Shown in pieces: positions 1-64,000 of a stretch of 64,000 nt of DNA. This DNA comes from Alphaproteobacteria bacterium MarineAlpha5_Bin5 (GTDB lineage Bacteria; Pseudomonadota; Alphaproteobacteria; HIMB59; GCA-002718135), in the NCBI GenBank assembly GCA_002938205.1, contig PTKZ01000003.1, forward strand, positions 23,667 to 87,666. Direction: 5' to 3'. Below the pieces are notes generated by a model. It saw only the letters and a program-made list of their open reading frames with translations, had not been told where the DNA came from and searched no databases. Numbering within the stretch: the first letter of the stretch is position 1; each line of letters begins with the position of its first letter. The translations under genes and the position numbers were made by a program.

Positions 1-482
1 CGGGCTTCCAAAAAAATACCTTAAACGATATTCAAGAAACCAAAAGCAAACAAAACGAACACCCAATACCATCGCTAAAAGAAAACGAACGAAAACTCGA
101 AGAAATCTACAGCAAGGTTAAAGACTTTGATCACAAAATTTTTTTAGATGGTGCAAAAAAAGCCTTTGAAATAATTATAACCGCTTTCAATAGCGGAGAC
201 AAAAAAACACTTAAAAATCTTGTTTCCCAAGATGTATACAACGCGTTTGCCTCAGCAATTGATTCTAAATCAAACAATGCAAACGCACAATTCTACTCCT
301 TGGAAATAGATTCTATTGAAGAGGCAAAAGTTGAAAATGGCAAGATGATTATTTCTATAAAATTTATAAGTGAGCAGATAATTGACAATAAAGAAGAATC
401 AATTATTAAAAACCACGACGTATGGGTTTTTGAAAAACCGGTTAATGCCAACAACCCTATATGGACTTTAACATCAACATAG
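1..482 (+). CDS. Tim44-like domain protein (5' end outside window)
   Basis: The ORF is open to the window edge in the frame of ORF 300..482. The translation ...FDHKIFLDGAKKAFEIIITAFNSGDKKTLKNLVSQDVYNAF...VWVFEKP fits the bacterial Tim44-like C-terminal domain. Confidence 0.7.
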   Translation, partial: GFQKNTLNDIQETKSKQNEHPIPSLKENERKLEEIYSKVKDFDHKIFLDGAKKAFEIIITAFNSGDKKTLKNLVSQDVYNAFASAIDSKSNNANAQFYSLEIDSIEEAKVENGKMIISIKFISEQIIDNKEESIIKNHDVWVFEKPVNANNPIWTLTST

Positions 483-485
483 TTA

Positions 486-914
486 TTGAAGTATAAACAT
501 TTAAAAAAGAGAATAAAAAAAAACGAAGGGTTTTCAAAAAAACCCTACAAAGACCAGTTGGGAAATCTTACAATAGGATACGGACACCTAATCAAAAAGA
601 AGGAAACATATTTTTTTAAAAAATCAATTTCTAAAAAGAAACTAGATAATTTGTTTGAATCTGATTTTAATAAAGCTGCTTATGATTATAAGAATAACTT
701 TTTAAAATACAAACTAAAGAAGCTTGAAGAAGAGCTTTTAATTGAAATGATTTTTCAACTTGGAATAAAAAACGTGTTAGGTTTTAAGAAAATGATTACA
801 AACATTATTAATAAAAAAAATTACTTAGCCGCATTAGAAATGATGAACAGCTTGTGGTATAAACAAACCCCGGGGAGAGTTGAAAATTTAATCAAAAACT
901 ACTTAAAACAATGA
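486..914 (+). CDS. T4-type (GH24) lysozyme, no signal peptide
   Basis: 142 aa with a TTG start. In KKNEGFSKKPYKDQLGNLTIGYGH the residues E14, D23 and T29 reproduce the Glu/Asp/Thr spacing (9 and 6 residues) of T4 lysozyme. The start lies 3 nt after the in-frame stop of the previous gene, so no upstream extension is possible. Confidence 0.75.
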   Translation: MKYKHLKKRIKKNEGFSKKPYKDQLGNLTIGYGHLIKKKETYFFKKSISKKKLDNLFESDFNKAAYDYKNNFLKYKLKKLEEELLIEMIFQLGIKNVLGFKKMITNIINKKNYLAALEMMNSLWYKQTPGRVENLIKNYLKQ

Positions 915-1447
915 AAACAAAAGATGATTTTTTCTTAGATAAAATGAAGAGCGTAAGGCCTATAAAAAAAAAGAATAGAATAAAAAAAGAAATAAAAAAA
1001 TACACAAAATACACAACCACCCTGACAAAAAAAGAGCCTAAAGAAAGCCCTGAAACAAAAAAGCATTCAGTTTTTAATATTGAAACTAGCTACATAAACA
1101 AAAATTTAAAGAGGGGCAGAATAACAATTGATAAAAAAATTGATCTACACGGAAAAACACTTGGTCAAGCAGAAAAGATTTTTGTTCAAAGTATAAAAAA
1201 CAACTACTACGAAAACAGAAGATGCCTTTTGTTTGTAACAGGCAAGGGGCTGGGTTTGGGTAAAAAAAACTCACCAACAGAGCTTCAAAAATCACCAAAA
1301 TTATTTTATGGCAAAATTAGATCAGCGTTTATGGACTGGACTAAAAAAACAAGCTTATCAAAATTTATACTTTCGGCTGAAATAGCTAAACCTGAGCACG
1401 GAGGGGACGGGGCATTTTGTGTATATTTAAGAAAGAAAAAAAACTAA
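911..1447 (+). CDS. Smr domain protein
   Basis: 178 aa. The C-terminal IDLHGKTLGQAEKIF...LLFVTGKG...HGGDGAFCVYLRK is the Smr/MutS2 C-terminal pattern. It overlaps the lysozyme gene by 4 nt. Confidence 0.8.
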   Translation: MKTKDDFFLDKMKSVRPIKKKNRIKKEIKKYTKYTTTLTKKEPKESPETKKHSVFNIETSYINKNLKRGRITIDKKIDLHGKTLGQAEKIFVQSIKNNYYENRRCLLFVTGKGLGLGKKNSPTELQKSPKLFYGKIRSAFMDWTKKTSLSKFILSAEIAKPEHGGDGAFCVYLRKKKN

Positions 1448-2121
1448 TTTTTATAAACCTTAAAAACGCTGCCCTTGAAGTATATTTCTATAGATTCTGG
1501 CAGAATTGACTCATTGCTTTTTAAAAAAATTATTTTTTCAAGATCGTTTCTTTTGTGGTCAGCCCAGATATTTGTGTAGTTTTTTATAGATATTGTTTTC
1601 ATTTCAGGTCTTTTTAAGCCTTCATCAGCCTTCATTGTATACACCCTTCTTCCGTCAACTGTATTTGAAGACTGGCTATTGTTTAAAATATTTATAAAAG
1701 AGGTAAGTGGGTCAGAATAGTCAACCAAACTGAACAAATCAATTCGAGCAAACTCATCCTCAAAAGGGGTTTGTTTGATTGTGTTTATTTTGTTGTTTTT
1801 AAATATAATTTTTACCTCTTTTTTCTTTTTTTTTGTTATCCATTTATGAGCATAACTTTGGGAAACAAAAATACCATTTTCTATTTTACCAACAGATAAA
1901 TAGTCACCATTAAACTTGTAGATAGCTGACAAAATACCTTTATTTTTTAATAAAATTCTATTTTCATACAAATTATTTTCTTGTTTTAAATTCCACACAA
2001 GCTCCCCAATCTTAATGCCCTTAGTGCTCACACTGTATTTTGATGATATTTCTTGTGCCCCAAGCACAAATGATAAAAAAAACAAAAGAAAAAAAAATAT
2101 AATTCTAAAAAGTAACTTCAT
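1444..2121 (-). CDS. DUF3108-like secreted protein
   Basis: ORF 1444..2157. I prefer the internal ATG at 2121, which gives the signal peptide MKLLFRIIFFFLLFFLSFVLGAQE. The beta-rich body (YSVSTKGIKIGELVW...YKFNGDYLSVG) resembles DUF3108. Confidence 0.5.
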   Translation of the reverse strand: MKLLFRIIFFFLLFFLSFVLGAQEISSKYSVSTKGIKIGELVWNLKQENNLYENRILLKNKGILSAIYKFNGDYLSVGKIENGIFVSQSYAHKWITKKKKKEVKIIFKNNKINTIKQTPFEDEFARIDLFSLVDYSDPLTSFINILNNSQSSNTVDGRRVYTMKADEGLKRPEMKTISIKNYTNIWADHKRNDLEKIIFLKSNESILPESIEIYFKGSVFKVYKN

Positions 2122-3517
2122 ATAAATATATAGGCTCTGATGTAAATTTTTTATCATATCTTTTTATAAAGCTTGTTTGATATTTTTTTGATAAGTAGGA
2201 AATATTTATTGGGTCTCCAATTAAAAAAAACCCCTCGCCATAATTCTTTTTTAAGTTTGATTTTAGCTGGAAATGATTTGATATAGGGTTTTTTGGATTA
2301 TGTGGCATAAGAATTTTTACCGGATAGTGTCTAAGCTCATAAGCAAGACTTGAAAACAGCATTCTGTCATTTACTATAATGCTGCTTTCTTTAGAAATTT
2401 GAACAATTTCTAAGGCAAATTCCTTAACCCCATTTATTCTATTAAAAAAACTAAAAGGATAACTCATTGCTATTGAAAAGAAAAGAAAACAACCCACAAA
2501 CCAGTTGAAAAAAAAGTTTATATTTATGAGTGGGTATTTGTATTTTTTTATAGACCTGAAAAAAAATATTAATAACGATAATAGGGCTGGGGCAGCCCAA
2601 TTTGCGTTAGCCCTAACAATAACACTTTCAAAAAAAACTATAACCAAAATTGGGATTGAAAAACTTAACAGATATAAGTTTTGAAAATCAAACTTTAGAT
2701 TTTTTATATTTATCAAAAACCCAAAAAATATAACTGGCCCCAATATTGCTATTTGTATTGTTAAAAAACCCAAGCCTCGTAATAGGCTAATATTATAGTT
2801 ATTTAAATTTGCATTGTCTGCCGTATGCGAAAAAGTTACCCAATTATTAAGATGATTCCAAAGCAAGTTTGGGAATAAAAAAACAGAAGAAACCAAAACA
2901 AACAACAACAACCCTAATGGGTTTGTTTTGAATGCTAAACGAGATTTTTTGTCATAGAAAGTCAAAAAAAACAAACAGATTAAAAAATAAATTGCAGCAT
3001 ATTTGGCCAAAAGAGCAAGACCGAACACAACTCCAAAAAAAACAAAATATAAATTTTTAGGACTAGATCTAATTATTAATACTAAATTCATCAACATTGA
3101 CCAAAAAAGAAGAAGAATCACATCTGTTGATATTAAAAAAGAAGAAAGACTCGCGGAAGGGATAATAAAAAAGACCAAAGCACAAGAAATAGAATCTTTC
3201 TTTGATAACTCTAACTTAATACAAATTCTGTAAATAAGATAAGCTGTTAAGGTGTAAAAAGGCATTGCAAAAAACTTAAGCGATATAAACTCGCTTCCGA
3301 AAAGATTAGTATACAAGCCCAAAAACCAAGCTAAAAGAGGGGGTTTGGAAAAATAACCTAAATCAAAAGACCTTGACCACAACCAATATTGAGCCTCATC
3401 ACCAAACAAACCAAAGCTTGTGTTAAAAATTGCAAAAATTTTTAGACAAACTAAGGCACAAACAAAAATAAAAAAAACCTTAATTGACATTTTTTTTACC
3501 ATAAAAATAAAAAACAC
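2105..3517 (-). CDS. GT39/GT83 family glycosyltransferase (ArnT/PMT-like)
   Basis: 470 aa and polytopic. The N-terminal GDEAQYWLWSRSFDLGYFSKPPLLAW motif is typical of ArnT/dolichyl-phosphate-mannose transferase-like enzymes. The start is ambiguous: ATGs occur at 3517, 3502 and 3490. Confidence 0.75.
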   Translation of the reverse strand: MFFIFMVKKMSIKVFFIFVCALVCLKIFAIFNTSFGLFGDEAQYWLWSRSFDLGYFSKPPLLAWFLGLYTNLFGSEFISLKFFAMPFYTLTAYLIYRICIKLELSKKDSISCALVFFIIPSASLSSFLISTDVILLLFWSMLMNLVLIIRSSPKNLYFVFFGVVFGLALLAKYAAIYFLICLFFLTFYDKKSRLAFKTNPLGLLLFVLVSSVFLFPNLLWNHLNNWVTFSHTADNANLNNYNISLLRGLGFLTIQIAILGPVIFFGFLINIKNLKFDFQNLYLLSFSIPILVIVFFESVIVRANANWAAPALLSLLIFFFRSIKKYKYPLININFFFNWFVGCFLFFSIAMSYPFSFFNRINGVKEFALEIVQISKESSIIVNDRMLFSSLAYELRHYPVKILMPHNPKNPISNHFQLKSNLKKNYGEGFFLIGDPINISYLSKKYQTSFIKRYDKKFTSEPIYLYEVTF

Positions 3518-4814
3518 ATACAGTTGTTGTCGCCGTTATTAAAAATGAAAAAATGACATCACTTAAAAAATGACCACCCTCAGCAACACGAACCAAGCCT
3601 AAAAAAAATCCGAAAGCAAAAGCTAAATAAAAATAAAAACTTTTTTTTGTAATAAAAAATAAAATCAAAAATGAGAAACCCACTGCGGCATCACCAGATA
3701 CAAATGAGCAATTATTTGTACAAGCCTCGCTTAACTTGTACCAAGGGGTAAAACTATCACCACCACCCAATTGAATAATGTCATTTGGTCTAGCCCTGCC
3801 CCAAAATCCCTTTAGAAAGACATTGATAACTATTATCAAGTTAAAAACTAAAGAAATCCAAACATAAACAATGCTTCTTATTGAAAAATCATAGTCAAAA
3901 AAAATTTTTTTAATTGGTAGTTTCGTTGAGATAATTGGGAGAAACAAAATATATATTAAAGAAATTGGTAGCAAAACATCTCTAAAAACTATTGTTGTTA
4001 TGCTGGTGCTTTGAAGCAAAAACTGCTTATTACCAAAATAAAACAAGTTACTAAAAAATAAATCAAATGTTGGACCCACAGCTAACAATATTCCCACAAT
4101 TACAAATCCTATAAAATGATTACCCAACATGTTGTTTTTTTTATAATTAATTGGCTTTGGTTTTAAAAAATTATATTTTTTTTGAAAAAAAATATTTAAA
4201 ATTTTAAAAACTATGATTGCAACCAATATGCCCGCAACAATATCTGTTGTAAAATGAGCACCAACAACAACTCGGCTGATAGCTATAATTATAGCAACAC
4301 CATAAAGAAAATATCTTATTTTTGGCAATAAAGAGCCCAACAATAATGAAATTATAAATATTGTTGATGCATGACCCGATGGGAAAGAGTGGAAATTTGA
4401 ATTTGTTGAAAAAAAATCAAACCCAAAGCCATCAACTGAATTTATATAATTTGGCCTTATCCTTCCAACCACATGTTTTATAATTTGAGTTACTATCCCT
4501 GTTGTACTTAAATAAATAATGCCTGATAAACAGAAGTTTTTTACAAACTGGTAATTATCACCATTTATTGATTTCAACTTATTTAAAAAAAACAACAGAG
4601 GCAAAGACAAAATAAACAACGCGAAATACCAAAAAGAATTACCTAGTTCAGTTATTTTTTTAAAAAATTCAATAAGATAAACAGCCCCGCTCCCGTAATT
4701 TAGGTTGCTAAAATAAAAATAAAGACCAACATCTATATTTATTGACAAGAATATACTTATAAAAACCAGGCTAAAAAAAATTAACTCAATTCTAATATTT
4801 TTAATCACACCCAT
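3480..4814 (-). CDS. Tandem PAP2 (type 2 phosphatidic acid phosphatase) membrane protein
   Basis: 444 aa. Domain 1 has the full motif set: KHVVGRIRP, PSGH and SRVVVGAHFTTD. Domain 2 has KGFWGRARP, VSGD (His replaced by Asp) and VRVAEGGHFLSD (Ser replaced by Val). Confidence 0.8.
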   Translation of the reverse strand: MGVIKNIRIELIFFSLVFISIFLSINIDVGLYFYFSNLNYGSGAVYLIEFFKKITELGNSFWYFALFILSLPLLFFLNKLKSINGDNYQFVKNFCLSGIIYLSTTGIVTQIIKHVVGRIRPNYINSVDGFGFDFFSTNSNFHSFPSGHASTIFIISLLLGSLLPKIRYFLYGVAIIIAISRVVVGAHFTTDIVAGILVAIIVFKILNIFFQKKYNFLKPKPINYKKNNMLGNHFIGFVIVGILLAVGPTFDLFFSNLFYFGNKQFLLQSTSITTIVFRDVLLPISLIYILFLPIISTKLPIKKIFFDYDFSIRSIVYVWISLVFNLIIVINVFLKGFWGRARPNDIIQLGGGDSFTPWYKLSEACTNNCSFVSGDAAVGFSFLILFFITKKSFYFYLAFAFGFFLGLVRVAEGGHFLSDVIFSFLITATTTVCVFYFYGKKNVN

Positions 4815-4846
4815 TGGTTAGGTAAGGAATTGTATAAAATCAATAT

Positions 4847-6160
4847 TTAAAGTATAAATTTTGATAAGTCCTGACTTTTAATGAGTTCCCCTAAGTTAGT
4901 TTCTACGAATTTTTTATCAATTGTTATTTTTGTTGGACCTATATCAGAGGCATTAAAACTAACTTCCTCAAGAAGCTTTTCCATTATCGTGTGCAACCTT
5001 CTCGCCCCAATGTTTTCAACGTTTTGATTTATTTCAGTTGCAAGGGAGGCAATTGCATCAACGCCATTTTCTTTAAAATCTAACTCAACTTTTTCTGTTC
5101 CCAATAAACCAACATATTGTTTTATTAGGCTGTTTTGTGTTTCGGTGAGTATAAGTTTAAAATCTTCTTTACTTAAGCTATCTAGCTCAACCCTTATTGG
5201 CAGCCTTCCTTGAAGCTCTGGAAGCATGTCAGCGGGTTTTGATAAGTGAAAAGCTCCAGATGCTATAAATAAAATATAATCAGTTTTAACTACACCGTGC
5301 TTAGTTGCTACTGCAGTTCCTTCAATTAATGGAAGCAAATCTCTTTGAACCCCCTCCCTTGAAACATCTGCCCCACTTCTTTCACTTCTTGATGTTATTT
5401 TATCAATTTCATCAATAAAAACTATTCCATTTTGCTCAACATTTTCTAATGCCCTAGCGTTTATCTTATCTTGATCTAAAAGCTTGTCTGTTTCTTCAGC
5501 TAGCAAATAGCTATGTGAATCTTTGACAGTCATTTTTTTTAATTTTTTTTGTTTTCCAAAACCCTTTCCAAAAACATCACCAAGATTTATCATTCCCATT
5601 TGAGAACCGGGCATACCAGGTATATCCATGGTTGGTAAATTTAAAGAAGCATTAGAGGATACTGGTATTTCTACCTCGCTATCATTTAAATCACCATTTC
5701 TTAATTTTTGTCTAAAGCTGTCTCTGGTTGAAGCGCCTGAATTTTTAGAAACCAAAACATCTATAATTTTTTCTTCGGCATTTTTTTCAGCTTTGGCCTT
5801 AACCTCCTGACCCATTTGAAGCTTGGTTTTTGTAATGCTTATTTCTACAAGATCACGTATTATTTGCTCAACATCCCTTCCAACATAACCAACCTCAGTA
5901 AACTTTGTTGCTTCTACCTTTATAAAAGGAGCATCAGCCAACTTAGCTAATCTTCTAGAAATTTCTGTCTTTCCACAACCTGTTGGACCTACCATAAGTA
6001 TGTTTTTTGGAACAATTTCTTCTCTCAAACTTTCGTCTAACTGCTTTCTTCTCCAGCGATTTCTTAAAGCAACTGCAACAGAACGTTTTGCATTTTTTTG
6101 ACCTATAATAAATTTATCAAGCTCGGAAACCGTTTCTCTTGGACTAAAGCTAGATTCCAT
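4847..6160 (-). CDS. hslU: ATP-dependent protease ATPase subunit HslU
   Basis: 437 aa. It has the Walker A motif GPTGCGKTE and the typical HslU N-terminus ([15 protein letters not shown]). It lies directly after hslV. Confidence 0.96.
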
Positions 6161-6709
6161 TTAAATTTCTATTGTTTCAGATATTATGTTGTGGTTTGTG
6201 TAAACACATATATCTGCAGCTATGTTAAGTGATTCAATAGCTATATCTTTAGCATTCATTTCAGTATTTTTTATCAGCGCCTTTGCGGCACTGTTTGCAT
6301 AAGGCCCCCCAGAACCAATTGCTAAAATTCCATCATCTGATTCAATTACATCTCCTGTTCCAGACAATAGAAGACTAACGTTTTTGTCTGCAACAATCAT
6401 CATTGCCTCTAATCTCCTTAGATATCTGTCTGTTCTCCAATCTTTTGCTAATTCAACACAGGCTCTTTTTAATTGATTTTTATATTGGTCTAATTTTGCT
6501 TCAAGCCTTTCAAACAAAGCAAAAGCATCGGCTGTTGATCCCGCAAAACCAGAAATAACTGAGTTGTCTGAGCCTAAGCGTCTTATTTTTTTAACATTAG
6601 ACTTCATTACTGTGTTTCCAAAACTAGCCTGACCATCTCCAGCAATTACAACTAAATTATTTTTTCTTATGCCAATAATTGTTGTTGATTTAATAAGGTT
6701 TTTTTTCAT
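6161..6709 (-). CDS. hslV: ATP-dependent protease subunit HslV
   Basis: 182 aa. It has a Thr-protease N-terminus (TTIIGIRK) and GSGGPYA, and abuts hslU with a 0-nt gap. Confidence 0.95.
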
Positions 6710-6727
6710 TTTTTTTATATTTTCTTA

Positions 6728-6755
6728 AAATGGCTATTTAATTTCTTTTATCAAG
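6728..6755 (-). promoter_or_regulatory. Sigma-32-type promoter upstream of hslVU
   Basis: The minus strand reads CTTGATA-N13-AGCCATTT, against the E. coli RpoH consensus CTTGAAA-N13-15-CCCCATNT. The -10 element ends 18 nt before the hslV ATG. Confidence 0.5.
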
Positions 6756-6800
6756 GGATTTGCCTAGAATAATTCGAATTTCCTGATATTAGACCCATTT

Positions 6801-7388
6801 ATGCGCAAAAATACAATTAGCAGAAAAACTAAAGAAACTGAGATTACTTGTAACATAAATATTGATGGTTTAGGAATAGCAAATATATCTACAGGTATTG
6901 GTTTTTTTGACCATATGTTAGAAATATTTTCTCATCACAGTCTAATTGACTTAGAGTTAAAAGCTAGTGGCGATACACATGTAGATCTTCATCATACGGT
7001 TGAGGATACAGCCTATACCATTGCCCAAGGCATCTTAAAATCTTTAGGAGATAAAAAAGGCATATCTCGTTATGGGTTTTATTACACGCCCATGGACGAT
7101 TGTCTTTCACGTTGTGTGATTGATTTTTCTGGCAGGCCCGAACTAGTATGGAATGTTAAGCTCAACTTAGAAAAAGTTGGAGAAATGGACACGGAGCTTT
7201 TCCCAGAATTTTTCAAAGCATTTACCAATGAAGCAAAGTGCAATCTTCATATTGAGAATTTTTATGGAAAAAACAATCATCATATTATTGAATCATGCTT
7301 TAAGGCATTTGCACGAAGTGTTAGAGCGGCTGTTAAGATTGACGAAAGAGCAAAAGACAGAATTCCTTCTTCAAAAGGCACTTTATAA
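6801..7388 (+). CDS. hisB: Imidazoleglycerol-phosphate dehydratase
   Basis: 195 aa. [17 protein letters not shown] and HHxxE motifs are present. Confidence 0.94.
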
Positions 7389-7394
7389 TTATTA

Positions 7395-8027
7395 ATGACA
7401 AAGCAAATTACCATAGTTGATTATGGTCTTGGGAACATATTGTCTGCCCAACAATCTTTTATAAAAGTAATAAAAGATAATAACATTGATGCCAACATAA
7501 CAATATCAAACAATCCAGAAATTATAAAAAAATCTTCACACGTAGTTCTTCCTGGTCAAGGTGCTTTTGAAACATGTATAAAGGGACTTTCAAACATACC
7601 GGGAATGATAGACGAGTTATATAAATTTGCTGTTCTTAAAAAAAACCCCTTTCTTGGAATTTGCGTAGGCATGCAGCTTCTTGCATTAGATAGTGAGGAA
7701 AACGGAAAACATAAAGGACTAGGTTGGATTGAAGGCCATATAAAAAAACTTCCTACTCAGAATCTTAAAATGCCCCACATGGGATGGAATACAGTAAAAT
7801 TAAAAAATAATTTAAACTCTCACATACAACCCAAGGAAACAGATTATTATTTTGTTCATAGTTATTATTTTAAGTGTTTAAATGAAAAAAACATTCTAGC
7901 AGAAACTGTATATGGCATAAATTTTACTTCTATTGTTGTTAAAGAAAATATATATGGTGTCCAATTTCATCCTGAAAAAAGCTCTTTACAAGGCTTAGAA
8001 ATTATAAGGCAGTTTGCTGAATTGTGA
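7395..8027 (+). CDS. hisH: Imidazole glycerol phosphate synthase, glutaminase subunit
   Basis: 210 aa class I glutamine amidotransferase with GICVGMQLL and VQFHPEKS. Confidence 0.93.
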   Translation: MTKQITIVDYGLGNILSAQQSFIKVIKDNNIDANITISNNPEIIKKSSHVVLPGQGAFETCIKGLSNIPGMIDELYKFAVLKKNPFLGICVGMQLLALDSEENGKHKGLGWIEGHIKKLPTQNLKMPHMGWNTVKLKNNLNSHIQPKETDYYFVHSYYFKCLNEKNILAETVYGINFTSIVVKENIYGVQFHPEKSSLQGLEIIRQFAEL

Positions 8028-8049
8028 ATAATTTAATATGTAATTTATA

Positions 8050-8781
8050 ATGAAGATTTTTCCAGCAATTGACTTAAAGAACAATAAGTGTGTTAGGCTT
8101 TCAAGAGGGAGAGATGAAACCAGCATAATATTTAACAACAATCCTGTTGATCAAGCTATATATTTTGAACAAGAGGGCTGTGAAAGAATTCATATCGTTG
8201 ATCTTGATGCTGCTTTTGGCAGAAGAGGAATAAATACCCAGTCAATTATCAAAATTATAAAAGCTGTTTCTATACCCTTACAAATTGGAGGGGGCATAAG
8301 AAGCAAAGAAGACGCAAAGAAATTATTTGATCTGAATGTTGATTATTTAATTATAGGATCTTTTGCAATTAATAATGTAAAAGACGTTGTTGCATTGACA
8401 GAATCTTATAAACAAAAAATTTATATATCATTAGATATATTAAAAAATAAAATTATGATTAAGGGGTGGGAAAAAGAAAGCGGTAAGACGCCTAAACAAG
8501 TATTTAAAAACTACAATGATACCAATATAAAAGGCTACGTGTTAACCGATATAGAAAATGACGGAATGTTAACAGGCCTGAATACAAAAATGATATTAGA
8601 GAATTTAGAGAAAACAAAAAAAAACTTGATTGTCGGAGGTGGACTAAGCTCCTATGATGATTTAAAAAAACTAAAGAAGGCTTATAAAAAAAATTTAGAA
8701 GGTGTTATAGTTGGAAAATCTTTTTATTCCGGAAAAATTAATCTTCAAAAAGCAAAATCAATTTTAAATCAAAATGCTTAA
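8050..8781 (+). CDS. hisA: ProFAR isomerase
   Basis: 243 aa. It has MKIFPAIDLKNNKCVRL and a (beta-alpha)8 HisA pattern, and sits in the his operon. Confidence 0.92.
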   Translation: MKIFPAIDLKNNKCVRLSRGRDETSIIFNNNPVDQAIYFEQEGCERIHIVDLDAAFGRRGINTQSIIKIIKAVSIPLQIGGGIRSKEDAKKLFDLNVDYLIIGSFAINNVKDVVALTESYKQKIYISLDILKNKIMIKGWEKESGKTPKQVFKNYNDTNIKGYVLTDIENDGMLTGLNTKMILENLEKTKKNLIVGGGLSSYDDLKKLKKAYKKNLEGVIVGKSFYSGKINLQKAKSILNQNA

Positions 8782-9529
8782 AACAAGAATTATACCTTGT
8801 TTAGATGTAAAAGATGGAAGAGTAGTTAAGGGTATAAATTTTGTTGATCTTGTTGATGCTGGAGATCCGGTGCAACAAGCTAGATACTACTCAGAAAATG
8901 GCGCAGATGAAATTTGTTTTTTAGATATTACTGCATCAATTGAAAAAAGGAATACAATTTTAAGTGTAGTTAAAAAAACAGCAGAAGAAGTTTTTATACC
9001 CCTTACGGTTGGAGGTGGAATTACCTCTGTTGAAAATATAAGAAATTTATTAAAAGCCGGTGCTGACAAAGTTTCAATAAATACAGCTGCCATTAATAAT
9101 CCAAACATAGTTAAAAAGTCCGCAGAGCATTTTGGAAGTCAATGCATTGTTGTTGCTGTTGATGTTAAAAAAATAGGTAATCAGTGGCTGGTTCACTCTC
9201 ATGGAGGAACTGTTAACAGAGAAATAGAAGCCCTTAGTTGGTTAGAAAAATTACAAAATCTTGGGGCAGGAGAAATTTTACTAACCTCTATGGACAGAGA
9301 CGGAACAAAATCAGGGTTTGATTTAGAGATTTTATCAAAAGCCAATAAAGTCTTAAGTATACCAATTATTGCTAGTGGTGGAGCCGGAACTAAAGACCAT
9401 TTTTTCGAGGGAGTTAGTATAGGGGGGGCAAGTGCTTTACTAGCTGCATCAGTTTTTCATTTTAATGAAATTAGTATAAAGGAAGTAAAGAATTTTTTAT
9501 TAACTAAAAAAATTAACGTAAGAGTGTAA
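8774..9529 (+). CDS. hisF: Imidazole glycerol phosphate synthase, cyclase subunit
   Basis: 251 aa with RIIPCLDVKDGRVVKG, TVGGGI and ASGGAG. Confidence 0.96.
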   Translation: MLKTRIIPCLDVKDGRVVKGINFVDLVDAGDPVQQARYYSENGADEICFLDITASIEKRNTILSVVKKTAEEVFIPLTVGGGITSVENIRNLLKAGADKVSINTAAINNPNIVKKSAEHFGSQCIVVAVDVKKIGNQWLVHSHGGTVNREIEALSWLEKLQNLGAGEILLTSMDRDGTKSGFDLEILSKANKVLSIPIIASGGAGTKDHFFEGVSIGGASALLAASVFHFNEISIKEVKNFLLTKKINVRV

Positions 9530-9531
9530 AA

Positions 9532-9828
9532 ATGAAAAAAGATTATTTTGAAGAACTTTTTAATACAATAAAAGATCGACAAAAAAACATTAAAAAAAAC
9601 TCATACACTAGAAAATTATTAAAACTAGGGCCCAAAGCTATTGCTCAAAAAATAGGCGAAGAAAGCTCTGAGCTAGTTATTGATTATTTAAAAGGTTCTA
9701 AAAAAAGAACAATAGAAGAAGCGGTAGATTTAATCTACCACATTTTTGTTCTTTTGCGCTCGAAAAAAATAGAACTTAAAGACATTGAGAAAGAAATAAA
9801 TAAAAGAAAAAATGTACGACGAAAATAA
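9532..9828 (+). CDS. hisE: Phosphoribosyl-ATP pyrophosphatase
   Basis: 98 aa. The SYTRKLL...KIGEESSELV pattern matches the MazG-like HisE. It is monofunctional; hisI lies elsewhere at 33757. Confidence 0.85.
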   Translation: MKKDYFEELFNTIKDRQKNIKKNSYTRKLLKLGPKAIAQKIGEESSELVIDYLKGSKKRTIEEAVDLIYHIFVLLRSKKIELKDIEKEINKRKNVRRK

Positions 9829-10177
9829 TATATTTGCTAAAATTTTACGTGGCGAAATTCCGTGTGATAAAATTTATGAAGATGATAATGTTTTGTTTTT
9901 TTATGATATTAACCCATTAGCAAAAGTACATGTTTTAGGCATACCCAAGGTTAAGTGTAAAGATTTTTCAGAATTTGTTAAAAAAACAAATCCAGAAAAA
10001 ATTACAAATTTTTTTAAAAAAACTGAGATGATAATAAATAGGTTAGAAATTGCAGATTCTGGTTATAGAATTATATCAAATTCAGGACATGATGGCGGAC
10101 AGGAAGTTCCACATTTTCATATCCACATTCTTGGAGGTGAAAAGATTACAAATTTTTTTAAATTGGATCTAAAATAA
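9812..10177 (+). CDS. HIT family (histidine triad) protein
   Basis: 121 aa. It has FAKILRGEIPC and the triad HFHIHILGG. It overlaps hisE by 17 nt. Confidence 0.88.
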   Translation: MYDENNIFAKILRGEIPCDKIYEDDNVLFFYDINPLAKVHVLGIPKVKCKDFSEFVKKTNPEKITNFFKKTEMIINRLEIADSGYRIISNSGHDGGQEVPHFHIHILGGEKITNFFKLDLK

Positions 10178-10182
10178 GAAAG

Positions 10183-10764
10183 CTACTTTTTTACTATTAC
10201 GTAATTAACAATCTCCTTAACACCTTTAATGGTTTTAATTGCACTTATAAGTTCCTCTAATTGTTTTGGTTTCTTTGTTATGCCAGCAATATAAATCTTA
10301 CCATGAATCGTTTCAAAATTGTATCCAACCGATCTTAATCCTAATGTTTTTGCTGCCACAGCCTTTGCCTGTGTATTAATCCAAACATCGTTTGCATATT
10401 CTTTTAAGGAGGCCCTGTCCCCAATTTGGACTTCATTAACAACTTCATTTACACCACCAACTTCCCAAACACGCCTAACAGCATCAATTCTAATCTCTTG
10501 ACTATCAACAATGCCAGTAAGTAAAACCCTGCCCTCAAGAACGGTTGTGTTTATGTTTACAAACAAATTATCTGAAGAATTAATAAATTTTGCTGCAATA
10601 TTTATTTTTATTGTTGCATCATCTACAACCTCTCCAATCGATCTATCACTTTCAGCAACGGCCATTGTGGTTGCCCCTCCACTAGCTAAAATATTTACTG
10701 GTGAACAACTATAAATATTAAGAATTAATAATCCTAAAACAAATGAGCAAAGTATGTTTTTCAT
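10183..10764 (-). CDS. Dual BON-domain lipoprotein (DolP/YraP-like)
   Basis: 193 aa with the lipobox LNIYSC and two BON-like repeats (...VLEGRVLLTG... and ...HGKIYIAG...). Its position next to rsmI mirrors the enterobacterial rsmI-lpoA...yraP neighbourhood. Confidence 0.7.
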   Translation of the reverse strand: MKNILCSFVLGLLILNIYSCSPVNILASGGATTMAVAESDRSIGEVVDDATIKINIAAKFINSSDNLFVNINTTVLEGRVLLTGIVDSQEIRIDAVRRVWEVGGVNEVVNEVQIGDRASLKEYANDVWINTQAKAVAAKTLGLRSVGYNFETIHGKIYIAGITKKPKQLEELISAIKTIKGVKEIVNYVIVKK

Positions 10765-11597
10765 TTTTTTAATTTTAAAGCTTTTTTATATATTTCTTTT
10801 TTAGCAATATAGCTGATTTTATGCACTATTTCTACGACGTCAGTCAAAGAAAATTTTTCTAACAATTTAACTATTTGTCCTTCAATTTCTTTGTTAAAAA
10901 TTTCTTTTGCCTTAGATTGCTTTGGAGATTTTTCAACAACAACCACAAACTCACCCATCTTACCTTTTTGTGTTTTTTCTATTTTTTGCAAAACTTCAAC
11001 AGGCAAACCAATAAAAGTGTTTTCATTAATTTTTGTAATTTCCTTGCAAACTGCAATCTTTCTATTTTTTAAAATATCTATAGCTGTCTTTATACATTTT
11101 TCTATCCTGTGACTGGATACGAAAAAAACAGATGTTGTTTTAGAATTTGAGACTTTGATCAAAAATTCATTTAATGATTTGGTTGTTTTAGGAGCAAAGC
11201 CTAAGAACTGAAATTCATTAAAAGGTATTGTTGATAATTGTAGAGCAGGTAATAATGCACTTGGACCAGGAACGGCAGTTACAAACATTTTATTTTCTAT
11301 GCAATGCTTAACCAATTTATAGCCAGGGTCTGAGAGTAGTGGTGATCCAGCATCAGAAATGAGTATAACTATCTGCTTATTTACTAAATTTTTTATACGC
11401 TGAATTATTTTATCCTCATTATAATCATGTAATGAAATTAATTTCTTTTTGATGCCAAATTTTGATAGTAGTTTAGTAGAATGTTTTGGGTTTTCACATA
11501 TTATAATATCTGCCCTGTTTAATGATTCATTGGCACGAAAACTAATGTCATTTAAATTTCCTATCGGGGTTGCAACTATATATAAACCATTCTTCAT
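10761..11597 (-). CDS. rsmI: 16S rRNA (cytidine1402-2'-O)-methyltransferase
   Basis: 278 aa. The N-terminus LYIVATPIGNLNDISFRA is the RsmI signature. Confidence 0.9.
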   Translation of the reverse strand: MKNGLYIVATPIGNLNDISFRANESLNRADIIICENPKHSTKLLSKFGIKKKLISLHDYNEDKIIQRIKNLVNKQIVILISDAGSPLLSDPGYKLVKHCIENKMFVTAVPGPSALLPALQLSTIPFNEFQFLGFAPKTTKSLNEFLIKVSNSKTTSVFFVSSHRIEKCIKTAIDILKNRKIAVCKEITKINENTFIGLPVEVLQKIEKTQKGKMGEFVVVVEKSPKQSKAKEIFNKEIEGQIVKLLEKFSLTDVVEIVHKISYIAKKEIYKKALKLKK

Positions 11598-12885
11598 AAT
11601 TTTTTTTTTATATCTTTGTATCTTTTTATATTCGTGTTCTCCAGCAAATTTTCCAACTTCTACTCAATCAAAAGTAGCGCTAGAAGAAAGTAAAAAAGAA
11701 AATATTATTAAAAATGAAAGCTCAAACACTGATACAGTTAAAAAAGAAATAATAACCAAAAAAAATAATTTTGTACAAGAAAAATTTTTAAAATCAAAAA
11801 TACAAAAGAATGTTACTTTTATTGCATCTACCAATGAAAATAAAAATATTTTAGAACAATTTGTTAATGTAATAGAGCTAGCTGTTTATAAGAAAAATTT
11901 TAGTAATTTACAGTTTGAAATAAAGTACTATAATAATGGCACTGAATTAAAGACTTTTTTGGACGAAACAAACAAATCTGGAAAAATTTTTATAGGACCT
12001 CTTAATTCTGAAGATACTAAAATAGTAAATAGTTTTTGTGACGAAGGAGCAATTTTTTTTTCTTTTTCATCCCAAAAAAAGCTAGCCAATAAATGTACAT
12101 ATTTGGTAAATTTTTTTCCAGAAAATGAAATTAGGGAAATCTTTGATTTTTTACCCAACAATTCAAAAGTAGCTATTTTATATCCTGAAAATAATTATGG
12201 GTATTCTATAAATAGCATTATAGATGAAATAGCAGAACAAAGTAAATCTGTTATTGTTAACAGAGCATCTTACAAAGACGATATGAGCGATGTTCGTGAA
12301 GCAATAAAAGAACTTGGAAAATATGAATTAAGAAAATATGAACTTAATAGGCAAAAAAAAATATTAGCCACAAAAAAAGATGCACAATCAAAACAGAGGT
12401 TAAAAAAATTAGAAAAATTTAAAACAACAAAAGATCTTGATTTTACTCATGTTATAATAGCAGATTATGGAATTAGATTACTGCAAGTTGCACCACTTCT
12501 TCCATATTATGACATAGATCCAAACATAGTAAAGTTTGTTGGAACAGGCGCTTGGGATGACCCGGCTTTTTTTGATGAACCATCTCTTCAAGGTTCAATT
12601 TTTCCAGGAATAGAGCAAGAGAAAAGAAAAGATCTTTTAGAAAGTTATATGAATATTTATGATAAAAATCTTCTTCGTATATCAACCCTGCCCTATGATT
12701 TAATAGGTTTAATTTCATATTCGTTAAATGAAAACTTAAGTTTTTTTGATTTTTATACCTTATTAAATAGTAAAAATTCAAGATTTAGTGGAATTGATGG
12801 AGGCTTTTATTTTAAAGAAAATATAATTGAAAGAGATTTAGATATTTTAGAAATTTCAAATGGTTTTGCAAAAAAAATTAATTAA
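11545..12885 (+). CDS. LpoA/LppC-like periplasmic-binding-fold lipoprotein
   Basis: ORF 11449..12885. I prefer the ATG at 11545, giving MSFKFPIGVATIYKPFFIIFFLYLCIFLYSC (signal peptide plus Cys). The body resembles the LppC/LpoA type I periplasmic binding fold. The gene is divergent from rsmI, as in E. coli. The start is uncertain. Confidence 0.55.
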   Translation: MSFKFPIGVATIYKPFFIIFFLYLCIFLYSCSPANFPTSTQSKVALEESKKENIIKNESSNTDTVKKEIITKKNNFVQEKFLKSKIQKNVTFIASTNENKNILEQFVNVIELAVYKKNFSNLQFEIKYYNNGTELKTFLDETNKSGKIFIGPLNSEDTKIVNSFCDEGAIFFSFSSQKKLANKCTYLVNFFPENEIREIFDFLPNNSKVAILYPENNYGYSINSIIDEIAEQSKSVIVNRASYKDDMSDVREAIKELGKYELRKYELNRQKKILATKKDAQSKQRLKKLEKFKTTKDLDFTHVIIADYGIRLLQVAPLLPYYDIDPNIVKFVGTGAWDDPAFFDEPSLQGSIFPGIEQEKRKDLLESYMNIYDKNLLRISTLPYDLIGLISYSLNENLSFFDFYTLLNSKNSRFSGIDGGFYFKENIIERDLDILEISNGFAKKIN

Positions 12886-13459
12886 TTAAAAAAGATTCCA
12901 TTTTTTTTATTGCAATCATTCTATGACTAAGTAAATTTTTTTTTTGGTTACTCATTTCTGCAAAAGTTTTACTAAAGCCAGAGGGAATAAATATAGGATC
13001 ATATCCAAAACCATTCGAGCCTTTTGGTTTATCTGAAATTGTTCCACTTATTTTACCAACAAAAAAAATATGTTGATTTATATTTAGTGACATACATATG
13101 GTTGTATTAAAAAATGCCCTGTTATCATTTTTTTTTATAGTAGCAGAAATAATGTATTTAAAAGCTTCATTTTTTGTTTTAAAACTTCTTAAAAATCTTT
13201 TGGAATATATTCCTGGCTTGTTTCTTAATGCATTAACACAAATACCTGAATCGTCAGCAAAACAGGGAATGTTAAATATTTTGAATCCAAAAAGAGATTT
13301 AATTTTTGCATTTTCAGCAAATGTTTTACCATTTTCTTTTGGTTCTTTTATTTTTTTTAATTCTTTTAAGCTGTTAATTTTTAGAAAACTGTTATTAAAA
13401 ATTTGCTTTACCTCTGCAATTTTTTTTTGATTATGAGAAAAAAATAATAAAGATTTCAA
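12878..13459 (-). CDS. rdgB: dITP/XTP pyrophosphatase (RdgB/Ham1)
   Basis: 193 aa. It has FADDSGICVNAL..PGIYS and GFGYDPIF, and lies downstream of rph. Confidence 0.88.
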   Translation of the reverse strand: MKSLLFFSHNQKKIAEVKQIFNNSFLKINSLKELKKIKEPKENGKTFAENAKIKSLFGFKIFNIPCFADDSGICVNALRNKPGIYSKRFLRSFKTKNEAFKYIISATIKKNDNRAFFNTTICMSLNINQHIFFVGKISGTISDKPKGSNGFGYDPIFIPSGFSKTFAEMSNQKKNLLSHRMIAIKKMESFLIN

Positions 13460-14172
13460 TTTAGATCCAATACTTTTTTTTGTTTATTTATAATTTGCTT
13501 AACTCCTTTTATTGCCAATTTAAACAACTCATCATACTGTTCTTGACTAAAAAAATACTCTTCTCCGGTTACTTGTATTTCAGCGATTTTACCGCTATCA
13601 CAAATAACAAAATTGGCATCAACATTAGCAGAAGAATCCTCTTCATAATTAAGATCTAAATGTGGTTTGTCATTTATTATACCCGCAGAAACCGCCCCAA
13701 TAAAATCTTTTATTATAGGTTTATTTATATTGAAATTATCTTTTAATTTTTTAACAGCTAGATACAGCGCTACAAATCCTCCACTTATAGAAGCAGTTCT
13801 TGTGCCCCCATCAGCTTGAATAACATCACAATCAATTTTTATTTGTCTTTCACCAAGATCTTCAAGGCTTGTTATGGATCTCAGGCTTCTACCAATAAGT
13901 CTTTGAATTTCTTGTGTTCTACCAGTTTGTTTCCCTTTCGTGGCCTCCCTATCAATTCTTGTATTGGTTGATCGTGGCAACATACCGTATTCGGCAGTTA
14001 CCCATCCTTTACCCGAGTTTTTTAACCAATGTGGGGTTTTTTCATCTATTGATGCAGTGCATATAACCTGAGTTTTGCCAAATTTTACTAAACACGATCC
14101 TTCAGCATGTAAGTTAACATCTTTTTCAAATAAAATTTCACGCATATCATGAAATGATCTATCTTTTCTCAT
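13456..14172 (-). CDS. rph: Ribonuclease PH
   Basis: 238 aa with GSCLVKFGKTQVICTAS, GRTQEIQRLIGRSLR and DCDVIQADGGTRTASI. Confidence 0.96.
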   Translation of the reverse strand: MRKDRSFHDMREILFEKDVNLHAEGSCLVKFGKTQVICTASIDEKTPHWLKNSGKGWVTAEYGMLPRSTNTRIDREATKGKQTGRTQEIQRLIGRSLRSITSLEDLGERQIKIDCDVIQADGGTRTASISGGFVALYLAVKKLKDNFNINKPIIKDFIGAVSAGIINDKPHLDLNYEEDSSANVDANFVICDSGKIAEIQVTGEEYFFSQEQYDELFKLAIKGVKQIINKQKKVLDLN

Positions 14173-14223
14173 TTAAATTAAATAATAATTGAAAAATATA
14201 TTTAGTACACCAATATATTTACC

Positions 14224-15270
14224 ATGTTAGAGAATTTGTATGCAGAATTGAATGATCGCTCTAAACTTGTTTTTAAAAGTGTTGTGGAAACCTACCTTAA
14301 AACAGGCTCACCCTCTGGATCAGAAACTATTCTTAGAAGAGCTGGACTAAATTTATCTTCTTCTTCAATAAGAGCTATTCTATCCAATTTACAAAAAGAA
14401 GGACTTCTTTATGCGCCACACATCTCTGCGGGGCGGATGCCCACAGATAAGGGTATGCGTTTTTTTGTTAATGGACTTCTTGAATTTGGACGTATTTCAA
14501 ATGCAGAAAAAGAGAGAATCAAACAACAATGTTATGCTAAAGAAAAATCATATCAGGAAGTGCTTGACGAAGCATCAAAAGTTATATCTGGTTTATCAAA
14601 TTATGCTGGCATTGTTATAGCACCAAAATTTCAAAAAAAACTAAAGCACCTTGATTTCATTAGGCTAAATAAAAATCAAATAATGTCAATTTTAGCGTAT
14701 GAAAACGGTGAAGTTGAAAATAGAATAATCGAGGACAGGGGTAAGTACAACTCTTCTGAACTCTTACAAACATCAAATTACTTAAGCTCAAAATTTCAAA
14801 ATAAAAATATTACACAAATTAAAAAAATGATTGAAGGTGAAATTGTAAGTTCTAAAACAAGCTTGGAAATTATTTCTTCAAAGTTAGTTAAAAAAGGTGT
14901 GTTGGAAATTAAGCCAAATTTGAAAAATCCATACATTTTTTTACACGGACAATCTAATTTATTAAATAATGAGACAATTTCCAAAGACCTAGATCAAATT
15001 CGTGATTTGTTTGATGAAATAGAAAAGAAAACTAAATTTGTTGAAATTTTAGAAAATGCAGGAAAAGCAAAAGGAGTACAAATTTTTATAGGTTCTAAAA
15101 ATTTTTTATTTAAACACTCGGGACTTTCTATGGTAATGGCACCATATAAAAATAAAGCACAGGAAATAGTCGGTACAATTGGCGTGGTTGGTCCAACAAG
15201 ACTTAACTATGCTAAAATTGTACCTCTTGTTGATTATACATCAAGGATTATTGGAAAGGTTATAGATTGA
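14224..15270 (+). CDS. hrcA: Heat-inducible transcription repressor HrcA
   Basis: 348 aa. It has an N-terminal winged helix (LNDRSKLVFKSVVETYLKTG.P.GS) and lies upstream of grpE, a conserved arrangement. Confidence 0.9.
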   Translation: MLENLYAELNDRSKLVFKSVVETYLKTGSPSGSETILRRAGLNLSSSSIRAILSNLQKEGLLYAPHISAGRMPTDKGMRFFVNGLLEFGRISNAEKERIKQQCYAKEKSYQEVLDEASKVISGLSNYAGIVIAPKFQKKLKHLDFIRLNKNQIMSILAYENGEVENRIIEDRGKYNSSELLQTSNYLSSKFQNKNITQIKKMIEGEIVSSKTSLEIISSKLVKKGVLEIKPNLKNPYIFLHGQSNLLNNETISKDLDQIRDLFDEIEKKTKFVEILENAGKAKGVQIFIGSKNFLFKHSGLSMVMAPYKNKAQEIVGTIGVVGPTRLNYAKIVPLVDYTSRIIGKVID

Positions 15271-15971
15271 TGAATTATAAAAAAGAAAATTCTAAAAATA
15301 AAGATAAGAAAGAAAACAAGAAAATTGAAGATGATGTAATTCAAAAATCAAATAATGAAAGTGACACAAACGAGGATGAAAAAAATAATCAAAAAAATAA
15401 TGAAGGCAAAGAATTAATAGAAGAAAAAATCAAGGAAAAAGAAGACGAGCTTTTAGAAGAAATAGCCTCGCTAAAAGAAGAAAAAATAAGACTCTTAGCT
15501 GAGATGGAAAATATTAGAAAAAGGTTTGAAAGAGAAAAAATTGAATCAATTAAATTTGGTAGCATTAATTTAGCCAGAGACATTTTATCTCCAGGAGACA
15601 ATATAGAAAGAGCCCTTTCTGCTATACCTGATGATATTGAACATTCAGATTCAATAAAGAATCTAATAGATGGTTTAAATATCGTTCAGAAAGAATTTTC
15701 AACTATACTAGAAAAAAACGGTATTAAGAGGATAGAATCATTAGATAAAAAATTTGATCCTACCCTTCATCAGGCAATGATGGAAATTGAAAAAGAAGAT
15801 ATTGAAGAAGGAACTGTGGTTCAAGAAATTCAGGCAGGCTATACAATGCATGAGCGTTTATTAAGACCGGCAATGGTTGGAGTATCTAAAAAATCACTCT
15901 CTAAAAATTCTAATGCAACTGAAGTCGAAGAAATGACCAATGAAAAAGCCAAGCAAAATAAGGATAAATAA
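15267..15971 (+). CDS. grpE: Nucleotide exchange factor GrpE
   Basis: 234 aa. A K/E/N-rich N-terminal extension is followed by RLLAEMENIRKR...FDPTLHQAM.... Confidence 0.93.
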   Translation: MMNYKKENSKNKDKKENKKIEDDVIQKSNNESDTNEDEKNNQKNNEGKELIEEKIKEKEDELLEEIASLKEEKIRLLAEMENIRKRFEREKIESIKFGSINLARDILSPGDNIERALSAIPDDIEHSDSIKNLIDGLNIVQKEFSTILEKNGIKRIESLDKKFDPTLHQAMMEIEKEDIEEGTVVQEIQAGYTMHERLLRPAMVGVSKKSLSKNSNATEVEEMTNEKAKQNKDK

Positions 15972-16000
15972 TTAATATAACAATAAATTATCTAGGCCTT

Positions 16001-16028
16001 CTTGTAATTTCTAACACATTTCCCATAT
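16001..16028 (+). promoter_or_regulatory. Sigma-32-type promoter upstream of dnaK
   Basis: The sequence is CTTG-N17-CCCATAT, matching the alphaproteobacterial RpoH pattern CTTG-N17/18-CYTATNT and the E. coli CCCCATNT -10 element. It lies 57 nt upstream of the dnaK ATG. Confidence 0.6.
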
Positions 16029-16085
16029 TCTAAATAGCCTCTTATACATGGCTAAATAACTACAATTTTATAGGACGGATATTTT

Positions 16086-18005
16086 ATGGCAAAAGTAATT
16101 GGAATAGATTTGGGCACAACAAATTCATGTGTTGCTGTTATGGAGGGAAAGGAAGCTAAGGTTATTGAAAACTCTGAAGGTGGAAGAACCACCCCTTCTA
16201 TGGTAGCTTTTACAGAAACAAAAGAAAAACTTGTTGGGCAATCAGCAAAAAGACAGGCTGTAACAAACCCAGAGAATACCCTATTTGCTATTAAAAGATT
16301 AATTGGAAGAAATTTTACAGACCCAATAGTAAAAGGTGATAGTAGTCTTGTTCCATATAAAATTATTAAGGGCGATAATGGTGACGCATGGGTTGAATCA
16401 CGTGGTGAAAAATATAGTCCTAGTCAAATAAGCGCTTTTGTTTTACAAAAAATGAAAGAGACAGCAGAAAGTTATTTAGGTGAGGCAGTTAGTCAGGCAG
16501 TTATAACTGTGCCAGCATATTTCAATGATGCGCAAAGACAGGCAACAAAAGATGCTGGAAAAATTGCAGGATTAGAAGTTTTAAGAATAATTAATGAACC
16601 AACAGCAGCCGCTTTAGCCTATGGCTTAGACAAGAAGAAATCAGGAACGGTTGCAGTTTACGATTTAGGCGGAGGGACTTTTGATATATCTATTTTAGAA
16701 ATTGGCGATGGAGTATTTGAAGTTAAATCTACTAATGGAGATACTCATTTAGGAGGAGAAGACTTTGACTTGCAAATTATTGATTACCTTGCTGATGAGT
16801 TTAAAAAAGACAATGGGATAGATTTACGTAAAGATAAACTTGCCTTACAAAGATTAAAAGAAGCTGCAGAAAAAGCAAAAATAGAATTATCAAGTTCCAC
16901 AGAAACAGAAGTTAATTTACCATTTATTACCGCTGATCAATCAGGCCCAAAACACCTAACTATTAAATTGTCTAGGGCTAAATTAGAGGCAATTATTGGC
17001 GATCTGTTAAATAAAAGTTTAAAGCCATGTGAACTTGCCCTTAAGGATGCGGGATTGCAGGCTGCCGATATTGATGATGTTATTTTGGTTGGTGGTATGA
17101 CAAGAATGCCAAAAGTTTCAGAATTAGTTAAGAATTTTTTTGGAAAAGATACAAATAAAGGAGTTAATCCAGATGAGGTAGTTGCTTCAGGAGCGGCTAT
17201 TCAAGGTGGTGTATTGCAAGGAGATGTTAAAGACGTATTATTGCTTGATGTAACGCCTCTTTCCCTTGGCATTGAAACATTAGGAGGTGTTTTTACTAGA
17301 CTAATAGATAAAAATACAACAATCCCAACCAAAAAAAGCCAAGTTTTTTCTACCGCAGAAGATAATCAAAGCGCTGTTACAATAAGAGTTTTCCAGGGCG
17401 AAAGAGAAATGGCGGCTGACAATAAATTATTAGGACAATTTGATCTTGTTGGGATCCCTCCTGCAGCAAGAGGCATGCCTCAAATTGAAGTAACATTTGA
17501 TATTGATGCTAATGGCATTGTTAATGTTTCTGCCAAAGATAAGGCGACTGGGAAAGAACAACAAATCCGCATTCAGGCCTCTGGAGGTTTATCAGATGAA
17601 GATATTGAAAAAATGGTTAAAGAAGCTGAAGAAAATGCAGAAGCAGATAAGAAAAAAAGAGAAGCTGTTGATAGTAGAAACCACGCTGACAGCTTAATTA
17701 ACGAAACAGAAAAAAACTTAAAAGAACACGGTGATAAAATACCTGAAGAAGATAAAAATAAAATTACTGCTGACATAGAAGAGCTTAAAAAAGTTAAAGA
17801 CGGAGATGATATTGAGGCAATTAAGTCTAAAACAGAAGCACTGGTTCAATCATCATTAAAACTTGGTGAAGCTATTTATAAACAAAATCCACAAGCTGGC
17901 GCGGAACAACCTAATCCATCTGGTGAAGAACCCTCTTCTGACAAAAAAGATGAAAAAGTTGTTGATGCTGAATTTGAAGAAGTGGATGAAAATAAAAAAG
18001 ATTAA
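16086..18005 (+). CDS. dnaK: Chaperone DnaK (Hsp70)
   Basis: 639 aa. [21 protein letters not shown] and other Hsp70 signatures are present. Confidence 0.99.
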
Positions 18006-18037
18006 CTATTTTTAATATTTTCCTATAAGGAGTTTTC

Positions 18038-19168
18038 ATGGCAGATAGGGATTTCTATGAGATACTCGGTGTTAAAAAAAATGCAAGTGATGATGAAATA
18101 AAAAAATCCTATCGTAAATTAGCGATGAAATATCATCCTGATAGAAATAAGGATGATAAAACAGCTGAAAGAAAATTTAAAGAAGCAACTGCTGCTTATG
18201 AAGCCCTAAAAGATCCTCAAAAAAGAGCAGCTTATGATCAATATGGCCACGATGCATTTCGACAAGGTGGAATGGGAGGAGCGCAAGGTTTTGGTGATTT
18301 TGCTGGGGGCTTTTCAGATATTTTTGAAGAATTTTTTGGTGGAGGTTTCGGCTCATCATCACGTCAACGCGGACCACAAAGAGGAAGTGATCTTCGTTAT
18401 AATATGTCAATATCTTTAAAAGAAGCTTTTAATGGAAAAAAATCTCAAATAAGAATTCCTAGTTATATTGGTTGTGATCTTTGTGCAGCAACAGGAAGTG
18501 CCGATAAATCAGGTCCAAGTACTTGCTCTACATGCGGAGGAAATGGCAAGGTTCGATCAACCCAAGGTTTTTTTTCTATAGAAAGACCATGCCCAACTTG
18601 TGGTGGAGAGGGTTCATCTATTAAAAATCCGTGCCTTAAATGTAGTGGCACTGGACAAGTAAAAAAACAAAAAACCATTTCAGTTACAATACCCGCTGGT
18701 GTTGATACAGGTACACGAATTCGTATATCAGGTGAAGGTGAGCCCGGACAAAGAGGAGCTGGAAATGGAGATTTATATATTTTTGTAGAAGTTCAAAAAG
18801 ATAATTTATTTGAACGAGAAGAAGAAAACATCTTTTGCCAAATACCCATCTCTATAACTACTGCTATTTTAGGAGGCGAAGTTGACGTTCCAACAATAGA
18901 TGGGAAAAAAGCTCGCTTAAATATTCCATCCGGGACACAACCAGAAACGCAGTTTCGATTAAAAAATAAAGGAATGAGCATTCTTCGTCAAAGCAGAAGA
19001 GGAGACATGTATGTTGAGGCCAATGTTGAAATACCTGTCAACTTAAACAGTAAACAAAAAGCTATATTAAAAGAGTTTGAAAAAGAAGGAGGCACTTCTA
19101 AAAAACACAGCCCCAAATCTCAAAGCTTTTTCTCAAAATTAAAAGAAGTTTGGGAAGATTTAACTTAA
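18038..19168 (+). CDS. dnaJ: Chaperone DnaJ
   Basis: 376 aa with a J domain (YHPDRN), a G/F region and four CxxCxGxG repeats. Confidence 0.98.
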   Translation: MADRDFYEILGVKKNASDDEIKKSYRKLAMKYHPDRNKDDKTAERKFKEATAAYEALKDPQKRAAYDQYGHDAFRQGGMGGAQGFGDFAGGFSDIFEEFFGGGFGSSSRQRGPQRGSDLRYNMSISLKEAFNGKKSQIRIPSYIGCDLCAATGSADKSGPSTCSTCGGNGKVRSTQGFFSIERPCPTCGGEGSSIKNPCLKCSGTGQVKKQKTISVTIPAGVDTGTRIRISGEGEPGQRGAGNGDLYIFVEVQKDNLFEREEENIFCQIPISITTAILGGEVDVPTIDGKKARLNIPSGTQPETQFRLKNKGMSILRQSRRGDMYVEANVEIPVNLNSKQKAILKEFEKEGGTSKKHSPKSQSFFSKLKEVWEDLT

Positions 19169-19207
19169 TTACTTTTCAATTAAGTTTCACCAAAGTATAA
19201 GTGCTTT

Positions 19208-20020
19208 ATGTCCAAAATAAAAATAGCTGTTGCAGGTTGCCTTGGTCGTATGGGTCAAGAAATAACAAAACAAATTTTGAATAATGTCAATTTAGTTTTT
19301 GTTGGCGGTTTTGAACATAAGGCACATCCTCAAAAAAATAAAAGCTTAAAAGAAGCCGCTAATATCAATTCATCAATAAATGTTGCGGATAATCCCATAC
19401 AATCAATTAAGGCAGCTGATGTTTTGATTGATTTTACAACACCTATCTCAACTTTAACAAATGTTAAAATTGCCACATCCAATAAAACAGCCGTAGTTAT
19501 CGGCACAACCGGAATGACCGAAAGTCAAAAAAAGATAGTAAAAAATCTTTCAAAAAAAATACCCATATTAATGGCTTCAAATATGAGCCTTGGAGTAAAT
19601 CTACTTTTTAGTTTAGTTCAGCAAACTGCCTCTGTTTTAAAAGGTGAGGAATATGATATTGAAATAGCAGAAACTCATCACAAACATAAGAAAGATGCTC
19701 CTTCAGGAACAGCTATATCATTAGGTGACTGTGCTTCTATAGGAAGAAAAACTAAACTAAAAAAAGTAAAAGTTTTTGATAGAACCAAAAAAACTGCAGT
19801 TAGAAAAAAAGGCGAAATTGGTTTTTCTGTTACTAGAGGTGGGGAAATAGCGGGAGAGCACACTGTTAGTTTTATTGGTAAAAATGATAGATTAGATCTA
19901 GTTCATAAAGCAAACAATAGATCTATTTTCGTAAATGGCGCAATACAAGGTGCTATTTTTATATCAAAAAAGAAAAAAGGTTTATTTAATATGCAGGATA
20001 TGCTCAATAAAATTAAATAA
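19208..20020 (+). CDS. dapB: 4-hydroxy-tetrahydrodipicolinate reductase
   Basis: 270 aa with IAVAGCLGRMG and ETHHKHKKDAPSGTA. Confidence 0.93.
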   Translation: MSKIKIAVAGCLGRMGQEITKQILNNVNLVFVGGFEHKAHPQKNKSLKEAANINSSINVADNPIQSIKAADVLIDFTTPISTLTNVKIATSNKTAVVIGTTGMTESQKKIVKNLSKKIPILMASNMSLGVNLLFSLVQQTASVLKGEEYDIEIAETHHKHKKDAPSGTAISLGDCASIGRKTKLKKVKVFDRTKKTAVRKKGEIGFSVTRGGEIAGEHTVSFIGKNDRLDLVHKANNRSIFVNGAIQGAIFISKKKKGLFNMQDMLNKIK

Positions 20021-20067
20021 ACTTACATATTTGTTTATTAAGAAATTATACTGAGGGTGAAACAAAT

Positions 20068-20730
20068 ATGCGTATTGATAAAATTAACAAAATTTTTCAA
20101 AAATTAGAAAAACATATTCCAAGTCCCAAAACAGAACTAAAGTATAAAAATCCATTTACTTTTCTAATCTCGGTTGTTTTATCTGCCCAATCAACTGATA
20201 AATCGGTTAACTCAGCAACAAAAGAACTTTTTAAGATTGCACGCAAGCCAGAAGCAATGATTAGTCTTGGTGAAAAAAAACTTAAAAATTATATCAAAAC
20301 TATCGGACTTTATAATTCAAAAGCTAAAAATATTATTAATTTATCCAAAATTATTAATGAAAAATTTAATGGTAAAGTTCCAAATGATTTTAAAGATTTA
20401 ACAAACCTTCCAGGCGTTGGGAATAAAACAGCAAGTGTTTATCAAAATGAAATATTAAAAATTCCAAGAATAGCAGTTGATACACATGTTTTTCGAGTAT
20501 CTAATCGTATAGGCTTGGTTAAAACTAAAAATCCAGACGATACGCAAAAAGAATTAGAATCAATTATTCCAAAAAAATGGCTAAAAAGCGCCCATCACTT
20601 GCTTATTTTACATGGAAGATATACATGCAAATCGCAAAATCCACTGTGTGAAGGTTGTGCAGTTAATAAACTATGTAAATATATTAAAAGTGAAAAAGAT
20701 AAAAAAAATATTAGCAGCAAACAGAAGTGA
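20068..20730 (+). CDS. nth: Endonuclease III
   Basis: 220 aa. It has a HhH-GPD motif (LPGVGNKTA) and a C-terminal Cx6Cx2Cx5C Fe-S cluster loop. Confidence 0.93.
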   Translation: MRIDKINKIFQKLEKHIPSPKTELKYKNPFTFLISVVLSAQSTDKSVNSATKELFKIARKPEAMISLGEKKLKNYIKTIGLYNSKAKNIINLSKIINEKFNGKVPNDFKDLTNLPGVGNKTASVYQNEILKIPRIAVDTHVFRVSNRIGLVKTKNPDDTQKELESIIPKKWLKSAHHLLILHGRYTCKSQNPLCEGCAVNKLCKYIKSEKDKKNISSKQK

Positions 20731-23700
20731 AATAGCAATAAGAATTTTTCGTGCTGCAGAAGAATCTGGTATTCGTACAGCAGCTATATATTCAAAGGAA
20801 GATCGATTTGCCTTACATCGTTTTAAGACAGACGAAAGTTATCTAGTCGGGAAGGGGAAGGGACCTATACAGGCATATCTTGATATTGAATCAATAATTG
20901 AAATTGCAAAAGATGCTAAGGTTGACGCTATTCATCCGGGATATGGATTTCTTTCAGAAAATCCTGAGTTTGCTAATCTTTGTGAACAAAATGATATTAT
21001 TTTCATAGGGCCCAAAAAGGAAATATTAAAAAAACTTGGCAATAAAACCGAAGCAAAGAAAGTTGCCAAAGATGCAAAGGTTAACATAATACCATCAGTT
21101 TTAGTATCAAATGATAATAAACATAACCTCGAATCAAAGGTTAATAAAATTGGATATCCAGTAATAGTTAAGGCTAGCTGGGGTGGTGGTGGCAGAGGAA
21201 TGCGCGTTGTGTACTCTTCTAATGAACTTATAGATCAAATCAATGTTGCCCAGCGTGAATCAAAAAAAGCATTTGGAAAGGATGAAGTTTTTATAGAAAA
21301 ATTTTTGGAAGACGCAGCTCATATAGAGGTCCAAATATTAGGAGATCAATATGGAAATATTATTCATTTGTTTGAGCGCGACTGCTCCTTACAAAGAAGA
21401 CATCAAAAAATAATTGAAAGAGCTCCAGCACATTTTTTAAATGATAAATTAAGAACTAATATCTGTGAGTCTGCTATAAAAATTGCTAAGCAAGTAAATT
21501 ATGTTGGTGCTGGCACAGTTGAATTCTTATTAGATAAGAAAACTAGCGAATATTATTTTATAGAAGTTAATCCGCGTATACAAGTTGAACATACTGTTAC
21601 TGAGGAAGTTACCGGAATAGATATTGTTAAAGCACAAATTAAAATTGCTGAAGGAGAAAAAATAGGCAAACATACGGCTCTTCCGAATCAAAATAATGTA
21701 AGGCTTGATGGTTTTGCCATTCAGTGCCGAGTTACTACGGAAGATCCTCAAAATAATTTTATGCCTGACTATGGTAAAATAATTACTTATAGATCAGCTT
21801 CTGGATTTGGTGTAAGACTAGATGGCGCGACTGCGGCAGCTGGATCGATTATTACACCATACTACGATTCTTTATTGGTTAAAGTTACTACAAGGGCTCA
21901 GAGTCAAGAAGACTGCATAAAACGCATGGACAGAGCTTTGCGTGAGTTTAGAATTAGAGGTGTAAAAACAAATTTAGTTTTTTTAGAATCTTTAATCAAT
22001 AACATTCATTTTAAAGAAGGCAATTATAACACTAACTTTGTTGATAACAATAAAGATCTTTATAACTTTAAGCCAAAAAAAGATAGAGCATCGAAAATTA
22101 TTTCATATCTTGGCAATATGATAGTTAACGGCCATCCTGATATGCTTAATAGAAATAATAATATTTCTCTTGTAGAACCAGTGATTCCGAATTGTAAAAT
22201 TAATGCAAATAAAAATAATTACGTGTCTCTTTTAAAAGAAATTGGTACAGAAAAATTTATACAAGAAATAAAAAATAAGAATTATACACTTGTAACTGAT
22301 ACTACTATGAGAGATGCTCATCAATCTTTGTTAGCAACAAGGATGCGCTCAGAAGACATAATAAACATTGCAGAATTTTATAGCAATAATCTATCCGAAT
22401 TATTTTCTCTTGAGTGTTGGGGAGGAGCCACCTTTGATACTTCTATGCGCTTTCTTAAAGAAGACCCTTGGGAAAGATTAGCAAAACTTAATGAAAGATC
22501 TCCTAATTTGTTAAAACAAATGTTGTTGCGTGGGTCTAATGCTGTAGGTTACAAGAACTATCCTGACAATGTAGTTAAGTTTTTTATTAAAGAAGCTGCA
22601 GAATCTGGCATAGATGTTTTTCGAGTTTTTGATTCTTTAAACTTAATTGATAATATGAAAGTATCAATTGATGAAATACGATCACAAAATAAAATTTGTG
22701 AAGGGACAATTTGCTATACTAATGATGTAACTGACCCAAAGGAAAAAAAATATACTCTCAATTATTACATTAACCTTGTAAAAGAATTAGAAAGGGCAGG
22801 AGCTAACATAATTGCTATAAAAGATATGGCAGGTTTATGTAAGCCGAAAGCTGCAAGAACACTAATAAAAGAAATAAAAAATAACACAAATTTACCAATT
22901 CATTTTCATACTCATGATACTTCCGGAACATCTTCAGCAACTGTTTTAGCAGCTATAGAAGAGAAAGTTGATATTGTGGATTTAGCCATGGACTCAATGA
23001 GCGGGCTTACATCTCAACCAGCACTTGGCTCTATAGTATCTATTATGAAACAAAATCATGAAAACCCTAAGCTCAATGAAAATCATATCAGATCAGCTTC
23101 ATTATATTGGGAACAAGTTCGTCAAAACTATAAATCTTTCGAGACTGATTTCAAAGGAGGGAGTTCAGATGTTTATCTGCATCAAATGCCCGGTGGACAA
23201 TTTACTAATTTAAAAGAGCAGGCGAGATCGATAGGTATTTCTACAGATAAATGGGGTCTAATTGCCAATAAATATGCAGAAGTTAATTTGTTATTTGGAG
23301 ATATAATTAAGGTAACACCTTCATCAAAGGTTGTGGGAGATATGGTCCTATACATGGTCACTAATGATTTAACGGCAGAAGATGTTACAAATCCCACTAA
23401 AGAAATTTCTTTTCCCACCTCAGTAATTGAATTTTTTAAAGGTGAGATGGGCATACCGATAGGAGGTTTTCCTGAAAAACTTCAAAAGAAAATTCTTGGA
23501 AAGCAAAAACCATTAAAAGAAAGAGCCGGCTCTATTCTTACTCCAATTAATTTAGAAGGTGAAAAACAAAAGCTAGAAAAAAAATATGATGAAAAAATAG
23601 ATAATAAACAATTAGCCTCTCATCTAATGTATTCAAAAGTTTTTGATGATTTTATTATGCATCGTAAACAATTTGGCGATACTTCAATATTGTCAACAGA

Positions 23701-24130
23701 TCTTTTCTTTTATGGTCCGCAACAAGATAAAGAATATTCTATACCAATTGATAAGGGTAAAAATTTAATTATTAGATATTTGGCTAAAAGTAACCCGAAT
23801 GCAAATGGTGTTTGTTCAGTTTTTTTTGAACTCAATGGCCAACCCAGAACAATTGATATTCAAGATAGCGCTTTTTCAAAGATTATAGCAAAAAAAATTA
23901 AATCAGAAGATGATAATATAAATCAAGTCGGATCACCTCTGCCAGGTCAGATTGCAAAAATTTATATTAAACAAGGTGATAAAGTTATTAAGGGTGATAA
24001 TTTATTAGTGATTGAGGCAATGAAAATGGAGACAACTATTACTGCAGAAAAAAGTGGCACAATTAAAAAAATCTATGTTTCTTCAGGCGAAAATATTGAA
24101 TCTAAAGATTTGTTAATTGAAATTGATTAG
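20690..24130 (+). CDS. pyc: Pyruvate carboxylase
   Basis: ORF 20612..24130. A GTG at 20690 gives VKKIKKILAANRSEIAIRIFRA, the canonical biotin carboxylase N-terminus. A carboxyltransferase domain follows, and the C-terminal biotinyl motif EAMKME is present. With this start the gene overlaps nth by 41 nt. Confidence 0.93.
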   Translation: MKKIKKILAANRSEIAIRIFRAAEESGIRTAAIYSKEDRFALHRFKTDESYLVGKGKGPIQAYLDIESIIEIAKDAKVDAIHPGYGFLSENPEFANLCEQNDIIFIGPKKEILKKLGNKTEAKKVAKDAKVNIIPSVLVSNDNKHNLESKVNKIGYPVIVKASWGGGGRGMRVVYSSNELIDQINVAQRESKKAFGKDEVFIEKFLEDAAHIEVQILGDQYGNIIHLFERDCSLQRRHQKIIERAPAHFLNDKLRTNICESAIKIAKQVNYVGAGTVEFLLDKKTSEYYFIEVNPRIQVEHTVTEEVTGIDIVKAQIKIAEGEKIGKHTALPNQNNVRLDGFAIQCRVTTEDPQNNFMPDYGKIITYRSASGFGVRLDGATAAAGSIITPYYDSLLVKVTTRAQSQEDCIKRMDRALREFRIRGVKTNLVFLESLINNIHFKEGNYNTNFVDNNKDLYNFKPKKDRASKIISYLGNMIVNGHPDMLNRNNNISLVEPVIPNCKINANKNNYVSLLKEIGTEKFIQEIKNKNYTLVTDTTMRDAHQSLLATRMRSEDIINIAEFYSNNLSELFSLECWGGATFDTSMRFLKEDPWERLAKLNERSPNLLKQMLLRGSNAVGYKNYPDNVVKFFIKEAAESGIDVFRVFDSLNLIDNMKVSIDEIRSQNKICEGTICYTNDVTDPKEKKYTLNYYINLVKELERAGANIIAIKDMAGLCKPKAARTLIKEIKNNTNLPIHFHTHDTSGTSSATVLAAIEEKVDIVDLAMDSMSGLTSQPALGSIVSIMKQNHENPKLNENHIRSASLYWEQVRQNYKSFETDFKGGSSDVYLHQMPGGQFTNLKEQARSIGISTDKWGLIANKYAEVNLLFGDIIKVTPSSKVVGDMVLYMVTNDLTAEDVTNPTKEISFPTSVIEFFKGEMGIPIGGFPEKLQKKILGKQKPLKERAGSILTPINLEGEKQKLEKKYDEKIDNKQLASHLMYSKVFDDFIMHRKQFGDTSILSTDLFFYGPQQDKEYSIPIDKGKNLIIRYLAKSNPNANGVCSVFFELNGQPRTIDIQDSAFSKIIAKKIKSEDDNINQVGSPLPGQIAKIYIKQGDKVIKGDNLLVIEAMKMETTITAEKSGTIKKIYVSSGENIESKDLLIEID

Positions 24131-24640
24131 TTATTTTATCAAACTAAATTCTCTATAACATTGTTCCAGTGATTGTTTGGAGTTTAGTAACTCCCCAAAG
24201 CTATTTCTTGTTTCAAAATATTCAACTCTTTTATTTTTTAAATCATTATTAAAAAATAGAAAAATACGACATCCATCACTATCATAACGTAACATATATA
24301 CAGATCCATCAGTTCTTGCCAACTGCGGCTTACCAATAACTGAAAATACCTGATCCTCTGTATTTCCAAGAAAATTTATTTCCGCAAGTTTTTGTTGCGC
24401 TTTTATTATTGTTTTTTGTTTTTCTTTTTCATCTTGAATTATTTTTTTTTCTTTTATAATTTCATTTTCTTTTTCTATTTCATCTTCTTCTATATTGGTT
24501 TCCTGACCTTCTTTTTTTGGAAGAATTTCTTCCACAGTTGTTTTTATTGAACCTGTGGCTTTTATAACTTCTTTAGTTACTTCAACAGTAGTACAGCCTA
24601 AAATAAAGAAAAATAGACTTAGAAATAAAAATAACCGCAT
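24131..24640 (-). CDS. Hypothetical lipoprotein with E/K-rich linker
   Basis: 169 aa. It has the signal peptide plus lipobox FFILGC and a low-complexity EEDEIEKENE...KEKQK segment. I recognise no family. Its stop codon abuts the pyc stop with a 0-nt gap. Confidence 0.5.
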   Translation of the reverse strand: MRLFLFLSLFFFILGCTTVEVTKEVIKATGSIKTTVEEILPKKEGQETNIEEDEIEKENEIIKEKKIIQDEKEKQKTIIKAQQKLAEINFLGNTEDQVFSVIGKPQLARTDGSVYMLRYDSDGCRIFLFFNNDLKNKRVEYFETRNSFGELLNSKQSLEQCYREFSLIK

Positions 24641-24676
24641 TGCTCTTATGATTAAATGAATATATGTATTACTTAA

Positions 24677-25297
24677 ATGATTACATCAATTCAATCACCA
24701 TTCCTAGAATATAAATTGACCATACTTAGGGATAAAAAGACATCAAACTCTTTATTTAGGCAAACAATGAATGAGGCAAGCTATTTAATAGCATCAGAGG
24801 TGCTAAAGTTTATGCCGTATAAAAAAATTAGTGTTCAAACCCCCTTAACTACAACTTTTGGGAAAAAACTTTCACAAAAAATAATATTGGTTCCAATTTT
24901 AAGGGCTGGATTGGGACTTTTAGAAGGTTTTGTTAAATTTTTACCTGATGCAGAGAAGGGTCATATCGGCTTATATCGAAATGAACAAACTTATGAGCCT
25001 GTAGAGTATTTATTTAAACTGCCAAAAACTAAAAACAAAAAAGTATTAGTTCTAGATCCAATGTTGGCTACTGGCAATTCTTCTATTGCAGCAATTAATT
25101 TAATTAAAGGTAATGGCGTTAAAACAAAAGATGTCTTTTTAATTTCTTTATTAGCTGCACCAGAGGGGCTTAAAAATCTTCAAAAAAATCATAAGTCTCT
25201 TCATATTTTTACTTGCAAGATTGACTCAAAATTAAACAAAAAAAAGTTCATTCTACCTGGACTTGGTGATGCAGGTGATCGCTATATGGGGACGTAA
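24677..25297 (+). CDS. upp: Uracil phosphoribosyltransferase
   Basis: 206 aa with ILRAGLG, a PRPP loop (VLVLDPMLATGNS) and LPGLGDAGDR. Confidence 0.93.
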   Translation: MITSIQSPFLEYKLTILRDKKTSNSLFRQTMNEASYLIASEVLKFMPYKKISVQTPLTTTFGKKLSQKIILVPILRAGLGLLEGFVKFLPDAEKGHIGLYRNEQTYEPVEYLFKLPKTKNKKVLVLDPMLATGNSSIAAINLIKGNGVKTKDVFLISLLAAPEGLKNLQKNHKSLHIFTCKIDSKLNKKKFILPGLGDAGDRYMGT

Positions 25298-25408
25298 ACA
25301 GAAAATAGCATAATTTATCCACCATCTCATTTTTAAATTAATTTTTTTTTGCTATAAAAATGCTATCAGTGGAATATCTATAATTCTAAAAAAAGGGAGA
25401 TTTTTGGT

Positions 25409-26386
25409 ATGAAAAAATTTTTTAGTATTTTCATTGTTTCATTTGCACTTGTATTTTCTACAAGTACCTATGCAAACAAGATTGGAGTTGTTTATGACTC
25501 TGGAGGTAAATTTGATAAATCATTTAACGAATTAGCATTTAACACTGCTGAAAGAGTTAAAAATGAATTAGGCTGGGGAATGGTTGAGTTTGAAGCTTCA
25601 AACAATACTCAAATTGAACAGGGCATGCGTAAAATTGCTGATAGAGGCGCATCTCTAATTGTTGCAATGGGATTTGCTCAAGCCGATGCAGTAGCAGCAG
25701 TTGCTCCTGACTATCCTGATATAAACTTTGTTGCAGTGGATGTATGTTGGGTTGATGATCCAGCAGGAAATATTTATCAAGCTTGCTATAAAGAGCATGA
25801 AGGCTCTTTCTTAGTAGGAATGATCGCAGCAATGGCTTCTAAAAGTGGCACAATTGGTTTTGTTGGGGGAATGGATATTCCTTTAATTAGAAAATTCCAA
25901 GGTGGTTATGAGCAAGGTGCATTGCATGTTAATTCAAATATTGAAATATTGGCAAACATGACAGGTACAACTCCTGAAGCTTGGAATAATCCGACTAAGG
26001 GAGCCGAATTAACAAAAGCACAAATTGATGGTGGTGCTGATGTTGTTTATCAAGCCGCTGGAGGAACTGGGATTGGTGTTCTTCAAGCTGCTGCTGATGC
26101 AGGCATCTTAGGTATTGGTGTTGATACTAATCAAAACTGGATGCATCCAGGCAATATGTTAACTTCAATGTTAAAGCGCCTAGATCTAACTATTTTTGAA
26201 CAAGCTCAAAAAACTGGTGCTGGAACTTTTGAGCCTGGGATTCATATTCTAGGTCTTGCTGAAGGTATGGTTGGATATGCTACAGAAGATGGTTTGGTAA
26301 CAGCTGAAATGGAAGCAGCAGTTAAAGCAGCTTCTGCAGATATAATTAGCGGGGCACTTGCTGTTGCTGATTGGTCACAGGAATAA
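25409..26386 (+). CDS. BMP-family (PnrA/Med-like) nucleoside ABC transporter substrate-binding protein
   Basis: 325 aa with a signal peptide and GVVYDSGGKFDKSFNE, the basic membrane protein family pattern. It is markedly GC-richer than its surroundings. Confidence 0.85.
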   Translation: MKKFFSIFIVSFALVFSTSTYANKIGVVYDSGGKFDKSFNELAFNTAERVKNELGWGMVEFEASNNTQIEQGMRKIADRGASLIVAMGFAQADAVAAVAPDYPDINFVAVDVCWVDDPAGNIYQACYKEHEGSFLVGMIAAMASKSGTIGFVGGMDIPLIRKFQGGYEQGALHVNSNIEILANMTGTTPEAWNNPTKGAELTKAQIDGGADVVYQAAGGTGIGVLQAAADAGILGIGVDTNQNWMHPGNMLTSMLKRLDLTIFEQAQKTGAGTFEPGIHILGLAEGMVGYATEDGLVTAEMEAAVKAASADIISGALAVADWSQE

Positions 26387-26404
26387 TAAAGAAAAAAAAT
26401 TTTT

Positions 26405-26443
26405 GGTGAGACCTAAATATATTTAATAATTTATGGTCTCACC
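26405..26443 (+). promoter_or_regulatory. Intercistronic stem-loop overlapping the ABC ATPase start codon
   Basis: GGTGAGACC (26405-26413) and GGTCTCACC (26435-26443) form a perfect 9-bp inverted repeat. The 3' arm contains the G of the ATG (26433-26435) and the next codons. Confidence 0.55.
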
Positions 26444-27953
26444 TATTTTAGAACTTAAAGACATAAGTAAGTCATTTGGCCATGTTCAGGCTAATAAGAA
26501 TATAAATCTTTCAATTAACAAAGGTACAATTCATGGCATCATTGGTGAAAATGGTGCTGGGAAGTCTACTCTTATGAGTATTGTTTATGGACTTTATCAA
26601 GCTGACTCAGGAACAATAAGTATTAATGGTAAAAAAATAAATCTAAAATCTCCTAAAGACTCAATCACAAATGGAATTGGCATGGTTCACCAACATTTTA
26701 TGTTGGTAGAAAATTTTACTGTATTGGAAAATATTATTTTAGGCTTTGAAGATGAATTAGTATTTGGAAAAAATTTAGAAAAGGCAAAGAAAAATTTAAA
26801 AGATTTATGTGATACCTATAAACTCAACATTGATCTCAATTCTACCATTTCCGATCTATCTGTTGGCTTCAGACAAAGAGTTGAGATATTAAAATCACTA
26901 TATCGAGGAGCAGAAATTCTTATACTTGACGAACCTACAGGGGTCTTAACCCCTCAAGAAGTTGATGAACTTTTTAAAATTCTAAGATCTTTAAAAGATG
27001 AAGGAAAAACAATAGTTTTAATTACACATAAATTAATTGAAATTATGGATTTAACAAGTGAGGTTTCTGTAATGCGTCAAGGTGAAATGGTAGGTAACAC
27101 AAAAACTAAGGAGACCAATAAAGAACAGTTAGCAGAAATGATGGTGGGGAGAAGTGTTTTACTGCGACTTCATAAATCAGATGCAAAAAGAGGAGAAGAA
27201 GTCTTTAGAGTGAAAAATCTTACCGTTAAGGATGACTTGGATGTTACAAGAGTAAAAAATGTAAATCTTGAAATACATGCTGGTGAAATTTTAGGACTTG
27301 CTGGAGTCACAGGAAATGGACAAACAGAATTGCTTGAAGCTTTATCAGGCATTAGAAAAGTAGAGTCAGGTGAGATTTACTTAAACGATTCAATAATATC
27401 TGATAGTCAAAATTTTCTTAACCCAAGAGAACTTAAAGAAAAAGGATTGGCGCATGTACCTGAAGATCGTCAGAGAATGGGATTAGTAACAGACTTTAAG
27501 GCTTATGAAAACTTAATATTTGGTTATCATGATCAAAAACCATTTTCAAAATCTTCAATTCTTAATCATACTGATATTTTATCTCATTCAAAAAAAATCA
27601 TGAAAGAATATGATGTTAGGCCACAATCTCCCAATTTAATAACCTCAAATTTTTCAGGAGGCAATCAACAAAAAATAATCTTAAGCAGAGAGCTTAATGA
27701 AAATCCCAAAGTTTTATTAGTTGGTCAACCCACAAGAGGCGTTGATATTGGCGCTATTGAATTTATCCATCAAAGACTTATCGATATGAGAGACAAAGGT
27801 GTAGCTATACTTTTAGTTTCTGTAGAATTAGATGAGGTATTATCTCTGTCTGACAGAATTGTTGTGATGTTTGATGGCAATATTGTTGGTAAAAAAGAAA
27901 ATAAAAACGTGACTGACCGTGAGTTAGGCTTGTTGATGGCAGGTGTAGTCTAA
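26433..27953 (+). CDS. Nucleoside/sugar-type ABC transporter ATP-binding protein (tandem ABC domains)
   Basis: 506 aa. It has the Walker A motif GENGAGKST and the signature-like motifs LSVGFRQRVEI and FSGGNQQK. Confidence 0.92.
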   Translation: MVSPILELKDISKSFGHVQANKNINLSINKGTIHGIIGENGAGKSTLMSIVYGLYQADSGTISINGKKINLKSPKDSITNGIGMVHQHFMLVENFTVLENIILGFEDELVFGKNLEKAKKNLKDLCDTYKLNIDLNSTISDLSVGFRQRVEILKSLYRGAEILILDEPTGVLTPQEVDELFKILRSLKDEGKTIVLITHKLIEIMDLTSEVSVMRQGEMVGNTKTKETNKEQLAEMMVGRSVLLRLHKSDAKRGEEVFRVKNLTVKDDLDVTRVKNVNLEIHAGEILGLAGVTGNGQTELLEALSGIRKVESGEIYLNDSIISDSQNFLNPRELKEKGLAHVPEDRQRMGLVTDFKAYENLIFGYHDQKPFSKSSILNHTDILSHSKKIMKEYDVRPQSPNLITSNFSGGNQQKIILSRELNENPKVLLVGQPTRGVDIGAIEFIHQRLIDMRDKGVAILLVSVELDEVLSLSDRIVVMFDGNIVGKKENKNVTDRELGLLMAGVV

Positions 27954-29071
27954 TGGCAACTTTAGTAGATAAATCCAAAGTACCTTGGTGGGTATCAAAC
28001 TTAATTGTACCATTTGTAAACTTAACACTTGCTTTAATAGTATCGGGATTATTTATTTTTATTGCTGGTGAAAATCCTTTTGAAGCAGTAAAGTTAATAA
28101 TTTATGGTTCTTTTGGATATATTGAGGGTTTTGCATATACATTATACTATACAACAAATTTCGTATTTACAGGCCTCGCATTTGCAGTAGCTTTTCATTG
28201 TAGACTTTTCAACATTGGTGGGGAGGGACAAGCATATATTGGTGGTCTTGGAGTTTTTTTAGTTGCTATAAATTTTAGTTTTTTACCTGTTCCCATTGTT
28301 TGGCTGTTATCGATTGCTGGTGCAATTGTCTTTGGTGCTGCATGGGCTTTTATCCCAGCTTATCTCCAGGCTACTAGAGGAAGTCATGTAGTTATTACAA
28401 CCATAATGTTTAATTTTATTGCTGCATCATTAATGGTTTTTTTACTAGTAGATGTTATTAGAGATACAGCCCAAATGGGTCCTCACACTGTTGCGATACC
28501 AGAAGAACAATTTTTTCCAAATTTCAAAGATTTTGCTGCTTTGTTTGGAATGAAGATAAGATATTCGCCACTGAATATATCTTTTTTACTAGCGATAGTG
28601 GCATCTTTTTTTGTTTGGTTTTTAGTTTGGAAGACGAGATGGGGATACGAAATGCGCGCCGTTGGACACAATACTCAAGCAGCTATTTATGCAGGTATTT
28701 CTCCATACAAAAATATAATTATTGCTATGTGTGTCTCCGGGGGGCTAGCAGGATTATTAGGAGTAAATGAAATATTGGGAGTTCACCATAAGATAGTTGC
28801 AGGATTTCCAGCAGGCTATGGTTTTACAGGAATTGCAGTTGCATTAATGGGAAGAAATCACCCTATTGGTATTTTTCCCGCTGCATTTTTATTTGGTATT
28901 TTATATCAAGGTGGATCAGAGGTAACTTTTGATATGCCTAATATCACCAGATATATGTTTGTTGCAGTGCAAGGCTTAATAATTTTATTTAGTGGAGCAT
29001 TAGAAAATTTATTTAGACCACAAATTGAAAGTTTTTTTGTAAATAAACTTAATAGAGAGATAAAAGCTTAA
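27953..29071 (+). CDS. ABC transporter permease (BMP/nucleoside system)
   Basis: 372 aa and polytopic. Its start overlaps the ATPase stop (ATGA-type junction). Confidence 0.88.
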   Translation: MATLVDKSKVPWWVSNLIVPFVNLTLALIVSGLFIFIAGENPFEAVKLIIYGSFGYIEGFAYTLYYTTNFVFTGLAFAVAFHCRLFNIGGEGQAYIGGLGVFLVAINFSFLPVPIVWLLSIAGAIVFGAAWAFIPAYLQATRGSHVVITTIMFNFIAASLMVFLLVDVIRDTAQMGPHTVAIPEEQFFPNFKDFAALFGMKIRYSPLNISFLLAIVASFFVWFLVWKTRWGYEMRAVGHNTQAAIYAGISPYKNIIIAMCVSGGLAGLLGVNEILGVHHKIVAGFPAGYGFTGIAVALMGRNHPIGIFPAAFLFGILYQGGSEVTFDMPNITRYMFVAVQGLIILFSGALENLFRPQIESFFVNKLNREIKA

Positions 29072-30042
29072 TGGAATTCTTATCAGATATTGCGTCTTTA
29101 ATAAATTCTACACTTAGGATTTCTACACCATTGGTTTTTGCAGCTATGGCAGGTATTTTTGCTGAAAGATCAGGTGTAATCGATTTTAGTTTGGAAGGTA
29201 AAATGCTTATGGCTGCTTTTGTAGCGGCAGTTGGTTCTTATTTTTTAGGCAATCCATGGCTTGGATTGTTTTTAGCTATTGTTGCATGTGTAAGCTTATC
29301 TATGTTACATGGCTTTGCATCTGTAACTCATAAAGGCGATCAAGTTGTATCATGTGTAGCAATTAATATTCTCATAATTGGTTTAACAACAGCGTTAGCT
29401 GCAGCTTGGTTTGGACAAGCTGGATTAACTCCAACACTTAATGAAGATCAACGTTTTCTTGAAATCACCCTTCCTTTTGCTGATAGCTTAAGAGATGTAG
29501 CTATTATTGGAACTATTTATAGTGACATACTAAGTGGCCATTATATTTTTGTTTATTTAGCTTATTTATCAGTTCCACTTGTTTTTTGGGTAGTATTTAA
29601 AACTAGCTTTGGTTTAAGATTAAGAGCAGTTGGTGAAAATCCAAGTGCTGTAGATACAGCAGGCATTAATGTTTTTGCAATGAGATATAAAGCACTTGCA
29701 ATAAATGGTGTTTTAATTGCTTTTGCAGGAGCACATTTATCAACTGCTGTTAATGCAAATTTCTTTAGAGAGATGTCTGCAGGAAGAGGATATTTAGCTT
29801 TAGCTGCAATGATTTTTGGTAAATGGCATCCTAAGACTGCATTAATTGCATGTTTACTATTTGGTTTTACAGATGCTCTCCAAATTCGACTACAGGGAGT
29901 TGAATTACCTGCAATTGGAACTATTCCAGTACAATTAATCCAAGCAATTCCTTATGTTTTAACAGTTGTACTTTTAGCTGGCTTTGTTGGTAAAGCTATA
30001 GCTCCAAATGCCATAGGTCAGCCTTATATTAAAGAAAGATAA
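29071..30042 (+). CDS. ABC transporter permease (BMP/nucleoside system)
   Basis: 323 aa and polytopic. Its start overlaps the previous stop. Confidence 0.88.
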   Translation: MEFLSDIASLINSTLRISTPLVFAAMAGIFAERSGVIDFSLEGKMLMAAFVAAVGSYFLGNPWLGLFLAIVACVSLSMLHGFASVTHKGDQVVSCVAINILIIGLTTALAAAWFGQAGLTPTLNEDQRFLEITLPFADSLRDVAIIGTIYSDILSGHYIFVYLAYLSVPLVFWVVFKTSFGLRLRAVGENPSAVDTAGINVFAMRYKALAINGVLIAFAGAHLSTAVNANFFREMSAGRGYLALAAMIFGKWHPKTALIACLLFGFTDALQIRLQGVELPAIGTIPVQLIQAIPYVLTVVLLAGFVGKAIAPNAIGQPYIKER

Positions 30043-30093
30043 TTTAAAATTCATTTAAAGAATGTATATTATTAAATAAACATAGGAGAAAAA

Positions 30094-30414
30094 ATGACTT
30101 TAATGGAAAGATATCAAAAAGCACTTGATGAAAAAAATGAAGCAGAATTGAAAGATATACTTCATGATGACTTTACATTTACAATGCATGCATCAGGAAA
30201 TGTTTTATCTAAATCCGATATAATATCTTGGGCTATGACTGATGATATTCAAGCAGATAAGTCTAGAATTGTATATGAAAATGATGAGATAGGCGTTCAC
30301 CATGCATTTGTTACTTTTAAAGATGGAAATACTCAAGCTGTAATGGCAGTGTTTATGATTAAAGATGGGAAAATAGTGTCTTTGGAAACAGGCGCAACCA
30401 ATATGCCAAAATAA
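30094..30414 (+). CDS. Small NTF2/SnoaL-like fold protein (hypothetical)
   Basis: 106 aa. The pattern ...LHDDFTFTMHASGNVLSKSDIISW... resembles SnoaL/DUF4440-type proteins. The assignment is weak. Confidence 0.45.
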   Translation: MTLMERYQKALDEKNEAELKDILHDDFTFTMHASGNVLSKSDIISWAMTDDIQADKSRIVYENDEIGVHHAFVTFKDGNTQAVMAVFMIKDGKIVSLETGATNMPK

Positions 30415-30417
30415 ATA

Positions 30418-30442
30418 AGTGGAACTTAAAGTTCCACTTTTA
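30418..30442. terminator. Bidirectional terminator-like hairpin between the NTF2-like gene and katG
   Basis: AGTGGAACTT-A-AAGTTCCACT is a near-perfect 10-bp inverted repeat. T-rich sequence follows on both strands. It lies between convergent stop codons. Confidence 0.55.
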
Positions 30443-30461
30443 AGTAATAAAAAAATTAGTT

Positions 30462-32612
<2,151 letters not shown>

Positions 32613-32706
32613 TTAGAACTAATATAAATATACAAAGAAAAAATAGAAAAGCAAAAAGAAATTAATGATAATTTTTGATCTAAATCAAGAACTTCTAATA
32701 AATTAA

Positions 32707-33114
32707 CTAAATCTCTAATTCAAATTTTATTGGTTTCCAGTTAGGTGGTGCCAATTCAAAATCTTCATATTCAAAAGCTGGCGCAACTGTGCACCCTATC
32801 AAACTATATTCACCAGTTGATTTCATTGCAAACCATGTTTTGGCCTTAATCGTATAATTAAAATTGTTTTTTTCTCCAATATTTATAGAATCAAAATTAT
32901 TTGCATCTGGAGAAATATAAATTGTCAGCGGATCTCCTTTATAAAAATGTAAATTTTCATTTTTTGTAAGACGGTGCCAATGTGATTTTTCATTTTTTTT
33001 AAGAAGATAATAAATTACACTTATATCTTTAGTCCTAAAGCATTCAACAAAATGCCCACCTTCTGGATGTGGCTCTAATTTAAGATTTTGAATAATAGTT
33101 TCTGCATCACTCAT
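32707..33114 (-). CDS. Cupin superfamily protein (DUF985-like)
   Basis: 135 aa. LEPHPEGGHFVECFR matches the DUF985 cupin signature. Confidence 0.7.
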   Translation of the reverse strand: MSDAETIIQNLKLEPHPEGGHFVECFRTKDISVIYYLLKKNEKSHWHRLTKNENLHFYKGDPLTIYISPDANNFDSINIGEKNNFNYTIKAKTWFAMKSTGEYSLIGCTVAPAFEYEDFELAPPNWKPIKFELEI

Positions 33115-33119
33115 TAATT

Positions 33120-33710
33120 TTATAATAAGTGACCAAGTTTTTTTATTTTCGTATCAATATATTTTTCGTTATATTTATTGGGATTAGATGAGAGAGGTAC
33201 TCTTTCATTTACAATAACACCCATTGCTTTTAGAGCATCAATTTTTTTTGGATTGTTAGTCATTAAGTCAACTTTTTTTATAGCAAGAAAGTTTATCATT
33301 CCTGAAACAGTTTCATAATCTCTTTCATCTTCTTTAAATCCTAGTTGATGATTTGCTTCTACTGTATCAAGTCCCTTATCTTGCAGATTGTAAGCTCGAA
33401 TTTTGTTAGACAAACCAATACCCCTTCCTTCTTGTTGAAGATAGAAAATTACGCCACGTCCCCTTTCAGCAATTTGTGTTAAAGATTCTGTTAATTGAAA
33501 TCTACAATCACAACGCATGCTAAAAAAAGATTCCCCTGTTATACATTGAGAGTGTATTCTACACAGAACGGGTTCGTTAGTTAGTAAATCACCCATACTT
33601 ATAGCTAAATGATCTTTTGATTTTATTTCATCTGTGAAGGCATGTACCTTAAACTCACCTAAGTCAGTAGGCAGGTCACTTGTTTCGACGAATTTTAGGT
33701 TTGATCTCAT
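33120..33710 (-). CDS. ribA: GTP cyclohydrolase II
   Basis: 196 aa with RIHSQCITGE..S.RCDC and QQEGRGIGL. Confidence 0.9.
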   Translation of the reverse strand: MRSNLKFVETSDLPTDLGEFKVHAFTDEIKSKDHLAISMGDLLTNEPVLCRIHSQCITGESFFSMRCDCRFQLTESLTQIAERGRGVIFYLQQEGRGIGLSNKIRAYNLQDKGLDTVEANHQLGFKEDERDYETVSGMINFLAIKKVDLMTNNPKKIDALKAMGVIVNERVPLSSNPNKYNEKYIDTKIKKLGHLL

Positions 33711-33756
33711 AAATAGAATAATTGCTTTATTCCTTTAGATCAATTTGTAAATGATT

Positions 33757-34230
33757 TTATAGTTTTGTGGGGTTGGTCGTATTACCGTATACTTTTTTAG
33801 GATCAAAAACCTTTTCTTTTTCCTCAAACTTTAAAAATAGCTTAGAATTTTTTTCTCTAAAAGGAACGCTTCTATAAAAACATGATCTATATCCAACATG
33901 ACAACTTGCTCCACCTATTACCTCTACCCTTAACCAAATACAATCTTGATCATCATCAATTCGAATTTCTTTAATTTTTTGAATTAAGCCACTTGTTTTA
34001 CCTTTATGCCATAATGATTTTCTGCTTCTTGAATAATAAACTGCCTCACCCAAATCAATGGTTTGTTTAAAAGCTTCTTCATTCATATAACCTTGCATTA
34101 ATACTTCGCCGGAGACAAAATCTGTTGTAACAACTGGTATTAGTCCTTTTTCATCAAACTTTGGTGCAAGTTCATTAGATTCTTCAACTTGCTGAATGCT
34201 TTTTCGTTTTTCAAATATAATGTCTTTCAT
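33757..34230 (-). CDS. hisI: Phosphoribosyl-AMP cyclohydrolase
   Basis: 157 aa with GLIPVVTTD...[26 protein letters not shown] and D.D.IWL.VE..G.SCH. Confidence 0.9.
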
Positions 34231-36155
34231 TTTTTTTCAATAATTTCGTTTTTTATATCCTCTAAAATTTTATCTACTAGCACAGTTTTGGTATTATTAT
34301 TTCCTAATCTTCTTACAGAGACAGTTTTGTCTTTTTCTTCTTTTTTTCCTACTGCCAAAATAATTGGTATCTTGCTTGTACTGTGTTCACGAATTTTGTA
34401 ACCAATTTTTTCATTACGTAAGTCAATTTCCGCATTTATGCCTTTGCGTAAAAATTTATCTTTAACATTAATTGCATAATCATCACTATCCGAAGTTATT
34501 GTTGCAATTACAATTTGAGTGGGTGCAAGCCATAATGGTAGATGGCCAGCATAATGTTCAATTAAAATTCCAGCAAATCTCTCTAATGAACCAAACAATG
34601 CACGGTGCAACATTACAGGAGTTTTCTTTTGACCATCTTCTGCAACATAATTGGCTCCAAGTCTTTCAGGAAGATTAAGATCAACTTGCAAGGTTCCACA
34701 TTGCCATTCACGTCCAATTGCATCTCTTAGAATAAATTCTAATTTAGGTCCATAAAATGCCCCTTCCCCAGGATTAAAAGTATAATCAAGGCCCGTTGCC
34801 TCCATTGCATTCTTAAGAGCTTCTTCTGATTTATCCCAAATTGTGTCATTTCCTACACGTCTTTCAGGTCTATCTGAAAATTTTATTCTTACATCTGAAA
34901 AACCAAAATCTTTATAAATGCTAAGTATTAACTCACATACATTTTTACTTTCACTTGTTATTTGATCTTCTGTACAAAAAATATGAGCATCATCTTGAGT
35001 AAAAGCTCTAACTCGCATTAGTCCATGTAAAGCTCCTGATGGCTCATATCGGTGTACTTTACCAAATTCTGACATTCGTAAAGGTAAATCTCTATAACTT
35101 TTTAATCCTTGCTTATATACTTCAACAGCTCCTGGACAATTCATTGGTTTAATAGCAAATATTTTTTCTTCTTTTGGATCTGTCGTAAACATATTTTCTC
35201 TAAATTTTTCCCAATGACCTGAAGTTTCCCACAAAGATCTATCTAATAATTCCGGTGTGTTTGTTTCAAGATATCCTTCCTTATCTTGTCTTAATCGCAT
35301 GTAGTTTATAAGTGATTGAAACAAAGACCAACCTTTTGGGTGCCAAAAAACAGCACCCGGTGCTTCTTCTTGAAAGTGAAACAAATTCATTTCTTTTCCA
35401 AGTTTTCTGTGATCTCTTTTTTCTGCTTCCTCAATTTGCTTTAAATGACTTTCCAACTCTTTTTCATTTCTCCAAGCTGTTCCATATATGCGAGTGAGCA
35501 TTGCATTATTCGAGTCACCACGCCAATAGGCACCCGCAACTTTCATTAATTTAAATCCTTTACCAATTTGTTTTGTGTTTGTCATGTGAGGCCCACGACA
35601 AAGATCCAACCATTTACCCTGTTTATAAATTGAGATTTCTTCTTCAGGATTTAAATCTTTAATTAATTCAACTTTATACTCTTCACCTTTGTTTTTAAAA
35701 TATTTTATTGCATCGCTGCGAGACCAAACTTCCCTTGTAAATTTTTCACCATTATTAATAATTTCATGCATTTTTTTTTCTATTTTAGGTAAGTCTGAAA
35801 CAGTAAAGGGGTCTTTGCGTGCAAAGTCGTAATAGAAACCATTTTCAATAGAAGGCCCTATCGTAACCTGTGTGCCTGGAAAAAGTGATTGAACAGCCTC
35901 AGCCATTACGTGTGCGCAATCGTGCCTGATAATATGTAAAGCTTCTTCATCACTTTTTTTAATTATTTGAATTTTAGAATCATTTTCAATTTTTCTCGTA
36001 AGATCGAAGACTTCACCATTTATTTTTATAGCAATAGATTCCTTTGCTAGAGATTTTGAAATTCCTTCAGCAATCTCAAAACCATTAATCCCACTTTTAC
36101 AAGTTTTTGAGTTTCCATCAGGAAATGTAATAGTAATTTTATCACTCATATACAA
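34227..36155 (-). CDS. thrS: Threonine--tRNA ligase
   Basis: 642 aa with a TGS domain, an editing-domain HxxxH motif (HDCAHVM) and class II core motifs. The start may instead be the ATG two codons downstream. Confidence 0.97.
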
Positions 36156-36158
36156 ACA

Positions 36159-37550
36159 TTAGATACTTTTCCAAACCGTCCCCTTTTTTGTATCTTCAAT
36201 TTCTATTCCTTTTTCTTTTAGTTCATCACGAATTTGATCAGCTACATCAAAATTTTTATTGCCTCTAGCTTCATTGCGTTCTTTTATCAACCTTTCTATA
36301 GCAGTTTCATCAAGATTTGCTGATTTTCCATAACCAAACCACTTATCAGGATTGTTTTGAAGAATGCCAATTATTTTACCTACTTCCAATAAATTATATT
36401 TGATTTTGGCCTTCATTTTTTTATCAGCACTACCAATTTGATTGCTTAATACATTTAATTCAGCAATTACTTTGGGGGTATTTAGATCATCGTACAAACC
36501 TTCGATAACATTATCGTCTATTTGATTATTATCTTTATAAGCTTCAATATTTTCTAGCTCTTTTAAGTTACGATAAAAACGATCTAACATTGTACTATTC
36601 TGTTTTATAATATTTCTGGTCCAGTTTAACGGCTGTCTGTAATGGGCGGATACAAGTGTTAATCTTAATACTTCTCCTTTAAATTCTTTAATTAATTCGT
36701 TAACGAGACTAATATTACCGAGTGATTTTGACATTTTTTCTCCTTCTACATTCACAAATCCATTGTGAAACCAGTATTTTGCAAAAGATTTTAAGTCATT
36801 GATATTATTATGAGCCGCACATGTCTGTGCAATTTCATTTTCATGATGAGGAAAAATCAAATCAGCACCACCGCTATGTATATCAAAAGGAAGTCCTAAT
36901 GTTTTTTCAGACATTGCAGAACACTCTAAATGCCAGCCAGGTCTTCCAAATCCCCATGGAGATTCCCAACCAGGTTTTGGAGAAGAGCTAGGTTTCCATA
37001 AAACAAAATCGGTAGGATCTTTTTTGTAAGGAGCGATTTCAACTCTACTTCCCATAATTTGTTCATCTCTATTACGTCTAGATAAAGAACCGTAATCTTT
37101 AAATGCGGGCACATGAAACAAAACATGCCCCTCCTTTTCATATGCAAAATTATTTTGTATTAATAATTTTGTTAATTCGATCATTTCATTAATATGTTCC
37201 GTGGCCCTTGGCTGTATGTCAGGTAGCTTAACTCCCAGTACAGACATGTCTTCATTATAAATTGTTGTAAACTTTGTTGTTAATTCTTTAATTGGAACAT
37301 TAGTCTCTTCTGATGCTGCAATTATCTTATCATCAATATCTGTTATATTAGAAACATATGTTACTTTTGGATAAATTGTTCTAAGAAACTGAACTAATAA
37401 GTCGTTAACAACTGCCATACGTGCATTGCCAACATGTGCATAGTTATAAACTGTTGGACCACAAGCATATATTCTTACATTATCTTTATCAATGGGAATA
37501 AATTCTTCCAATTTATTCCCAAGAGTATTGTGAAGCTTTAATTTGTTCAT
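36159..37550 (-). CDS. cysS: Cysteine--tRNA ligase
   Basis: 463 aa with the HIGH-type motif HVGNAR and KMSKS. Confidence 0.97.
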   Translation of the reverse strand: MNKLKLHNTLGNKLEEFIPIDKDNVRIYACGPTVYNYAHVGNARMAVVNDLLVQFLRTIYPKVTYVSNITDIDDKIIAASEETNVPIKELTTKFTTIYNEDMSVLGVKLPDIQPRATEHINEMIELTKLLIQNNFAYEKEGHVLFHVPAFKDYGSLSRRNRDEQIMGSRVEIAPYKKDPTDFVLWKPSSSPKPGWESPWGFGRPGWHLECSAMSEKTLGLPFDIHSGGADLIFPHHENEIAQTCAAHNNINDLKSFAKYWFHNGFVNVEGEKMSKSLGNISLVNELIKEFKGEVLRLTLVSAHYRQPLNWTRNIIKQNSTMLDRFYRNLKELENIEAYKDNNQIDDNVIEGLYDDLNTPKVIAELNVLSNQIGSADKKMKAKIKYNLLEVGKIIGILQNNPDKWFGYGKSANLDETAIERLIKERNEARGNKNFDVADQIRDELKEKGIEIEDTKKGTVWKSI

Positions 37551-37600
37551 AATTAATATTTTACCTTATATTATACTGGTGGATGTTTTGAATTTTAAAA

Positions 37601-38047
37601 TTAAAAAAAAGGATTATATGACCATTGAAGTAAGGCTTGCCTTTGCTTTCTCCTACAACTGAAAAATCTTTTAGGGCAATTTTTTTTAATACCTCCTATG
37701 TGTCTAGGCCCAAAAGCTTTCCATCTAGAAATTTGAATTTTATCAATCTCTGGAATTCTTCTCCCATTTGTAAAGCGACAGTACCATTGAAACCACCCGC
37801 GAGGATCTTCTTTCATAATCCAACCCTTTTTTTTCCATTCTTTCAAACTAAGGCCAGATTTGATTTGAAAATAATTTAGTTGAACATTAAATTCTTTACT
37901 TAATTTAGCTTTAGCAAACCAAGATTTTGGATACTCACTAACACTATCTCCTAAATACGATCCTCCAAATACTCCATACTCAAGCATTTTTTTTGGTGTT
38001 AACTCTGGCTTAAAGTCTTTGTAAAAATCCAAAGAAATTGACATCAT
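37601..38047 (-). CDS. Conserved hypothetical Trp-rich protein
   Basis: 148 aa with no signal peptide. The block DPRGWFQWYCRFTNGRRIPEIDKIQISRWKAFGPRH looks like a conserved family that I cannot name. Confidence 0.4.
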   Translation of the reverse strand: MMSISLDFYKDFKPELTPKKMLEYGVFGGSYLGDSVSEYPKSWFAKAKLSKEFNVQLNYFQIKSGLSLKEWKKKGWIMKEDPRGWFQWYCRFTNGRRIPEIDKIQISRWKAFGPRHIGGIKKNCPKRFFSCRRKQRQALLQWSYNPFF

Positions 38048-38057
38048 TTATGTTATT

Positions 38058-38480
38058 TTAATAGTTTAATTCTATAAATACAGGCTCGCCATGAACAAGG
38101 TTTATTGCAGCTTTGGAAAATTTTGGTGGCCCTTTAGGCTGATAATTATTGCTAAAAGCAAAACCTTCTTTTGGGCGCCAAAAGAATCCAGTTTTTAATT
38201 TTCCATCACCGTCTTCATCATGATATACTACTATAGCTATTTGGCCTTCATGAATTTTTGATAGAGGAACTACCAATTCCCCCTTTTTTACTTTTTTTCT
38301 AACAACCTCAACAGCTTTACCCTCCTCCAGAAAGGTATCTTTAGAGTCATATATTTTGACATCAATGTACCCTTTATCGTGTTCAACATTTGTAATTATT
38401 ACAGTTCCGTGTGATAAAACAACGCTAGAGAAAAATAATACAAGCAAAAAAACAATTTTTTGAATAAAAGTATTTTTCAT
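38058..38480 (-). CDS. DUF2141-like secreted protein
   Basis: 140 aa with a signal peptide. The pattern IAIVVYHDEDGDGKLKTGFFWRPKEGFAFSNN is typical of DUF2141. Confidence 0.65.
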   Translation of the reverse strand: MKNTFIQKIVFLLVLFFSSVVLSHGTVIITNVEHDKGYIDVKIYDSKDTFLEEGKAVEVVRKKVKKGELVVPLSKIHEGQIAIVVYHDEDGDGKLKTGFFWRPKEGFAFSNNYQPKGPPKFSKAAINLVHGEPVFIELNY

Positions 38481-38508
38481 ATATTTTACCTAATTATAAT
38501 AGATTTTA

Positions 38509-39720
38509 GTGTTGAACAACAAAGAATACCTTAATAAGATTTTTCAATCTAATAAACCACTAATAATTTATAAAACTATTGGCGGATATGATGTTTATAC
38601 CGATTTCAAAGATAAGATCATACTAAATTCAAAAAATTTTAAGAATTTTTTAAATAAAACAAGTACTAAGTTAAAATCACCTATTAAAGAATTGAATTGC
38701 CATATAGGTTTTTTTGGCTTTCAACTTTTGTGTGAAAATATTAAAGTTAAATTACCCAAACAAAAAAACTCAAATTTTTATCCTGGTCTAGCGTATCAGC
38801 CTCAGACCATTATACAAATACGAAAAAATATCATTATTAAAAGTTTATTAAAAAATTATAGAAAGCTGCAAACTGTCAATAAAAAAGTTAAATATTATTA
38901 TCAAAATAAATTTAATTTAAATTTGAATGAAAAACAATACACTAAACTGTTTAGAGAATTTTCAGAGAAGATTAAACTAGGTGAAACTTATCAAATTAAA
39001 ATATCACAAACCTATAAAAATAAATCTAATTTAAATTCAGTAGAATTTTTTTGGAAATTGATGGATATTAATGAATCTCCAGAAAGTTTTTTAATCAGAG
39101 ATATTGACTACAGTATAATAAGTTGTTCTCCGGAGACATTAATACAAAAAAAGAAAAACACTATTATAACAAAACCAATCGCCGGGACGTTAAATAGAAC
39201 AAAAAATATGACTAAACAATATGCTTATAATTTTTTCAAAAAAAACAAAAAAGAGAGCAAGGAACACAACATGATTGTAGATATGGAAAGAAATGATTTA
39301 TCACGCATATGTGAGACAGGAACTGTTAAAATAAATAAATTAAAAATTGTAGAGGCATATAGAGATCTGTATCATTATGTAACTGAGATAAAGGGAACAG
39401 TAAAAAAAAATGTAAACAATCATGATATTATTTCTGCAATGATGCCTGGTGGGTCAGTTATTGGATGTCCAAAAATTAATACATTAAAATTGCTCAATAG
39501 TCGTGAAAAAATAAATAGAAACATCTATACGGGAAGCTTTGGATATATTAATGCAAATGGAAATATGCGATTTAATGTAATTATACGATCCATTCTAAAC
39601 CATAGAAATGTTGCAGAGATTTCAGCTGCAAGCGGTGTAGTAATTGATAGTAATCCAAAGGACGAATATAAAGAAAATTATATCAAAGCTAAATCACTTC
39701 TCGATTTATTTAAATCATGA
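38509..39720 (+). CDS. pabB: Aminodeoxychorismate synthase component I (chorismate-binding enzyme)
   Basis: 403 aa with a GTG start. It has the chorismate-utilising C-terminal motifs PGGSVIGCPK and YTGSFGY. Its context with pabA, pabC and folP supports PabB over TrpE. Confidence 0.75.
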   Translation: MLNNKEYLNKIFQSNKPLIIYKTIGGYDVYTDFKDKIILNSKNFKNFLNKTSTKLKSPIKELNCHIGFFGFQLLCENIKVKLPKQKNSNFYPGLAYQPQTIIQIRKNIIIKSLLKNYRKLQTVNKKVKYYYQNKFNLNLNEKQYTKLFREFSEKIKLGETYQIKISQTYKNKSNLNSVEFFWKLMDINESPESFLIRDIDYSIISCSPETLIQKKKNTIITKPIAGTLNRTKNMTKQYAYNFFKKNKKESKEHNMIVDMERNDLSRICETGTVKINKLKIVEAYRDLYHYVTEIKGTVKKNVNNHDIISAMMPGGSVIGCPKINTLKLLNSREKINRNIYTGSFGYINANGNMRFNVIIRSILNHRNVAEISAASGVVIDSNPKDEYKENYIKAKSLLDLFKS

Positions 39721-40274
39721 TTTACGTAATTGATCACGAAGATTCGTTTACTTATAATCTCGTTCATCTTCTTGAAAATTTTTTACCAACCTATGTATCA
39801 AACTACTATGATATAGATCAAAACAAATTAGAAAAATCCAAAATTATTGTTTTTGCTCCAGGACCCGGCGACCCATCTCACTATCCAGAAACGCAGAAAA
39901 TTTATAAAAAATATAAAGGAATGAAGAAAATCATTGGTATTTGCCTTGGTTTTCAACAAATATTATATGGAGAAAATGGAAAGATTGTCCCACAAAAAAA
40001 AATATACCATGGTTATCAGTCAAAAATTAGAGTCTTAGATTCAAGTAATTTATTTAGCTCTAATAAGGTTTTTGTAGCTGGTCGGTATCACTCACTTAAA
40101 CTTAAAGAACCATATAGCTCTTCATCGCTAAAAATAACAATGAGATGCCTTGAAACTAATGTTGCTATGGCAGTAGAAGACACTATTAATAATGTATATG
40201 GATTTCAATTTCATCCTGATTCCTTTTTAACCATTGATGGCAAATTTCTTATTCAAAAAATCATACGAGCTTAA
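39717..40274 (+). CDS. pabA: Aminodeoxychorismate synthase glutamine amidotransferase subunit
   Basis: 185 aa with GICLGFQ and GFQFHPDS. It overlaps pabB by 4 nt. Confidence 0.75.
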   Translation: MIYVIDHEDSFTYNLVHLLENFLPTYVSNYYDIDQNKLEKSKIIVFAPGPGDPSHYPETQKIYKKYKGMKKIIGICLGFQQILYGENGKIVPQKKIYHGYQSKIRVLDSSNLFSSNKVFVAGRYHSLKLKEPYSSSSLKITMRCLETNVAMAVEDTINNVYGFQFHPDSFLTIDGKFLIQKIIRA

Positions 40275-40989
40275 TCACTTTACAAAAGTTCACTATAATC
40301 ATTTGTGGGGATCGAGGGGGGTTTTTACTACCATTCGTGTGTATGGGGCAACACCTAAGTTTATTTTATTAAAAGAGCATTTATGTCAATTGAATACAGG
40401 CTTGATTAAAATGAAAATAAATTTTTCTTTAACACGAAAAAAATTATTAGAACTAATTCCAAAAAATTTAAAAATAAAAAACTATAATCATCTTCTAAGA
40501 ATTGCAATAAAGAAAAATATTATATCTATATCGCTTCGACCTAGATTAAAGTTAACAAATAATTTCAATTGCAAACTTGTTAATTATCAGCGAACAAATC
40601 CAAAAATTAAAAATTTACAATATAAAAAAATATTATCAATGCAAAAAGGTATTGATATGCAAAAAATGGAATTACTATTTTTTAATAAAAAAAAATTACT
40701 AGAAGGATCAACAACAAACATAATTATGATTAAAGATAATAATATTATTCTACCAAAAGGTAATTATTATAAAGGAATTACACTTAATTATTTGTTATCA
40801 AAAATTCACACCAAATACATTTTTAAGCCTATCAGTATATTTGAATTATCAGATGCAGATGAAATAATTTTAGTTGGTTCTGGTAAGGGAGTTATAAAAG
40901 TAACATCTATTCCTCAAATAAAATGGTATAGCTCTAGCTCAAAAATGTTTAAAAGACTTTCAGCAATATATAAAAATCAATTAATATAA
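40234..40989 (+). CDS. pabC: Aminodeoxychorismate lyase-like class IV aminotransferase-fold protein
   Basis: 251 aa. It has LLEGSTTNIIMIKDNNIILP (fold type IV pattern) and sits between pabA and folP. The protein is very divergent and its start is uncertain. Confidence 0.55.
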   Translation: MMANFLFKKSYELNHFTKVHYNHLWGSRGVFTTIRVYGATPKFILLKEHLCQLNTGLIKMKINFSLTRKKLLELIPKNLKIKNYNHLLRIAIKKNIISISLRPRLKLTNNFNCKLVNYQRTNPKIKNLQYKKILSMQKGIDMQKMELLFFNKKKLLEGSTTNIIMIKDNNIILPKGNYYKGITLNYLLSKIHTKYIFKPISIFELSDADEIILVGSGKGVIKVTSIPQIKWYSSSSKMFKRLSAIYKNQLI

Positions 40990-41807
40990 TGATATTTAAT
41001 AAAAATAATTTTTCAATTTCATCCCCGTCCATAATGGGAATATGTAATGTTACAAAAAACTCATTCAGTGATGGTGGAAAAAATTATAAAACTACTAATG
41101 CTTTAAAATCTATAAAACAAATGCATAAAGATGGAGCCCAAATTATTGATATTGGAGCTGAAAGTGCTAGGCCAGGAAGCGATCCAATAAGCTATCAAGA
41201 AGAAATAAAAAAACTCATGCCTATTTTAAAACAATTGCCAAAGGATCAATTCTTAATATCGATAGATAGTTCAAAGATAGAAACACAAGAATTTGCACTA
41301 AAATATGGCGCTCATATTATTAATGATATTTTTGGAGGATCTAATGATTTGTTTGATCTGACAAAAAAATACAAAAATGGACTAATCTTAATGCATACTC
41401 CAGCACCTCCAAAAATTATGCAATCAAAAGTTAATATGTATAAAAATGTTGTTAACGATATAAAAAAAATTTTTCTATCAAAGCTTAAACAAATTGATGG
41501 ATATAAAATACCTCATTCAAAAATATGGTTTGATCCAGGAATAGGCTTTGGCAAAAATCTTAGACAAAACATTGAAATATTACAAAATATACACCGATTT
41601 AAAATTAAAAATTGTGGTGTTTTACTTGGCGCATCTCGTAAAAGCTGGATCAATGGTATTGATAAAAGTAGCGTTGATCAACGTCTTGGTGGATCTATAG
41701 CATCTGCGCTTTATTGCTATAAAAAAGGAGTTAATATATTTAGAGTTCATGATGTTAAAGAAACATCCCAAGCATTGAAAGTGTATAAAAGCTTATGTTT
41801 AATGTAG
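40989..41807 (+). CDS. folP: Dihydropteroate synthase
   Basis: 272 aa with IMGICNVTKNSFSDGG, DIGAESARPG and DPGIGFGK. Confidence 0.92.
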   Translation: MIFNKNNFSISSPSIMGICNVTKNSFSDGGKNYKTTNALKSIKQMHKDGAQIIDIGAESARPGSDPISYQEEIKKLMPILKQLPKDQFLISIDSSKIETQEFALKYGAHIINDIFGGSNDLFDLTKKYKNGLILMHTPAPPKIMQSKVNMYKNVVNDIKKIFLSKLKQIDGYKIPHSKIWFDPGIGFGKNLRQNIEILQNIHRFKIKNCGVLLGASRKSWINGIDKSSVDQRLGGSIASALYCYKKGVNIFRVHDVKETSQALKVYKSLCLM

Positions 41808-42139
41808 AAATTAAAAATCTAAAAGTATTTGCTAATCTTGGAATAACTGCAGAAGAGCGAAAAAAAAAGCAATTATTGAAAGTAACTCTTAGTTTTAGTT
41901 ATAATGTTCCAAAGGGTAAAAATTTAGAAAAGATGTTTAACTTAAAAGATTATTCTAAAATCACTAAATCATTAAAAAAATTTATCAATGAATCAAAATA
42001 CAATACGCTGGAAAAACTAATAATTGCATCATCGTTAATGTTAGAAAAAAAATTTAAAATTAAAAAAACAAAAATACTAATAAATAAATCAGCTGTTGCC
42101 AAACGTTATGGCGCAGACACAGTAAGTGTATCCAATTAA
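41795..42139 (+). CDS. folB: Dihydroneopterin aldolase
   Basis: 114 aa. The call rests on the pattern ...VFANLGITAEERKKKQ.L.V.L..., the size and the folP-folB-folK context. Confidence 0.7.
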   Translation: MFNVEIKNLKVFANLGITAEERKKKQLLKVTLSFSYNVPKGKNLEKMFNLKDYSKITKSLKKFINESKYNTLEKLIIASSLMLEKKFKIKKTKILINKSAVAKRYGADTVSVSN

Positions 42140-42626
42140 TTATTATATAGCTTTAGGAACCAACATTGGTAATTATAAAAATAATTTTTCTAGAGCTGTT
42201 TTTGAATTAAAAAAAATTGGAATAATTGTAAAGCAGGCTAACATTTATCAATCAAAGCCATATGGTTTTTTAAAACAAAACTATTTTTACAATAGTATGG
42301 TTCAAGTTAGATCATTGATATTGCCAATGCGCTTTATGAAAGAATTACAATTAATAGAAAAAAAATTACAAAAAAATAAAAAAATTAAAAACGGCCCAAG
42401 AAAAATAGATTTAGATATTATTTTTTGTGATCAAAAAATAATTAATAAAAAAAATCTATGCATTCCTCATCCCGGAGTATCAAAAAGAGATTTTGTTTTA
42501 TTGCCATTAAAAGATATTGCTCCTTTTTTTAGGCATCCGGCAAATAAAAAAACAATTAAGCATCAGCTATCTGATTTGAAAGAGTATTATGTAATTAAAA
42601 AATTAAGCTACTGCAATTTCGTTTAA
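42126..42626 (+). CDS. folK: 2-amino-4-hydroxy-6-hydroxymethyldihydropteridine pyrophosphokinase
   Basis: 166 aa with a GTG start. It has YIALGTNIG, GPRKIDLDIIF, IPHP and R.FVL.PL. Confidence 0.85.
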   Translation: MYPINYYIALGTNIGNYKNNFSRAVFELKKIGIIVKQANIYQSKPYGFLKQNYFYNSMVQVRSLILPMRFMKELQLIEKKLQKNKKIKNGPRKIDLDIIFCDQKIINKKNLCIPHPGVSKRDFVLLPLKDIAPFFRHPANKKTIKHQLSDLKEYYVIKKLSYCNFV

Positions 42627-43253
42627 AAAATGTTTAAGTTTCTTTGTAGAAATAATATTTTGATTATTCTTTAAACTTCTAGAAACATCAATCCCATCAG
42701 GCCTTAATAAATTAATAATTTCTTTCGCTTTTTGTTCATTTATTCCACCACCAATGAAAACTGGTATTGAAAGATTTTGAATTAGTTGAATTTGATCCAA
42801 ACATTTTAAGAGAGAATAAGTTTTAATAGTTTTTTTTCTATAAACATTCATGTCATAATAAATGACATTAACAATTTCTTTTACATCTTTAAAGTATTTA
42901 ATATTAAAATTTTCTGGGTTAACAGAAATACCAATTTTTAATCTTTTAAATGTTTTTTTTAAAATGTGTAATTCTTGTTTTGTAAAATGATAAGAACAAG
43001 AAATTGCTTTTGGTTTTGTATAGTCTATTTGTTTAATCAATTGATCGAGTGAAACATACCGAGTAAGAAGCACTGATTCAATTTTATAATTTTTGCATTC
43101 TTTTATTAATAATTTTATTTTTTTATCATTAGCTGTATTGGGTCCCGGAAGGTTATTACTTGCAAACCCTAAAGATTTTATTTTATTTTTATAAGCAGTT
43201 TTAACTGATTTAGTATTCGTTATACCGCATATTTTAAGAGATATTTTTTTCAT
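42603..43253 (-). CDS. trpF: Phosphoribosylanthranilate isomerase-like (TrpF family), divergent
   Basis: 216 aa with LKICGIT at the N-terminus, FIGGGIN and RPDGIDVS near the C-terminus. It is extremely AT-rich and divergent. It is convergent with folK and overlaps it by 24 nt. Confidence 0.55.
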   Translation of the reverse strand: MKKISLKICGITNTKSVKTAYKNKIKSLGFASNNLPGPNTANDKKIKLLIKECKNYKIESVLLTRYVSLDQLIKQIDYTKPKAISCSYHFTKQELHILKKTFKRLKIGISVNPENFNIKYFKDVKEIVNVIYYDMNVYRKKTIKTYSLLKCLDQIQLIQNLSIPVFIGGGINEQKAKEIINLLRPDGIDVSRSLKNNQNIISTKKLKHFLNEIAVA

Positions 43254-43310
43254 TATTATAATATTAATTTATTATTATTTTTTAGTTAATATAGCACTAA
43301 TTTTTTTTAC

Positions 43311-43727
43311 ATGATAAACAAGCCTATGATTTCAGAAAATTTTGACAAACTGTTTAAAGTAGCAAAAGATGTTAGAGATAAAGCTCATGTTCCTTACTCA
43401 AAATTTAAAGTAGGTGCAGCATTCTTAACAGAGGACAATACAATTATTTCAGGTTGTAATGTTGAAAATGCTGCTTACCCCCAATCACAGTGTGCCGAAG
43501 CAAGTGCGATTGGCAACCTTGTAGCAAATGGTTTTAAAAAAATAAAAGAAGTTGTAGTTATAGGTTCTGGCGATTTATTATGCTCTCCTTGTGGTGGATG
43601 TAGACAGCGACTAAGGGAATTTGCATCTCTAGATGTTAATATTCATATGTGTAATACAAATGGACATATTAAAACATCAACTCTGGAAGAGTTGCTACCT
43701 GACTCGTTTGGTCCTGAAAATTTATAA
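43311..43727 (+). CDS. cdd: Cytidine deaminase
   Basis: 138 aa with the zinc motifs CAE (QCAEASAI) and PCGGCRQ. Confidence 0.92.
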   Translation: MINKPMISENFDKLFKVAKDVRDKAHVPYSKFKVGAAFLTEDNTIISGCNVENAAYPQSQCAEASAIGNLVANGFKKIKEVVVIGSGDLLCSPCGGCRQRLREFASLDVNIHMCNTNGHIKTSTLEELLPDSFGPENL

Positions 43728-44554
43728 TGCACGATTCCTCAAAATTTTTTATAGAAAAAACTAATACCAATCCTGATATTGCAATTATATTAGGAAGTGG
43801 TTTAACAAATTTTTTTGATACCAAAAATATTATTGCGGAAATACCATACACGGATTTACCAGATTTCCCCCAACCTACTGTAAAAGGGCATGCCGGAAAA
43901 TTGGTATTAGGTGATGTAGCAGGAATAAAAACAGTTTGTATGTATGGACGCTCTCATATTTATGAAGGTCATCAACCTAATGATTTAGCAAAACCAATTC
44001 GAGTGTTAAAAGATATTGGTTGTAAACTTTTAATTGTAACTAATGCAGCGGGTAGTTTAGATGAAAATATGCCAGCTGGAAGTTTAATGGCAATATCAGA
44101 TCATATTAACTGGAGCGGTTATAATCCATTGATTGGTAAAAACTACGATGATTATGGGCCGCGTTTTCACGACATGAGTGATGGATATCATAAATATTAT
44201 CGTGACCAATTAATTAGTACAGCGAAGAAAATTAACCAAAAAATTTATGAAGGGATTTATTGTATGTATTCAGGACCAAATTTTGAAACTCCTGCAGAAA
44301 TAAATGCGCTAAAAGTTATTGGTGGTAATGCAGTTGGCATGTCCACTGTTCCTGAAGTATTGGTTGCTAATCACTGTGATCTTCCAGTGATAGCAGTAAG
44401 TGTAATTACAAATTTAGCAGCCGGTATGAATAAAACTAAACTCAGTCATAAAGAAACACTCGAAAACGCAAGTTTGGCAGAAAAAAATATTCTAAATTTA
44501 ATTAAGCAATTTATTGAAGAAGTGACATTTGATGATTCCTCAAGAAATAATTAG
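43727..44554 (+). CDS. punA: Purine nucleoside phosphorylase (trimeric PNP/PunA-type)
   Basis: 275 aa with ILGSGL, GRSH.YEG, SGPNFETPAE and GMSTVPE. Confidence 0.88.
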   Translation: MHDSSKFFIEKTNTNPDIAIILGSGLTNFFDTKNIIAEIPYTDLPDFPQPTVKGHAGKLVLGDVAGIKTVCMYGRSHIYEGHQPNDLAKPIRVLKDIGCKLLIVTNAAGSLDENMPAGSLMAISDHINWSGYNPLIGKNYDDYGPRFHDMSDGYHKYYRDQLISTAKKINQKIYEGIYCMYSGPNFETPAEINALKVIGGNAVGMSTVPEVLVANHCDLPVIAVSVITNLAAGMNKTKLSHKETLENASLAEKNILNLIKQFIEEVTFDDSSRNN

Positions 44555-45845
44555 AAAAAAAAGAAATAATCATCCTTTATCAAAAGAAGAAATCAATACT
44601 TTCGTTCAAGGCCTAACTGATAATTCTTTTTCTGAAGCACAAATTGCAGCAATGAGTATGGCAATTTTATTAAATGGGATGAACGCCGAAGAAACAGTAT
44701 TTATGACTGATGCAATGACCAAGTCAGGCGATACATTGGATTGGTCAAAAATAGTTGATAATAATTTAGTATGCGATAAGCATTCAACAGGAGGTGTGGG
44801 AGATAAAACCAGTTTAGTTTTAGCACCAATATTAGCATCATGTGGTTTATTTGTGCCAATGATATCAGGGAGAGGGCTAGGTCATACAGGTGGTACACTA
44901 GATAAATTTGATTCTATTCCAGGTTATAATACAAGTCCTGACTTAGATACTTTTAAAAGAGTAGTGAAAGAAGTTGGGTGTGCAATAATTGGTCAGACTG
45001 ATAATTTGGCACCAGCAGATAAAAAATTATATTCTATCCGTGATGTTGTGGGAACAGTAGAGTCTCTTCCTTTAATTACATCATCAATATTATCAAAAAA
45101 AATTGCCTCCGGCTTAAAGACGTTGATATTAGATGTAAAAGTAGGAAATGGATCATTCAATAGCACTATGGAAGTGTCCAATAAATTGGCTAACTCACTT
45201 GTTAATGTTGCTAATGGGGCGGGACTTAAATGTGAAGCAATTATTACAGATATGAACCAAGTTCTTGGAAGAAGCGCTGGTCATACATTAGAAGTAATTG
45301 AGTGTATTGAATACTTAACAACTTCAAATAAAAATAAACGCCTTGAAGTTATCGTTAATAGTCTGGCAGCCTCTATTTTAATGATGGTTTATGACATATC
45401 AAAAGAAGAGTCGTTAAGCAGAATTAATGAAGTTATTTCAAATGGAAAAGCAGCCGAAAGATTTGAAAAAATGATTACTGCACTTGGAGGCCCTTCTTCA
45501 TTTTTGACAACTTATAAGACAGATCTTAAAAATAACTGTTTGAAAGAAGATATTTTTATAAACAAACAGGGCTTTATAAAAGAAATTAAAACCAGAGAGC
45601 TCGGATTACTTTTAATAGAGCTTGGTGGTGGAAGAAAGCAGACAACCGATCAAATTAATCATAATGTTGGTTATGATAATGTGTTGGGTGTAGGAGAGCA
45701 GGTAGATGCTTCAACACCAATTTTAAATCTTTATTCTAAAAGCGATCAAGATTGTGATGAGATTAAAGAAAAAATTAAAGAGTGTTTTATTATTACAGAA
45801 TCAGAAGTGACAAAACCAAAAGAAATTTACAAAGTTATTAATTAA
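44529..45845 (+). CDS. deoA: Thymidine/pyrimidine-nucleoside phosphorylase
   Basis: 438 aa with IIRKKRN...L..EEI..F and DKHSTGGVGDKTSL. It overlaps the PNP gene by 26 nt. Confidence 0.93.
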   Translation: MMIPQEIIRKKRNNHPLSKEEINTFVQGLTDNSFSEAQIAAMSMAILLNGMNAEETVFMTDAMTKSGDTLDWSKIVDNNLVCDKHSTGGVGDKTSLVLAPILASCGLFVPMISGRGLGHTGGTLDKFDSIPGYNTSPDLDTFKRVVKEVGCAIIGQTDNLAPADKKLYSIRDVVGTVESLPLITSSILSKKIASGLKTLILDVKVGNGSFNSTMEVSNKLANSLVNVANGAGLKCEAIITDMNQVLGRSAGHTLEVIECIEYLTTSNKNKRLEVIVNSLAASILMMVYDISKEESLSRINEVISNGKAAERFEKMITALGGPSSFLTTYKTDLKNNCLKEDIFINKQGFIKEIKTRELGLLLIELGGGRKQTTDQINHNVGYDNVLGVGEQVDASTPILNLYSKSDQDCDEIKEKIKECFIITESEVTKPKEIYKVIN

Positions 45846-46502
45846 ATGAGTAATCAGGTTTCTATTGATGCAGAACTAGTTAAATATTTACAAGCAACAG
45901 GATATCGTTCAGATCCAGTAATAGATAAATTGGTCGATGAAACTTTGGCACTTGGGAATCTATCTTCTATGCAGATTGCTCCTGAGCAAGGTCAATTTTT
46001 AGAAATTATTGTAAAAATTCTTAACGCAAATTCTTGTTTAGAGATTGGAAGATTTACAGGATTAAGCTCACTTTGTATTGCAAGAGGATTACCAGAGAGA
46101 GGAAAATTAATTACCATTGATAACTCAGATGAATTTTTATCGATGGCAGAAAAATATTGGAAGATGGCTAAACAAGAAACCAAAATTGAATCGATAATCG
46201 GAGACGGCGTTGATGTTTTACAAAGCATGATAGACCGGCAGCAAAGTTTTGACTTTGTTTTTATTGATGCAGATAAAAATAACTATCCTCATTATTATGA
46301 ATTATCGCTCAAGCTATTAAAACCTAATGGTATTTTAATAATTGATAATATGTTGTGGCACGGAGATGTAGCTGATGAAAATAAAACTGACAAGCAAACA
46401 AAAACTATTAGAGCATTAAATAAAAAAATTCAAACAGATGAAAGAATTAATTTTTCATTATTGCCTCTTTCGGACGGATTATCTTTTATAAGAAAAAAAT
46501 AA
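45846..46502 (+). CDS. Class I SAM-dependent O-methyltransferase (caffeoyl-CoA OMT-like)
   Basis: 218 aa with LEIGRFTGLSSL (SAM motif I), FDFVFIDADK and DN.LW.G. Its start codon immediately follows the deoA stop. Confidence 0.8.
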   Translation: MSNQVSIDAELVKYLQATGYRSDPVIDKLVDETLALGNLSSMQIAPEQGQFLEIIVKILNANSCLEIGRFTGLSSLCIARGLPERGKLITIDNSDEFLSMAEKYWKMAKQETKIESIIGDGVDVLQSMIDRQQSFDFVFIDADKNNYPHYYELSLKLLKPNGILIIDNMLWHGDVADENKTDKQTKTIRALNKKIQTDERINFSLLPLSDGLSFIRKK

Positions 46503-46507
46503 ACATT

Positions 46508-46535
46508 CTTGAAATTATTGTATTGATACCTATAT
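46508..46535 (+). promoter_or_regulatory. Sigma-32-type promoter upstream of the Hsp20 gene
   Basis: CTTGAAA...(CTTG-N17)...CCTATAT fits CTTG-N17-CYTATNT exactly. It lies 60 nt upstream of the ATG. Confidence 0.6.
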
Positions 46536-46575
46536 AATTTATGTCGGTATGCCATTGTGGGTGCTGACATTTAAC

Positions 46576-46598
46576 TTGCTTAATAAGGAGTTTTTATG
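46576..46598 (+). promoter_or_regulatory. Candidate ROSE-like RNA thermometer hairpin masking the Shine-Dalgarno of the Hsp20 gene
   Basis: UUGCU (46576-46580) lies 5 nt upstream of AGGAG (46586-46590). Antiparallel pairing gives U:G, U:A, G.G, C:G and U:A, which is the U(U/C)GCU-versus-SD arrangement of ROSE elements. A second imperfect hairpin lies at about 46543-46568. Confidence 0.4.
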
Positions 46599-47033
46599 AC
46601 AAGAAACCTATCCGTATGGAATTCACTAAGACCGTTTTCAGTAGGATTTGACTCAATTTTTGAAGAATTTGATAAAATGTTAGATTCTTCAGAGCGCTAT
46701 AATTCAAATTATCCACCTTATAATATCCATCGTTCAGATGAGAATAATTATAAAATAGAAGTAGCTCTAGCCGGCTATAGCAAGGATGATATTGAAGTTG
46801 AACTTAAAGATAGCACATTAACTGTGAGGAACAAACAACAAGAAAAAGTTGTGAATCAAAATGGCAATGATGTTATTCATAAAGGCATATCAACAAGACA
46901 ATTTGAAAGAGCATTTACAATTTCAGAAGATATTAAAATTAAAAATGCTGAACTAAAAAATGGTCTGTTAAATATCAATTTGGAGCGCATAATCCCTGAA
47001 GAAAAAAAGGCACGGTTAATAGAAATTAAATAA
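46596..47033 (+). CDS. ibpA: Small heat shock protein (Hsp20/IbpA family)
   Basis: 145 aa with an alpha-crystallin domain: PPYNI...Y.IEVALAGYSKDDIEVEL.D..L.V and F.RAF.L. Confidence 0.9.
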   Translation: MTRNLSVWNSLRPFSVGFDSIFEEFDKMLDSSERYNSNYPPYNIHRSDENNYKIEVALAGYSKDDIEVELKDSTLTVRNKQQEKVVNQNGNDVIHKGISTRQFERAFTISEDIKIKNAELKNGLLNINLERIIPEEKKARLIEIK

Positions 47034-47050
47034 ATTAGAATTATTCTAAA
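47034..47050. promoter_or_regulatory. Irr/ICE-box-like perfect palindrome
   Basis: The sequence is ATTAGAATTATTCTAAA. Its core, TTAGAAT-T-ATTCTAA, is a perfect 7-1-7 inverted repeat and matches TTTAGAA-N3-TTCTAAA. Confidence 0.55.
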
Positions 47051-47067
47051 TAGATTTAATAAGGATA

Positions 47068-47096
47068 GGGGCCCAAAGTGGCCCCATTTTTATTTT
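47068..47096 (+). terminator. Rho-independent terminator after the Hsp20 gene
   Basis: GGGGCC (47068-47073) pairs with GGCCCC (47080-47085) around a 6-nt loop. ATTTTTATTTT follows. Confidence 0.75.
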
Positions 47097-47097
47097 A

Positions 47098-47125
47098 TTG
47101 GAAAATTATAAAAGTAAACTATAAT
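47098..47125 (+). promoter_or_regulatory. Sigma-70-like promoter, possibly producing a leaderless mRNA
   Basis: The sequence is TTGGAA-N16-TATAAT. The -10 element ends 6 nt before the ATG at 47132. AT-rich DNA makes chance matches likely. Confidence 0.35.
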
Positions 47126-47131
47126 TAATAT

Positions 47132-47833
47132 ATGAGGTTAAGTTTAATTATTATTTTTTTATTTAGCTCCAATCTATTTGCTCATCAGCCAAAGTTAATT
47201 AATTATTCACCTTCTTTAGATAATCCTCATCAGGTTATAGATCCAGAAATATCTAAAGCATATTATGGAAAGCTTAGTGGTGAACCACATTATTATATAA
47301 TTAATAGTGAAGAAGATTTTTTATTTTACACTGGTATTTTAAGTCCTAAAGTTGATGATGATTACTTATCGTTATCACTTGCTGTATATTCGATAAATGA
47401 AAAAAATAATAAAATATTAAAATTTTTTGCTGATGGTCAGAATTTTGAATGGGAAGCATGGTATGAACCGTATGCCAGAGATTGGTATTGGAAAGGGCCT
47501 GAAATAGGAGCCGAAGTAAATGAATATACAGGCTTTAAAAGAAGTTTTAATTTGTCTAAAGGTTCTTACTTAATACAAATTTTTAATAAGAATAATTTAG
47601 GTCATTACTCTCTTGCAGTTGGTGAAGCTGAATTTTTTGGGTCCAATGCATGGGAACAGATTTTAACATGGACTCCTATCCTTTTATATATTGGACCTTA
47701 TATGGATATAGTGCATTGGCAAAAATTTGATATTCGTGCGTATATTCCGCATATAGCTCTTGTAGTTTTAGTATTTCTAATTTATTTCATCATTAAAAAA
47801 TTATTCTTTAGAAAACAAAAAATGTTTGTATGA
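47132..47833 (+). CDS. Hypothetical exported/membrane-anchored protein with predicted N-terminal His after signal cleavage
   Basis: 233 aa. It has the signal peptide MRLSLIIIFLFSSNLFA followed by HQPK, and hydrophobic C-terminal segments (IPHIALVVLVFLIYFII). I recognise no family. It overlaps the hupE-like gene by 4 nt. Confidence 0.5.
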   Translation: MRLSLIIIFLFSSNLFAHQPKLINYSPSLDNPHQVIDPEISKAYYGKLSGEPHYYIINSEEDFLFYTGILSPKVDDDYLSLSLAVYSINEKNNKILKFFADGQNFEWEAWYEPYARDWYWKGPEIGAEVNEYTGFKRSFNLSKGSYLIQIFNKNNLGHYSLAVGEAEFFGSNAWEQILTWTPILLYIGPYMDIVHWQKFDIRAYIPHIALVVLVFLIYFIIKKLFFRKQKMFV

Positions 47834-48432
47834 AATTGAATTTAATTTTACTTTTTTCATCTATTTTATTTTTTACCTCTGCAGTTCAAGCACATACTTT
47901 TACTGGTATGGTAGGTTTTTATGATGGTCTTTCGCATCCAGTTTTGGGTATAGATCATTTTTTGGCAATGGTTAGTGTCGGTATTGTAAGCGCTCAAATA
48001 GGAGGAAGAGCAATTTGGACAATTCCTGCAACTTTTGTTTTAATGATGATTGTTGGCGGAATTATTGGCATGTTAGTTGAGGTTTTCTTTTTTGATTTAG
48101 AAGAATCCGCATTTATAGTTGTTGAATATGGAATAGTCTTTTCCGTCATATTATTGGGTTTAGCAATTGCTATAGAAAAAAAAATCGCCACTAATGTTAT
48201 AATGATTTTCATTTGCATTTTTGGACTGTGTCATGGATTAGCTCACGGAATGGAGATGCCATGGGCGGTTAATCCAATATTATTCGCACTTGGTTTTGCT
48301 TCTGGAACAGCCACGTTACATTTATTTGGTGTTGGAATCGGTAGCTTTGCAATTAAGAATAAATTTTCATCAATTGTTTTAAGGATTGTTGGATTCGGGT
48401 GTGTAGTTTTTGGAATATCATTATTAATTTAA
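47830..48432 (+). CDS. hupE: HupE/UreJ family metal transporter
   Basis: 200 aa. The signal peptide ends AVQA and is followed by HTFTG. It has GLSHPVLGIDHFLAMVSVG and several transmembrane segments. Confidence 0.8.
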   Translation: MKLNLILLFSSILFFTSAVQAHTFTGMVGFYDGLSHPVLGIDHFLAMVSVGIVSAQIGGRAIWTIPATFVLMMIVGGIIGMLVEVFFFDLEESAFIVVEYGIVFSVILLGLAIAIEKKIATNVIMIFICIFGLCHGLAHGMEMPWAVNPILFALGFASGTATLHLFGVGIGSFAIKNKFSSIVLRIVGFGCVVFGISLLI

Positions 48433-48433
48433 A

Positions 48434-48450
48434 ATTAGAATAATTCTAAA
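48434..48450. promoter_or_regulatory. Irr/ICE-box-like perfect palindrome
   Basis: The sequence is ATTAGAATAATTCTAAA. It is identical to the 47034 copy except for the central base. It lies in the 194-nt gap upstream of the DUF4856-like/hydroxylase/fbpAB genes. Confidence 0.55.
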
Positions 48451-48626
48451 AATATCTTTTTTTTATTATTTTATTTTTGTTTTTTTATAAATAATTTTTT
48501 TTTATTATTTAAATATATAAAACTCTTTGACTTTTTACGAGTCTGTGGGAGCTAATTAAAGTAATTAAGTTTCTCTAATTTCGTTTTTTAGCTCTCGCAA
48601 AATAATTAATTTACTATGAGGAGATT

Positions 48627-49994
48627 ATGAAAAAAACTTTTATTCTTATTTTTACAATATTCATTTCTTTTAGTTTTGTAAAAACTTCACTAGCTGATGT
48701 TTATGGGCCTTACCCAATTACCTTACAGGGATATGATGGAGATAAAACAAATTCAGTTAAATATACTGGACAAATGGCAAGACATGCGCTTCATGATAGT
48801 TTGAAAGCATTAGTCAAAACAGGTGATGTTTCTAAAATGATGGCATATTATAATGGTGAGGATAATTTGGAAATTATTGCACCTAAATCAAAAGATGATT
48901 TTGTAGTTAAGCAAACTATGATTTCAGAAATTGGTAGCGGCAATCTTTCTGGAAAAATGTACAAAGGATATATACCTGGTTGGGGCAACTTAACTGGACC
49001 AGAAGCAATAGAACATATGATGACTAAGGCAGGAGAAGTTGAGGGTGGATTTGATCCTGATACAGGAATGGATTACACACAACTAATTTCTAAATTTGCT
49101 ATGGGTGCTGTTTTTTATAATCAAGCTGTAAACAACTACCTAGGTAAAAAAATGGAAATCGGTCAAAAACCAAATAATAAACCATACAAAGATGGAGCTT
49201 ACTACACAGGTAAAGAACATAGCTGGGACGAAGCTTTTGGTTATTGGGGTTCAGCGGCACACGCATTAACTCTAAATGCAGAAGAAAATTATAATGTTGC
49301 AAAGAAAAAAGACATGGCATCTGCAGACTACAATGGTGATGGTGTTGTCGATTTATATTCAGAGTATACTTATGCCCATGCTTATTATGCTTCTAGCTAT
49401 GATAAAGGTGGTAAAACAAATTATTTAGCTACAATTAATCAAGCATTTATTAATGGAAGAGAAATCATTCGTGATGCAGATGGACGAAATTTAAGTTTTG
49501 ATGAAAGAACTAAATTATTGGCTAAAAGAGATGTTATTAGAGATAATTGGCAAAAAGTAATTGCTGAATCTGTCTTTAAATATGCCGGCTCTACCTATAA
49601 AGATCTAGTTAAGCTTGAGACGATTATGGAAGCTAATGGCGATACAACAGAAGCATTTAGAACTTATGCAAAACATTGGGGTGAACTTAAAGGTTTTGCA
49701 CTAGCTTTACAGTGCGGTCCTGATGATCTTGGAGAAACAGCAGTGAAGATGAATCGTATGATGGGATTTGGTCCTGTTCTTCTAAATTCCTCTCAAGTCG
49801 TTGGTGTTGACTCTCAAGGTAATTTTATTAAAGATCAAGCGCAAGATTGGTCTGAGTTTAAACTTCATATGCTTAAAATTCAAAAACTTATGGAGGATGA
49901 ATTTGGTGTAACTGCAAAGTCAAAAGATATGCTTTCTGATATGGCAGATCTTTCAGGAAAAATTGGAAGCGCTGACTCAGCAGAAAATGACTAA
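48627..49994 (+). CDS. Periplasmic protein, DUF4856-like (function unknown)
   Basis: 455 aa with a signal peptide. The core block EHSWDEAFGYWGSAAH and the Ca-loop-like DYNGDGVVD are present. The family assignment is from memory of the motif, not from a search. Confidence 0.45.
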   Translation: MKKTFILIFTIFISFSFVKTSLADVYGPYPITLQGYDGDKTNSVKYTGQMARHALHDSLKALVKTGDVSKMMAYYNGEDNLEIIAPKSKDDFVVKQTMISEIGSGNLSGKMYKGYIPGWGNLTGPEAIEHMMTKAGEVEGGFDPDTGMDYTQLISKFAMGAVFYNQAVNNYLGKKMEIGQKPNNKPYKDGAYYTGKEHSWDEAFGYWGSAAHALTLNAEENYNVAKKKDMASADYNGDGVVDLYSEYTYAHAYYASSYDKGGKTNYLATINQAFINGREIIRDADGRNLSFDERTKLLAKRDVIRDNWQKVIAESVFKYAGSTYKDLVKLETIMEANGDTTEAFRTYAKHWGELKGFALALQCGPDDLGETAVKMNRMMGFGPVLLNSSQVVGVDSQGNFIKDQAQDWSEFKLHMLKIQKLMEDEFGVTAKSKDMLSDMADLSGKIGSADSAEND

Positions 49995-50007
49995 AAATAT
50001 GTATTTT

Positions 50008-50046
50008 ATTGGTGCGTTTATTAATTTAAATGCACCAATATTTTAA
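50008..50046 (+). terminator. Hairpin/possible attenuating terminator after the DUF4856-like gene
   Basis: ATTGGTGC (50008-50015) pairs with GCACCAAT (50032-50039) and ATTTTAATT follows. The loop of about 14-16 nt is large, so this is weak as a terminator. Confidence 0.35.
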
Positions 50047-50048
50047 TT

Positions 50049-51068
50049 ATGGAATTAATTACTGAATATATAACAGGAATAAGTAATCAATTTTTTGATC
50101 CAAAAAAAAGGGTTTTTTTAATTTATATACTTTTATCTATATTAATTGCATTTTTTTGGTTTGTTTTTTATAAAAAAAAATCTTTACTGAGTTCTTTTAA
50201 AAAAATTTTTGATAAAAAGGTATTTTTTTCAACATCATCAAAATCTGACTACAAAGTCTTTTTAATTAATCAAATGATAATGATGTTAATTTCACCTTTT
50301 TTAATAACGCAATTAGCTATTGCCACTACTCTATATTTTTATTTCCATACTATTAATTGGCTAAGTGTTGGTATGTATAGTAACACTTTGCCAATTGTTT
50401 TTATTTCTTTATTTACTATTTTTCAATTTACTCTCGATGATTTTAGTAAATTTATTATTCATCGTTTTATGCATAAGTGGCCAATTTTGTGGTCAATTCA
50501 TAAAGTTCATCATTCAGCAACAACTCTAACACCAATGACTGTGTTTAGAACACATCCGCTTGAGGGAATAATTTTTTCAATTAGAAGTTCAGTAACACAA
50601 GCTGTGAGTATTTCAGTGTTCTTTTTTTTATTTGGCAATAGTGTAGATTTATTTACAATTTTAGGTGTGAATATTTTTGTTTTTTTATTTAACATTTTTG
50701 GATCTAATTTAAGACACTCTCATATTGGAATTAGGTACTGGCAATGGTTAGAACATATATTAATTTCACCTGCACAACATCAGTTACACCATTCAATTGC
50801 AAGGGAACACCATGATAAAAATTTTGGATCTGCTTTAGCTTGCTGGGATTGGATGTTTGGTTCTTTGCATCATTCAATTGAATTTGAAAATTTACAAATT
50901 GGTATTAAAAAAAATCAAATAGAAAATAGCCATAGTTTATCTAGTTTATATGTTGGGCCATTAATTGAGATAAATAATTTTATTATTAAAAAATTTTTAA
51001 AAACCAAATCTAAATTTATAGAATTGTTTTCAAAAACGGGATTAGTCAATGATAATAAAATTAATTAA
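50049..51068 (+). CDS. Fatty acid hydroxylase/sterol desaturase superfamily membrane protein
   Basis: 339 aa with several hydrophobic segments and three His boxes: HRFMH, HKVHH and HQLHH. Confidence 0.8.
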   Translation: MELITEYITGISNQFFDPKKRVFLIYILLSILIAFFWFVFYKKKSLLSSFKKIFDKKVFFSTSSKSDYKVFLINQMIMMLISPFLITQLAIATTLYFYFHTINWLSVGMYSNTLPIVFISLFTIFQFTLDDFSKFIIHRFMHKWPILWSIHKVHHSATTLTPMTVFRTHPLEGIIFSIRSSVTQAVSISVFFFLFGNSVDLFTILGVNIFVFLFNIFGSNLRHSHIGIRYWQWLEHILISPAQHQLHHSIAREHHDKNFGSALACWDWMFGSLHHSIEFENLQIGIKKNQIENSHSLSSLYVGPLIEINNFIIKKFLKTKSKFIELFSKTGLVNDNKIN

Positions 51069-52068
51069 GTTTTTTTTATTTAATATTTCAATATTTTCTA
51101 CACCAATTTTATTTTCAAAAGAAATTAACATTTACTCACATCGTCAGCCTTTTTTAATAAATCCATTTTTAGATCTTTTTACAGAAGAAACGGGAATTAA
51201 AACAAATGTTATATACTCTAAAACAGGTCTGGCTCAACGACTAAAAGCAGAAGGTGAGAATAGCCCAGCCGATGTTATTCTAACTGTTGATATAGGTAGG
51301 ATATACATATATGATGATTTAAATCTTCTTGCTCCTGTAAACTCAGCAAAACTTATAAATAATATTCCAGTGTACTTAAGAAGTCCTAATAATACATGGT
51401 TTGGTCTTTCTAAAAGAGCAAGAGTTATAGCGATAAATAAAAACAAAATAAAAGATGGTGATATATTAAGAATTGAAGATTTAGCTGATAAGAAGTGGAA
51501 AGGTAAAATATGTTCTCGACCAGGTAGTCATGTTTATAATAGAGGGATTATGGCTTCTGTAGTGGCGGCTCTAGGTGAAAAGGAAGCTGAAGAATGGGCA
51601 AAGAAATTAGTAAATAATTTTGCCAAAAGACCCCAGGGAAATGATAGAGCTCAAGTCAAGGCTATACATGAAGGTGAGTGTGATATTGCTTTAATTAATA
51701 ACTATTATTTTGGGAAGCTTAAATTTTCTGAAGATCCTGAACAGAGAAAATGGGTGGACAATGTTAAATTAGTTTTTCCTAATCAAGGAGAAAATGACAG
51801 GGGTGCCCATGTTAATATTTCAGGCGGAGGAGTTGTAAAGTTTTCTAAAAATAAAGAGAATGCTTTGGCCTTGCTTGAATTCCTAACAAGTGAAAAAGCA
51901 CAAAAATTATATGGAGAGATTAACTTTGAATATCCTGTTAATCCAAAAGTATCACCAAGTGTAGAGCTTCAAAAATGGGGCAAATTTAGAGAAGATAATT
52001 TGTCTATAATAAAAATTGCCGAACTAAGTCCATTATCACAAAAGATAATTGATAGAGTGGGATGGTAG
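51049..52068 (+). CDS. fbpA: Fe(3+) ABC transporter substrate-binding protein
   Basis: 339 aa with a signal peptide. INIYSHRQPFL and the AfuA/FbpA/SfuA-like body are present. It overlaps the hydroxylase gene by 20 nt. Confidence 0.85.
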   Translation: MIIKLIKFFLFNISIFSTPILFSKEINIYSHRQPFLINPFLDLFTEETGIKTNVIYSKTGLAQRLKAEGENSPADVILTVDIGRIYIYDDLNLLAPVNSAKLINNIPVYLRSPNNTWFGLSKRARVIAINKNKIKDGDILRIEDLADKKWKGKICSRPGSHVYNRGIMASVVAALGEKEAEEWAKKLVNNFAKRPQGNDRAQVKAIHEGECDIALINNYYFGKLKFSEDPEQRKWVDNVKLVFPNQGENDRGAHVNISGGGVVKFSKNKENALALLEFLTSEKAQKLYGEINFEYPVNPKVSPSVELQKWGKFREDNLSIIKIAELSPLSQKIIDRVGW

Positions 52069-52086
52069 TTTATAATATAGATCTTT

Positions 52087-53694
52087 TTGTACAACTGGAA
52101 TAGTTCATCAACAGTAGCCATTATTTTAGCTACTCTAATAATTGCACCTATTGTTGCAATTTTTCTTTCTGCTTTATTTGGTGATACAACTTTATGGCCA
52201 CACTTGTTTTCAACAGTTCTTCCCAGATATGTATATAACACAATTGTATTAATGATTGGTGTGGGTGCACTAAGTTTAATTTTTGGTATTTCAAGCGCCT
52301 GGGTTGTAACAAGATATAATTTTTTTGGAAAATTTATTTTTGAATGGGCTTTATTGCTTCCAGCTGCTGTGCCAGCCTATATCATTGCTTATACTTATAC
52401 AGACTTTCTTGAATATGCAGGTCCAGTCCAAATATTACTTAGAGAAATTTTTGGTTGGGATAATTCAGGAGACTATTGGTTTCCTGAAATCAGATCAATG
52501 GGCGGAGCAATTCTTGTAATTTCATGTGTGCTTTATCCATATATATATATGATGACCAGAGCATCTTTTTTAACTGTACCTATTTCATTTTATCAAACTA
52601 GCTTAATTTATGGGCGGAATAGTTTTTTATCTGTTGCTTTGCCTTTAGCTAGACCTGGAATTTTTGCAGGCTTAGCACTTGTTTTAATGGAAACGATTTC
52701 AGATTTTGGAACAGTAGAATATTTTGCTTTAGAAACCTTAACGCTAGGTGTTTTTAATGTTTGGTTAGGTATGAATAGTTTATCTGGTGCGGCACAAATA
52801 TCTTCAGTGTTATTTATTTTTGTTGTTGTACTTTTAACAATTGAATATTTAGCCAGACGTCGTCAGAGGTTTCACGAAATTAGTAGTGGTCAAAATATGC
52901 TTGAATCTGAGAATTTAAGTAACTCAAAGAAATTGCTATGTTTTTTAATTTGCTTAGTACCCATTCTATTAGGTTTTGTAATCCCCGTTTTAATTTTATT
53001 AAATTTTGTTTTTAGTGGATTTTCTATTATTGATTTTAAAGAAATTTTTAGAACAGCTTTTACAAGTATATCATTGGCTTTTTTTGGATCTTTATTTGTA
53101 ATGCTTACATCAGTTTTAATGATGATTATTTCAAATTATAAGTCAAACAACTTTCAAAAATCGTTAATTTTTTTAGCTTCTTGTGGTTATGCTCTTCCAG
53201 GAACAATACTAGCTGTTGGAATAGTAATTTTTGTTGGATGGCTCAATCAAATAATACACTTTCAATTAAGTTACGTTTTGGGCGGCTTTATAGTATTAAT
53301 TTTTGCTTATATTACAAGATTTTTGGCAGTGGGAAATGCCGCTATTAGATCTGGTATTTTAAAAATTCACCCTAATGCTATGGATGCCTCACTAACCATG
53401 GGTGCTGGTTTTATGGATAGTATTAGAAAAATTATTATACCATTATTATTTACTAATATATTAATTGGAGGGATTTTAGTTTTTGTTGATATTTTAAAAG
53501 AGCTTCCTATTACTCTATTATTAAGACCTTTTAATTTTGAAACTCTTGCAACTTATGTCTATCAGTATGCTTCTGATGAATTATTACAAGAATCATCATT
53601 TGCTGCTTTAATTATTATTGTTGTAGGTTTGGGCCCAGTGATTTTTTTGAACTCTACACTTCAGCGTGTATCTAGAAAAAAACAAAGCAATTAG
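52087..53694 (+). CDS. fbpB: Fe(3+) ABC transporter permease (fused two-domain)
   Basis: 535 aa with a TTG start. It is a duplicated binding-protein-dependent permease fold of typical FbpB/SfuB size. Confidence 0.85.
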   Translation: MYNWNSSSTVAIILATLIIAPIVAIFLSALFGDTTLWPHLFSTVLPRYVYNTIVLMIGVGALSLIFGISSAWVVTRYNFFGKFIFEWALLLPAAVPAYIIAYTYTDFLEYAGPVQILLREIFGWDNSGDYWFPEIRSMGGAILVISCVLYPYIYMMTRASFLTVPISFYQTSLIYGRNSFLSVALPLARPGIFAGLALVLMETISDFGTVEYFALETLTLGVFNVWLGMNSLSGAAQISSVLFIFVVVLLTIEYLARRRQRFHEISSGQNMLESENLSNSKKLLCFLICLVPILLGFVIPVLILLNFVFSGFSIIDFKEIFRTAFTSISLAFFGSLFVMLTSVLMMIISNYKSNNFQKSLIFLASCGYALPGTILAVGIVIFVGWLNQIIHFQLSYVLGGFIVLIFAYITRFLAVGNAAIRSGILKIHPNAMDASLTMGAGFMDSIRKIIIPLLFTNILIGGILVFVDILKELPITLLLRPFNFETLATYVYQYASDELLQESSFAALIIIVVGLGPVIFLNSTLQRVSRKKQSN

Positions 53695-54737
53695 CTTTGA
53701 AACATGAATGTTTCACTTTGATCTATTTCAATTTCTACTGCAGATGATTGTTGGGGATTAAAATCAGGAGGCATATGACTATGAATATGTATCACTTCAT
53801 TGTTTTTGTCCAGAACTGATAAATGTATAAAACTGAAAGATCCAATTAGTTTTGACGCCATTACAGTACCTTTAATTCCGTTAACAGGGGTTGGCTGTTC
53901 ATTCAACTTTATACCTTTTGGTCTTATATGAACTTCAACTTTTTTATTTTCAAGATTATTAGGTGCTTTAATTTTTCCAAGAGGGGTATCAACAAATGAA
54001 TTATTTACAATGCCTTCAAACTTATTTGTTTCTCCAAAAAATTCAGTTACATAAGAATTATTAGGGTTATTATATAATTCTTCTGCCGTTCCTGTCTGTA
54101 TAATGTGACCAGATGTATCCATTATATTTATTTGATTTGAAATAAACATAGCCTCGAAAGGATCATGGGTAACTATTATTACAGACACATTTGATTTTTG
54201 AAGTAAATGTAATGTGTCATCTCTTACCTCTTCTCTTAAGTTTAGATCTAAACTTGAGAACGGTTCATCAAGTAATAACAAGTCTGGATTAGAAATAATT
54301 GATCTTGCTAAAGCTACTCTTTGTTGTTCACCTCCACTTAATTCATGAGGATATTTATTTAAAGAATTAGGAAGTTTGATTAATTCCGCCATATCTTCAA
54401 TAGTATGAGCAGAATTTTTAAAATTTATTGGATACTCAAGATTTTGTTTAACGGTTAAGTGAGGAAATAAGGCATAATCTTGAAATAAAAAACCAACCTT
54501 TCTTTTTTCTGTTGGTAAGTGATGAGTTAATGAACTAACTTCATTATCATTAATTGTAATGGAGCCTGATTGGACTCTTTCAAGACCAGCAATTAATTTT
54601 AAGAGTGTTGTTTTGCCACTACCTGACGGGCCAAGAATACAGGCTATGGTATCTTTTTTTAATTCAAAATTAATATTTTGAAGAATGGGTTGATTCTTTA
54701 TAGAATAATTAAGATTCTTTATTTTAACAGCTTCCAT
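53691..54737 (-). CDS. fbpC: Fe(3+)/spermidine-type ABC transporter ATP-binding protein
   Basis: 348 aa with the Walker A motif GPSGSGKTT, LSGGEQQRVALAR and a C-terminal TOBE-like domain. It is convergent with fbpB and overlaps it by 4 nt. Confidence 0.85.
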   Translation of the reverse strand: MEAVKIKNLNYSIKNQPILQNINFELKKDTIACILGPSGSGKTTLLKLIAGLERVQSGSITINDNEVSSLTHHLPTEKRKVGFLFQDYALFPHLTVKQNLEYPINFKNSAHTIEDMAELIKLPNSLNKYPHELSGGEQQRVALARSIISNPDLLLLDEPFSSLDLNLREEVRDDTLHLLQKSNVSVIIVTHDPFEAMFISNQINIMDTSGHIIQTGTAEELYNNPNNSYVTEFFGETNKFEGIVNNSFVDTPLGKIKAPNNLENKKVEVHIRPKGIKLNEQPTPVNGIKGTVMASKLIGSFSFIHLSVLDKNNEVIHIHSHMPPDFNPQQSSAVEIEIDQSETFMFQS

Positions 54738-55561
54738 TAGGCACTTATAGCAGGGTACTTAGCGTTAACAAGTGGTATCCATTCTTTTAATTTTTTTATA
54801 CGATTATCTGGTGAAGGATGAGTGCTAAAAAATTCAGAAGGTCCAGAGCCGCCAACATCTTCTTTCATTCGTTCCCATACTTTATATGATTCATTAATAT
54901 CATATCCTCCTAAACTTGAAAAAATTAATCCTAAATAGTCAGCTTCTGATTCTTGTTTACGATTAAAAGGAAGATCTAATCCAAATTGACGAACATATCC
55001 AGCTGCTTTTGGTAGTCTTTGACCTAAGACTAGTTGTTCTAAAGCCATTGTTCCCACATCTGCTAAAATTGCTGTACTTGCTCTTTCAGCTGAGTGTCTT
55101 GCTACGGCGTGGGCAACTTCATGGCCCATAATGGAAGCAATACCATCTTGATTTTTTGCAATCGGCAAAATACCTGAATAAAATGCAATTTTACCTCCAG
55201 GCATACACCAAGCATTTTTTGTTTGATCATCATCTACTAATACAAATTCCCATTGAAAGTTTGATGTTGGATTTTCTAGATTGTTATATTGATAATACGC
55301 ATTGATAGCATCACGGATTTTATATCCTATTTCTACTATCTGATCATATTCGGCAGTACCAGTAATCAATTTAGTTTGCGATTTAAAATTATTATAAGCA
55401 GGAAAAGTTTTTGAATAAAGAAAATCATCAGACAAAATATTAAATTGTTTTCTATCTGACATAGCTACTTCAGTGCATGCAGGTAGCAATAAGCCACTTG
55501 CGCATGTGCAACCAGCTGTGTAAATAAATTTTCTTCTTGATAAATGTATTAATTTTGACAT
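54737..55561 (-). CDS. M48 family zinc metallopeptidase with Tat-like signal
   Basis: 274 aa. It has HEVAHAVARH (HExxH) and a downstream ESEAD. The N-terminus LSRRKFIYTAGCTCASGLLLPAC resembles a twin-arginine signal with candidate lipobox cysteines. Its stop overlaps the fbpC start by 1 nt. Confidence 0.8.
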   Translation of the reverse strand: MSKLIHLSRRKFIYTAGCTCASGLLLPACTEVAMSDRKQFNILSDDFLYSKTFPAYNNFKSQTKLITGTAEYDQIVEIGYKIRDAINAYYQYNNLENPTSNFQWEFVLVDDDQTKNAWCMPGGKIAFYSGILPIAKNQDGIASIMGHEVAHAVARHSAERASTAILADVGTMALEQLVLGQRLPKAAGYVRQFGLDLPFNRKQESEADYLGLIFSSLGGYDINESYKVWERMKEDVGGSGPSEFFSTHPSPDNRIKKLKEWIPLVNAKYPAISA

Positions 55562-55588
55562 TTACTATCTAAATATAAAAAAATTCAT

Positions 55589-56569
55589 ATGAACTCAACT
55601 AATCAAATTCAAAAAGCAGAAATTCATGTACATCTTGAGGCTACAATTACCCCAGATTTATGCCGTAAATTTGCCCATCGGAATAAAGTAGACTTACCAA
55701 AAGATATTTTTGGCAATAAATATGCTTATGAATGGTGGGATTTTTATGATTTTATTAAAAAATATGATTTAGTCACATCCGTTATTCATACCCCAGAAGA
55801 TTATAGAGAATTAACTTATGCATATTTAAAGGAGTGTGCTTCATATAATGTCATTTATGTAGAGGCTATGGTCTCTTCAACTCATGCCAAACTAAAAGGG
55901 ATGACATATGATTCATTTATAGAAGGTGTATATGATGCATCTAAACAGGCAGAAAAAGATTTTGGTATCGTATCTCGCTATATTATGAATGGTATCCGTC
56001 ATTTAGGAGCTGATTCAGTTCATAACACTGCGGTTGAAGTAATAAAAAATCCGCATCCATGCCTTGTGGGTTTTGGTTTGGCTGGAGATGAATTACATTT
56101 CCCGCCTAATTTATTTGTAAAAACATTTGATATGTTAAAAGCAGAAAATATTCCCATCACAGTTCATGCTGGCGAATGGGACGGGCCAGAAAATATTCGT
56201 AATGCAATTAATTTATTACACCCAACTAGATTAGGACATGGTGTTAGGTCGATTGAAGACCCTGAACTTGTAAAAGAGATTATTGACAAAGATATTATTT
56301 TAGAAACATGTCCAACAAGTAACATTGCAACAAAAATTTATGAAGATTATAAGAGTCATCCTGTTAAATCTTTATTTGACCAAGGTGTGAAAGTGACAGT
56401 TAATTCCGATGACCCACCATTTTTTAATGCAACTATTCAAGGAGAATATAAAGTGATGGATGACCTTGGTCTTAATGAAAAAGAACTTACCTCACTAACT
56501 CATAATGCAATTAAATATTCTTTTTGTGATGAAGAAAATAAGAATAAGTTATTAGCTAAATTAAATTAG
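55589..56569 (+). CDS. add: Adenosine/adenine deaminase family protein
   Basis: 326 aa with EIHVHLE, TVHAGE and NSDDP motifs. Confidence 0.88.
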   Translation: MNSTNQIQKAEIHVHLEATITPDLCRKFAHRNKVDLPKDIFGNKYAYEWWDFYDFIKKYDLVTSVIHTPEDYRELTYAYLKECASYNVIYVEAMVSSTHAKLKGMTYDSFIEGVYDASKQAEKDFGIVSRYIMNGIRHLGADSVHNTAVEVIKNPHPCLVGFGLAGDELHFPPNLFVKTFDMLKAENIPITVHAGEWDGPENIRNAINLLHPTRLGHGVRSIEDPELVKEIIDKDIILETCPTSNIATKIYEDYKSHPVKSLFDQGVKVTVNSDDPPFFNATIQGEYKVMDDLGLNEKELTSLTHNAIKYSFCDEENKNKLLAKLN

Positions 56570-57530
56570 ATAGCTTTACCAGAGGTCTTCCGCCATAATG
56601 TGAAATTATCTCTGCAGCAGCAATGCTAGCATAATTTCCACAAGTTGATATATCTTTTTCTCTAGAAATACCAAACAACAATCCAGCAGCATAAAGATCA
56701 CCAGCCCCTGTTGTATCAACTACTTTATCTACTTGAATTGGGTTAATCTCTATTACGTTATCTTTTTCGACAATAACTGAGCCTTTCTCTGCTCTCGTTA
56801 TAGCAACAGTCATTTTTAAGGATTTTGCATATTCAACTGCACTATCAAAGTTTGACACTTCAGATTGAGCCATAATTTCATCTTCATTAGCAAAAAGAAT
56901 GTCTACATCATTCTCAATTAATTCTTTGAATGAGCTCCTATGTCTATCAACACAAAACAAATCTGACAAAGTAAAAGCAATTTGCTGATTATCTGCTTTG
57001 CAAATATCAACCATTTTTTTCATAGCTTTTTTTGCATTTTCATTATCCCATAAGTATCCTTCTAAATATGCTATTTTATGATTTTTTATGTGTTGATCAT
57101 TAATATCATCTGGCCCAATTAAAGTTCCTGCACCTAAGAATGTGCACATTGTTCTAGTTCCATCTTCTTCTACGAAAATTGTACAACAACCAGTTGAAAT
57201 ATCAGGTGAAGTAAAACCTAAAGGAAATTGCAAACCTTCTCTTACCATATCCTTTTGAAGAAAAACTCCAACTTCATCATTTTTTATCTTACCAATAAAA
57301 CTACCATTTCCTCCAAAGGAAGTTATACCAAACATTGAGTTTCCTAAAGATCCTCCTCCAACCATTTCTTTAATGGAATAATTTTCATGCAAATTATTTT
57401 TTAAATTTTCATCAATAAGATTCATAGAATCTCTATTAATGTCATGCTTTTCAATTTCAACTTGAGTAGATTGAATTAGGGCATCAACCATTGCATTTCC
57501 AATTCCTACAACATCTAATTTACTAGTCAT
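56556..57530 (-). CDS. PfkB-family kinase, adenosine kinase-like
   Basis: 324 aa with DVVGIGNAMVD at the N-terminus and DTTGAGDLYAAG near the C-terminus. It is convergent with add and overlaps it by 14 nt. Confidence 0.7.
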   Translation of the reverse strand: MTSKLDVVGIGNAMVDALIQSTQVEIEKHDINRDSMNLIDENLKNNLHENYSIKEMVGGGSLGNSMFGITSFGGNGSFIGKIKNDEVGVFLQKDMVREGLQFPLGFTSPDISTGCCTIFVEEDGTRTMCTFLGAGTLIGPDDINDQHIKNHKIAYLEGYLWDNENAKKAMKKMVDICKADNQQIAFTLSDLFCVDRHRSSFKELIENDVDILFANEDEIMAQSEVSNFDSAVEYAKSLKMTVAITRAEKGSVIVEKDNVIEINPIQVDKVVDTTGAGDLYAAGLLFGISREKDISTCGNYASIAAAEIISHYGGRPLVKLSNLI

Positions 57531-58410
57531 ATTTTTTTCTCATGATTGGAACAAGCTGTACTATAAGTACTCCTGCAAATATTGCAACACATCCTAAAAC
57601 TTTATTAGTATCAAGAGTTTGATTTATTAATATCCAACCTGCTAGTGCTGCAAAGACGGCCTCCATAGATAATATAATCGCTGCTGGTGTTGGACTTGCT
57701 TTATGTTGAGCAATAATTTGTAAAGTATAACCTATTCCAGCTGATAAAATACCTGTGTAGAGAATTTCAAACCACTCAATTGAAATATTTTCTATTGTTG
57801 GATTTTCAAATATTAGAGCAATAAATAATGAAAGAATAAAAACAATTAGATATTGTGTACATCCAAACGTAAACGGGCTGTTTATTTTTTTCATAAAGAC
57901 ATCTATTAAAATTATGTGCAATGCAAAACAAAATGCAGCTAAAAATATTAATGAGTCAGATTTTTGTATCTCAATATTTTGATTTGAAGCAAGCAAATAA
58001 GATCCATATAAACATAACAATACCGCAATCCAAATAATCCAATGTAACTGGGTTTTAAAAATAAATCTTGAAATAATTCCAACTATCGGCACATATAGTG
58101 CTGTAAGAAAAGCGACATTAGAAATTTGTGAAATTTGTAAAGCATATTGTTGAAGACCCATTCCAAGAAATAAAACAAAACCAGTACTCAAAGATAAAAT
58201 TACTAATTTTTTGTTGCTAAAAATTTTTTTAAAATTTGAATATTCTAAAAAAAAAGCAAGAGGAAGTACTGTTAGTGTTGCAAAAAAAAATCTAGCAAAA
58301 CTAAATGTAAAAGGACCAATAGCGCCCATACCAGTTGTTTGAGCCACAAAAGCTGTACCCCATATGAACGTAGCTAATAGCATTAATAAATTAGCTTGAG
58401 TGTTCGACAT
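57523..58410 (-). CDS. DMT superfamily (EamA-like) transporter
   Basis: 295 aa with about 10 hydrophobic segments and two EamA-like halves. Confidence 0.8.
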   Translation of the reverse strand: MSNTQANLLMLLATFIWGTAFVAQTTGMGAIGPFTFSFARFFFATLTVLPLAFFLEYSNFKKIFSNKKLVILSLSTGFVLFLGMGLQQYALQISQISNVAFLTALYVPIVGIISRFIFKTQLHWIIWIAVLLCLYGSYLLASNQNIEIQKSDSLIFLAAFCFALHIILIDVFMKKINSPFTFGCTQYLIVFILSLFIALIFENPTIENISIEWFEILYTGILSAGIGYTLQIIAQHKASPTPAAIILSMEAVFAALAGWILINQTLDTNKVLGCVAIFAGVLIVQLVPIMRKKYD

Positions 58411-58421
58411 TATTGGTGATT

Positions 58422-60224
58422 TTATCGATTAAGTTTTTTTGCTTTTTCTTTATTTATCCACCAGGATTCAATTACTATGCCGTACAAAGATATTGTATCT
58501 GGGTATTCAAAGAAATCCCAGTAAGCAATTCGATCAATATTACTATGATACAGTGGTATAACATAATGCCCCCATAATAGCACTCGATCTAATGCGTGAA
58601 TAGCTGTTGTTAATTCCTCTCTTGATTGTGCACCAATTAATTTTTCAATTAAATAATCAACAACTGGACTATCTACACCAGCATAGTTTTTACTCCCATC
58701 TTTTTTGCCTACTTCTGACCCCCAATAGAATTGTTGCTCATTACCTGGACTTAAACTTACGCGCCATGAAGCCTTAATCATATCAAAATCATAATTCAAT
58801 AATCTTGCTTGATACTGAGAAGAGTCAACAGTGCGCACATTCATTGTAATACCTAGAACATCTAAGGTTTTTTGATAGGCAAGCGCAATACGTTCAACTG
58901 AAGGGCTGACAATTAAAAATTCAAACTCAAATATTTGTCCATCTTTAGTTAACTTGCCATCTTTAACAAACCAACCTTCTTCCTCTAAAATTTTTTTTGC
59001 TATTCTTAAATTTTCTCTAGGATTACCACTCCCATCAGATTTTGGAGGAGTAAATGTTGTTGTAAAAACTTCTCTAGGTAACTGATCTTGAAAAGGCTCT
59101 AACAATTCTAATTCTGCTTCAGATGGTAGGCCCGTTGATGCAAGAGGTGAATTGTCAAAATAACTATCTGTTCTAACATAAGCATTGTTATATAGTATCT
59201 TATTGATCCATTCATGATCATATGCATATGATAGAGCTAAACGTACACGTGAATTTTTGAAAATATCTTTTCTTGAATTAAAAACTAAGGCATTCATACC
59301 TGAAGGTCTATCATTGTCCATTTCATTTAATATAACCTTACCCTCTTTTACGGCATCAAATTCATATTCTGAAAACCAACGTTTAGCATTGTATTCTCTA
59401 CGATAATCATATTCACCAACTTTAAATGCTTCTACAAGCACAGTTGCATCTTTGTAATAATCGTAAATTATATGATCGAAATTATATTGACCTTTATTAA
59501 CGGGCAGATCTTTTGCCCAATAATTTTCAAGTCTCTTATATTTTATTTGCCTACCAGGATCTAAGTTTTCAATAGTGTAAGGACCACTCCCAATCGGAAT
59601 ATCTAAAAAAGTTTTTGTAACATCAAGTGTGCTATAATATTTTTTAGGAATTATAGGCAGAAAGCCGGCTATTATAAGAGGAAGTTCTTTATCTTCATTA
59701 TTTACAAAATTCATTTTTATTCCATTGCTTCCAATCATTTCTGTTGAAATAACTTTACCATATGTTTTTTTCTGATTAGGTGTCCCCTTAGTTGAAAATG
59801 TTTCTAAACTAAAAAGAACATCTTCACGAGTAATAGGAGAACCATCATGAAAGCGTGCCTTGGAATTTAAATAAAAAGTAATTGAAGATCGATCTTCAGG
59901 CATATCTGCAAATTCAGCAATAAGTCCGTATAAAGTAAATGCCTCATCCCAAACTCTTCTCATTAATGTATCATTAAGATAACCAAGACCTGCCGCTTTA
60001 GAACCTTTGAATGCAACTCTATTTAAATTATCAAAAGCGCCATAAGCACCAAATTTCACTGTTCCACCTTTGGGTGCATTAGGATTAACATATTCTAGGT
60101 GCAAAAAGTTTGCTGCATATTTTGGATCACCATGCATTGCAATACCATGTGATTTTTTTGCAGATACTGGATTACTTAAAGAAAAGAAAAATAAGATAAA
60201 TATAATAGGAAGTTTAGTTTTCAT
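58422..60224 (-). CDS. ABC transporter substrate-binding protein, family 5 (YejA/oligopeptide-like), orphan
   Basis: 600 aa with a signal peptide. Its size and pattern fit YejA-like family 5 solute-binding proteins. No cognate permease or ATPase gene is adjacent. Confidence 0.75.
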   Translation of the reverse strand: MKTKLPIIFILFFFSLSNPVSAKKSHGIAMHGDPKYAANFLHLEYVNPNAPKGGTVKFGAYGAFDNLNRVAFKGSKAAGLGYLNDTLMRRVWDEAFTLYGLIAEFADMPEDRSSITFYLNSKARFHDGSPITREDVLFSLETFSTKGTPNQKKTYGKVISTEMIGSNGIKMNFVNNEDKELPLIIAGFLPIIPKKYYSTLDVTKTFLDIPIGSGPYTIENLDPGRQIKYKRLENYWAKDLPVNKGQYNFDHIIYDYYKDATVLVEAFKVGEYDYRREYNAKRWFSEYEFDAVKEGKVILNEMDNDRPSGMNALVFNSRKDIFKNSRVRLALSYAYDHEWINKILYNNAYVRTDSYFDNSPLASTGLPSEAELELLEPFQDQLPREVFTTTFTPPKSDGSGNPRENLRIAKKILEEEGWFVKDGKLTKDGQIFEFEFLIVSPSVERIALAYQKTLDVLGITMNVRTVDSSQYQARLLNYDFDMIKASWRVSLSPGNEQQFYWGSEVGKKDGSKNYAGVDSPVVDYLIEKLIGAQSREELTTAIHALDRVLLWGHYVIPLYHSNIDRIAYWDFFEYPDTISLYGIVIESWWINKEKAKKLNR

Positions 60225-60311
60225 ATCTCTTTCCTATCAATTAAATATGGTATTTTAAAGAGCTACTTTGATAATCTTCAATTTAAAAGAATTTGCTGTA
60301 TATAAACAGTA

Positions 60312-61229
60312 ATGAAAATCTTACCGTCAGACATAACACCGTATTCAATCTATATTAATAGAAGGAAATTTATTAAAGGTGCTGGTGCAGCTGCTCTTTC
60401 CTTTAGTATTTCTAGAAAAACTCAAGCAAATCACATTGGAGATAATGATCTTTACAAAGAACTTCTTGATAATAATGATACACTTAACACTTTCGAAGAA
60501 ATAACAACATATAATAATTTTTATGAATTTGGTATGGGCAAAACAGATCCCTATAAAAATTCAGGTAGCTTTAATCCAATACCATGGACTATTAAATTAG
60601 AAGGGTTAATAAACAAACCTAAGACCATTGATTTAGAGAAACTACTGTCTCTCGTCACTATTGAAGATCGCGTTTATCGATTGCGTTGTGTAGAAGCATG
60701 GTCGATGGTAATTCCTTGGCAAGGTTTTTCTTTATCTAAATTAATTAAAATAGCAGATCCATTAAGTGCAGCAAAATTTGTTCAATTTGAAACAATATTT
60801 CGTCCAGAAGAAATGCCCGGCCAAAGAAGACGAATCTTACCCTGGCCATATGTTGAAGGTTTAAGAATCGATGAAGCTATGCATCCACTGACTATTTTAT
60901 CTACAGGTTTATATGGCCATGATTTATTAAATCAAAATGGCGCACCTATTAGATTAGTAGTTCCTTGGAAATATGGATTTAAATCAATTAAATCAATTGT
61001 AACTATTCGTTTTGTTGACAAAGAACCTAAGGCAACATGGCCTATGACTGCACCAAGTGAATATGGGTTTTACTCTAATGTTAATAGTCTTGTTGACCAT
61101 CCACGATGGAGCCAAAGCACAGAAAGAAGAATTGGTGAATTTAAAAGAAGAAAAACAATGATGTTTAATGGTTACGAAGAGGAGGTTTCACATCTTTACA
61201 AAGGTATGGATTTAAAAAAGTTTTATTAA
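60312..61229 (+). CDS. msrP: Protein-methionine-sulfoxide reductase catalytic subunit MsrP (YedY)
   Basis: 305 aa with the Tat signal [21 protein letters not shown] and [15 protein letters not shown]. Confidence 0.92.
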
Positions 61230-61232
61230 GCA

Positions 61233-61838
61233 ATGCTGACAACAAAATTCATTAGAAGAAACAAGCTTATTATTTTTTTCCTATTGATTACACCAAGTAT
61301 ATTATGGTCATATCAATTCCTTTCAGGTGCATTAGGTGTAAATCCAATTGAAAAGCTAATGGATGAATTAGGTTTAATGGCTTTGCGCCTAATCATTGCT
61401 ACACTTTTTATTTCTTCTTTAGCTGAGTTTAGATTTTTACGATCACTTATTGAGATTCGAAGAATGATTGGTTTATTCGCTTTTTATTATGTTTGTTTAC
61501 ACTTTTTATCATATATTATTTTAGATCATTTTTTTGATATACAATTTATAATAAAGGATATTATTAAAAGACCTTTTATTACATTTGGCTTTATCAGTTT
61601 TCTCGCTCTAATACCTCTTGCAAGCACTTCAACAAAATCATGGATAAAAAAATTGGGTTATAAGACTTGGAAAAAAATTCATTATCTAATCTATCTTGCA
61701 GCTATTTTATCTAGCATACATTTTTTTATGTTGGTACGCGTTAATAAAATTGAACCAGCAATTTATATTGGTTTAATTTTATTATTATTAATTTATAGAA
61801 TTTATAAAAGAATTATTTATCCTCTCTGGGCTCAATAA
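61233..61838 (+). CDS. msrQ: Protein-methionine-sulfoxide reductase heme-binding subunit MsrQ (YedZ)
   Basis: 201 aa with six hydrophobic segments and conserved His residues. It lies directly after msrP. Confidence 0.88.
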   Translation: MLTTKFIRRNKLIIFFLLITPSILWSYQFLSGALGVNPIEKLMDELGLMALRLIIATLFISSLAEFRFLRSLIEIRRMIGLFAFYYVCLHFLSYIILDHFFDIQFIIKDIIKRPFITFGFISFLALIPLASTSTKSWIKKLGYKTWKKIHYLIYLAAILSSIHFFMLVRVNKIEPAIYIGLILLLLIYRIYKRIIYPLWAQ

Positions 61839-63051
61839 CTGGAGTTAATTCCATTCCAGCTGGTGTAATGTTACGAGGCAGCGGAACATATTGTGATTCT
61901 AAATCTGTAGGCTTAGGTCGCTTAGCCATTCTATATATTCCAAACAAACCAAGACTACCATGAATTATAAATAAATAGATAAAAAAACCATTTGATCCAA
62001 ATACGACCATAGTACTAGAAACAATGATTGGGCCTAAAATTGATCCGACACCAAGCAATTTAGTGATAGTGGAACTAGCAGATACAATTTCATCTGGGTT
62101 AAGAAAATCATTTGTATGTGCTACTACAAGAGAATAAATTGGCAGACACATACTTGAAAAAATTGCTGCTAAAATAAAAAATAAAATTAAAGAGATGTAT
62201 GAAGAAATGGCGATCAATACGCTAAGACCGGCAGCAATAAATGTAACAGCAATTAGTATTATTCTTCTATCAATTTTATCTGAAACATAGCCTATTGGCC
62301 ATTGTGATAAAGCACCAAAAGAAGTAATAACTATCATAAAGATTGATACCTCAAAAACACTAAGACCCCTAGCGGTAGCATAAACAGCCCCATAACCAAA
62401 TACAGCACTATGAGACAATCCTGTAAACAGCGCTCCGATGAATCCTAAAGGAGATACTGCATAAAAATCAGTTATCGAAAAACTTTTTGGATTTGTTATA
62501 TCAGGCTGCTCTGTTGTTGATAATAAGATTGGAAGTAATGCAAAAGACAATAAAACAGACACAAGTATAAACAAATCTACTTTTGCTGGATTACTCAAGT
62601 TTAATAGAAGCTGACCTAGGCCAAGAAACACAAAAGTTACAATCATATATATTGATAAAAGTTGCCCTCTTGTTTGGTTAGTAGATTTATCATTTAACCA
62701 ACTTTCCATTATAATGAATATTCCGGATAAACTAATTCCAGTCATTATACGTATTAAAAACCAAGAATAGGGATCTAAAAAAACAGAATGTAATAAAATT
62801 GCTATAGATGCTAAAGACGCTAATGCAGCAAAAACTCTAATATGTCCAACACGTTTTAAAAAAATAGGTATTATGATAGAGCCTAATAAAAAACCAACAT
62901 AATATCCAGCTACAATTAATCCAGTTGATATATAAGTAAACCCTTCTAATACTGATCGAACACCAATTAATGATCCTTGCAATCCATGTGCTAAACAAAT
63001 TAAAGCAAACCCAAAAAAAAGAGCCCAAGTATTACGTAGGACAGTTAACAT
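61813..63051 (-). CDS. MFS transporter
   Basis: 412 aa with about 12 transmembrane segments. Its 3' end overlaps the msrQ 3' end by 26 nt. Confidence 0.8.
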   Translation of the reverse strand: MLTVLRNTWALFFGFALICLAHGLQGSLIGVRSVLEGFTYISTGLIVAGYYVGFLLGSIIIPIFLKRVGHIRVFAALASLASIAILLHSVFLDPYSWFLIRIMTGISLSGIFIIMESWLNDKSTNQTRGQLLSIYMIVTFVFLGLGQLLLNLSNPAKVDLFILVSVLLSFALLPILLSTTEQPDITNPKSFSITDFYAVSPLGFIGALFTGLSHSAVFGYGAVYATARGLSVFEVSIFMIVITSFGALSQWPIGYVSDKIDRRIILIAVTFIAAGLSVLIAISSYISLILFFILAAIFSSMCLPIYSLVVAHTNDFLNPDEIVSASSTITKLLGVGSILGPIIVSSTMVVFGSNGFFIYLFIIHGSLGLFGIYRMAKRPKPTDLESQYVPLPRNITPAGMELTPVIEPREDK

Positions 63052-63071
63052 TATTTTATTTTTTAAATTGT

Positions 63072-63428
63072 TTAGTATTCTTCTTCGTTTTCTTCTGTAG
63101 GCTTGATTCCTACATCAACAGCCGGATCAATATCTGTTTCATCTTCAATTAACACTGTATCATCTTCTAAATTATCTTCTGAATTATCTAAATCCAAATT
63201 TTCTATATCTAGATCATCTTCTTTTTCTTTTGGTTTTGGAGGAATAGGGTTTGTAAGTGGAGCAGCATTAGTACTACCAGGTTTTCTTCCTCTTCTTGGT
63301 CTTGACATTGTAGTAACTTCTATTTCTTTTCCACATTCTGGACATTCTAGTTCACTACGACCTAAGTCATAATATTGTTTACTACACATCGGACAGATTC
63401 TTTTAAGGCCCCAAGATTCTTTATACAT
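63072..63428 (-). CDS. TIGR02300-type (FYDLN_acid) zinc-ribbon protein with acidic tail
   Basis: 118 aa. GLKRICPMCSKQYYDLGRSELECPECG is followed by a D/E-rich C-terminus. Confidence 0.8.
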   Translation of the reverse strand: MYKESWGLKRICPMCSKQYYDLGRSELECPECGKEIEVTTMSRPRRGRKPGSTNAAPLTNPIPPKPKEKEDDLDIENLDLDNSEDNLEDDTVLIEDETDIDPAVDVGIKPTEENEEEY

Positions 63429-63430
63429 TT

Positions 63431-63592
63431 TTACTCTTTATTTTTTATATATGTTTTTCCACAATAACTACAAACAATTTTATCCAGATCGTTAAAGGTA
63501 TAGTAGACTGCCGGGTGTCCTAAACTATCTTCACCGCCATCGCAACAAATAGTTTCAGTATCTGGGTCAACTTTTATTGTTTCTTTGTCCAT
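63431..63592 (-). CDS. Zinc-finger (zf-CHCC/NDUFS6-like) small protein
   Basis: Not in the ORF track because it is under 60 aa. Hand translation of the minus strand gives 53 aa: MDKETIKVDPDTETICCDGGEDSLGHPAVYYTFNDLDKIVCSYCGKTYIKNKE. The C.DGG..LGHP.VY....VCSYCG pattern is the zf-CHCC signature. Its stop lies 2 nt before the next start. Confidence 0.75.
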   Translation of the reverse strand: MDKETIKVDPDTETICCDGGEDSLGHPAVYYTFNDLDKIVCSYCGKTYIKNKE

Positions 63593-63625
63593 TAGTTTTT
63601 CTATAAAAAAAATAATCTAATAAGT

Positions 63626-64000
63626 CTATATTTTTTGGCTTAATTCTCTTGCTATTTTAATACTTTCTTCAAAATAAGCATGATGTTTAGGAAGTAATTC
63701 AAAATTTAAGTTTGTATTTTTTGGTAGATTGATTTCGTCAAAAATTTTTTCAAAAGGAATTGTTCCCCATCCAAGAGGAAGATGTATATCTCCTAATCCG
63801 TAACTTACAGCTTCTTGCTGAATATAGGTTCGCATTTTTTGAAGGATGCCAAATGAGTCATGCATATGAACATGCTCACTTAATGGAGCCATATCTTTAA
63901 TTTCGTTGATAAAATGTGAATTTTGATATGTACAATTTATATAGGCATGAGAAATATCTAGGCATGCTTTTATTCTTTTATGATTAATTTTATTTAAATT
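63626..64000 (-). CDS. Sugar phosphate isomerase/epimerase (xylose isomerase-like TIM barrel), N-terminus outside window
   Basis: The frame stays open from 63892 to the window edge (…HKRIKACLDISHAYINCTY…MAPLSEHVHMHDSFG…). The pattern is consistent with the AP endonuclease 2/xylose isomerase-like fold. Confidence 0.55.
   Translation of the reverse strand, partial: NLNKINHKRIKACLDISHAYINCTYQNSHFINEIKDMAPLSEHVHMHDSFGILQKMRTYIQQEAVSYGLGDIHLPLGWGTIPFEKIFDEINLPKNTNLNFELLPKHHAYFEESIKIARELSQKI

Follow-up and report, generated by a model that had tools for sequence, protein, structure and literature searches.

Two 15-base palindromes in the 64,000-nucleotide stretch of MarineAlpha5_Bin5 DNA analyzed here (the window) very probably serve as binding sites for a Fur/Irr-family regulator that senses iron. 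One precedes an iron-uptake operon and the other a neighboring metal-transporter gene pair, each at a set distance, so that they add another example to a familiar type of switch and leave the general view of Fur/Irr regulation unchanged. Bacteria of the AEGEAN-169/HIMB59 type are abundant in iron-poor surface oceans, and to our knowledge no iron-regulatory site has been reported in them previously. Such an operator, with a target operon conserved among relatives, would offer a testable iron-limitation marker for metatranscriptomics, like sfuC in SAR11. It would also provide a handle on the remaining iron regulon, possibly including a small RNA, and a case of regulon rewiring among Fur-family paralogues in streamlined genomes.

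The two sites are as follows.

47034 to 47050, no strand assigned: box 1, ATTAGAATTATTCTAAA, a perfect palindrome at 47035 to 47049, lying after the stop codon of hsp20 and ahead of its terminator
48434 to 48450, no strand assigned: box 2, ATTAGAATAATTCTAAA, a perfect palindrome at 48435 to 48449

The true palindrome in both 17-mers is the 15-bp core TTAGAAT-N-ATTCTAA; the outer bases (A...A) are unpaired, and the central base is the sole difference between the two cores. The cores begin 1 nt (box 1) and 2 nt (box 2) after the stop codons that end the hsp20 open reading frame at 47033 and the hupE open reading frame at 48432. A sequence-only reading of this DNA had placed two perfect 7-1-7 repeats that differ at the central base at these positions, 1 to 2 nt past the Hsp20 and hupE-like stop codons, and had seen no further perfect copy in the window. 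The open reading frame ends and a motif scan, which found two copies in total, bear this out for the 15-bp core.

No perfect copy was found in any of 100 dinucleotide-preserving shuffles of the window, and base composition alone predicts 0.004 copies per 64 kb, or about 0.1 per 1.5 Mb. When up to 2 mismatches to the core were allowed, the window held 7 sites against 2.0 expected. The looser motif TTAGAA-N3-TTCTAA, which the sequence-only reading had put forward for a mismatch-tolerant search, yielded 19 sites in the window at up to 2 mismatches against 17.3 expected, which is no enrichment. Weak sites are therefore no evidence by themselves; statistically, the perfect copies alone stand out. 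CIRCE, ARG-box and LexA-type motifs were rejected for their unsuitable half-site spacing.

Of the 17 positions of the published iron control element (ICE) consensus TTTRGAAYNRTTCYAAA, both boxes match 16, including the whole 15-bp core; the mismatch is in the outer base on one side, which is A here and T in ICE. The equation of the core with ICE made in the earlier reading is thus sound, as is the 7-1-7 architecture of the Fur family. Like the ICE/Irr sites of Bradyrhizobium japonicum, other Rhizobiales and the Rhodobacterales, the boxes belong to an alphaproteobacterial host and are noncoding sites 5' of iron genes, with box 2 preceding the DUF4856-fbpAB genes and box 1 preceding a gene for a 233-aa protein and hupE. 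About 32 related loci keep a box at the position orthologous to box 2; for box 1, relatives show degenerate copies or none.

The region downstream of box 2 comprises the following features.

48514 to 48521, plus strand: putative -10 element of the operon, TATATAAA, a TATAAA-like block in the alignment of 18 orthologous regions
48526 to 48626, plus strand: structured 5' leader of the operon, with helices P1 and P2 and the Shine-Dalgarno sequence GAGGAG at 48618 to 48623
48627 to 53694, plus strand: operon of four genes after box 2 (Pfam), DUF4856, hydroxylase-like, fbpA and fbpB
48627 to 49994, plus strand: operon gene 1, DUF4856 protein (Pfam)
50049 to 51068, plus strand: operon gene 2, fatty-acid-hydroxylase-like membrane protein (Pfam)
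51049 to 52068, plus strand: operon gene 3, fbpA, periplasmic Fe(III)-binding protein (Pfam)
52087 to 53694, plus strand: operon gene 4, fbpB, permease (Pfam)
53691 to 54737, minus strand: fbpC-like ABC ATPase gene, on the strand opposite to fbpAB and 3' of an M48 peptidase gene

The four coding sequences overlap or are tightly spaced, and their order is kept in relatives. Pfam agrees with the gene identities proposed from the sequence (Hsp20, HupE, DUF4856-like, hydroxylase and fbpAB), and FbpA is 100% identical to "Iron uptake protein A1" of MarineAlpha5_Bin5. A homologue search with FbpA aimed at P. ubique returned close relatives only among the matches listed, and a PDB sequence search with the DUF4856 protein gave no match. 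No box at up to 1 mismatch was found near the fbpC-like gene.

The center of box 2 lies 185 nt 5' of the DUF4856 gene ATG and 2.6 kb from fbpA. The TATAAA-like block sits 7 to 9 nt ahead of the conserved leader start in the 18 aligned regions. Since the consensus scan made no promoter call for the operon, and found no recognizable -35, the -10 assignment is a putative one, and the likely transcription start is placed from conservation alone. In the leader, P1 pairs 48529-48532 with 48540-48543 and P2 pairs 48545-48555 with 48588-48598. P2 pairing is kept through two compensatory pairs in the class to which the window belongs, and the entire helix is rewritten in the L003 class. Rfam scans of this region and of one relative gave sub-threshold noise only and matched no family to the leader.

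Among HIMB59/MarineAlpha5-like relatives, box 2 leaves a strong phylogenetic footprint. The roughly 32 related loci mentioned above have a box ahead of the DUF4856/hydroxylase-like/fbpA/fbpB operon, and this box is the sole fully conserved block in a variable, AT-rich intergenic region. In 33 related loci (537 kb), all sites with up to 1 mismatch, except one, lie just upstream of the DUF4856 operon. The interval from hsp20 to DUF4856 otherwise varies in content: at least six arrangements occur, built from the hupE pair, a small HTH-like gene or a 75-nt RNA-like element, and a second box in relatives precedes the other inserted units (the HTH-like gene or the 75-nt element). In all 43 pairs, drawn from about 28 related loci and box 2 of the window, 84 to 87 nt separate the box center from the conserved leader start, or from that of the 75-nt element, downstream. 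The distance is locked and the spacer sequence is unconserved. A spacing fixed to 1 to 2 nt across a free spacer is what activation from one face of the helix predicts, and it is unneeded for spreading or roadblock models. This lends weight to the earlier suggestion, made from sequence, that the boxes may be upstream activator-type sites.

Box 1 stands ahead of a second transcription unit.

47068 to 47085, plus strand: hsp20 intrinsic terminator, GGGGCC-N6-GGCCCC plus a T run, downstream of box 1 and ahead of the next promoter
47098 to 47125, plus strand: promoter-like TTGGAA-N16-TATAAT (10 of 12 consensus matches) of the 233-aa gene and hupE
47132 to 47833, plus strand: 233-aa protein with a signal peptide, a mature N terminus HQPK... 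and a C-terminal transmembrane helix
47830 to 48432, plus strand: HupE/UreJ-family membrane protein (Pfam PF04955, E = 1.5e-44)

The center of box 1 is about 90 nt 5' of the ATG of the 233-aa gene. The sequence-only reading had put box 1 before the hsp20 terminator and about 50 nt 5' of the next -35 element; the measured distance is 48 nt. From the end of the -10 hexamer to the ATG there are 6 nt, which suggests that the mRNA is leaderless or nearly so. This promoter arrangement is also kept in loci L019-L024 and L065. The hupE coding sequence overlaps the preceding 233-aa gene by 4 nt, and HupE/UreJ is a putative Ni/Co-type metal permease. The 233-aa protein had no match in Pfam, NCBIfam or PDB searches; its gene is always paired with hupE, and orthologues precede hupE in relatives. 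About 12 related loci lack the pair. Box 1 was perfect in 6 of 6 metagenome contigs from the same population. At the same spot the nearest relatives carry a degenerate copy with 2 to 3 mismatches (TTAGAAGTATTATAA or TTATAAGTATTATAA) and other relatives carry none, so that the perfect form is restricted to this species. Being unconserved, box 1 is possibly nonfunctional. The picture of twin boxes flanking the HupE pair holds for this species but does not extend to relatives, which either lack the pair or have both boxes 3' of hupE, and in which box 1 is degenerate or missing.

The evidence leans modestly toward the boxes being ICE-type operators for an Irr-like regulator that probably activates from about -81. 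A dimer of a Fur-superfamily regulator would bind the 7-1-7 boxes, and box 2 would be the ancestral, conserved site of the DUF4856/hydroxylase-like/fbpA/fbpB operon. Its center would lie about 80 to 82 nt upstream of the transcription start, across a nonconserved spacer from a promoter that lacks a recognizable -35. Irr activates iron-uptake genes in Bradyrhizobium under iron or heme scarcity, and we infer that the regulator at box 2 most probably does the same, with iron as the signal. Box 1 may have arisen recently, in this species alone, when a weak site at a similar distance (about 90 nt) from the 233-aa/hupE promoter was sharpened, which would place this metal-transporter pair under the same control as the fbp operon. 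Irr can activate from upstream sites and repress from promoter-overlapping ones (PMC7762939). Both geometries are seen among the AT-rich lineages examined here: in other Irr-like lineages, box-like sites lie over the katG -10 and upstream of irr, which indicates that repressing and distal arrangements both exist.

The distribution of the exact 15-mer beyond this lineage links it to the Fur family. About 90% of its sites in 120 unrelated metagenome contigs are intergenic, and the genes next to them encode rubrerythrin, ferritin/Dps, AhpC, KatG and Fur-family proteins (among 63 neighbor proteins, 10 Ferritin-like, 9 Rubrerythrin, 4 FUR, 3 AhpC and 2 KatG). In AT-rich marine alphaproteobacteria, the 15-mer directly adjoins Irr-like genes; the box overlaps the stop codon of a gene for a 132-aa Fur-family protein, and rubrerythrin follows. 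This protein scored 133 bits against IrrA, 131 against Irr, 70 against PerR and 37 against Fur, and it has the HHH motif and lacks the Cys4 site. The Fur-family genes that adjoin the 15-mer in non-alphaproteobacterial contigs are PerR-like. Because the 15-mer also serves PerR-like regulators elsewhere, the motif alone identifies no paralogue and is no proof of Irr.

It is fairly unlikely that a classical metal-loaded repressor (an altered-specificity Fur or a PerR-like protein) binds the boxes when iron is plentiful or peroxide is absent. Such a protein might repress at a distance, either through oligomers that spread over the AT-rich spacer or as a roadblock to read-through from hsp20 and hupE; the boxes directly follow the upstream stop codons, and there is no terminator after hupE. 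The SAR11 Fur boxes (sfuC/FutA-like; Rodionov 2006, Hogle 2016) share the 7-1-7 architecture and the association with Fe3+ ABC uptake. The half-site here, TTAGAAT, is one base away from the TGAGAAT of SAR11 boxes such as ATTGAGAATAATTCTCATT, and the homologous SAR11 operon is Fur controlled. That one base is consistent, however: position 2 is T here and in every conserved copy over dozens of genomes, whereas it is G in 21 of 21 listed SAR11 Fur boxes. The SAR11/classical Fur core TGA(T/G)AAT-N-ATT(C/A)TCA is likewise departed from at positions 2 and 14, which are T and A in both boxes and in relatives. No intergenic match to the SAR11-type Fur box TGAKAATNATTMTCA at up to 1 mismatch occurs in the window. 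The placement differs as well. SAR11 operators overlie the promoter 15 to 52 nt from the gene for the Fe3+-binding protein, whereas box 2 is 185 nt ahead of a four-gene operon and about 50 nt 5' of the expected -35; its fixed spacing across a free spacer fits activation from one face of the helix, and repression by spreading or roadblock has no need of it.

The PerR form of this alternative draws on a similar likeness. The B. subtilis PerR box TTATAAT-N-ATTATAA, reportedly that of Fuangthong and Helmann in 2003, is also one base per half-site away; it shares the 7-1-7 layout and the T at position 2 and differs at position 4, which is T there and G in the boxes here. In unrelated metagenome contigs the exact 15-mer adjoins PerR-like genes, ahpC, dps and katG, as in PerR-like regulons. 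The boxed genes here are metal transporters rather than perR or the peroxide-defense genes katG, ahpC and dps, and katG, the peroxide gene of the window, lacks a box.

Published work on related bacteria bears on the choice of paralogue. HIMB59 has no apparent Fur box despite a Fur-like gene (Hogle et al. 2016, PMC4771312). The homologous Fe(III) transporter genes of Ca. P. ubique show the strongest induction under iron limitation (PMC2864753). The P. ubique Fbp operon has been assigned to Fur and not to Irr (Rodionov et al. 2006), an observation that counts against the Irr reading. The predicted Irr regulon of P. ubique consists of rubrerythrin only, whereas the target here is an Fe(III) ABC-transporter operon.

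An Irr-like protein whose gene lies elsewhere in the genome is the likeliest regulator of the boxes. Neither the 64-kb window nor the 8 kb on either side of the fbp locus in 33 relatives held a recognizable Fur-family gene; tblastn queries with Fur of E. coli, Irr of B. japonicum and PerR of B. subtilis gave no match in this DNA. A profile search and cluster names located Irr-like genes in many AT-rich marine lineages, none of them provably MarineAlpha5_Bin5, and no Irr-like gene could be tied with certainty to the single amplified genomes that carry the boxed locus. One MarineAlpha6 bin has an annotated Irr-like protein.

The window also encodes KatG (30462 to 32597, minus strand), which is only 56 to 72% identical to KatG of those Irr-bearing lineages. 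The gene has only a half-site, beside the ribosome-binding site, and no good box. In other Irr-bearing lineages katG is box associated, and its boxless state in the window counts against the main reading.

A wider proposal, quite unlikely to hold in all its parts together, is that in this HIMB59/AEGEAN-169-related lineage an Irr-type regulator, not Fur, directly activates iron acquisition from one helix face with the box center at about -81, and that the fbp intergenic region is a landing pad for interchangeable boxed units. These units would be the hupE pair, the small HTH gene and the 75-nt RNA, which has a CU-rich 5' tail and might be a RyhB-like iron-sparing regulator.

The small HTH-like protein (119 to 122 aa) might itself bind the box, autoregulating its gene and controlling the neighboring operon, and have been lost or moved in the species of the window. 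Its conserved open reading frame lies exactly between box A and box B, with 71 to 90% identity in 8 loci and 36% in a ninth, and has a weak HTH_36 match (E = 0.005). This is very unlikely, given that the sequenced locus DNA of the window and of most box-bearing relatives lacks the frame, that it is frameshifted in locus L012 where both boxes are still perfect, and that the exact motif goes with Fur-family genes and regulons across unrelated contigs.

We consider it most improbable that the palindromes are recombination or junction sites of a gene-cassette hot spot, or nonregulatory repeats flanking the 233-aa/hupE pair. The variable hsp20-DUF4856 content described above and the location of boxes at unit boundaries would suit such a role, but the left junction is boxless in most cassette-bearing relatives, the distance to the downstream promoter is fixed, the motif accompanies Fur-family regulons elsewhere, and no integrase or transposase was seen among the open reading frames inspected around the locus. 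The chance that the palindromes act as RNA, forming hairpins or terminators at the 3' ends of the hsp20 and hupE transcripts, is close to negligible in spite of their start 1 to 2 nt past a stop codon: no Rfam family matched, the box in relatives comes after the terminator or after other genes, and the reading was rejected on folding energy, since the boxes fold at about -2 kcal/mol against -14.9 kcal/mol for the hsp20 terminator 20 nt downstream, a hairpin that is kept in relatives.

The sequence-only reading had placed two 17-mers in this region, and both positions were confirmed; the palindrome proper is a 15-bp core, TTAGAAT-N-ATTCTAA, which spans 47035-47049 (box 1) and 48435-48449 (box 2). 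That reading had spotted no further perfect copy, and this was borne out. The window (~30% G+C) contains two perfect cores, compared with none in 100 dinucleotide-preserving shuffles and 0.004 per 64 kb expected from base composition. Relaxed forms of the motif were not enriched in the window, so the perfect sites alone serve as evidence. The earlier gene assignments around the boxes were upheld:

46596-47033, Hsp20
47068-47085, hsp20 terminator
47098-47125, promoter of the 233-aa gene, graded good
47132-47833, 233-aa secreted or membrane protein, family not recognised
47830-48432, HupE/UreJ
48627-49994, plus strand, DUF4856 protein
50049-51068, plus strand, fatty-acid-hydroxylase-like protein
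51049-52068, plus strand, fbpA
52087-53694, plus strand, fbpB
53691-54737, strand opposite to fbpA/fbpB, fbpC ATPase

Box 1 does lie past the hsp20 stop codon and short of that gene's terminator, and the distance to the next -35, put at about 50 nt, measured 48 nt.

The window's FbpA is identical to a protein of Alphaproteobacteria bacterium MarineAlpha5_Bin5. Both boxes were present in near-identical contigs from Tara and other marine metagenomes. FbpA, used as a query on species-representative genomes, returned 80 loci; 33 AT-rich relatives (FbpA identity, 71 to 84%) were compared. About 30 of the 33 have a box of no more than one mismatch upstream of the DUF4856 gene, and 2 more have a 2-mismatch box. 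Where regions were aligned (n = 18), the box was the sole invariant block amid unconserved AT-rich spacer. Within the 537 kb of the 33 loci, a single site with at most one mismatch lay elsewhere; all the others were in the region immediately ahead of the DUF4856 operon. Chance alone would give about 0.04 perfect copies over that length. Twin boxes flanking the hupE pair (the 233-aa gene and hupE) did not prove general, as only the window's species has this arrangement. The window and its relatives show at least six architectures (L-numbers denote compared loci):

1, window: hsp20, box, terminator, 233-aa gene, hupE, box, operon
2, L024: order as in the window, box 1 degenerate (TTAGAAGTATTATAA)
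3, L019 class: hupE, box, 119-122-aa HTH-like gene, box, operon
4, L003 class: hupE, box, conserved 75-nt element, box, operon
5, L010 class: hsp20, terminator, box, element, box, operon, without the hupE pair
6, L249 and L008: different upstream gene (UPF0093), box, operon

Every unit inserted in the intergenic region ahead of the operon was found with its own box. Comparison of the window with L005, L007, L010-L018, L061, L067 and L077 showed the hupE pair (47132-48432), sited between hsp20 and the iron operon, to be a presence/absence polymorphism. These comparisons suggest that box 2 is ancestral and that box 1 was recently gained or sharpened.

Measured from the box centre, the first conserved base of the transcribed element downstream lay at 84 to 87 nt in 43 of 43 cases, whether that element was the operon leader (YAGATYC...) or the 75-nt one (TACTTCCGTTCC...); the intervening sequence was unconserved. 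A TATAAA-like block lies 7 to 9 nt upstream of the leader start; together with the spacing, it would put the centre of the box at roughly -80 to -82 relative to the inferred transcription starts. No recognisable -35 was seen in the operon promoter region. For box 1 the distance to the ATG of the 233-aa gene, which appears to be leaderless, is 90 nt. Rigid spacing with free sequence is what would be expected of a face-of-helix activator site.

The DUF4856-fbpAB leader (48526-48626) contains two hairpins that are kept in relatives:

P1, 48529-32 pairs with 48540-43
P2, 48545-55 pairs with 48588-98

Compensatory changes occur at 2 pairs within the window's class, and in another class of relatives the P2 helix is wholly rewritten (GTGGAGATAAG/CTTATCTCCAC). 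The leader matched no Rfam family and is a candidate cis-regulatory RNA of the iron-uptake operon. The ~75-nt near-invariant element, absent from the window, lies between the upstream box (box A) and the operon-side box (box B) in L003 (5263-5352), L010 (5205-5296) and 16 other related loci, starting exactly 85 to 86 nt from the box A centre. Its single-stranded 5' tail is CU-rich (UACUUCCGUUCC) and leads into a long hairpin (GGUGGUUAG...CUAACCACC) in which one pair covaries (G-C/G-U/A-U); some copies also have a U-rich tract. The element contains a 12-codon ORF, MVVSF(F/Y)NIITHI, and may represent a small RNA under box control, with a seed of anti-Shine-Dalgarno type.

At 16 of its 17 positions the window's site agrees with the ICE (iron control element) consensus that Rodionov et al. 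gave (TTTRGAAYNRTTCYAAA). In contrast, position 2, T in the window's site, is G in each of the 21 SAR11 Fur boxes listed, and those boxes lie 15 to 52 nt from the Fe3+ binding-protein gene, unlike the window's site. No SAR11-type Fur box was found in the window's intergenic DNA, and the study that listed these boxes found none in HIMB59 (PMC4771312), with which MarineAlpha5 has been grouped in one paper (PMC8879329). The TTAGAAT type also contrasts with the textbook Fur box TGAGAATCATTCTCA of a gammaproteobacterial SAG (L076, 7913-7927), which lies 88 nt ahead of the fbpA homologue there.

An unbiased test, scanning metagenome contigs for the exact 15-mer, returned 120 contigs of any G+C, in which ~90% of sites were intergenic. 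The families that led among 63 neighbouring proteins were Ferritin-like (10), Rubrerythrin (9), FUR (4, all PerR-like), AhpC (3) and KatG (2). In genomes reached from two AT-rich contigs, a 132-aa Fur-family gene ends inside a box ahead of rubrerythrin; its product scored 133 and 131 bits for Irr, 70 for PerR and 37 for Fur, and has the HHH motif but lacks the Cys4 site. The 15-mer thus belongs with the PerR/Irr-type operators of the Fur superfamily, and an Irr-like protein is its partner in AT-rich marine alphaproteobacteria. No Irr-like gene for the window's own lineage was found within the window or the relatives' flanks. In L207-L212 (~9860-10000), where irr precedes rubrerythrin, a perfect box overlaps the irr stop codon and an imperfect one (TTTAGAAATGATCTAAA) lies ~50 nt before the rubrerythrin start, just 3' of TATAAT; the two look like distal-plus-proximal sites. 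Other Irr-like lineages have fabA divergent from irr, then katG, with one box-like site over the katG -10 and another upstream of irr.

We propose that an Irr-like dimer would occupy each box and, from about -81, would activate the operon promoter, in which no -35 could be recognised, under low iron or haem; in the window's species it would also activate the promoter that serves hupE and the 233-aa gene. Direct activation by Irr at upstream ICE sites (PMC7762939), strong induction of the homologous transporter under iron limitation in Ca. P. ubique, and the lesser induction there of rubrerythrin (PMC2864753), which Rodionov et al. predicted to bear an ICE site in that species, all fit this proposal. 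Three features count against the main rival, a metal-loaded Fur- or PerR-like repressor working at a distance: position 2 is invariably T, the box is distal and the spacing is rigid. Binding by a locally encoded HTH protein is unlikely: a 119-122-aa ORF with a weak HTH_36 match lies between two boxes in nine relatives (L019:4977-5345, L002:4983-5342 and 7 others), but the ORF carries a frameshift in L012 and the window lacks it. It is likewise unlikely that the boxes are cassette junction sites or act as an RNA hairpin, the latter folding at only -2 kcal/mol.

In SAR11, Fe3+ ABC transporters are already known to be under Fur-family control, and ICE/Irr is a well-known system. The new points are an iron-uptake operon headed by an ICE-type, not Fur-type, box in a HIMB59-related lineage, for which no iron box was previously reported, the conservation of the -81-type geometry and the modularity of the site. 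Though unsurprising in principle, such a box should be of use to marine microbiologists.

The 233-aa protein had no matches in Pfam, NCBIfam or PDB; its first residue after the signal peptide is His, as in HupE. Ahead of its gene (47098-47134), 6 nt separate the -10 hexamer from the ATG and there is no Shine-Dalgarno sequence, as in relatives, and its mRNA is probably leaderless. fbpC lies outside the boxed operon, behind an M48 peptidase gene (region 53691-55588 for both); it converges on fbpB with a 4-nt overlap, and the sole intergenic DNA upstream measures 27 bp. In the hsp20 leader, downstream of a TTGAAA-N18-TATAAT promoter (46509-46538), positions 46543-46601 weakly match the ROSE_3 RNA thermometer at 23.5 bits, short of that family's 43-bit cut-off (E = 0.056). 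Between the divergent hslV and hisB, 55 nt from where hslV starts, lies a near-box with 2 outer mismatches (CTAGAATAATTCGAA, 6764-6778); iron limitation induces hslUV in Ca. P. ubique (PMC2864753). The katG upstream region (32598-32706, minus strand) has only a half-site (TTAGAAC...) adjoining the ribosome-binding site and a partial Fur-like AATGATAAT stretch; in other AT-rich marine alphaproteobacteria (L228, L237 and L240), katG directly follows irr and has a box-like site over its -10.

Follow-up and report, generated by a model that had tools for sequence, protein, structure and literature searches.

Iron limits bacterial growth over large areas of the ocean, and to our knowledge SAR11-type cells have neither siderophores nor TonB receptors. 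Several redox enzymes are genetically linked accessories of iron uptake, among them the 2-oxoglutarate oxygenases PiuC/YbiX, which occur in TonB-receptor loci and have no known role, and the inner-membrane reductases of the PepSY/FoxB type. Iron regulation of the Fbp/Sfu operon is experimental in cultured SAR11 (sfuABC of HTCC1062) (PMC2864753), and PiuC and PiuB have been listed as candidate iron-uptake genes (PMC1698941). Published SAR11 work takes sfuABC as the entire system (PMC2864753, PMC1698941, PMC13271415).

Here we describe a locus in a SAR11-like marine bacterium (Alphaproteobacteria bacterium MarineAlpha5_Bin5), contained in a stretch of 64,000 nucleotides that was analysed as a whole and is referred to below as the window. 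The locus is a ferric-iron import operon headed by two further genes, one for a DUF4856 protein and one for a membrane protein with histidine boxes (His-box protein). The same two conserved genes of unknown function lead the importer in many marine lineages, where they are predicted to be iron-regulated.

Organization of the locus

The gene order on the plus strand is DUF4856, hairpin, His-box FA_hydroxylase protein, FutA/FbpA-type substrate-binding protein (SBP) and FbpB. The features of the region are as follows.

47035-47049, no strand: ICE-like palindrome 1, TTAGAATTATTCTAA, a perfect match, just past the hsp20 stop and about 97 nt 5' of the 233-aa ORF
47132-47833, plus strand: ORF for a 233-aa protein of unknown family, secreted or membrane-anchored; 4-nt overlap with hupE
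47830-48432, plus strand: metal permease of the HupE/UreJ family (PF04955, E 1.5e-44)
48435-48449, no strand: ICE-like palindrome 2, TTAGAATAATTCTAA, a perfect match, 192 nt 5' of the DUF4856 start
48526-48602, plus strand: structured 5'-leader RNA, a small hairpin and then a long-range stem
48627-49994, plus strand: DUF4856 protein, 455 aa (Pfam E 7e-12), with a Sec signal peptide, all-alpha
50007-50040, plus strand: intergenic stem-loop, then a T-rich run; 14-bp stem, MFE -19.1 kcal/mol
50049-51068, plus strand: His-box protein of the FA_hydroxylase superfamily, 339 aa (Pfam E 2.8e-20), five predicted TM helices
51049-52068, plus strand: FutA/FbpA-type periplasmic Fe3+-binding protein, by phmmer to solved Fe3+-binding proteins; 20-nt overlap with the His-box gene
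52087-53694, plus strand: FbpB-type fused double permease, 535 aa, with two BPD_transp_1 stretches, above the curated Pfam cut-off
53691-54737, minus strand: ABC ATPase, FbpC/PotA-like (ABC_tran), convergent with fbpB; 4-nt overlap

When the ORFs were re-read, the 455-aa and 339-aa genes lay exactly where the original prediction had placed them, the SBP start (51049) and the His-box end (51068) gave the 20-nt overlap it had reported, and fbpB followed fbpA as it had said. The intergenic hairpin, which it had called weak, is by contrast a strong one, and the convergent ATPase, the upstream ICE-headed gene pair and the structured RNA in the 5' leader had escaped it. No tRNAs were found in the window, and no Rfam family matched the leader RNA or any other part of it.

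The SBP aligns with solved Fe3+-binding proteins at phmmer E-values of 3.4e-88 (6G7N), 2.5e-87 (2PT1) and 9e-78 (1Q35), and passes the curated Pfam cut-offs of SBP_bac_8/1/6/11. It meets the criteria for FbpA/FutA, being a class II PBP homologue in which the tyrosine-rich site is retained: in the alignment, the segments around Y29, Y163 and Y219-Y220 match up with YS.., ..YN.. and ..YY.. in FutA. Where FutA has its histidine, this protein has a Gln, with a His two residues earlier. The fused permease and the opposite-strand ATPase complete the FbpBC core. The ATPase gene lies downstream of an M48 peptidase gene, with a 1-nt overlap. Close relatives share this convergent layout. Most gammaproteobacterial loci and some alphaproteobacterial ones, two close relatives included, have a colinear ATPase instead.

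An ICE-like box had been claimed for the locus, and we found two perfect copies in the window, against 0.04 expected. The ICE regulon pattern TTAGAA-N3-TTCTAA is satisfied, with a site upstream of iron genes that is conserved in orthologous promoters. From its sequence alone, palindrome 2 is predicted to serve the operon as an Irr-type operator; there are no Irr binding data, and the presence of an irr gene was not checked. Across 83 loci, a perfect ICE lies at most 350 nt 5' of DUF4856 in 8 (0.0028 expected per region), all except one from the window's clade, and 18 have an upstream Fur box with no more than one mismatch (same expectation), both being far more than chance would give. A distant DUF4856 clade carries Fur-like boxes at 15/64 (0.018 expected). 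Neither box was found at the Rhodobacteraceae loci, whose own specific regulator motifs were outside the search. The pair is predicted to be iron-regulated from operator motifs only, without expression data.

Directly 5' of the operon, the 233-aa protein and the HupE/UreJ permease form a second ICE-headed pair. The former has a signal peptide, a mature end that starts with His and a C-terminal TM helix, and it has no Pfam, NCBIfam or PDB match. Its gene is present together with hupE in five relatives (L001, L002, L005, L008 and L009) and absent from three (L006, L010 and L011).

For the leader RNA, RNAalifold on seven relatives predicted 14 pairs, of which 9 show compensatory double changes. 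When the window was kept out of its construction, a covariance model recovered the leader site as its best non-seed match, albeit weakly (21.8 bits, E 0.24). Of 77 orthologous gaps, about 80% contain a hairpin equivalent to the intergenic stem-loop; measured against shuffled sequences, the median z is -3.6. The stem-loop is probably a partial terminator or an mRNA stabiliser. Since an attenuating hairpin separates DUF4856 from the downstream genes, the protein is probably made in excess over their products, although no expression data are available.

Conservation of the pair

DUF4856 and a specific His-box subfamily are co-inherited in alphaproteobacteria, gammaproteobacteria and further marine lineages. 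Marine genomes and metagenome contigs in which the pair accompanies iron-uptake genes number well over a hundred. The carriers include Pelagibacterales-labelled genomes, SAR116, Rhodobacteraceae, Neptuniibacter and Pseudothioglobus, among others. The His-box gene lies directly 3' of DUF4856 in 75/77 informative genomes, a count that includes two in which the genes overlap by 16 nt, and the FbpA gene comes next in 54/70. In the distant clade (about 30% identity), marine metagenome contigs have the order DUF4856, imelysin (Peptidase_M75), TonB-dependent receptor (TBDR) and orthologous His-box gene. Counting only contigs with enough room, M75 is next in 59/61, the TBDR follows in 34/36 and the His-box gene in 27/30. 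The pair adjoins either an FbpABC importer or imelysin and a TBDR, behind ICE or Fur boxes, except in about a quarter of the genomes, where it lies away from any visible iron transporter; in some it stands alone amid unrelated genes.

We conclude that DUF4856/His-box is a genuine accessory pair of iron uptake in marine bacteria, conserved and, by prediction, under iron control. The original prediction had suspected an undescribed accessory module and proposed looking for synteny with fbpA, and the synteny, the ICE/Fur boxes across taxa and the lack of a characterised family for the 455-aa protein bear this out, with co-regulation predicted from motifs. The second operon type, with imelysin and a TBDR, likewise supports its statement that DUF4856 co-occurs with iron loci elsewhere. 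Both Pfam assignments, DUF4856 and FA_hydroxylase, stand above curated cut-offs in the HMM searches it had suggested.

The DUF4856 protein

The PF16148 match scores 45.4 bits (gathering threshold 22.3) and covers only residues 139-352. The signal sequence, the core motif EHSWDEAFGYWG (residues 197-208) and the DYNGDGVVD loop (234-242) are all as first described. The family signature, EHxWDE[AG]FGY plus W[GS]E[LM]KGF, is invariant across 58 members, every one of which matches PF16148 (58/58). Export is indicated by the signal peptide and, in distant members, by a nearly invariant lipobox cysteine. Family members fused to Fasciclin, Cadherin, PPC and TSP_3 domains point to export as well.

An EF-hand-like DxNxDGxxD...E loop spans residues 234-246, with D234, N236, D238, G239, V241, D242 and E246 present. 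D234 and E246 are invariant in the family, and the acidic residue occupies loop position 13, not 12. Matches to EF-hand profiles are weak (EF-hand_5 in 21/58 and EF-hand_1 in 11/58 members, best E 0.0015; polcalcins, E 0.006), and sequence and profile searches of the PDB returned EF-hand loop matches only.

The structure prediction that had been proposed for this protein yielded a confident AF2 model from 58 diverse sequences (pLDDT 93.2, pTM 0.91); an earlier run on a shallow alignment (pLDDT 60.8) was set aside. Foldseek of the model against the PDB gave no match at E<=0.1, and the 50 matches listed were unrelated proteins, helical bundles and others, and included no imelysin structure. As modelled, the protein matches no solved fold. 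A metal or ligand pocket, the other half of that proposal, is unproven, as the model coordinates were not inspected.

We considered whether DUF4856 is an imelysin relative. PF09375 matched none of the 58 members at E up to 10, and hhalign against two bona fide M75 proteins gave a probability of 8% with only the signal peptide aligned; the Foldseek search likewise speaks against this homology, which we reject. An internal duplication (EHxWDE vs HWxE) is unsupported, as hhalign of the N-half and C-half aligned the two motifs only (E 0.37). No paper mentioning DUF4856 or PF16148 was found. Leptospira LipL48 is a lipoprotein in a PerR-controlled TonB-receptor operon (PMC7567364). It may be a DUF4856 protein, but the sequences were not compared.

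The His-box membrane protein

The PF04116 match scores 73.5 bits (cut-off 31). The three His boxes that had been read from the translation are in place, HRFMH at 138-142, HKVHH at 151-155 and HQLHH at 244-248, and they meet the FA_hydroxylase pattern (HX3-4H, HX2-3HH, HX2-3HH) with all eight canonical His. Among 76 orthologues, conservation is 98% or higher for each of eleven His (H138, H142, H151, H154, H155, H169, H223, H244, H247, H248 and H254), and the same eleven are kept in 31/31 distant-clade orthologues, except H254 (25/31). Outside the boxes, R21, S63, D67, N74, D131, R179 and N220-S224 mark the subfamily in both architectures. The protein has no sequence homologue in the PDB, and nothing relevant was found in the literature linking a sterol desaturase or fatty acid hydroxylase to iron uptake.

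The charge distribution predicts an outside N-terminus and cytoplasmic His boxes. We infer, without activity data, that the protein is an active, O2-dependent di-iron inner-membrane enzyme with a cytoplasmic catalytic centre. An oxygenase that processes a ligand before FbpA captures it, as first proposed, fits poorly, since the His boxes and nearly all conserved residues are predicted on the cytoplasmic side, which argues against an enzyme that processes ligands in the periplasm. The periplasmic loops have almost no conserved residues, so a physical complex with DUF4856 is unsupported.

Discussion

Our main reading, to which we assign a probability of roughly 0.6, is that the operon serves ferric-iron uptake by a FutA/FbpA-FbpB(C) importer headed by a conserved two-gene accessory pair; its response to iron starvation is predicted from the operator. 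The role of either protein in iron is inferred, and no experiment links either one to it. In the proposed mechanism, DUF4856 would be exported and work in the periplasm as a helical binding protein stabilised by calcium (there are no calcium-binding data); in the distant clade it would be a lipoprotein. It would handle iron itself or a small iron-organic complex, at a step before FbpA or together with imelysin. Given the predicted cytoplasmic face of its catalytic centre, the His-box enzyme would probably act on a membrane-soluble molecule for the same pathway, a lipid or an amphiphilic ligand, and probably not on free periplasmic ligands. Several points weigh against this reading: the logic connecting a cytoplasmic-side enzyme with a periplasmic DUF4856 is missing, DUF4856 has no similarity to imelysin or to any solved iron-binding fold, a quarter or so of the genomes have the pair apart from a visible iron transporter, and the Rhodobacteraceae loci lack both boxes.

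The pair might instead remodel the envelope in response to iron stress or oxidative stress, with a membrane lipid hydroxylated by the His-box enzyme through chemistry resembling that of OlsE or other lipid hydroxylases, and DUF4856 serving in envelope or lipid handling, with only shared regulation tying them to Fbp and neither touching iron in uptake. The superfamily acts on lipids, the catalytic side is cytoplasmic with no conserved periplasmic surface, the pair is solitary in some genomes, and OlsE (NF052566) is the best NCBIfam match. That match, however, scores 43.9 bits against an equivalog cut-off of 475, so the protein is not OlsE. The pair moreover is part of two distinct iron-uptake operons whose members share only about 30% sequence identity, and for a cell short of iron, extra synthesis of an enzyme that requires it would be costly unless the enzyme served acquisition. 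We regard envelope remodelling as unlikely, though not excluded.

A still less probable view is that the His-box protein is not a lipid oxygenase but an inner-membrane iron-handling partner of DUF4856: a translocator, ferric reductase or ferroxidase, comparable to EfeU/EfeB with EfeO. Imelysin-type proteins normally have an oxidant-activating enzyme as a partner (PMC3143127). In the DUF4856-M75-TBDR-His-box operon, the sole inner-membrane component is the His-box protein, and stand-alone pairs would amount to a minimal periplasm-plus-membrane system. Set against this, only N74 and R179 are conserved as polar TM residues across both clades, no REXXE-like motifs were found in the protein, prediction puts the di-iron site on the cytoplasmic side, and FbpB(C) is already encoded in the DUF4856/His-box/Fbp operons. 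We also know of no member of the FA_hydroxylase superfamily that transports metal. Historical hitch-hiking without functional coupling, for which one could cite the tight packing of unrelated genes in small streamlined genomes and the common overlaps in the window, is effectively refuted by the comparative data, the pair having been kept in 75/77 genomes across classes and again, with co-diverging orthologues, in the rearranged operon of 27/30 distant contigs.

Returning to the accessory role in ferric-iron uptake, we tentatively extend it, as a possibility that we would not yet rely on, to an unrecognised iron-acquisition device, widespread in marine bacteria, on which TonB-less oligotrophs (SAR11, for example) would depend for organically complexed iron. 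For example, the oxygenase may hydroxylate a lipid or amphiphile, making or destroying a cell-bound Fe(III) ligand, and DUF4856 may ferry iron between this ligand and FbpA or, in the other architecture, to imelysin/TBDR. The pair offers testable candidates for a missing step, the extraction of iron from organic complexes, and combines a predicted fold absent from the PDB with a predicted di-iron oxygenase that itself needs iron. It also suggests new iron-stress marker genes for metatranscriptomes and metaproteomes, and culturable carriers (Neptuniibacter, Marinomonas, Shimia, Thalassobius and Roseobacter sp. SK209-2-6) make genetics feasible.

Comparison with known systems

The SBP, permease and ATPase are clear homologues of FbpABC/FutABC/SfuABC components (Synechocystis FutA1, 2PT1; Trichodesmium FutA, 6G7N; Mannheimia FbpA, 1Q35; HTCC1062 sfuABC), but the window operon has two extra conserved head genes, and its ATPase is convergent, alongside an M48 peptidase gene. 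The operator is of the ICE type, whereas a Fur-alpha box was predicted for HTCC1062 (PMC1698941).

The pair resembles EfeUOB/imelysin (M75) systems in joining an exported helical protein whose role is unclear, an oxidant-activating metalloenzyme, a membrane transporter and iron regulation (predicted here), and the distant-clade DUF4856 genes adjoin M75 genes. DUF4856 nevertheless has no sequence, profile or fold similarity to M75, and the redox partner here is a membrane di-iron His-box protein and not a periplasmic haem peroxidase.

PiuC/YbiX and PepSY/FoxB differ from the His-box protein in superfamily, cofactor and topology, and none is paired with DUF4856. OlsE-type lipid hydroxylases have the His-box motifs and the membrane architecture in common with the window protein. 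Its score, however, falls far under the OlsE cut-off, and its subfamily is set apart by an N-terminal TM helix not shared with them, by a conserved loop on the cytoplasmic side (S63, D67, N74) and by always being paired with DUF4856.

Genes of the operon

The original prediction placed two uncharacterised genes upstream of a ferric-iron transporter. Its gene positions agree exactly with our six-frame ORF list, from which the operon and the adjoining ATPase gene are as follows.

Genes of the operon and the convergent ATPase (window coordinates, strand, description)
48627–49994, +, DUF4856 protein, 455 aa, with an N-terminal signal sequence, EHSWDEAFGYWG at 197–208 and DYNGDGVVD at 234–242
50049–51068, +, His-box protein, 339 aa, multi-transmembrane, with motifs HRFMH, HKVHH and HQLHH
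start at 51049, +, FutA/FbpA-type SBP gene, overlapping the His-box gene by 20 nt
52087–53694, +, permease (FbpB), 535 aa, with a double BPD_transp_1 domain (Pfam)
53691–54737, −, ABC ATPase of the iron transporter, convergent with fbpB, the 3′ ends overlapping by 4 nt

The profile searches that had been proposed for the two upstream proteins assigned both in Pfam, the first to DUF4856 (45.4 bits against a threshold of 22.3, with the match restricted to residues 139–352) and the second to FA_hydroxylase (73.5 against 31). An OlsE identity for the His-box protein was rejected, as the NCBIfam match is far below threshold (43.9 versus 475), and NCBIfam contributes nothing further for the operon's proteins. 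The SBP is assigned to SBP_bac_8, SBP_bac_1, SBP_bac_6 and SBP_bac_11 in Pfam and matches Trichodesmium FutA (6G7N; 3.4e-88), Synechocystis FutA1 (2PT1; 2.5e-87) and Mannheimia FbpA (1Q35; 9e-78). Its tyrosine segments align with those of the three structures, and by sequence it is unambiguously a FutA/FbpA relative.

An M48 metallopeptidase gene precedes the ATPase gene on the − strand (the two together span 53691–55561), with 1 nt shared between its stop and the ATPase start, so the two are probably co-transcribed. This layout is kept in close relatives, and most members of the window's clade have the ATPase gene in convergent orientation. It is colinear in most gammaproteobacterial and some alphaproteobacterial DUF4856 loci, including those of the close relatives L007 and L012. 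The ATPase gene of the iron transporter lies outside the ICE-controlled operon. The window has a G+C content of ~31%, and the nearest DUF4856 relatives (78–84% identity) come from single-cell and metagenome genomes that bear the label Pelagibacterales, Pelagibacteraceae or ‘MarineAlpha5’. Within the 64-kb window, Rfam gave no family at gathering score and ARAGORN found no tRNA.

Retention of the pair in two architectures

One genome per GTDB species was scanned with the family signature, and the window's proteins were placed by tblastn on the best 80 loci. Among these, the His-box gene lies directly 3′ of the DUF4856 gene on the same strand in 73 of the 77 loci with downstream room. In two Pseudothioglobus loci (L025 and L026), the His-box gene is present with a 16-nt overlap and was missed by the filter, giving a total of 75/77; only L062 (Neptuniibacter caesariensis MED92) and L068 depart from this arrangement. 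An FbpA-type SBP gene comes next in 54/70 loci, usually followed by the permease and ATPase genes. Conservation of the neighbourhood, which the original prediction had left to be checked, is thus supported for the pair and for the SBP gene behind it. The pair is carried by Pelagibacterales-labelled genomes, SAR116, Rhodobacteraceae, Nisaea and Rhodospirillales, by Neptuniibacter, Endobugula, Pseudothioglobus and Marinomonas, and by MAGs labelled SAR324, Marinimicrobia and Acidimicrobiaceae. In loci without an SBP gene behind it, the pair stands alone amid unrelated genes (for example, those for isocitrate dehydrogenase, mannitol dehydrogenase or SecA), occasionally with a TonB-dependent receptor, DsbD or di-haem oxidoreductase gene close by.

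DUF4856 proteins ~30% identical to that of the window, here termed the distant clade, occupy a different operon. In locus L087 (3931–14024), the order is DUF4856, Peptidase_M75, TonB-dependent receptor and FA_hydroxylase, with an FbpABC-type transporter in divergent orientation. With the distant clade as seed, a scan of metagenomes returned at least 80 marine contigs (L088–L167), and we found in marine metagenome contigs a conserved four-gene operon encoding a DUF4856 lipoprotein, an imelysin (M75), a TonB-dependent receptor and a His-box protein. Where the contigs hold enough sequence, M75 follows DUF4856 in 59/61, the receptor comes next in 34/36 and the His-box gene next in 27/30. An FbpABC-type transporter adjoins this operon in two contigs (L087 and L101). 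DUF1513 or di-haem oxidoreductase genes lie near a few such operons (L086, L102, L161, L167 and L076).

The distant-clade His-box proteins are 28–38% identical to that of the window. Those of both architectures have a DPxKR N-terminus with an extra transmembrane helix and, outside the His boxes, share S63, D67, N74, D131, R179 and N220–S224, all of these features being specific to the subfamily. The DUF4856 and His-box genes stayed together through a complete swap of iron-uptake partners, which argues that their products may act in one pathway; this retention across both architectures is the strongest argument for such a link.

Predicted operators and RNA structures

An ICE-like box ahead of the operon had been suggested, and the window indeed contains two perfect ICE-type (Irr-type) palindromes (TTAGAA-N3-TTCTAA), where 0.04 are expected.

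Predicted operators and leader RNA (coordinates, strand where assigned, description)
47035–47049, ICE-1, upstream of the gene pair for a 233-aa protein and a HupE/UreJ permease
48435–48449, ICE-2, 192 nt upstream of the DUF4856 gene
48526–48602, +, structured 5′-leader RNA of the DUF4856 gene, with a small hairpin and a long-range stem
7900–7976 in L005, L006 and L011, and 7844–7915 in L009, leader RNA in relatives
7890–7971 in L002, 7874–7965 in L008 and 7873–7964 in L010, leader RNA in relatives

In each of 83 loci, we surveyed a 350-nt region directly 5′ of DUF4856, with the expectation per region taken from the remainder of the same loci. A Fur box (TGATAATnATTATCA) occurs with at most one mismatch in 18/83 loci (0.0028 expected per region) and with at most two in 32/83 (0.017 expected). 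Perfect ICE matches lie upstream in 8/83 (0.0028 expected), namely in the window's clade and one Filomicrobium MAG. In the distant clade, Fur-like boxes are present in 15/64 (0.018 expected). Rhodobacteraceae loci have neither a Fur box nor an ICE upstream; only these two motifs were sought, not the Rhodobacteraceae regulators' own. ICE-2 sits upstream of any plausible promoter, and we infer that this position would fit activation by Irr at low iron. Irr is a low-iron activator of Bradyrhizobium iron-transport genes.

The leader RNA lies between ICE-2 and the DUF4856 start codon. In relatives, it is predicted by RNAalifold to have 14 pairs, 9 of them with compensatory double changes. A covariance model of seven relatives, with the window left out, had its best match outside the seed at window 48526–48602, and this match is weak (21.8 bits, E 0.24). 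The leader RNA is confined to the window's clade and has no Rfam match. The hairpin between the DUF4856 and His-box genes, originally described as weak, has a 14-bp stem and an MFE of −19.1 kcal/mol and is not weak. In about 80% of 77 orthologous intergenic gaps, folding is significantly more stable than in shuffled sequences (median z −3.6). Since structure is conserved after the first gene, we infer that DUF4856 is produced in excess over the membrane components. Periplasmic binding proteins are commonly made in such excess.

DUF4856 protein

We found 2229 DUF4856 homologues and, in a further search, 812 cluster representatives, and the named ones bear only the title ‘DUF4856 domain-containing protein’. 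Across 58 diverse members, Y46, Q49, R52, K156, Y171, H198, D201, D234, E246, D259, R278, Y319, W351, E353, K355 and Q362 are invariant, and E202, Y206 and W308 nearly so. The loop D234-x-N-x-D-G-x-V-D...E246 gives weak matches to EF-hand models. A binding pocket is inferred from the residue types and has not been shown. Distant members have a lipobox cysteine and some members are fused to Fasciclin, Cadherin, PPC or TSP_3 domains, so the family, judged by these features, is extracytoplasmic. AF2 with a deep alignment predicted an all-α fold with two small hairpins (pLDDT 93.2, pTM 0.91). Foldseek against the PDB gave nothing at E ≤ 0.1, and its 50 listed matches are helical-bundle or other unrelated proteins with no imelysin structure among them. 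Kinship with Peptidase_M75 was rejected, as profile tests were negative, and no internal duplication is detectable.

His-box protein

All canonical His residues and H169, H223 and H254 are retained in ≥98% of 76 orthologues, and in all 31 distant-clade orthologues except for H254 (25/31). Because of this retention, we expect an active di-iron enzyme, its activity being inferred. Charge counts in the family obey the positive-inside rule consistently: the basic segments are loop 1 (mean K+R 6.9) and the His-box loop (mean 4.8), and the acidic or neutral ones are the N-terminus, loop 2 and loop 4. This pattern predicts five transmembrane helices, an external N-terminus and His boxes that face the cytoplasm. 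Conserved residues fall nearly all on the predicted cytoplasmic side and none on periplasmic loops. This disfavours action of the oxygenase on periplasmic ligands ahead of FbpA capture, a reading of one of the roles originally proposed, and the lack of conserved residues on the periplasmic loops also disfavours a tight complex with DUF4856.

Upstream neighbourhood

Upstream features (window coordinates, description)
46596–47033, hsp20 gene
47035–48432, second ICE-headed gene pair, for a 233-aa exported protein and a HupE/UreJ permease (1.5e-44)

The 233-aa protein has no family match, and the predicted mature form of both proteins starts with His. Close relatives L001, L002, L005, L008 and L009 have the cassette; L006, L010 and L011 lack it, and there hsp20 is the closest upstream gene with a match to the window's proteins. 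At 46543–46601 (+), exactly in the hsp20 leader, the ROSE_3 thermometer model gives a match below threshold (23.5 bits versus 43, E 0.22); ROSE elements normally sit in hsp20 leaders. In L002 (65% identity), an insertion (5283–7780) separates hupE from the DUF4856 gene; it carries genes for an ArsP_2 permease and a repressor of the DtxR/MntR type (Fe_dep_repress), together with two small genes of unknown identity. The region behaves like a variable metal-homeostasis island.

Discussion

The evidence is solid that the pair is real, ancient and genetically tied to iron uptake; the tie through regulation is by prediction. We infer that DUF4856 would bind iron or an iron–organic species in the periplasm, and that the oxygenase would work on a membrane-soluble molecule required by the same route. 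It is also possible that the oxygenase serves pure lipid remodelling under iron stress, or that the His-box protein directly handles iron. Chance adjacency of the pair is excluded.

We found no mention of DUF4856 or PF16148 in the searchable literature, and papers on SAR11 iron physiology and imelysin systems mention neither the DUF4856 nor the His-box genes. In Leptospira interrogans, the lipoprotein LipL48 is encoded together with a TonB-dependent receptor in an operon under PerR control, and mutants in this operon are paraquat-sensitive (PMC7567364). LipL48 might be a DUF4856 protein. In HTCC1062, SAR11_1239, listed as an ‘unknown protein’, rises 2.5-fold when iron is limiting (PMC2864753), and it too might be a member of one of the two families. 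The leader RNA may be the candidate RNA mentioned by Smith et al. upstream of sfuABC in HTCC1062, an identity that is untested. The HTCC1062 fbp operon is predicted to be controlled by Fur-alpha (PMC1698941), whereas the operator of the window is of the ICE type, so that the two differ in operator type.
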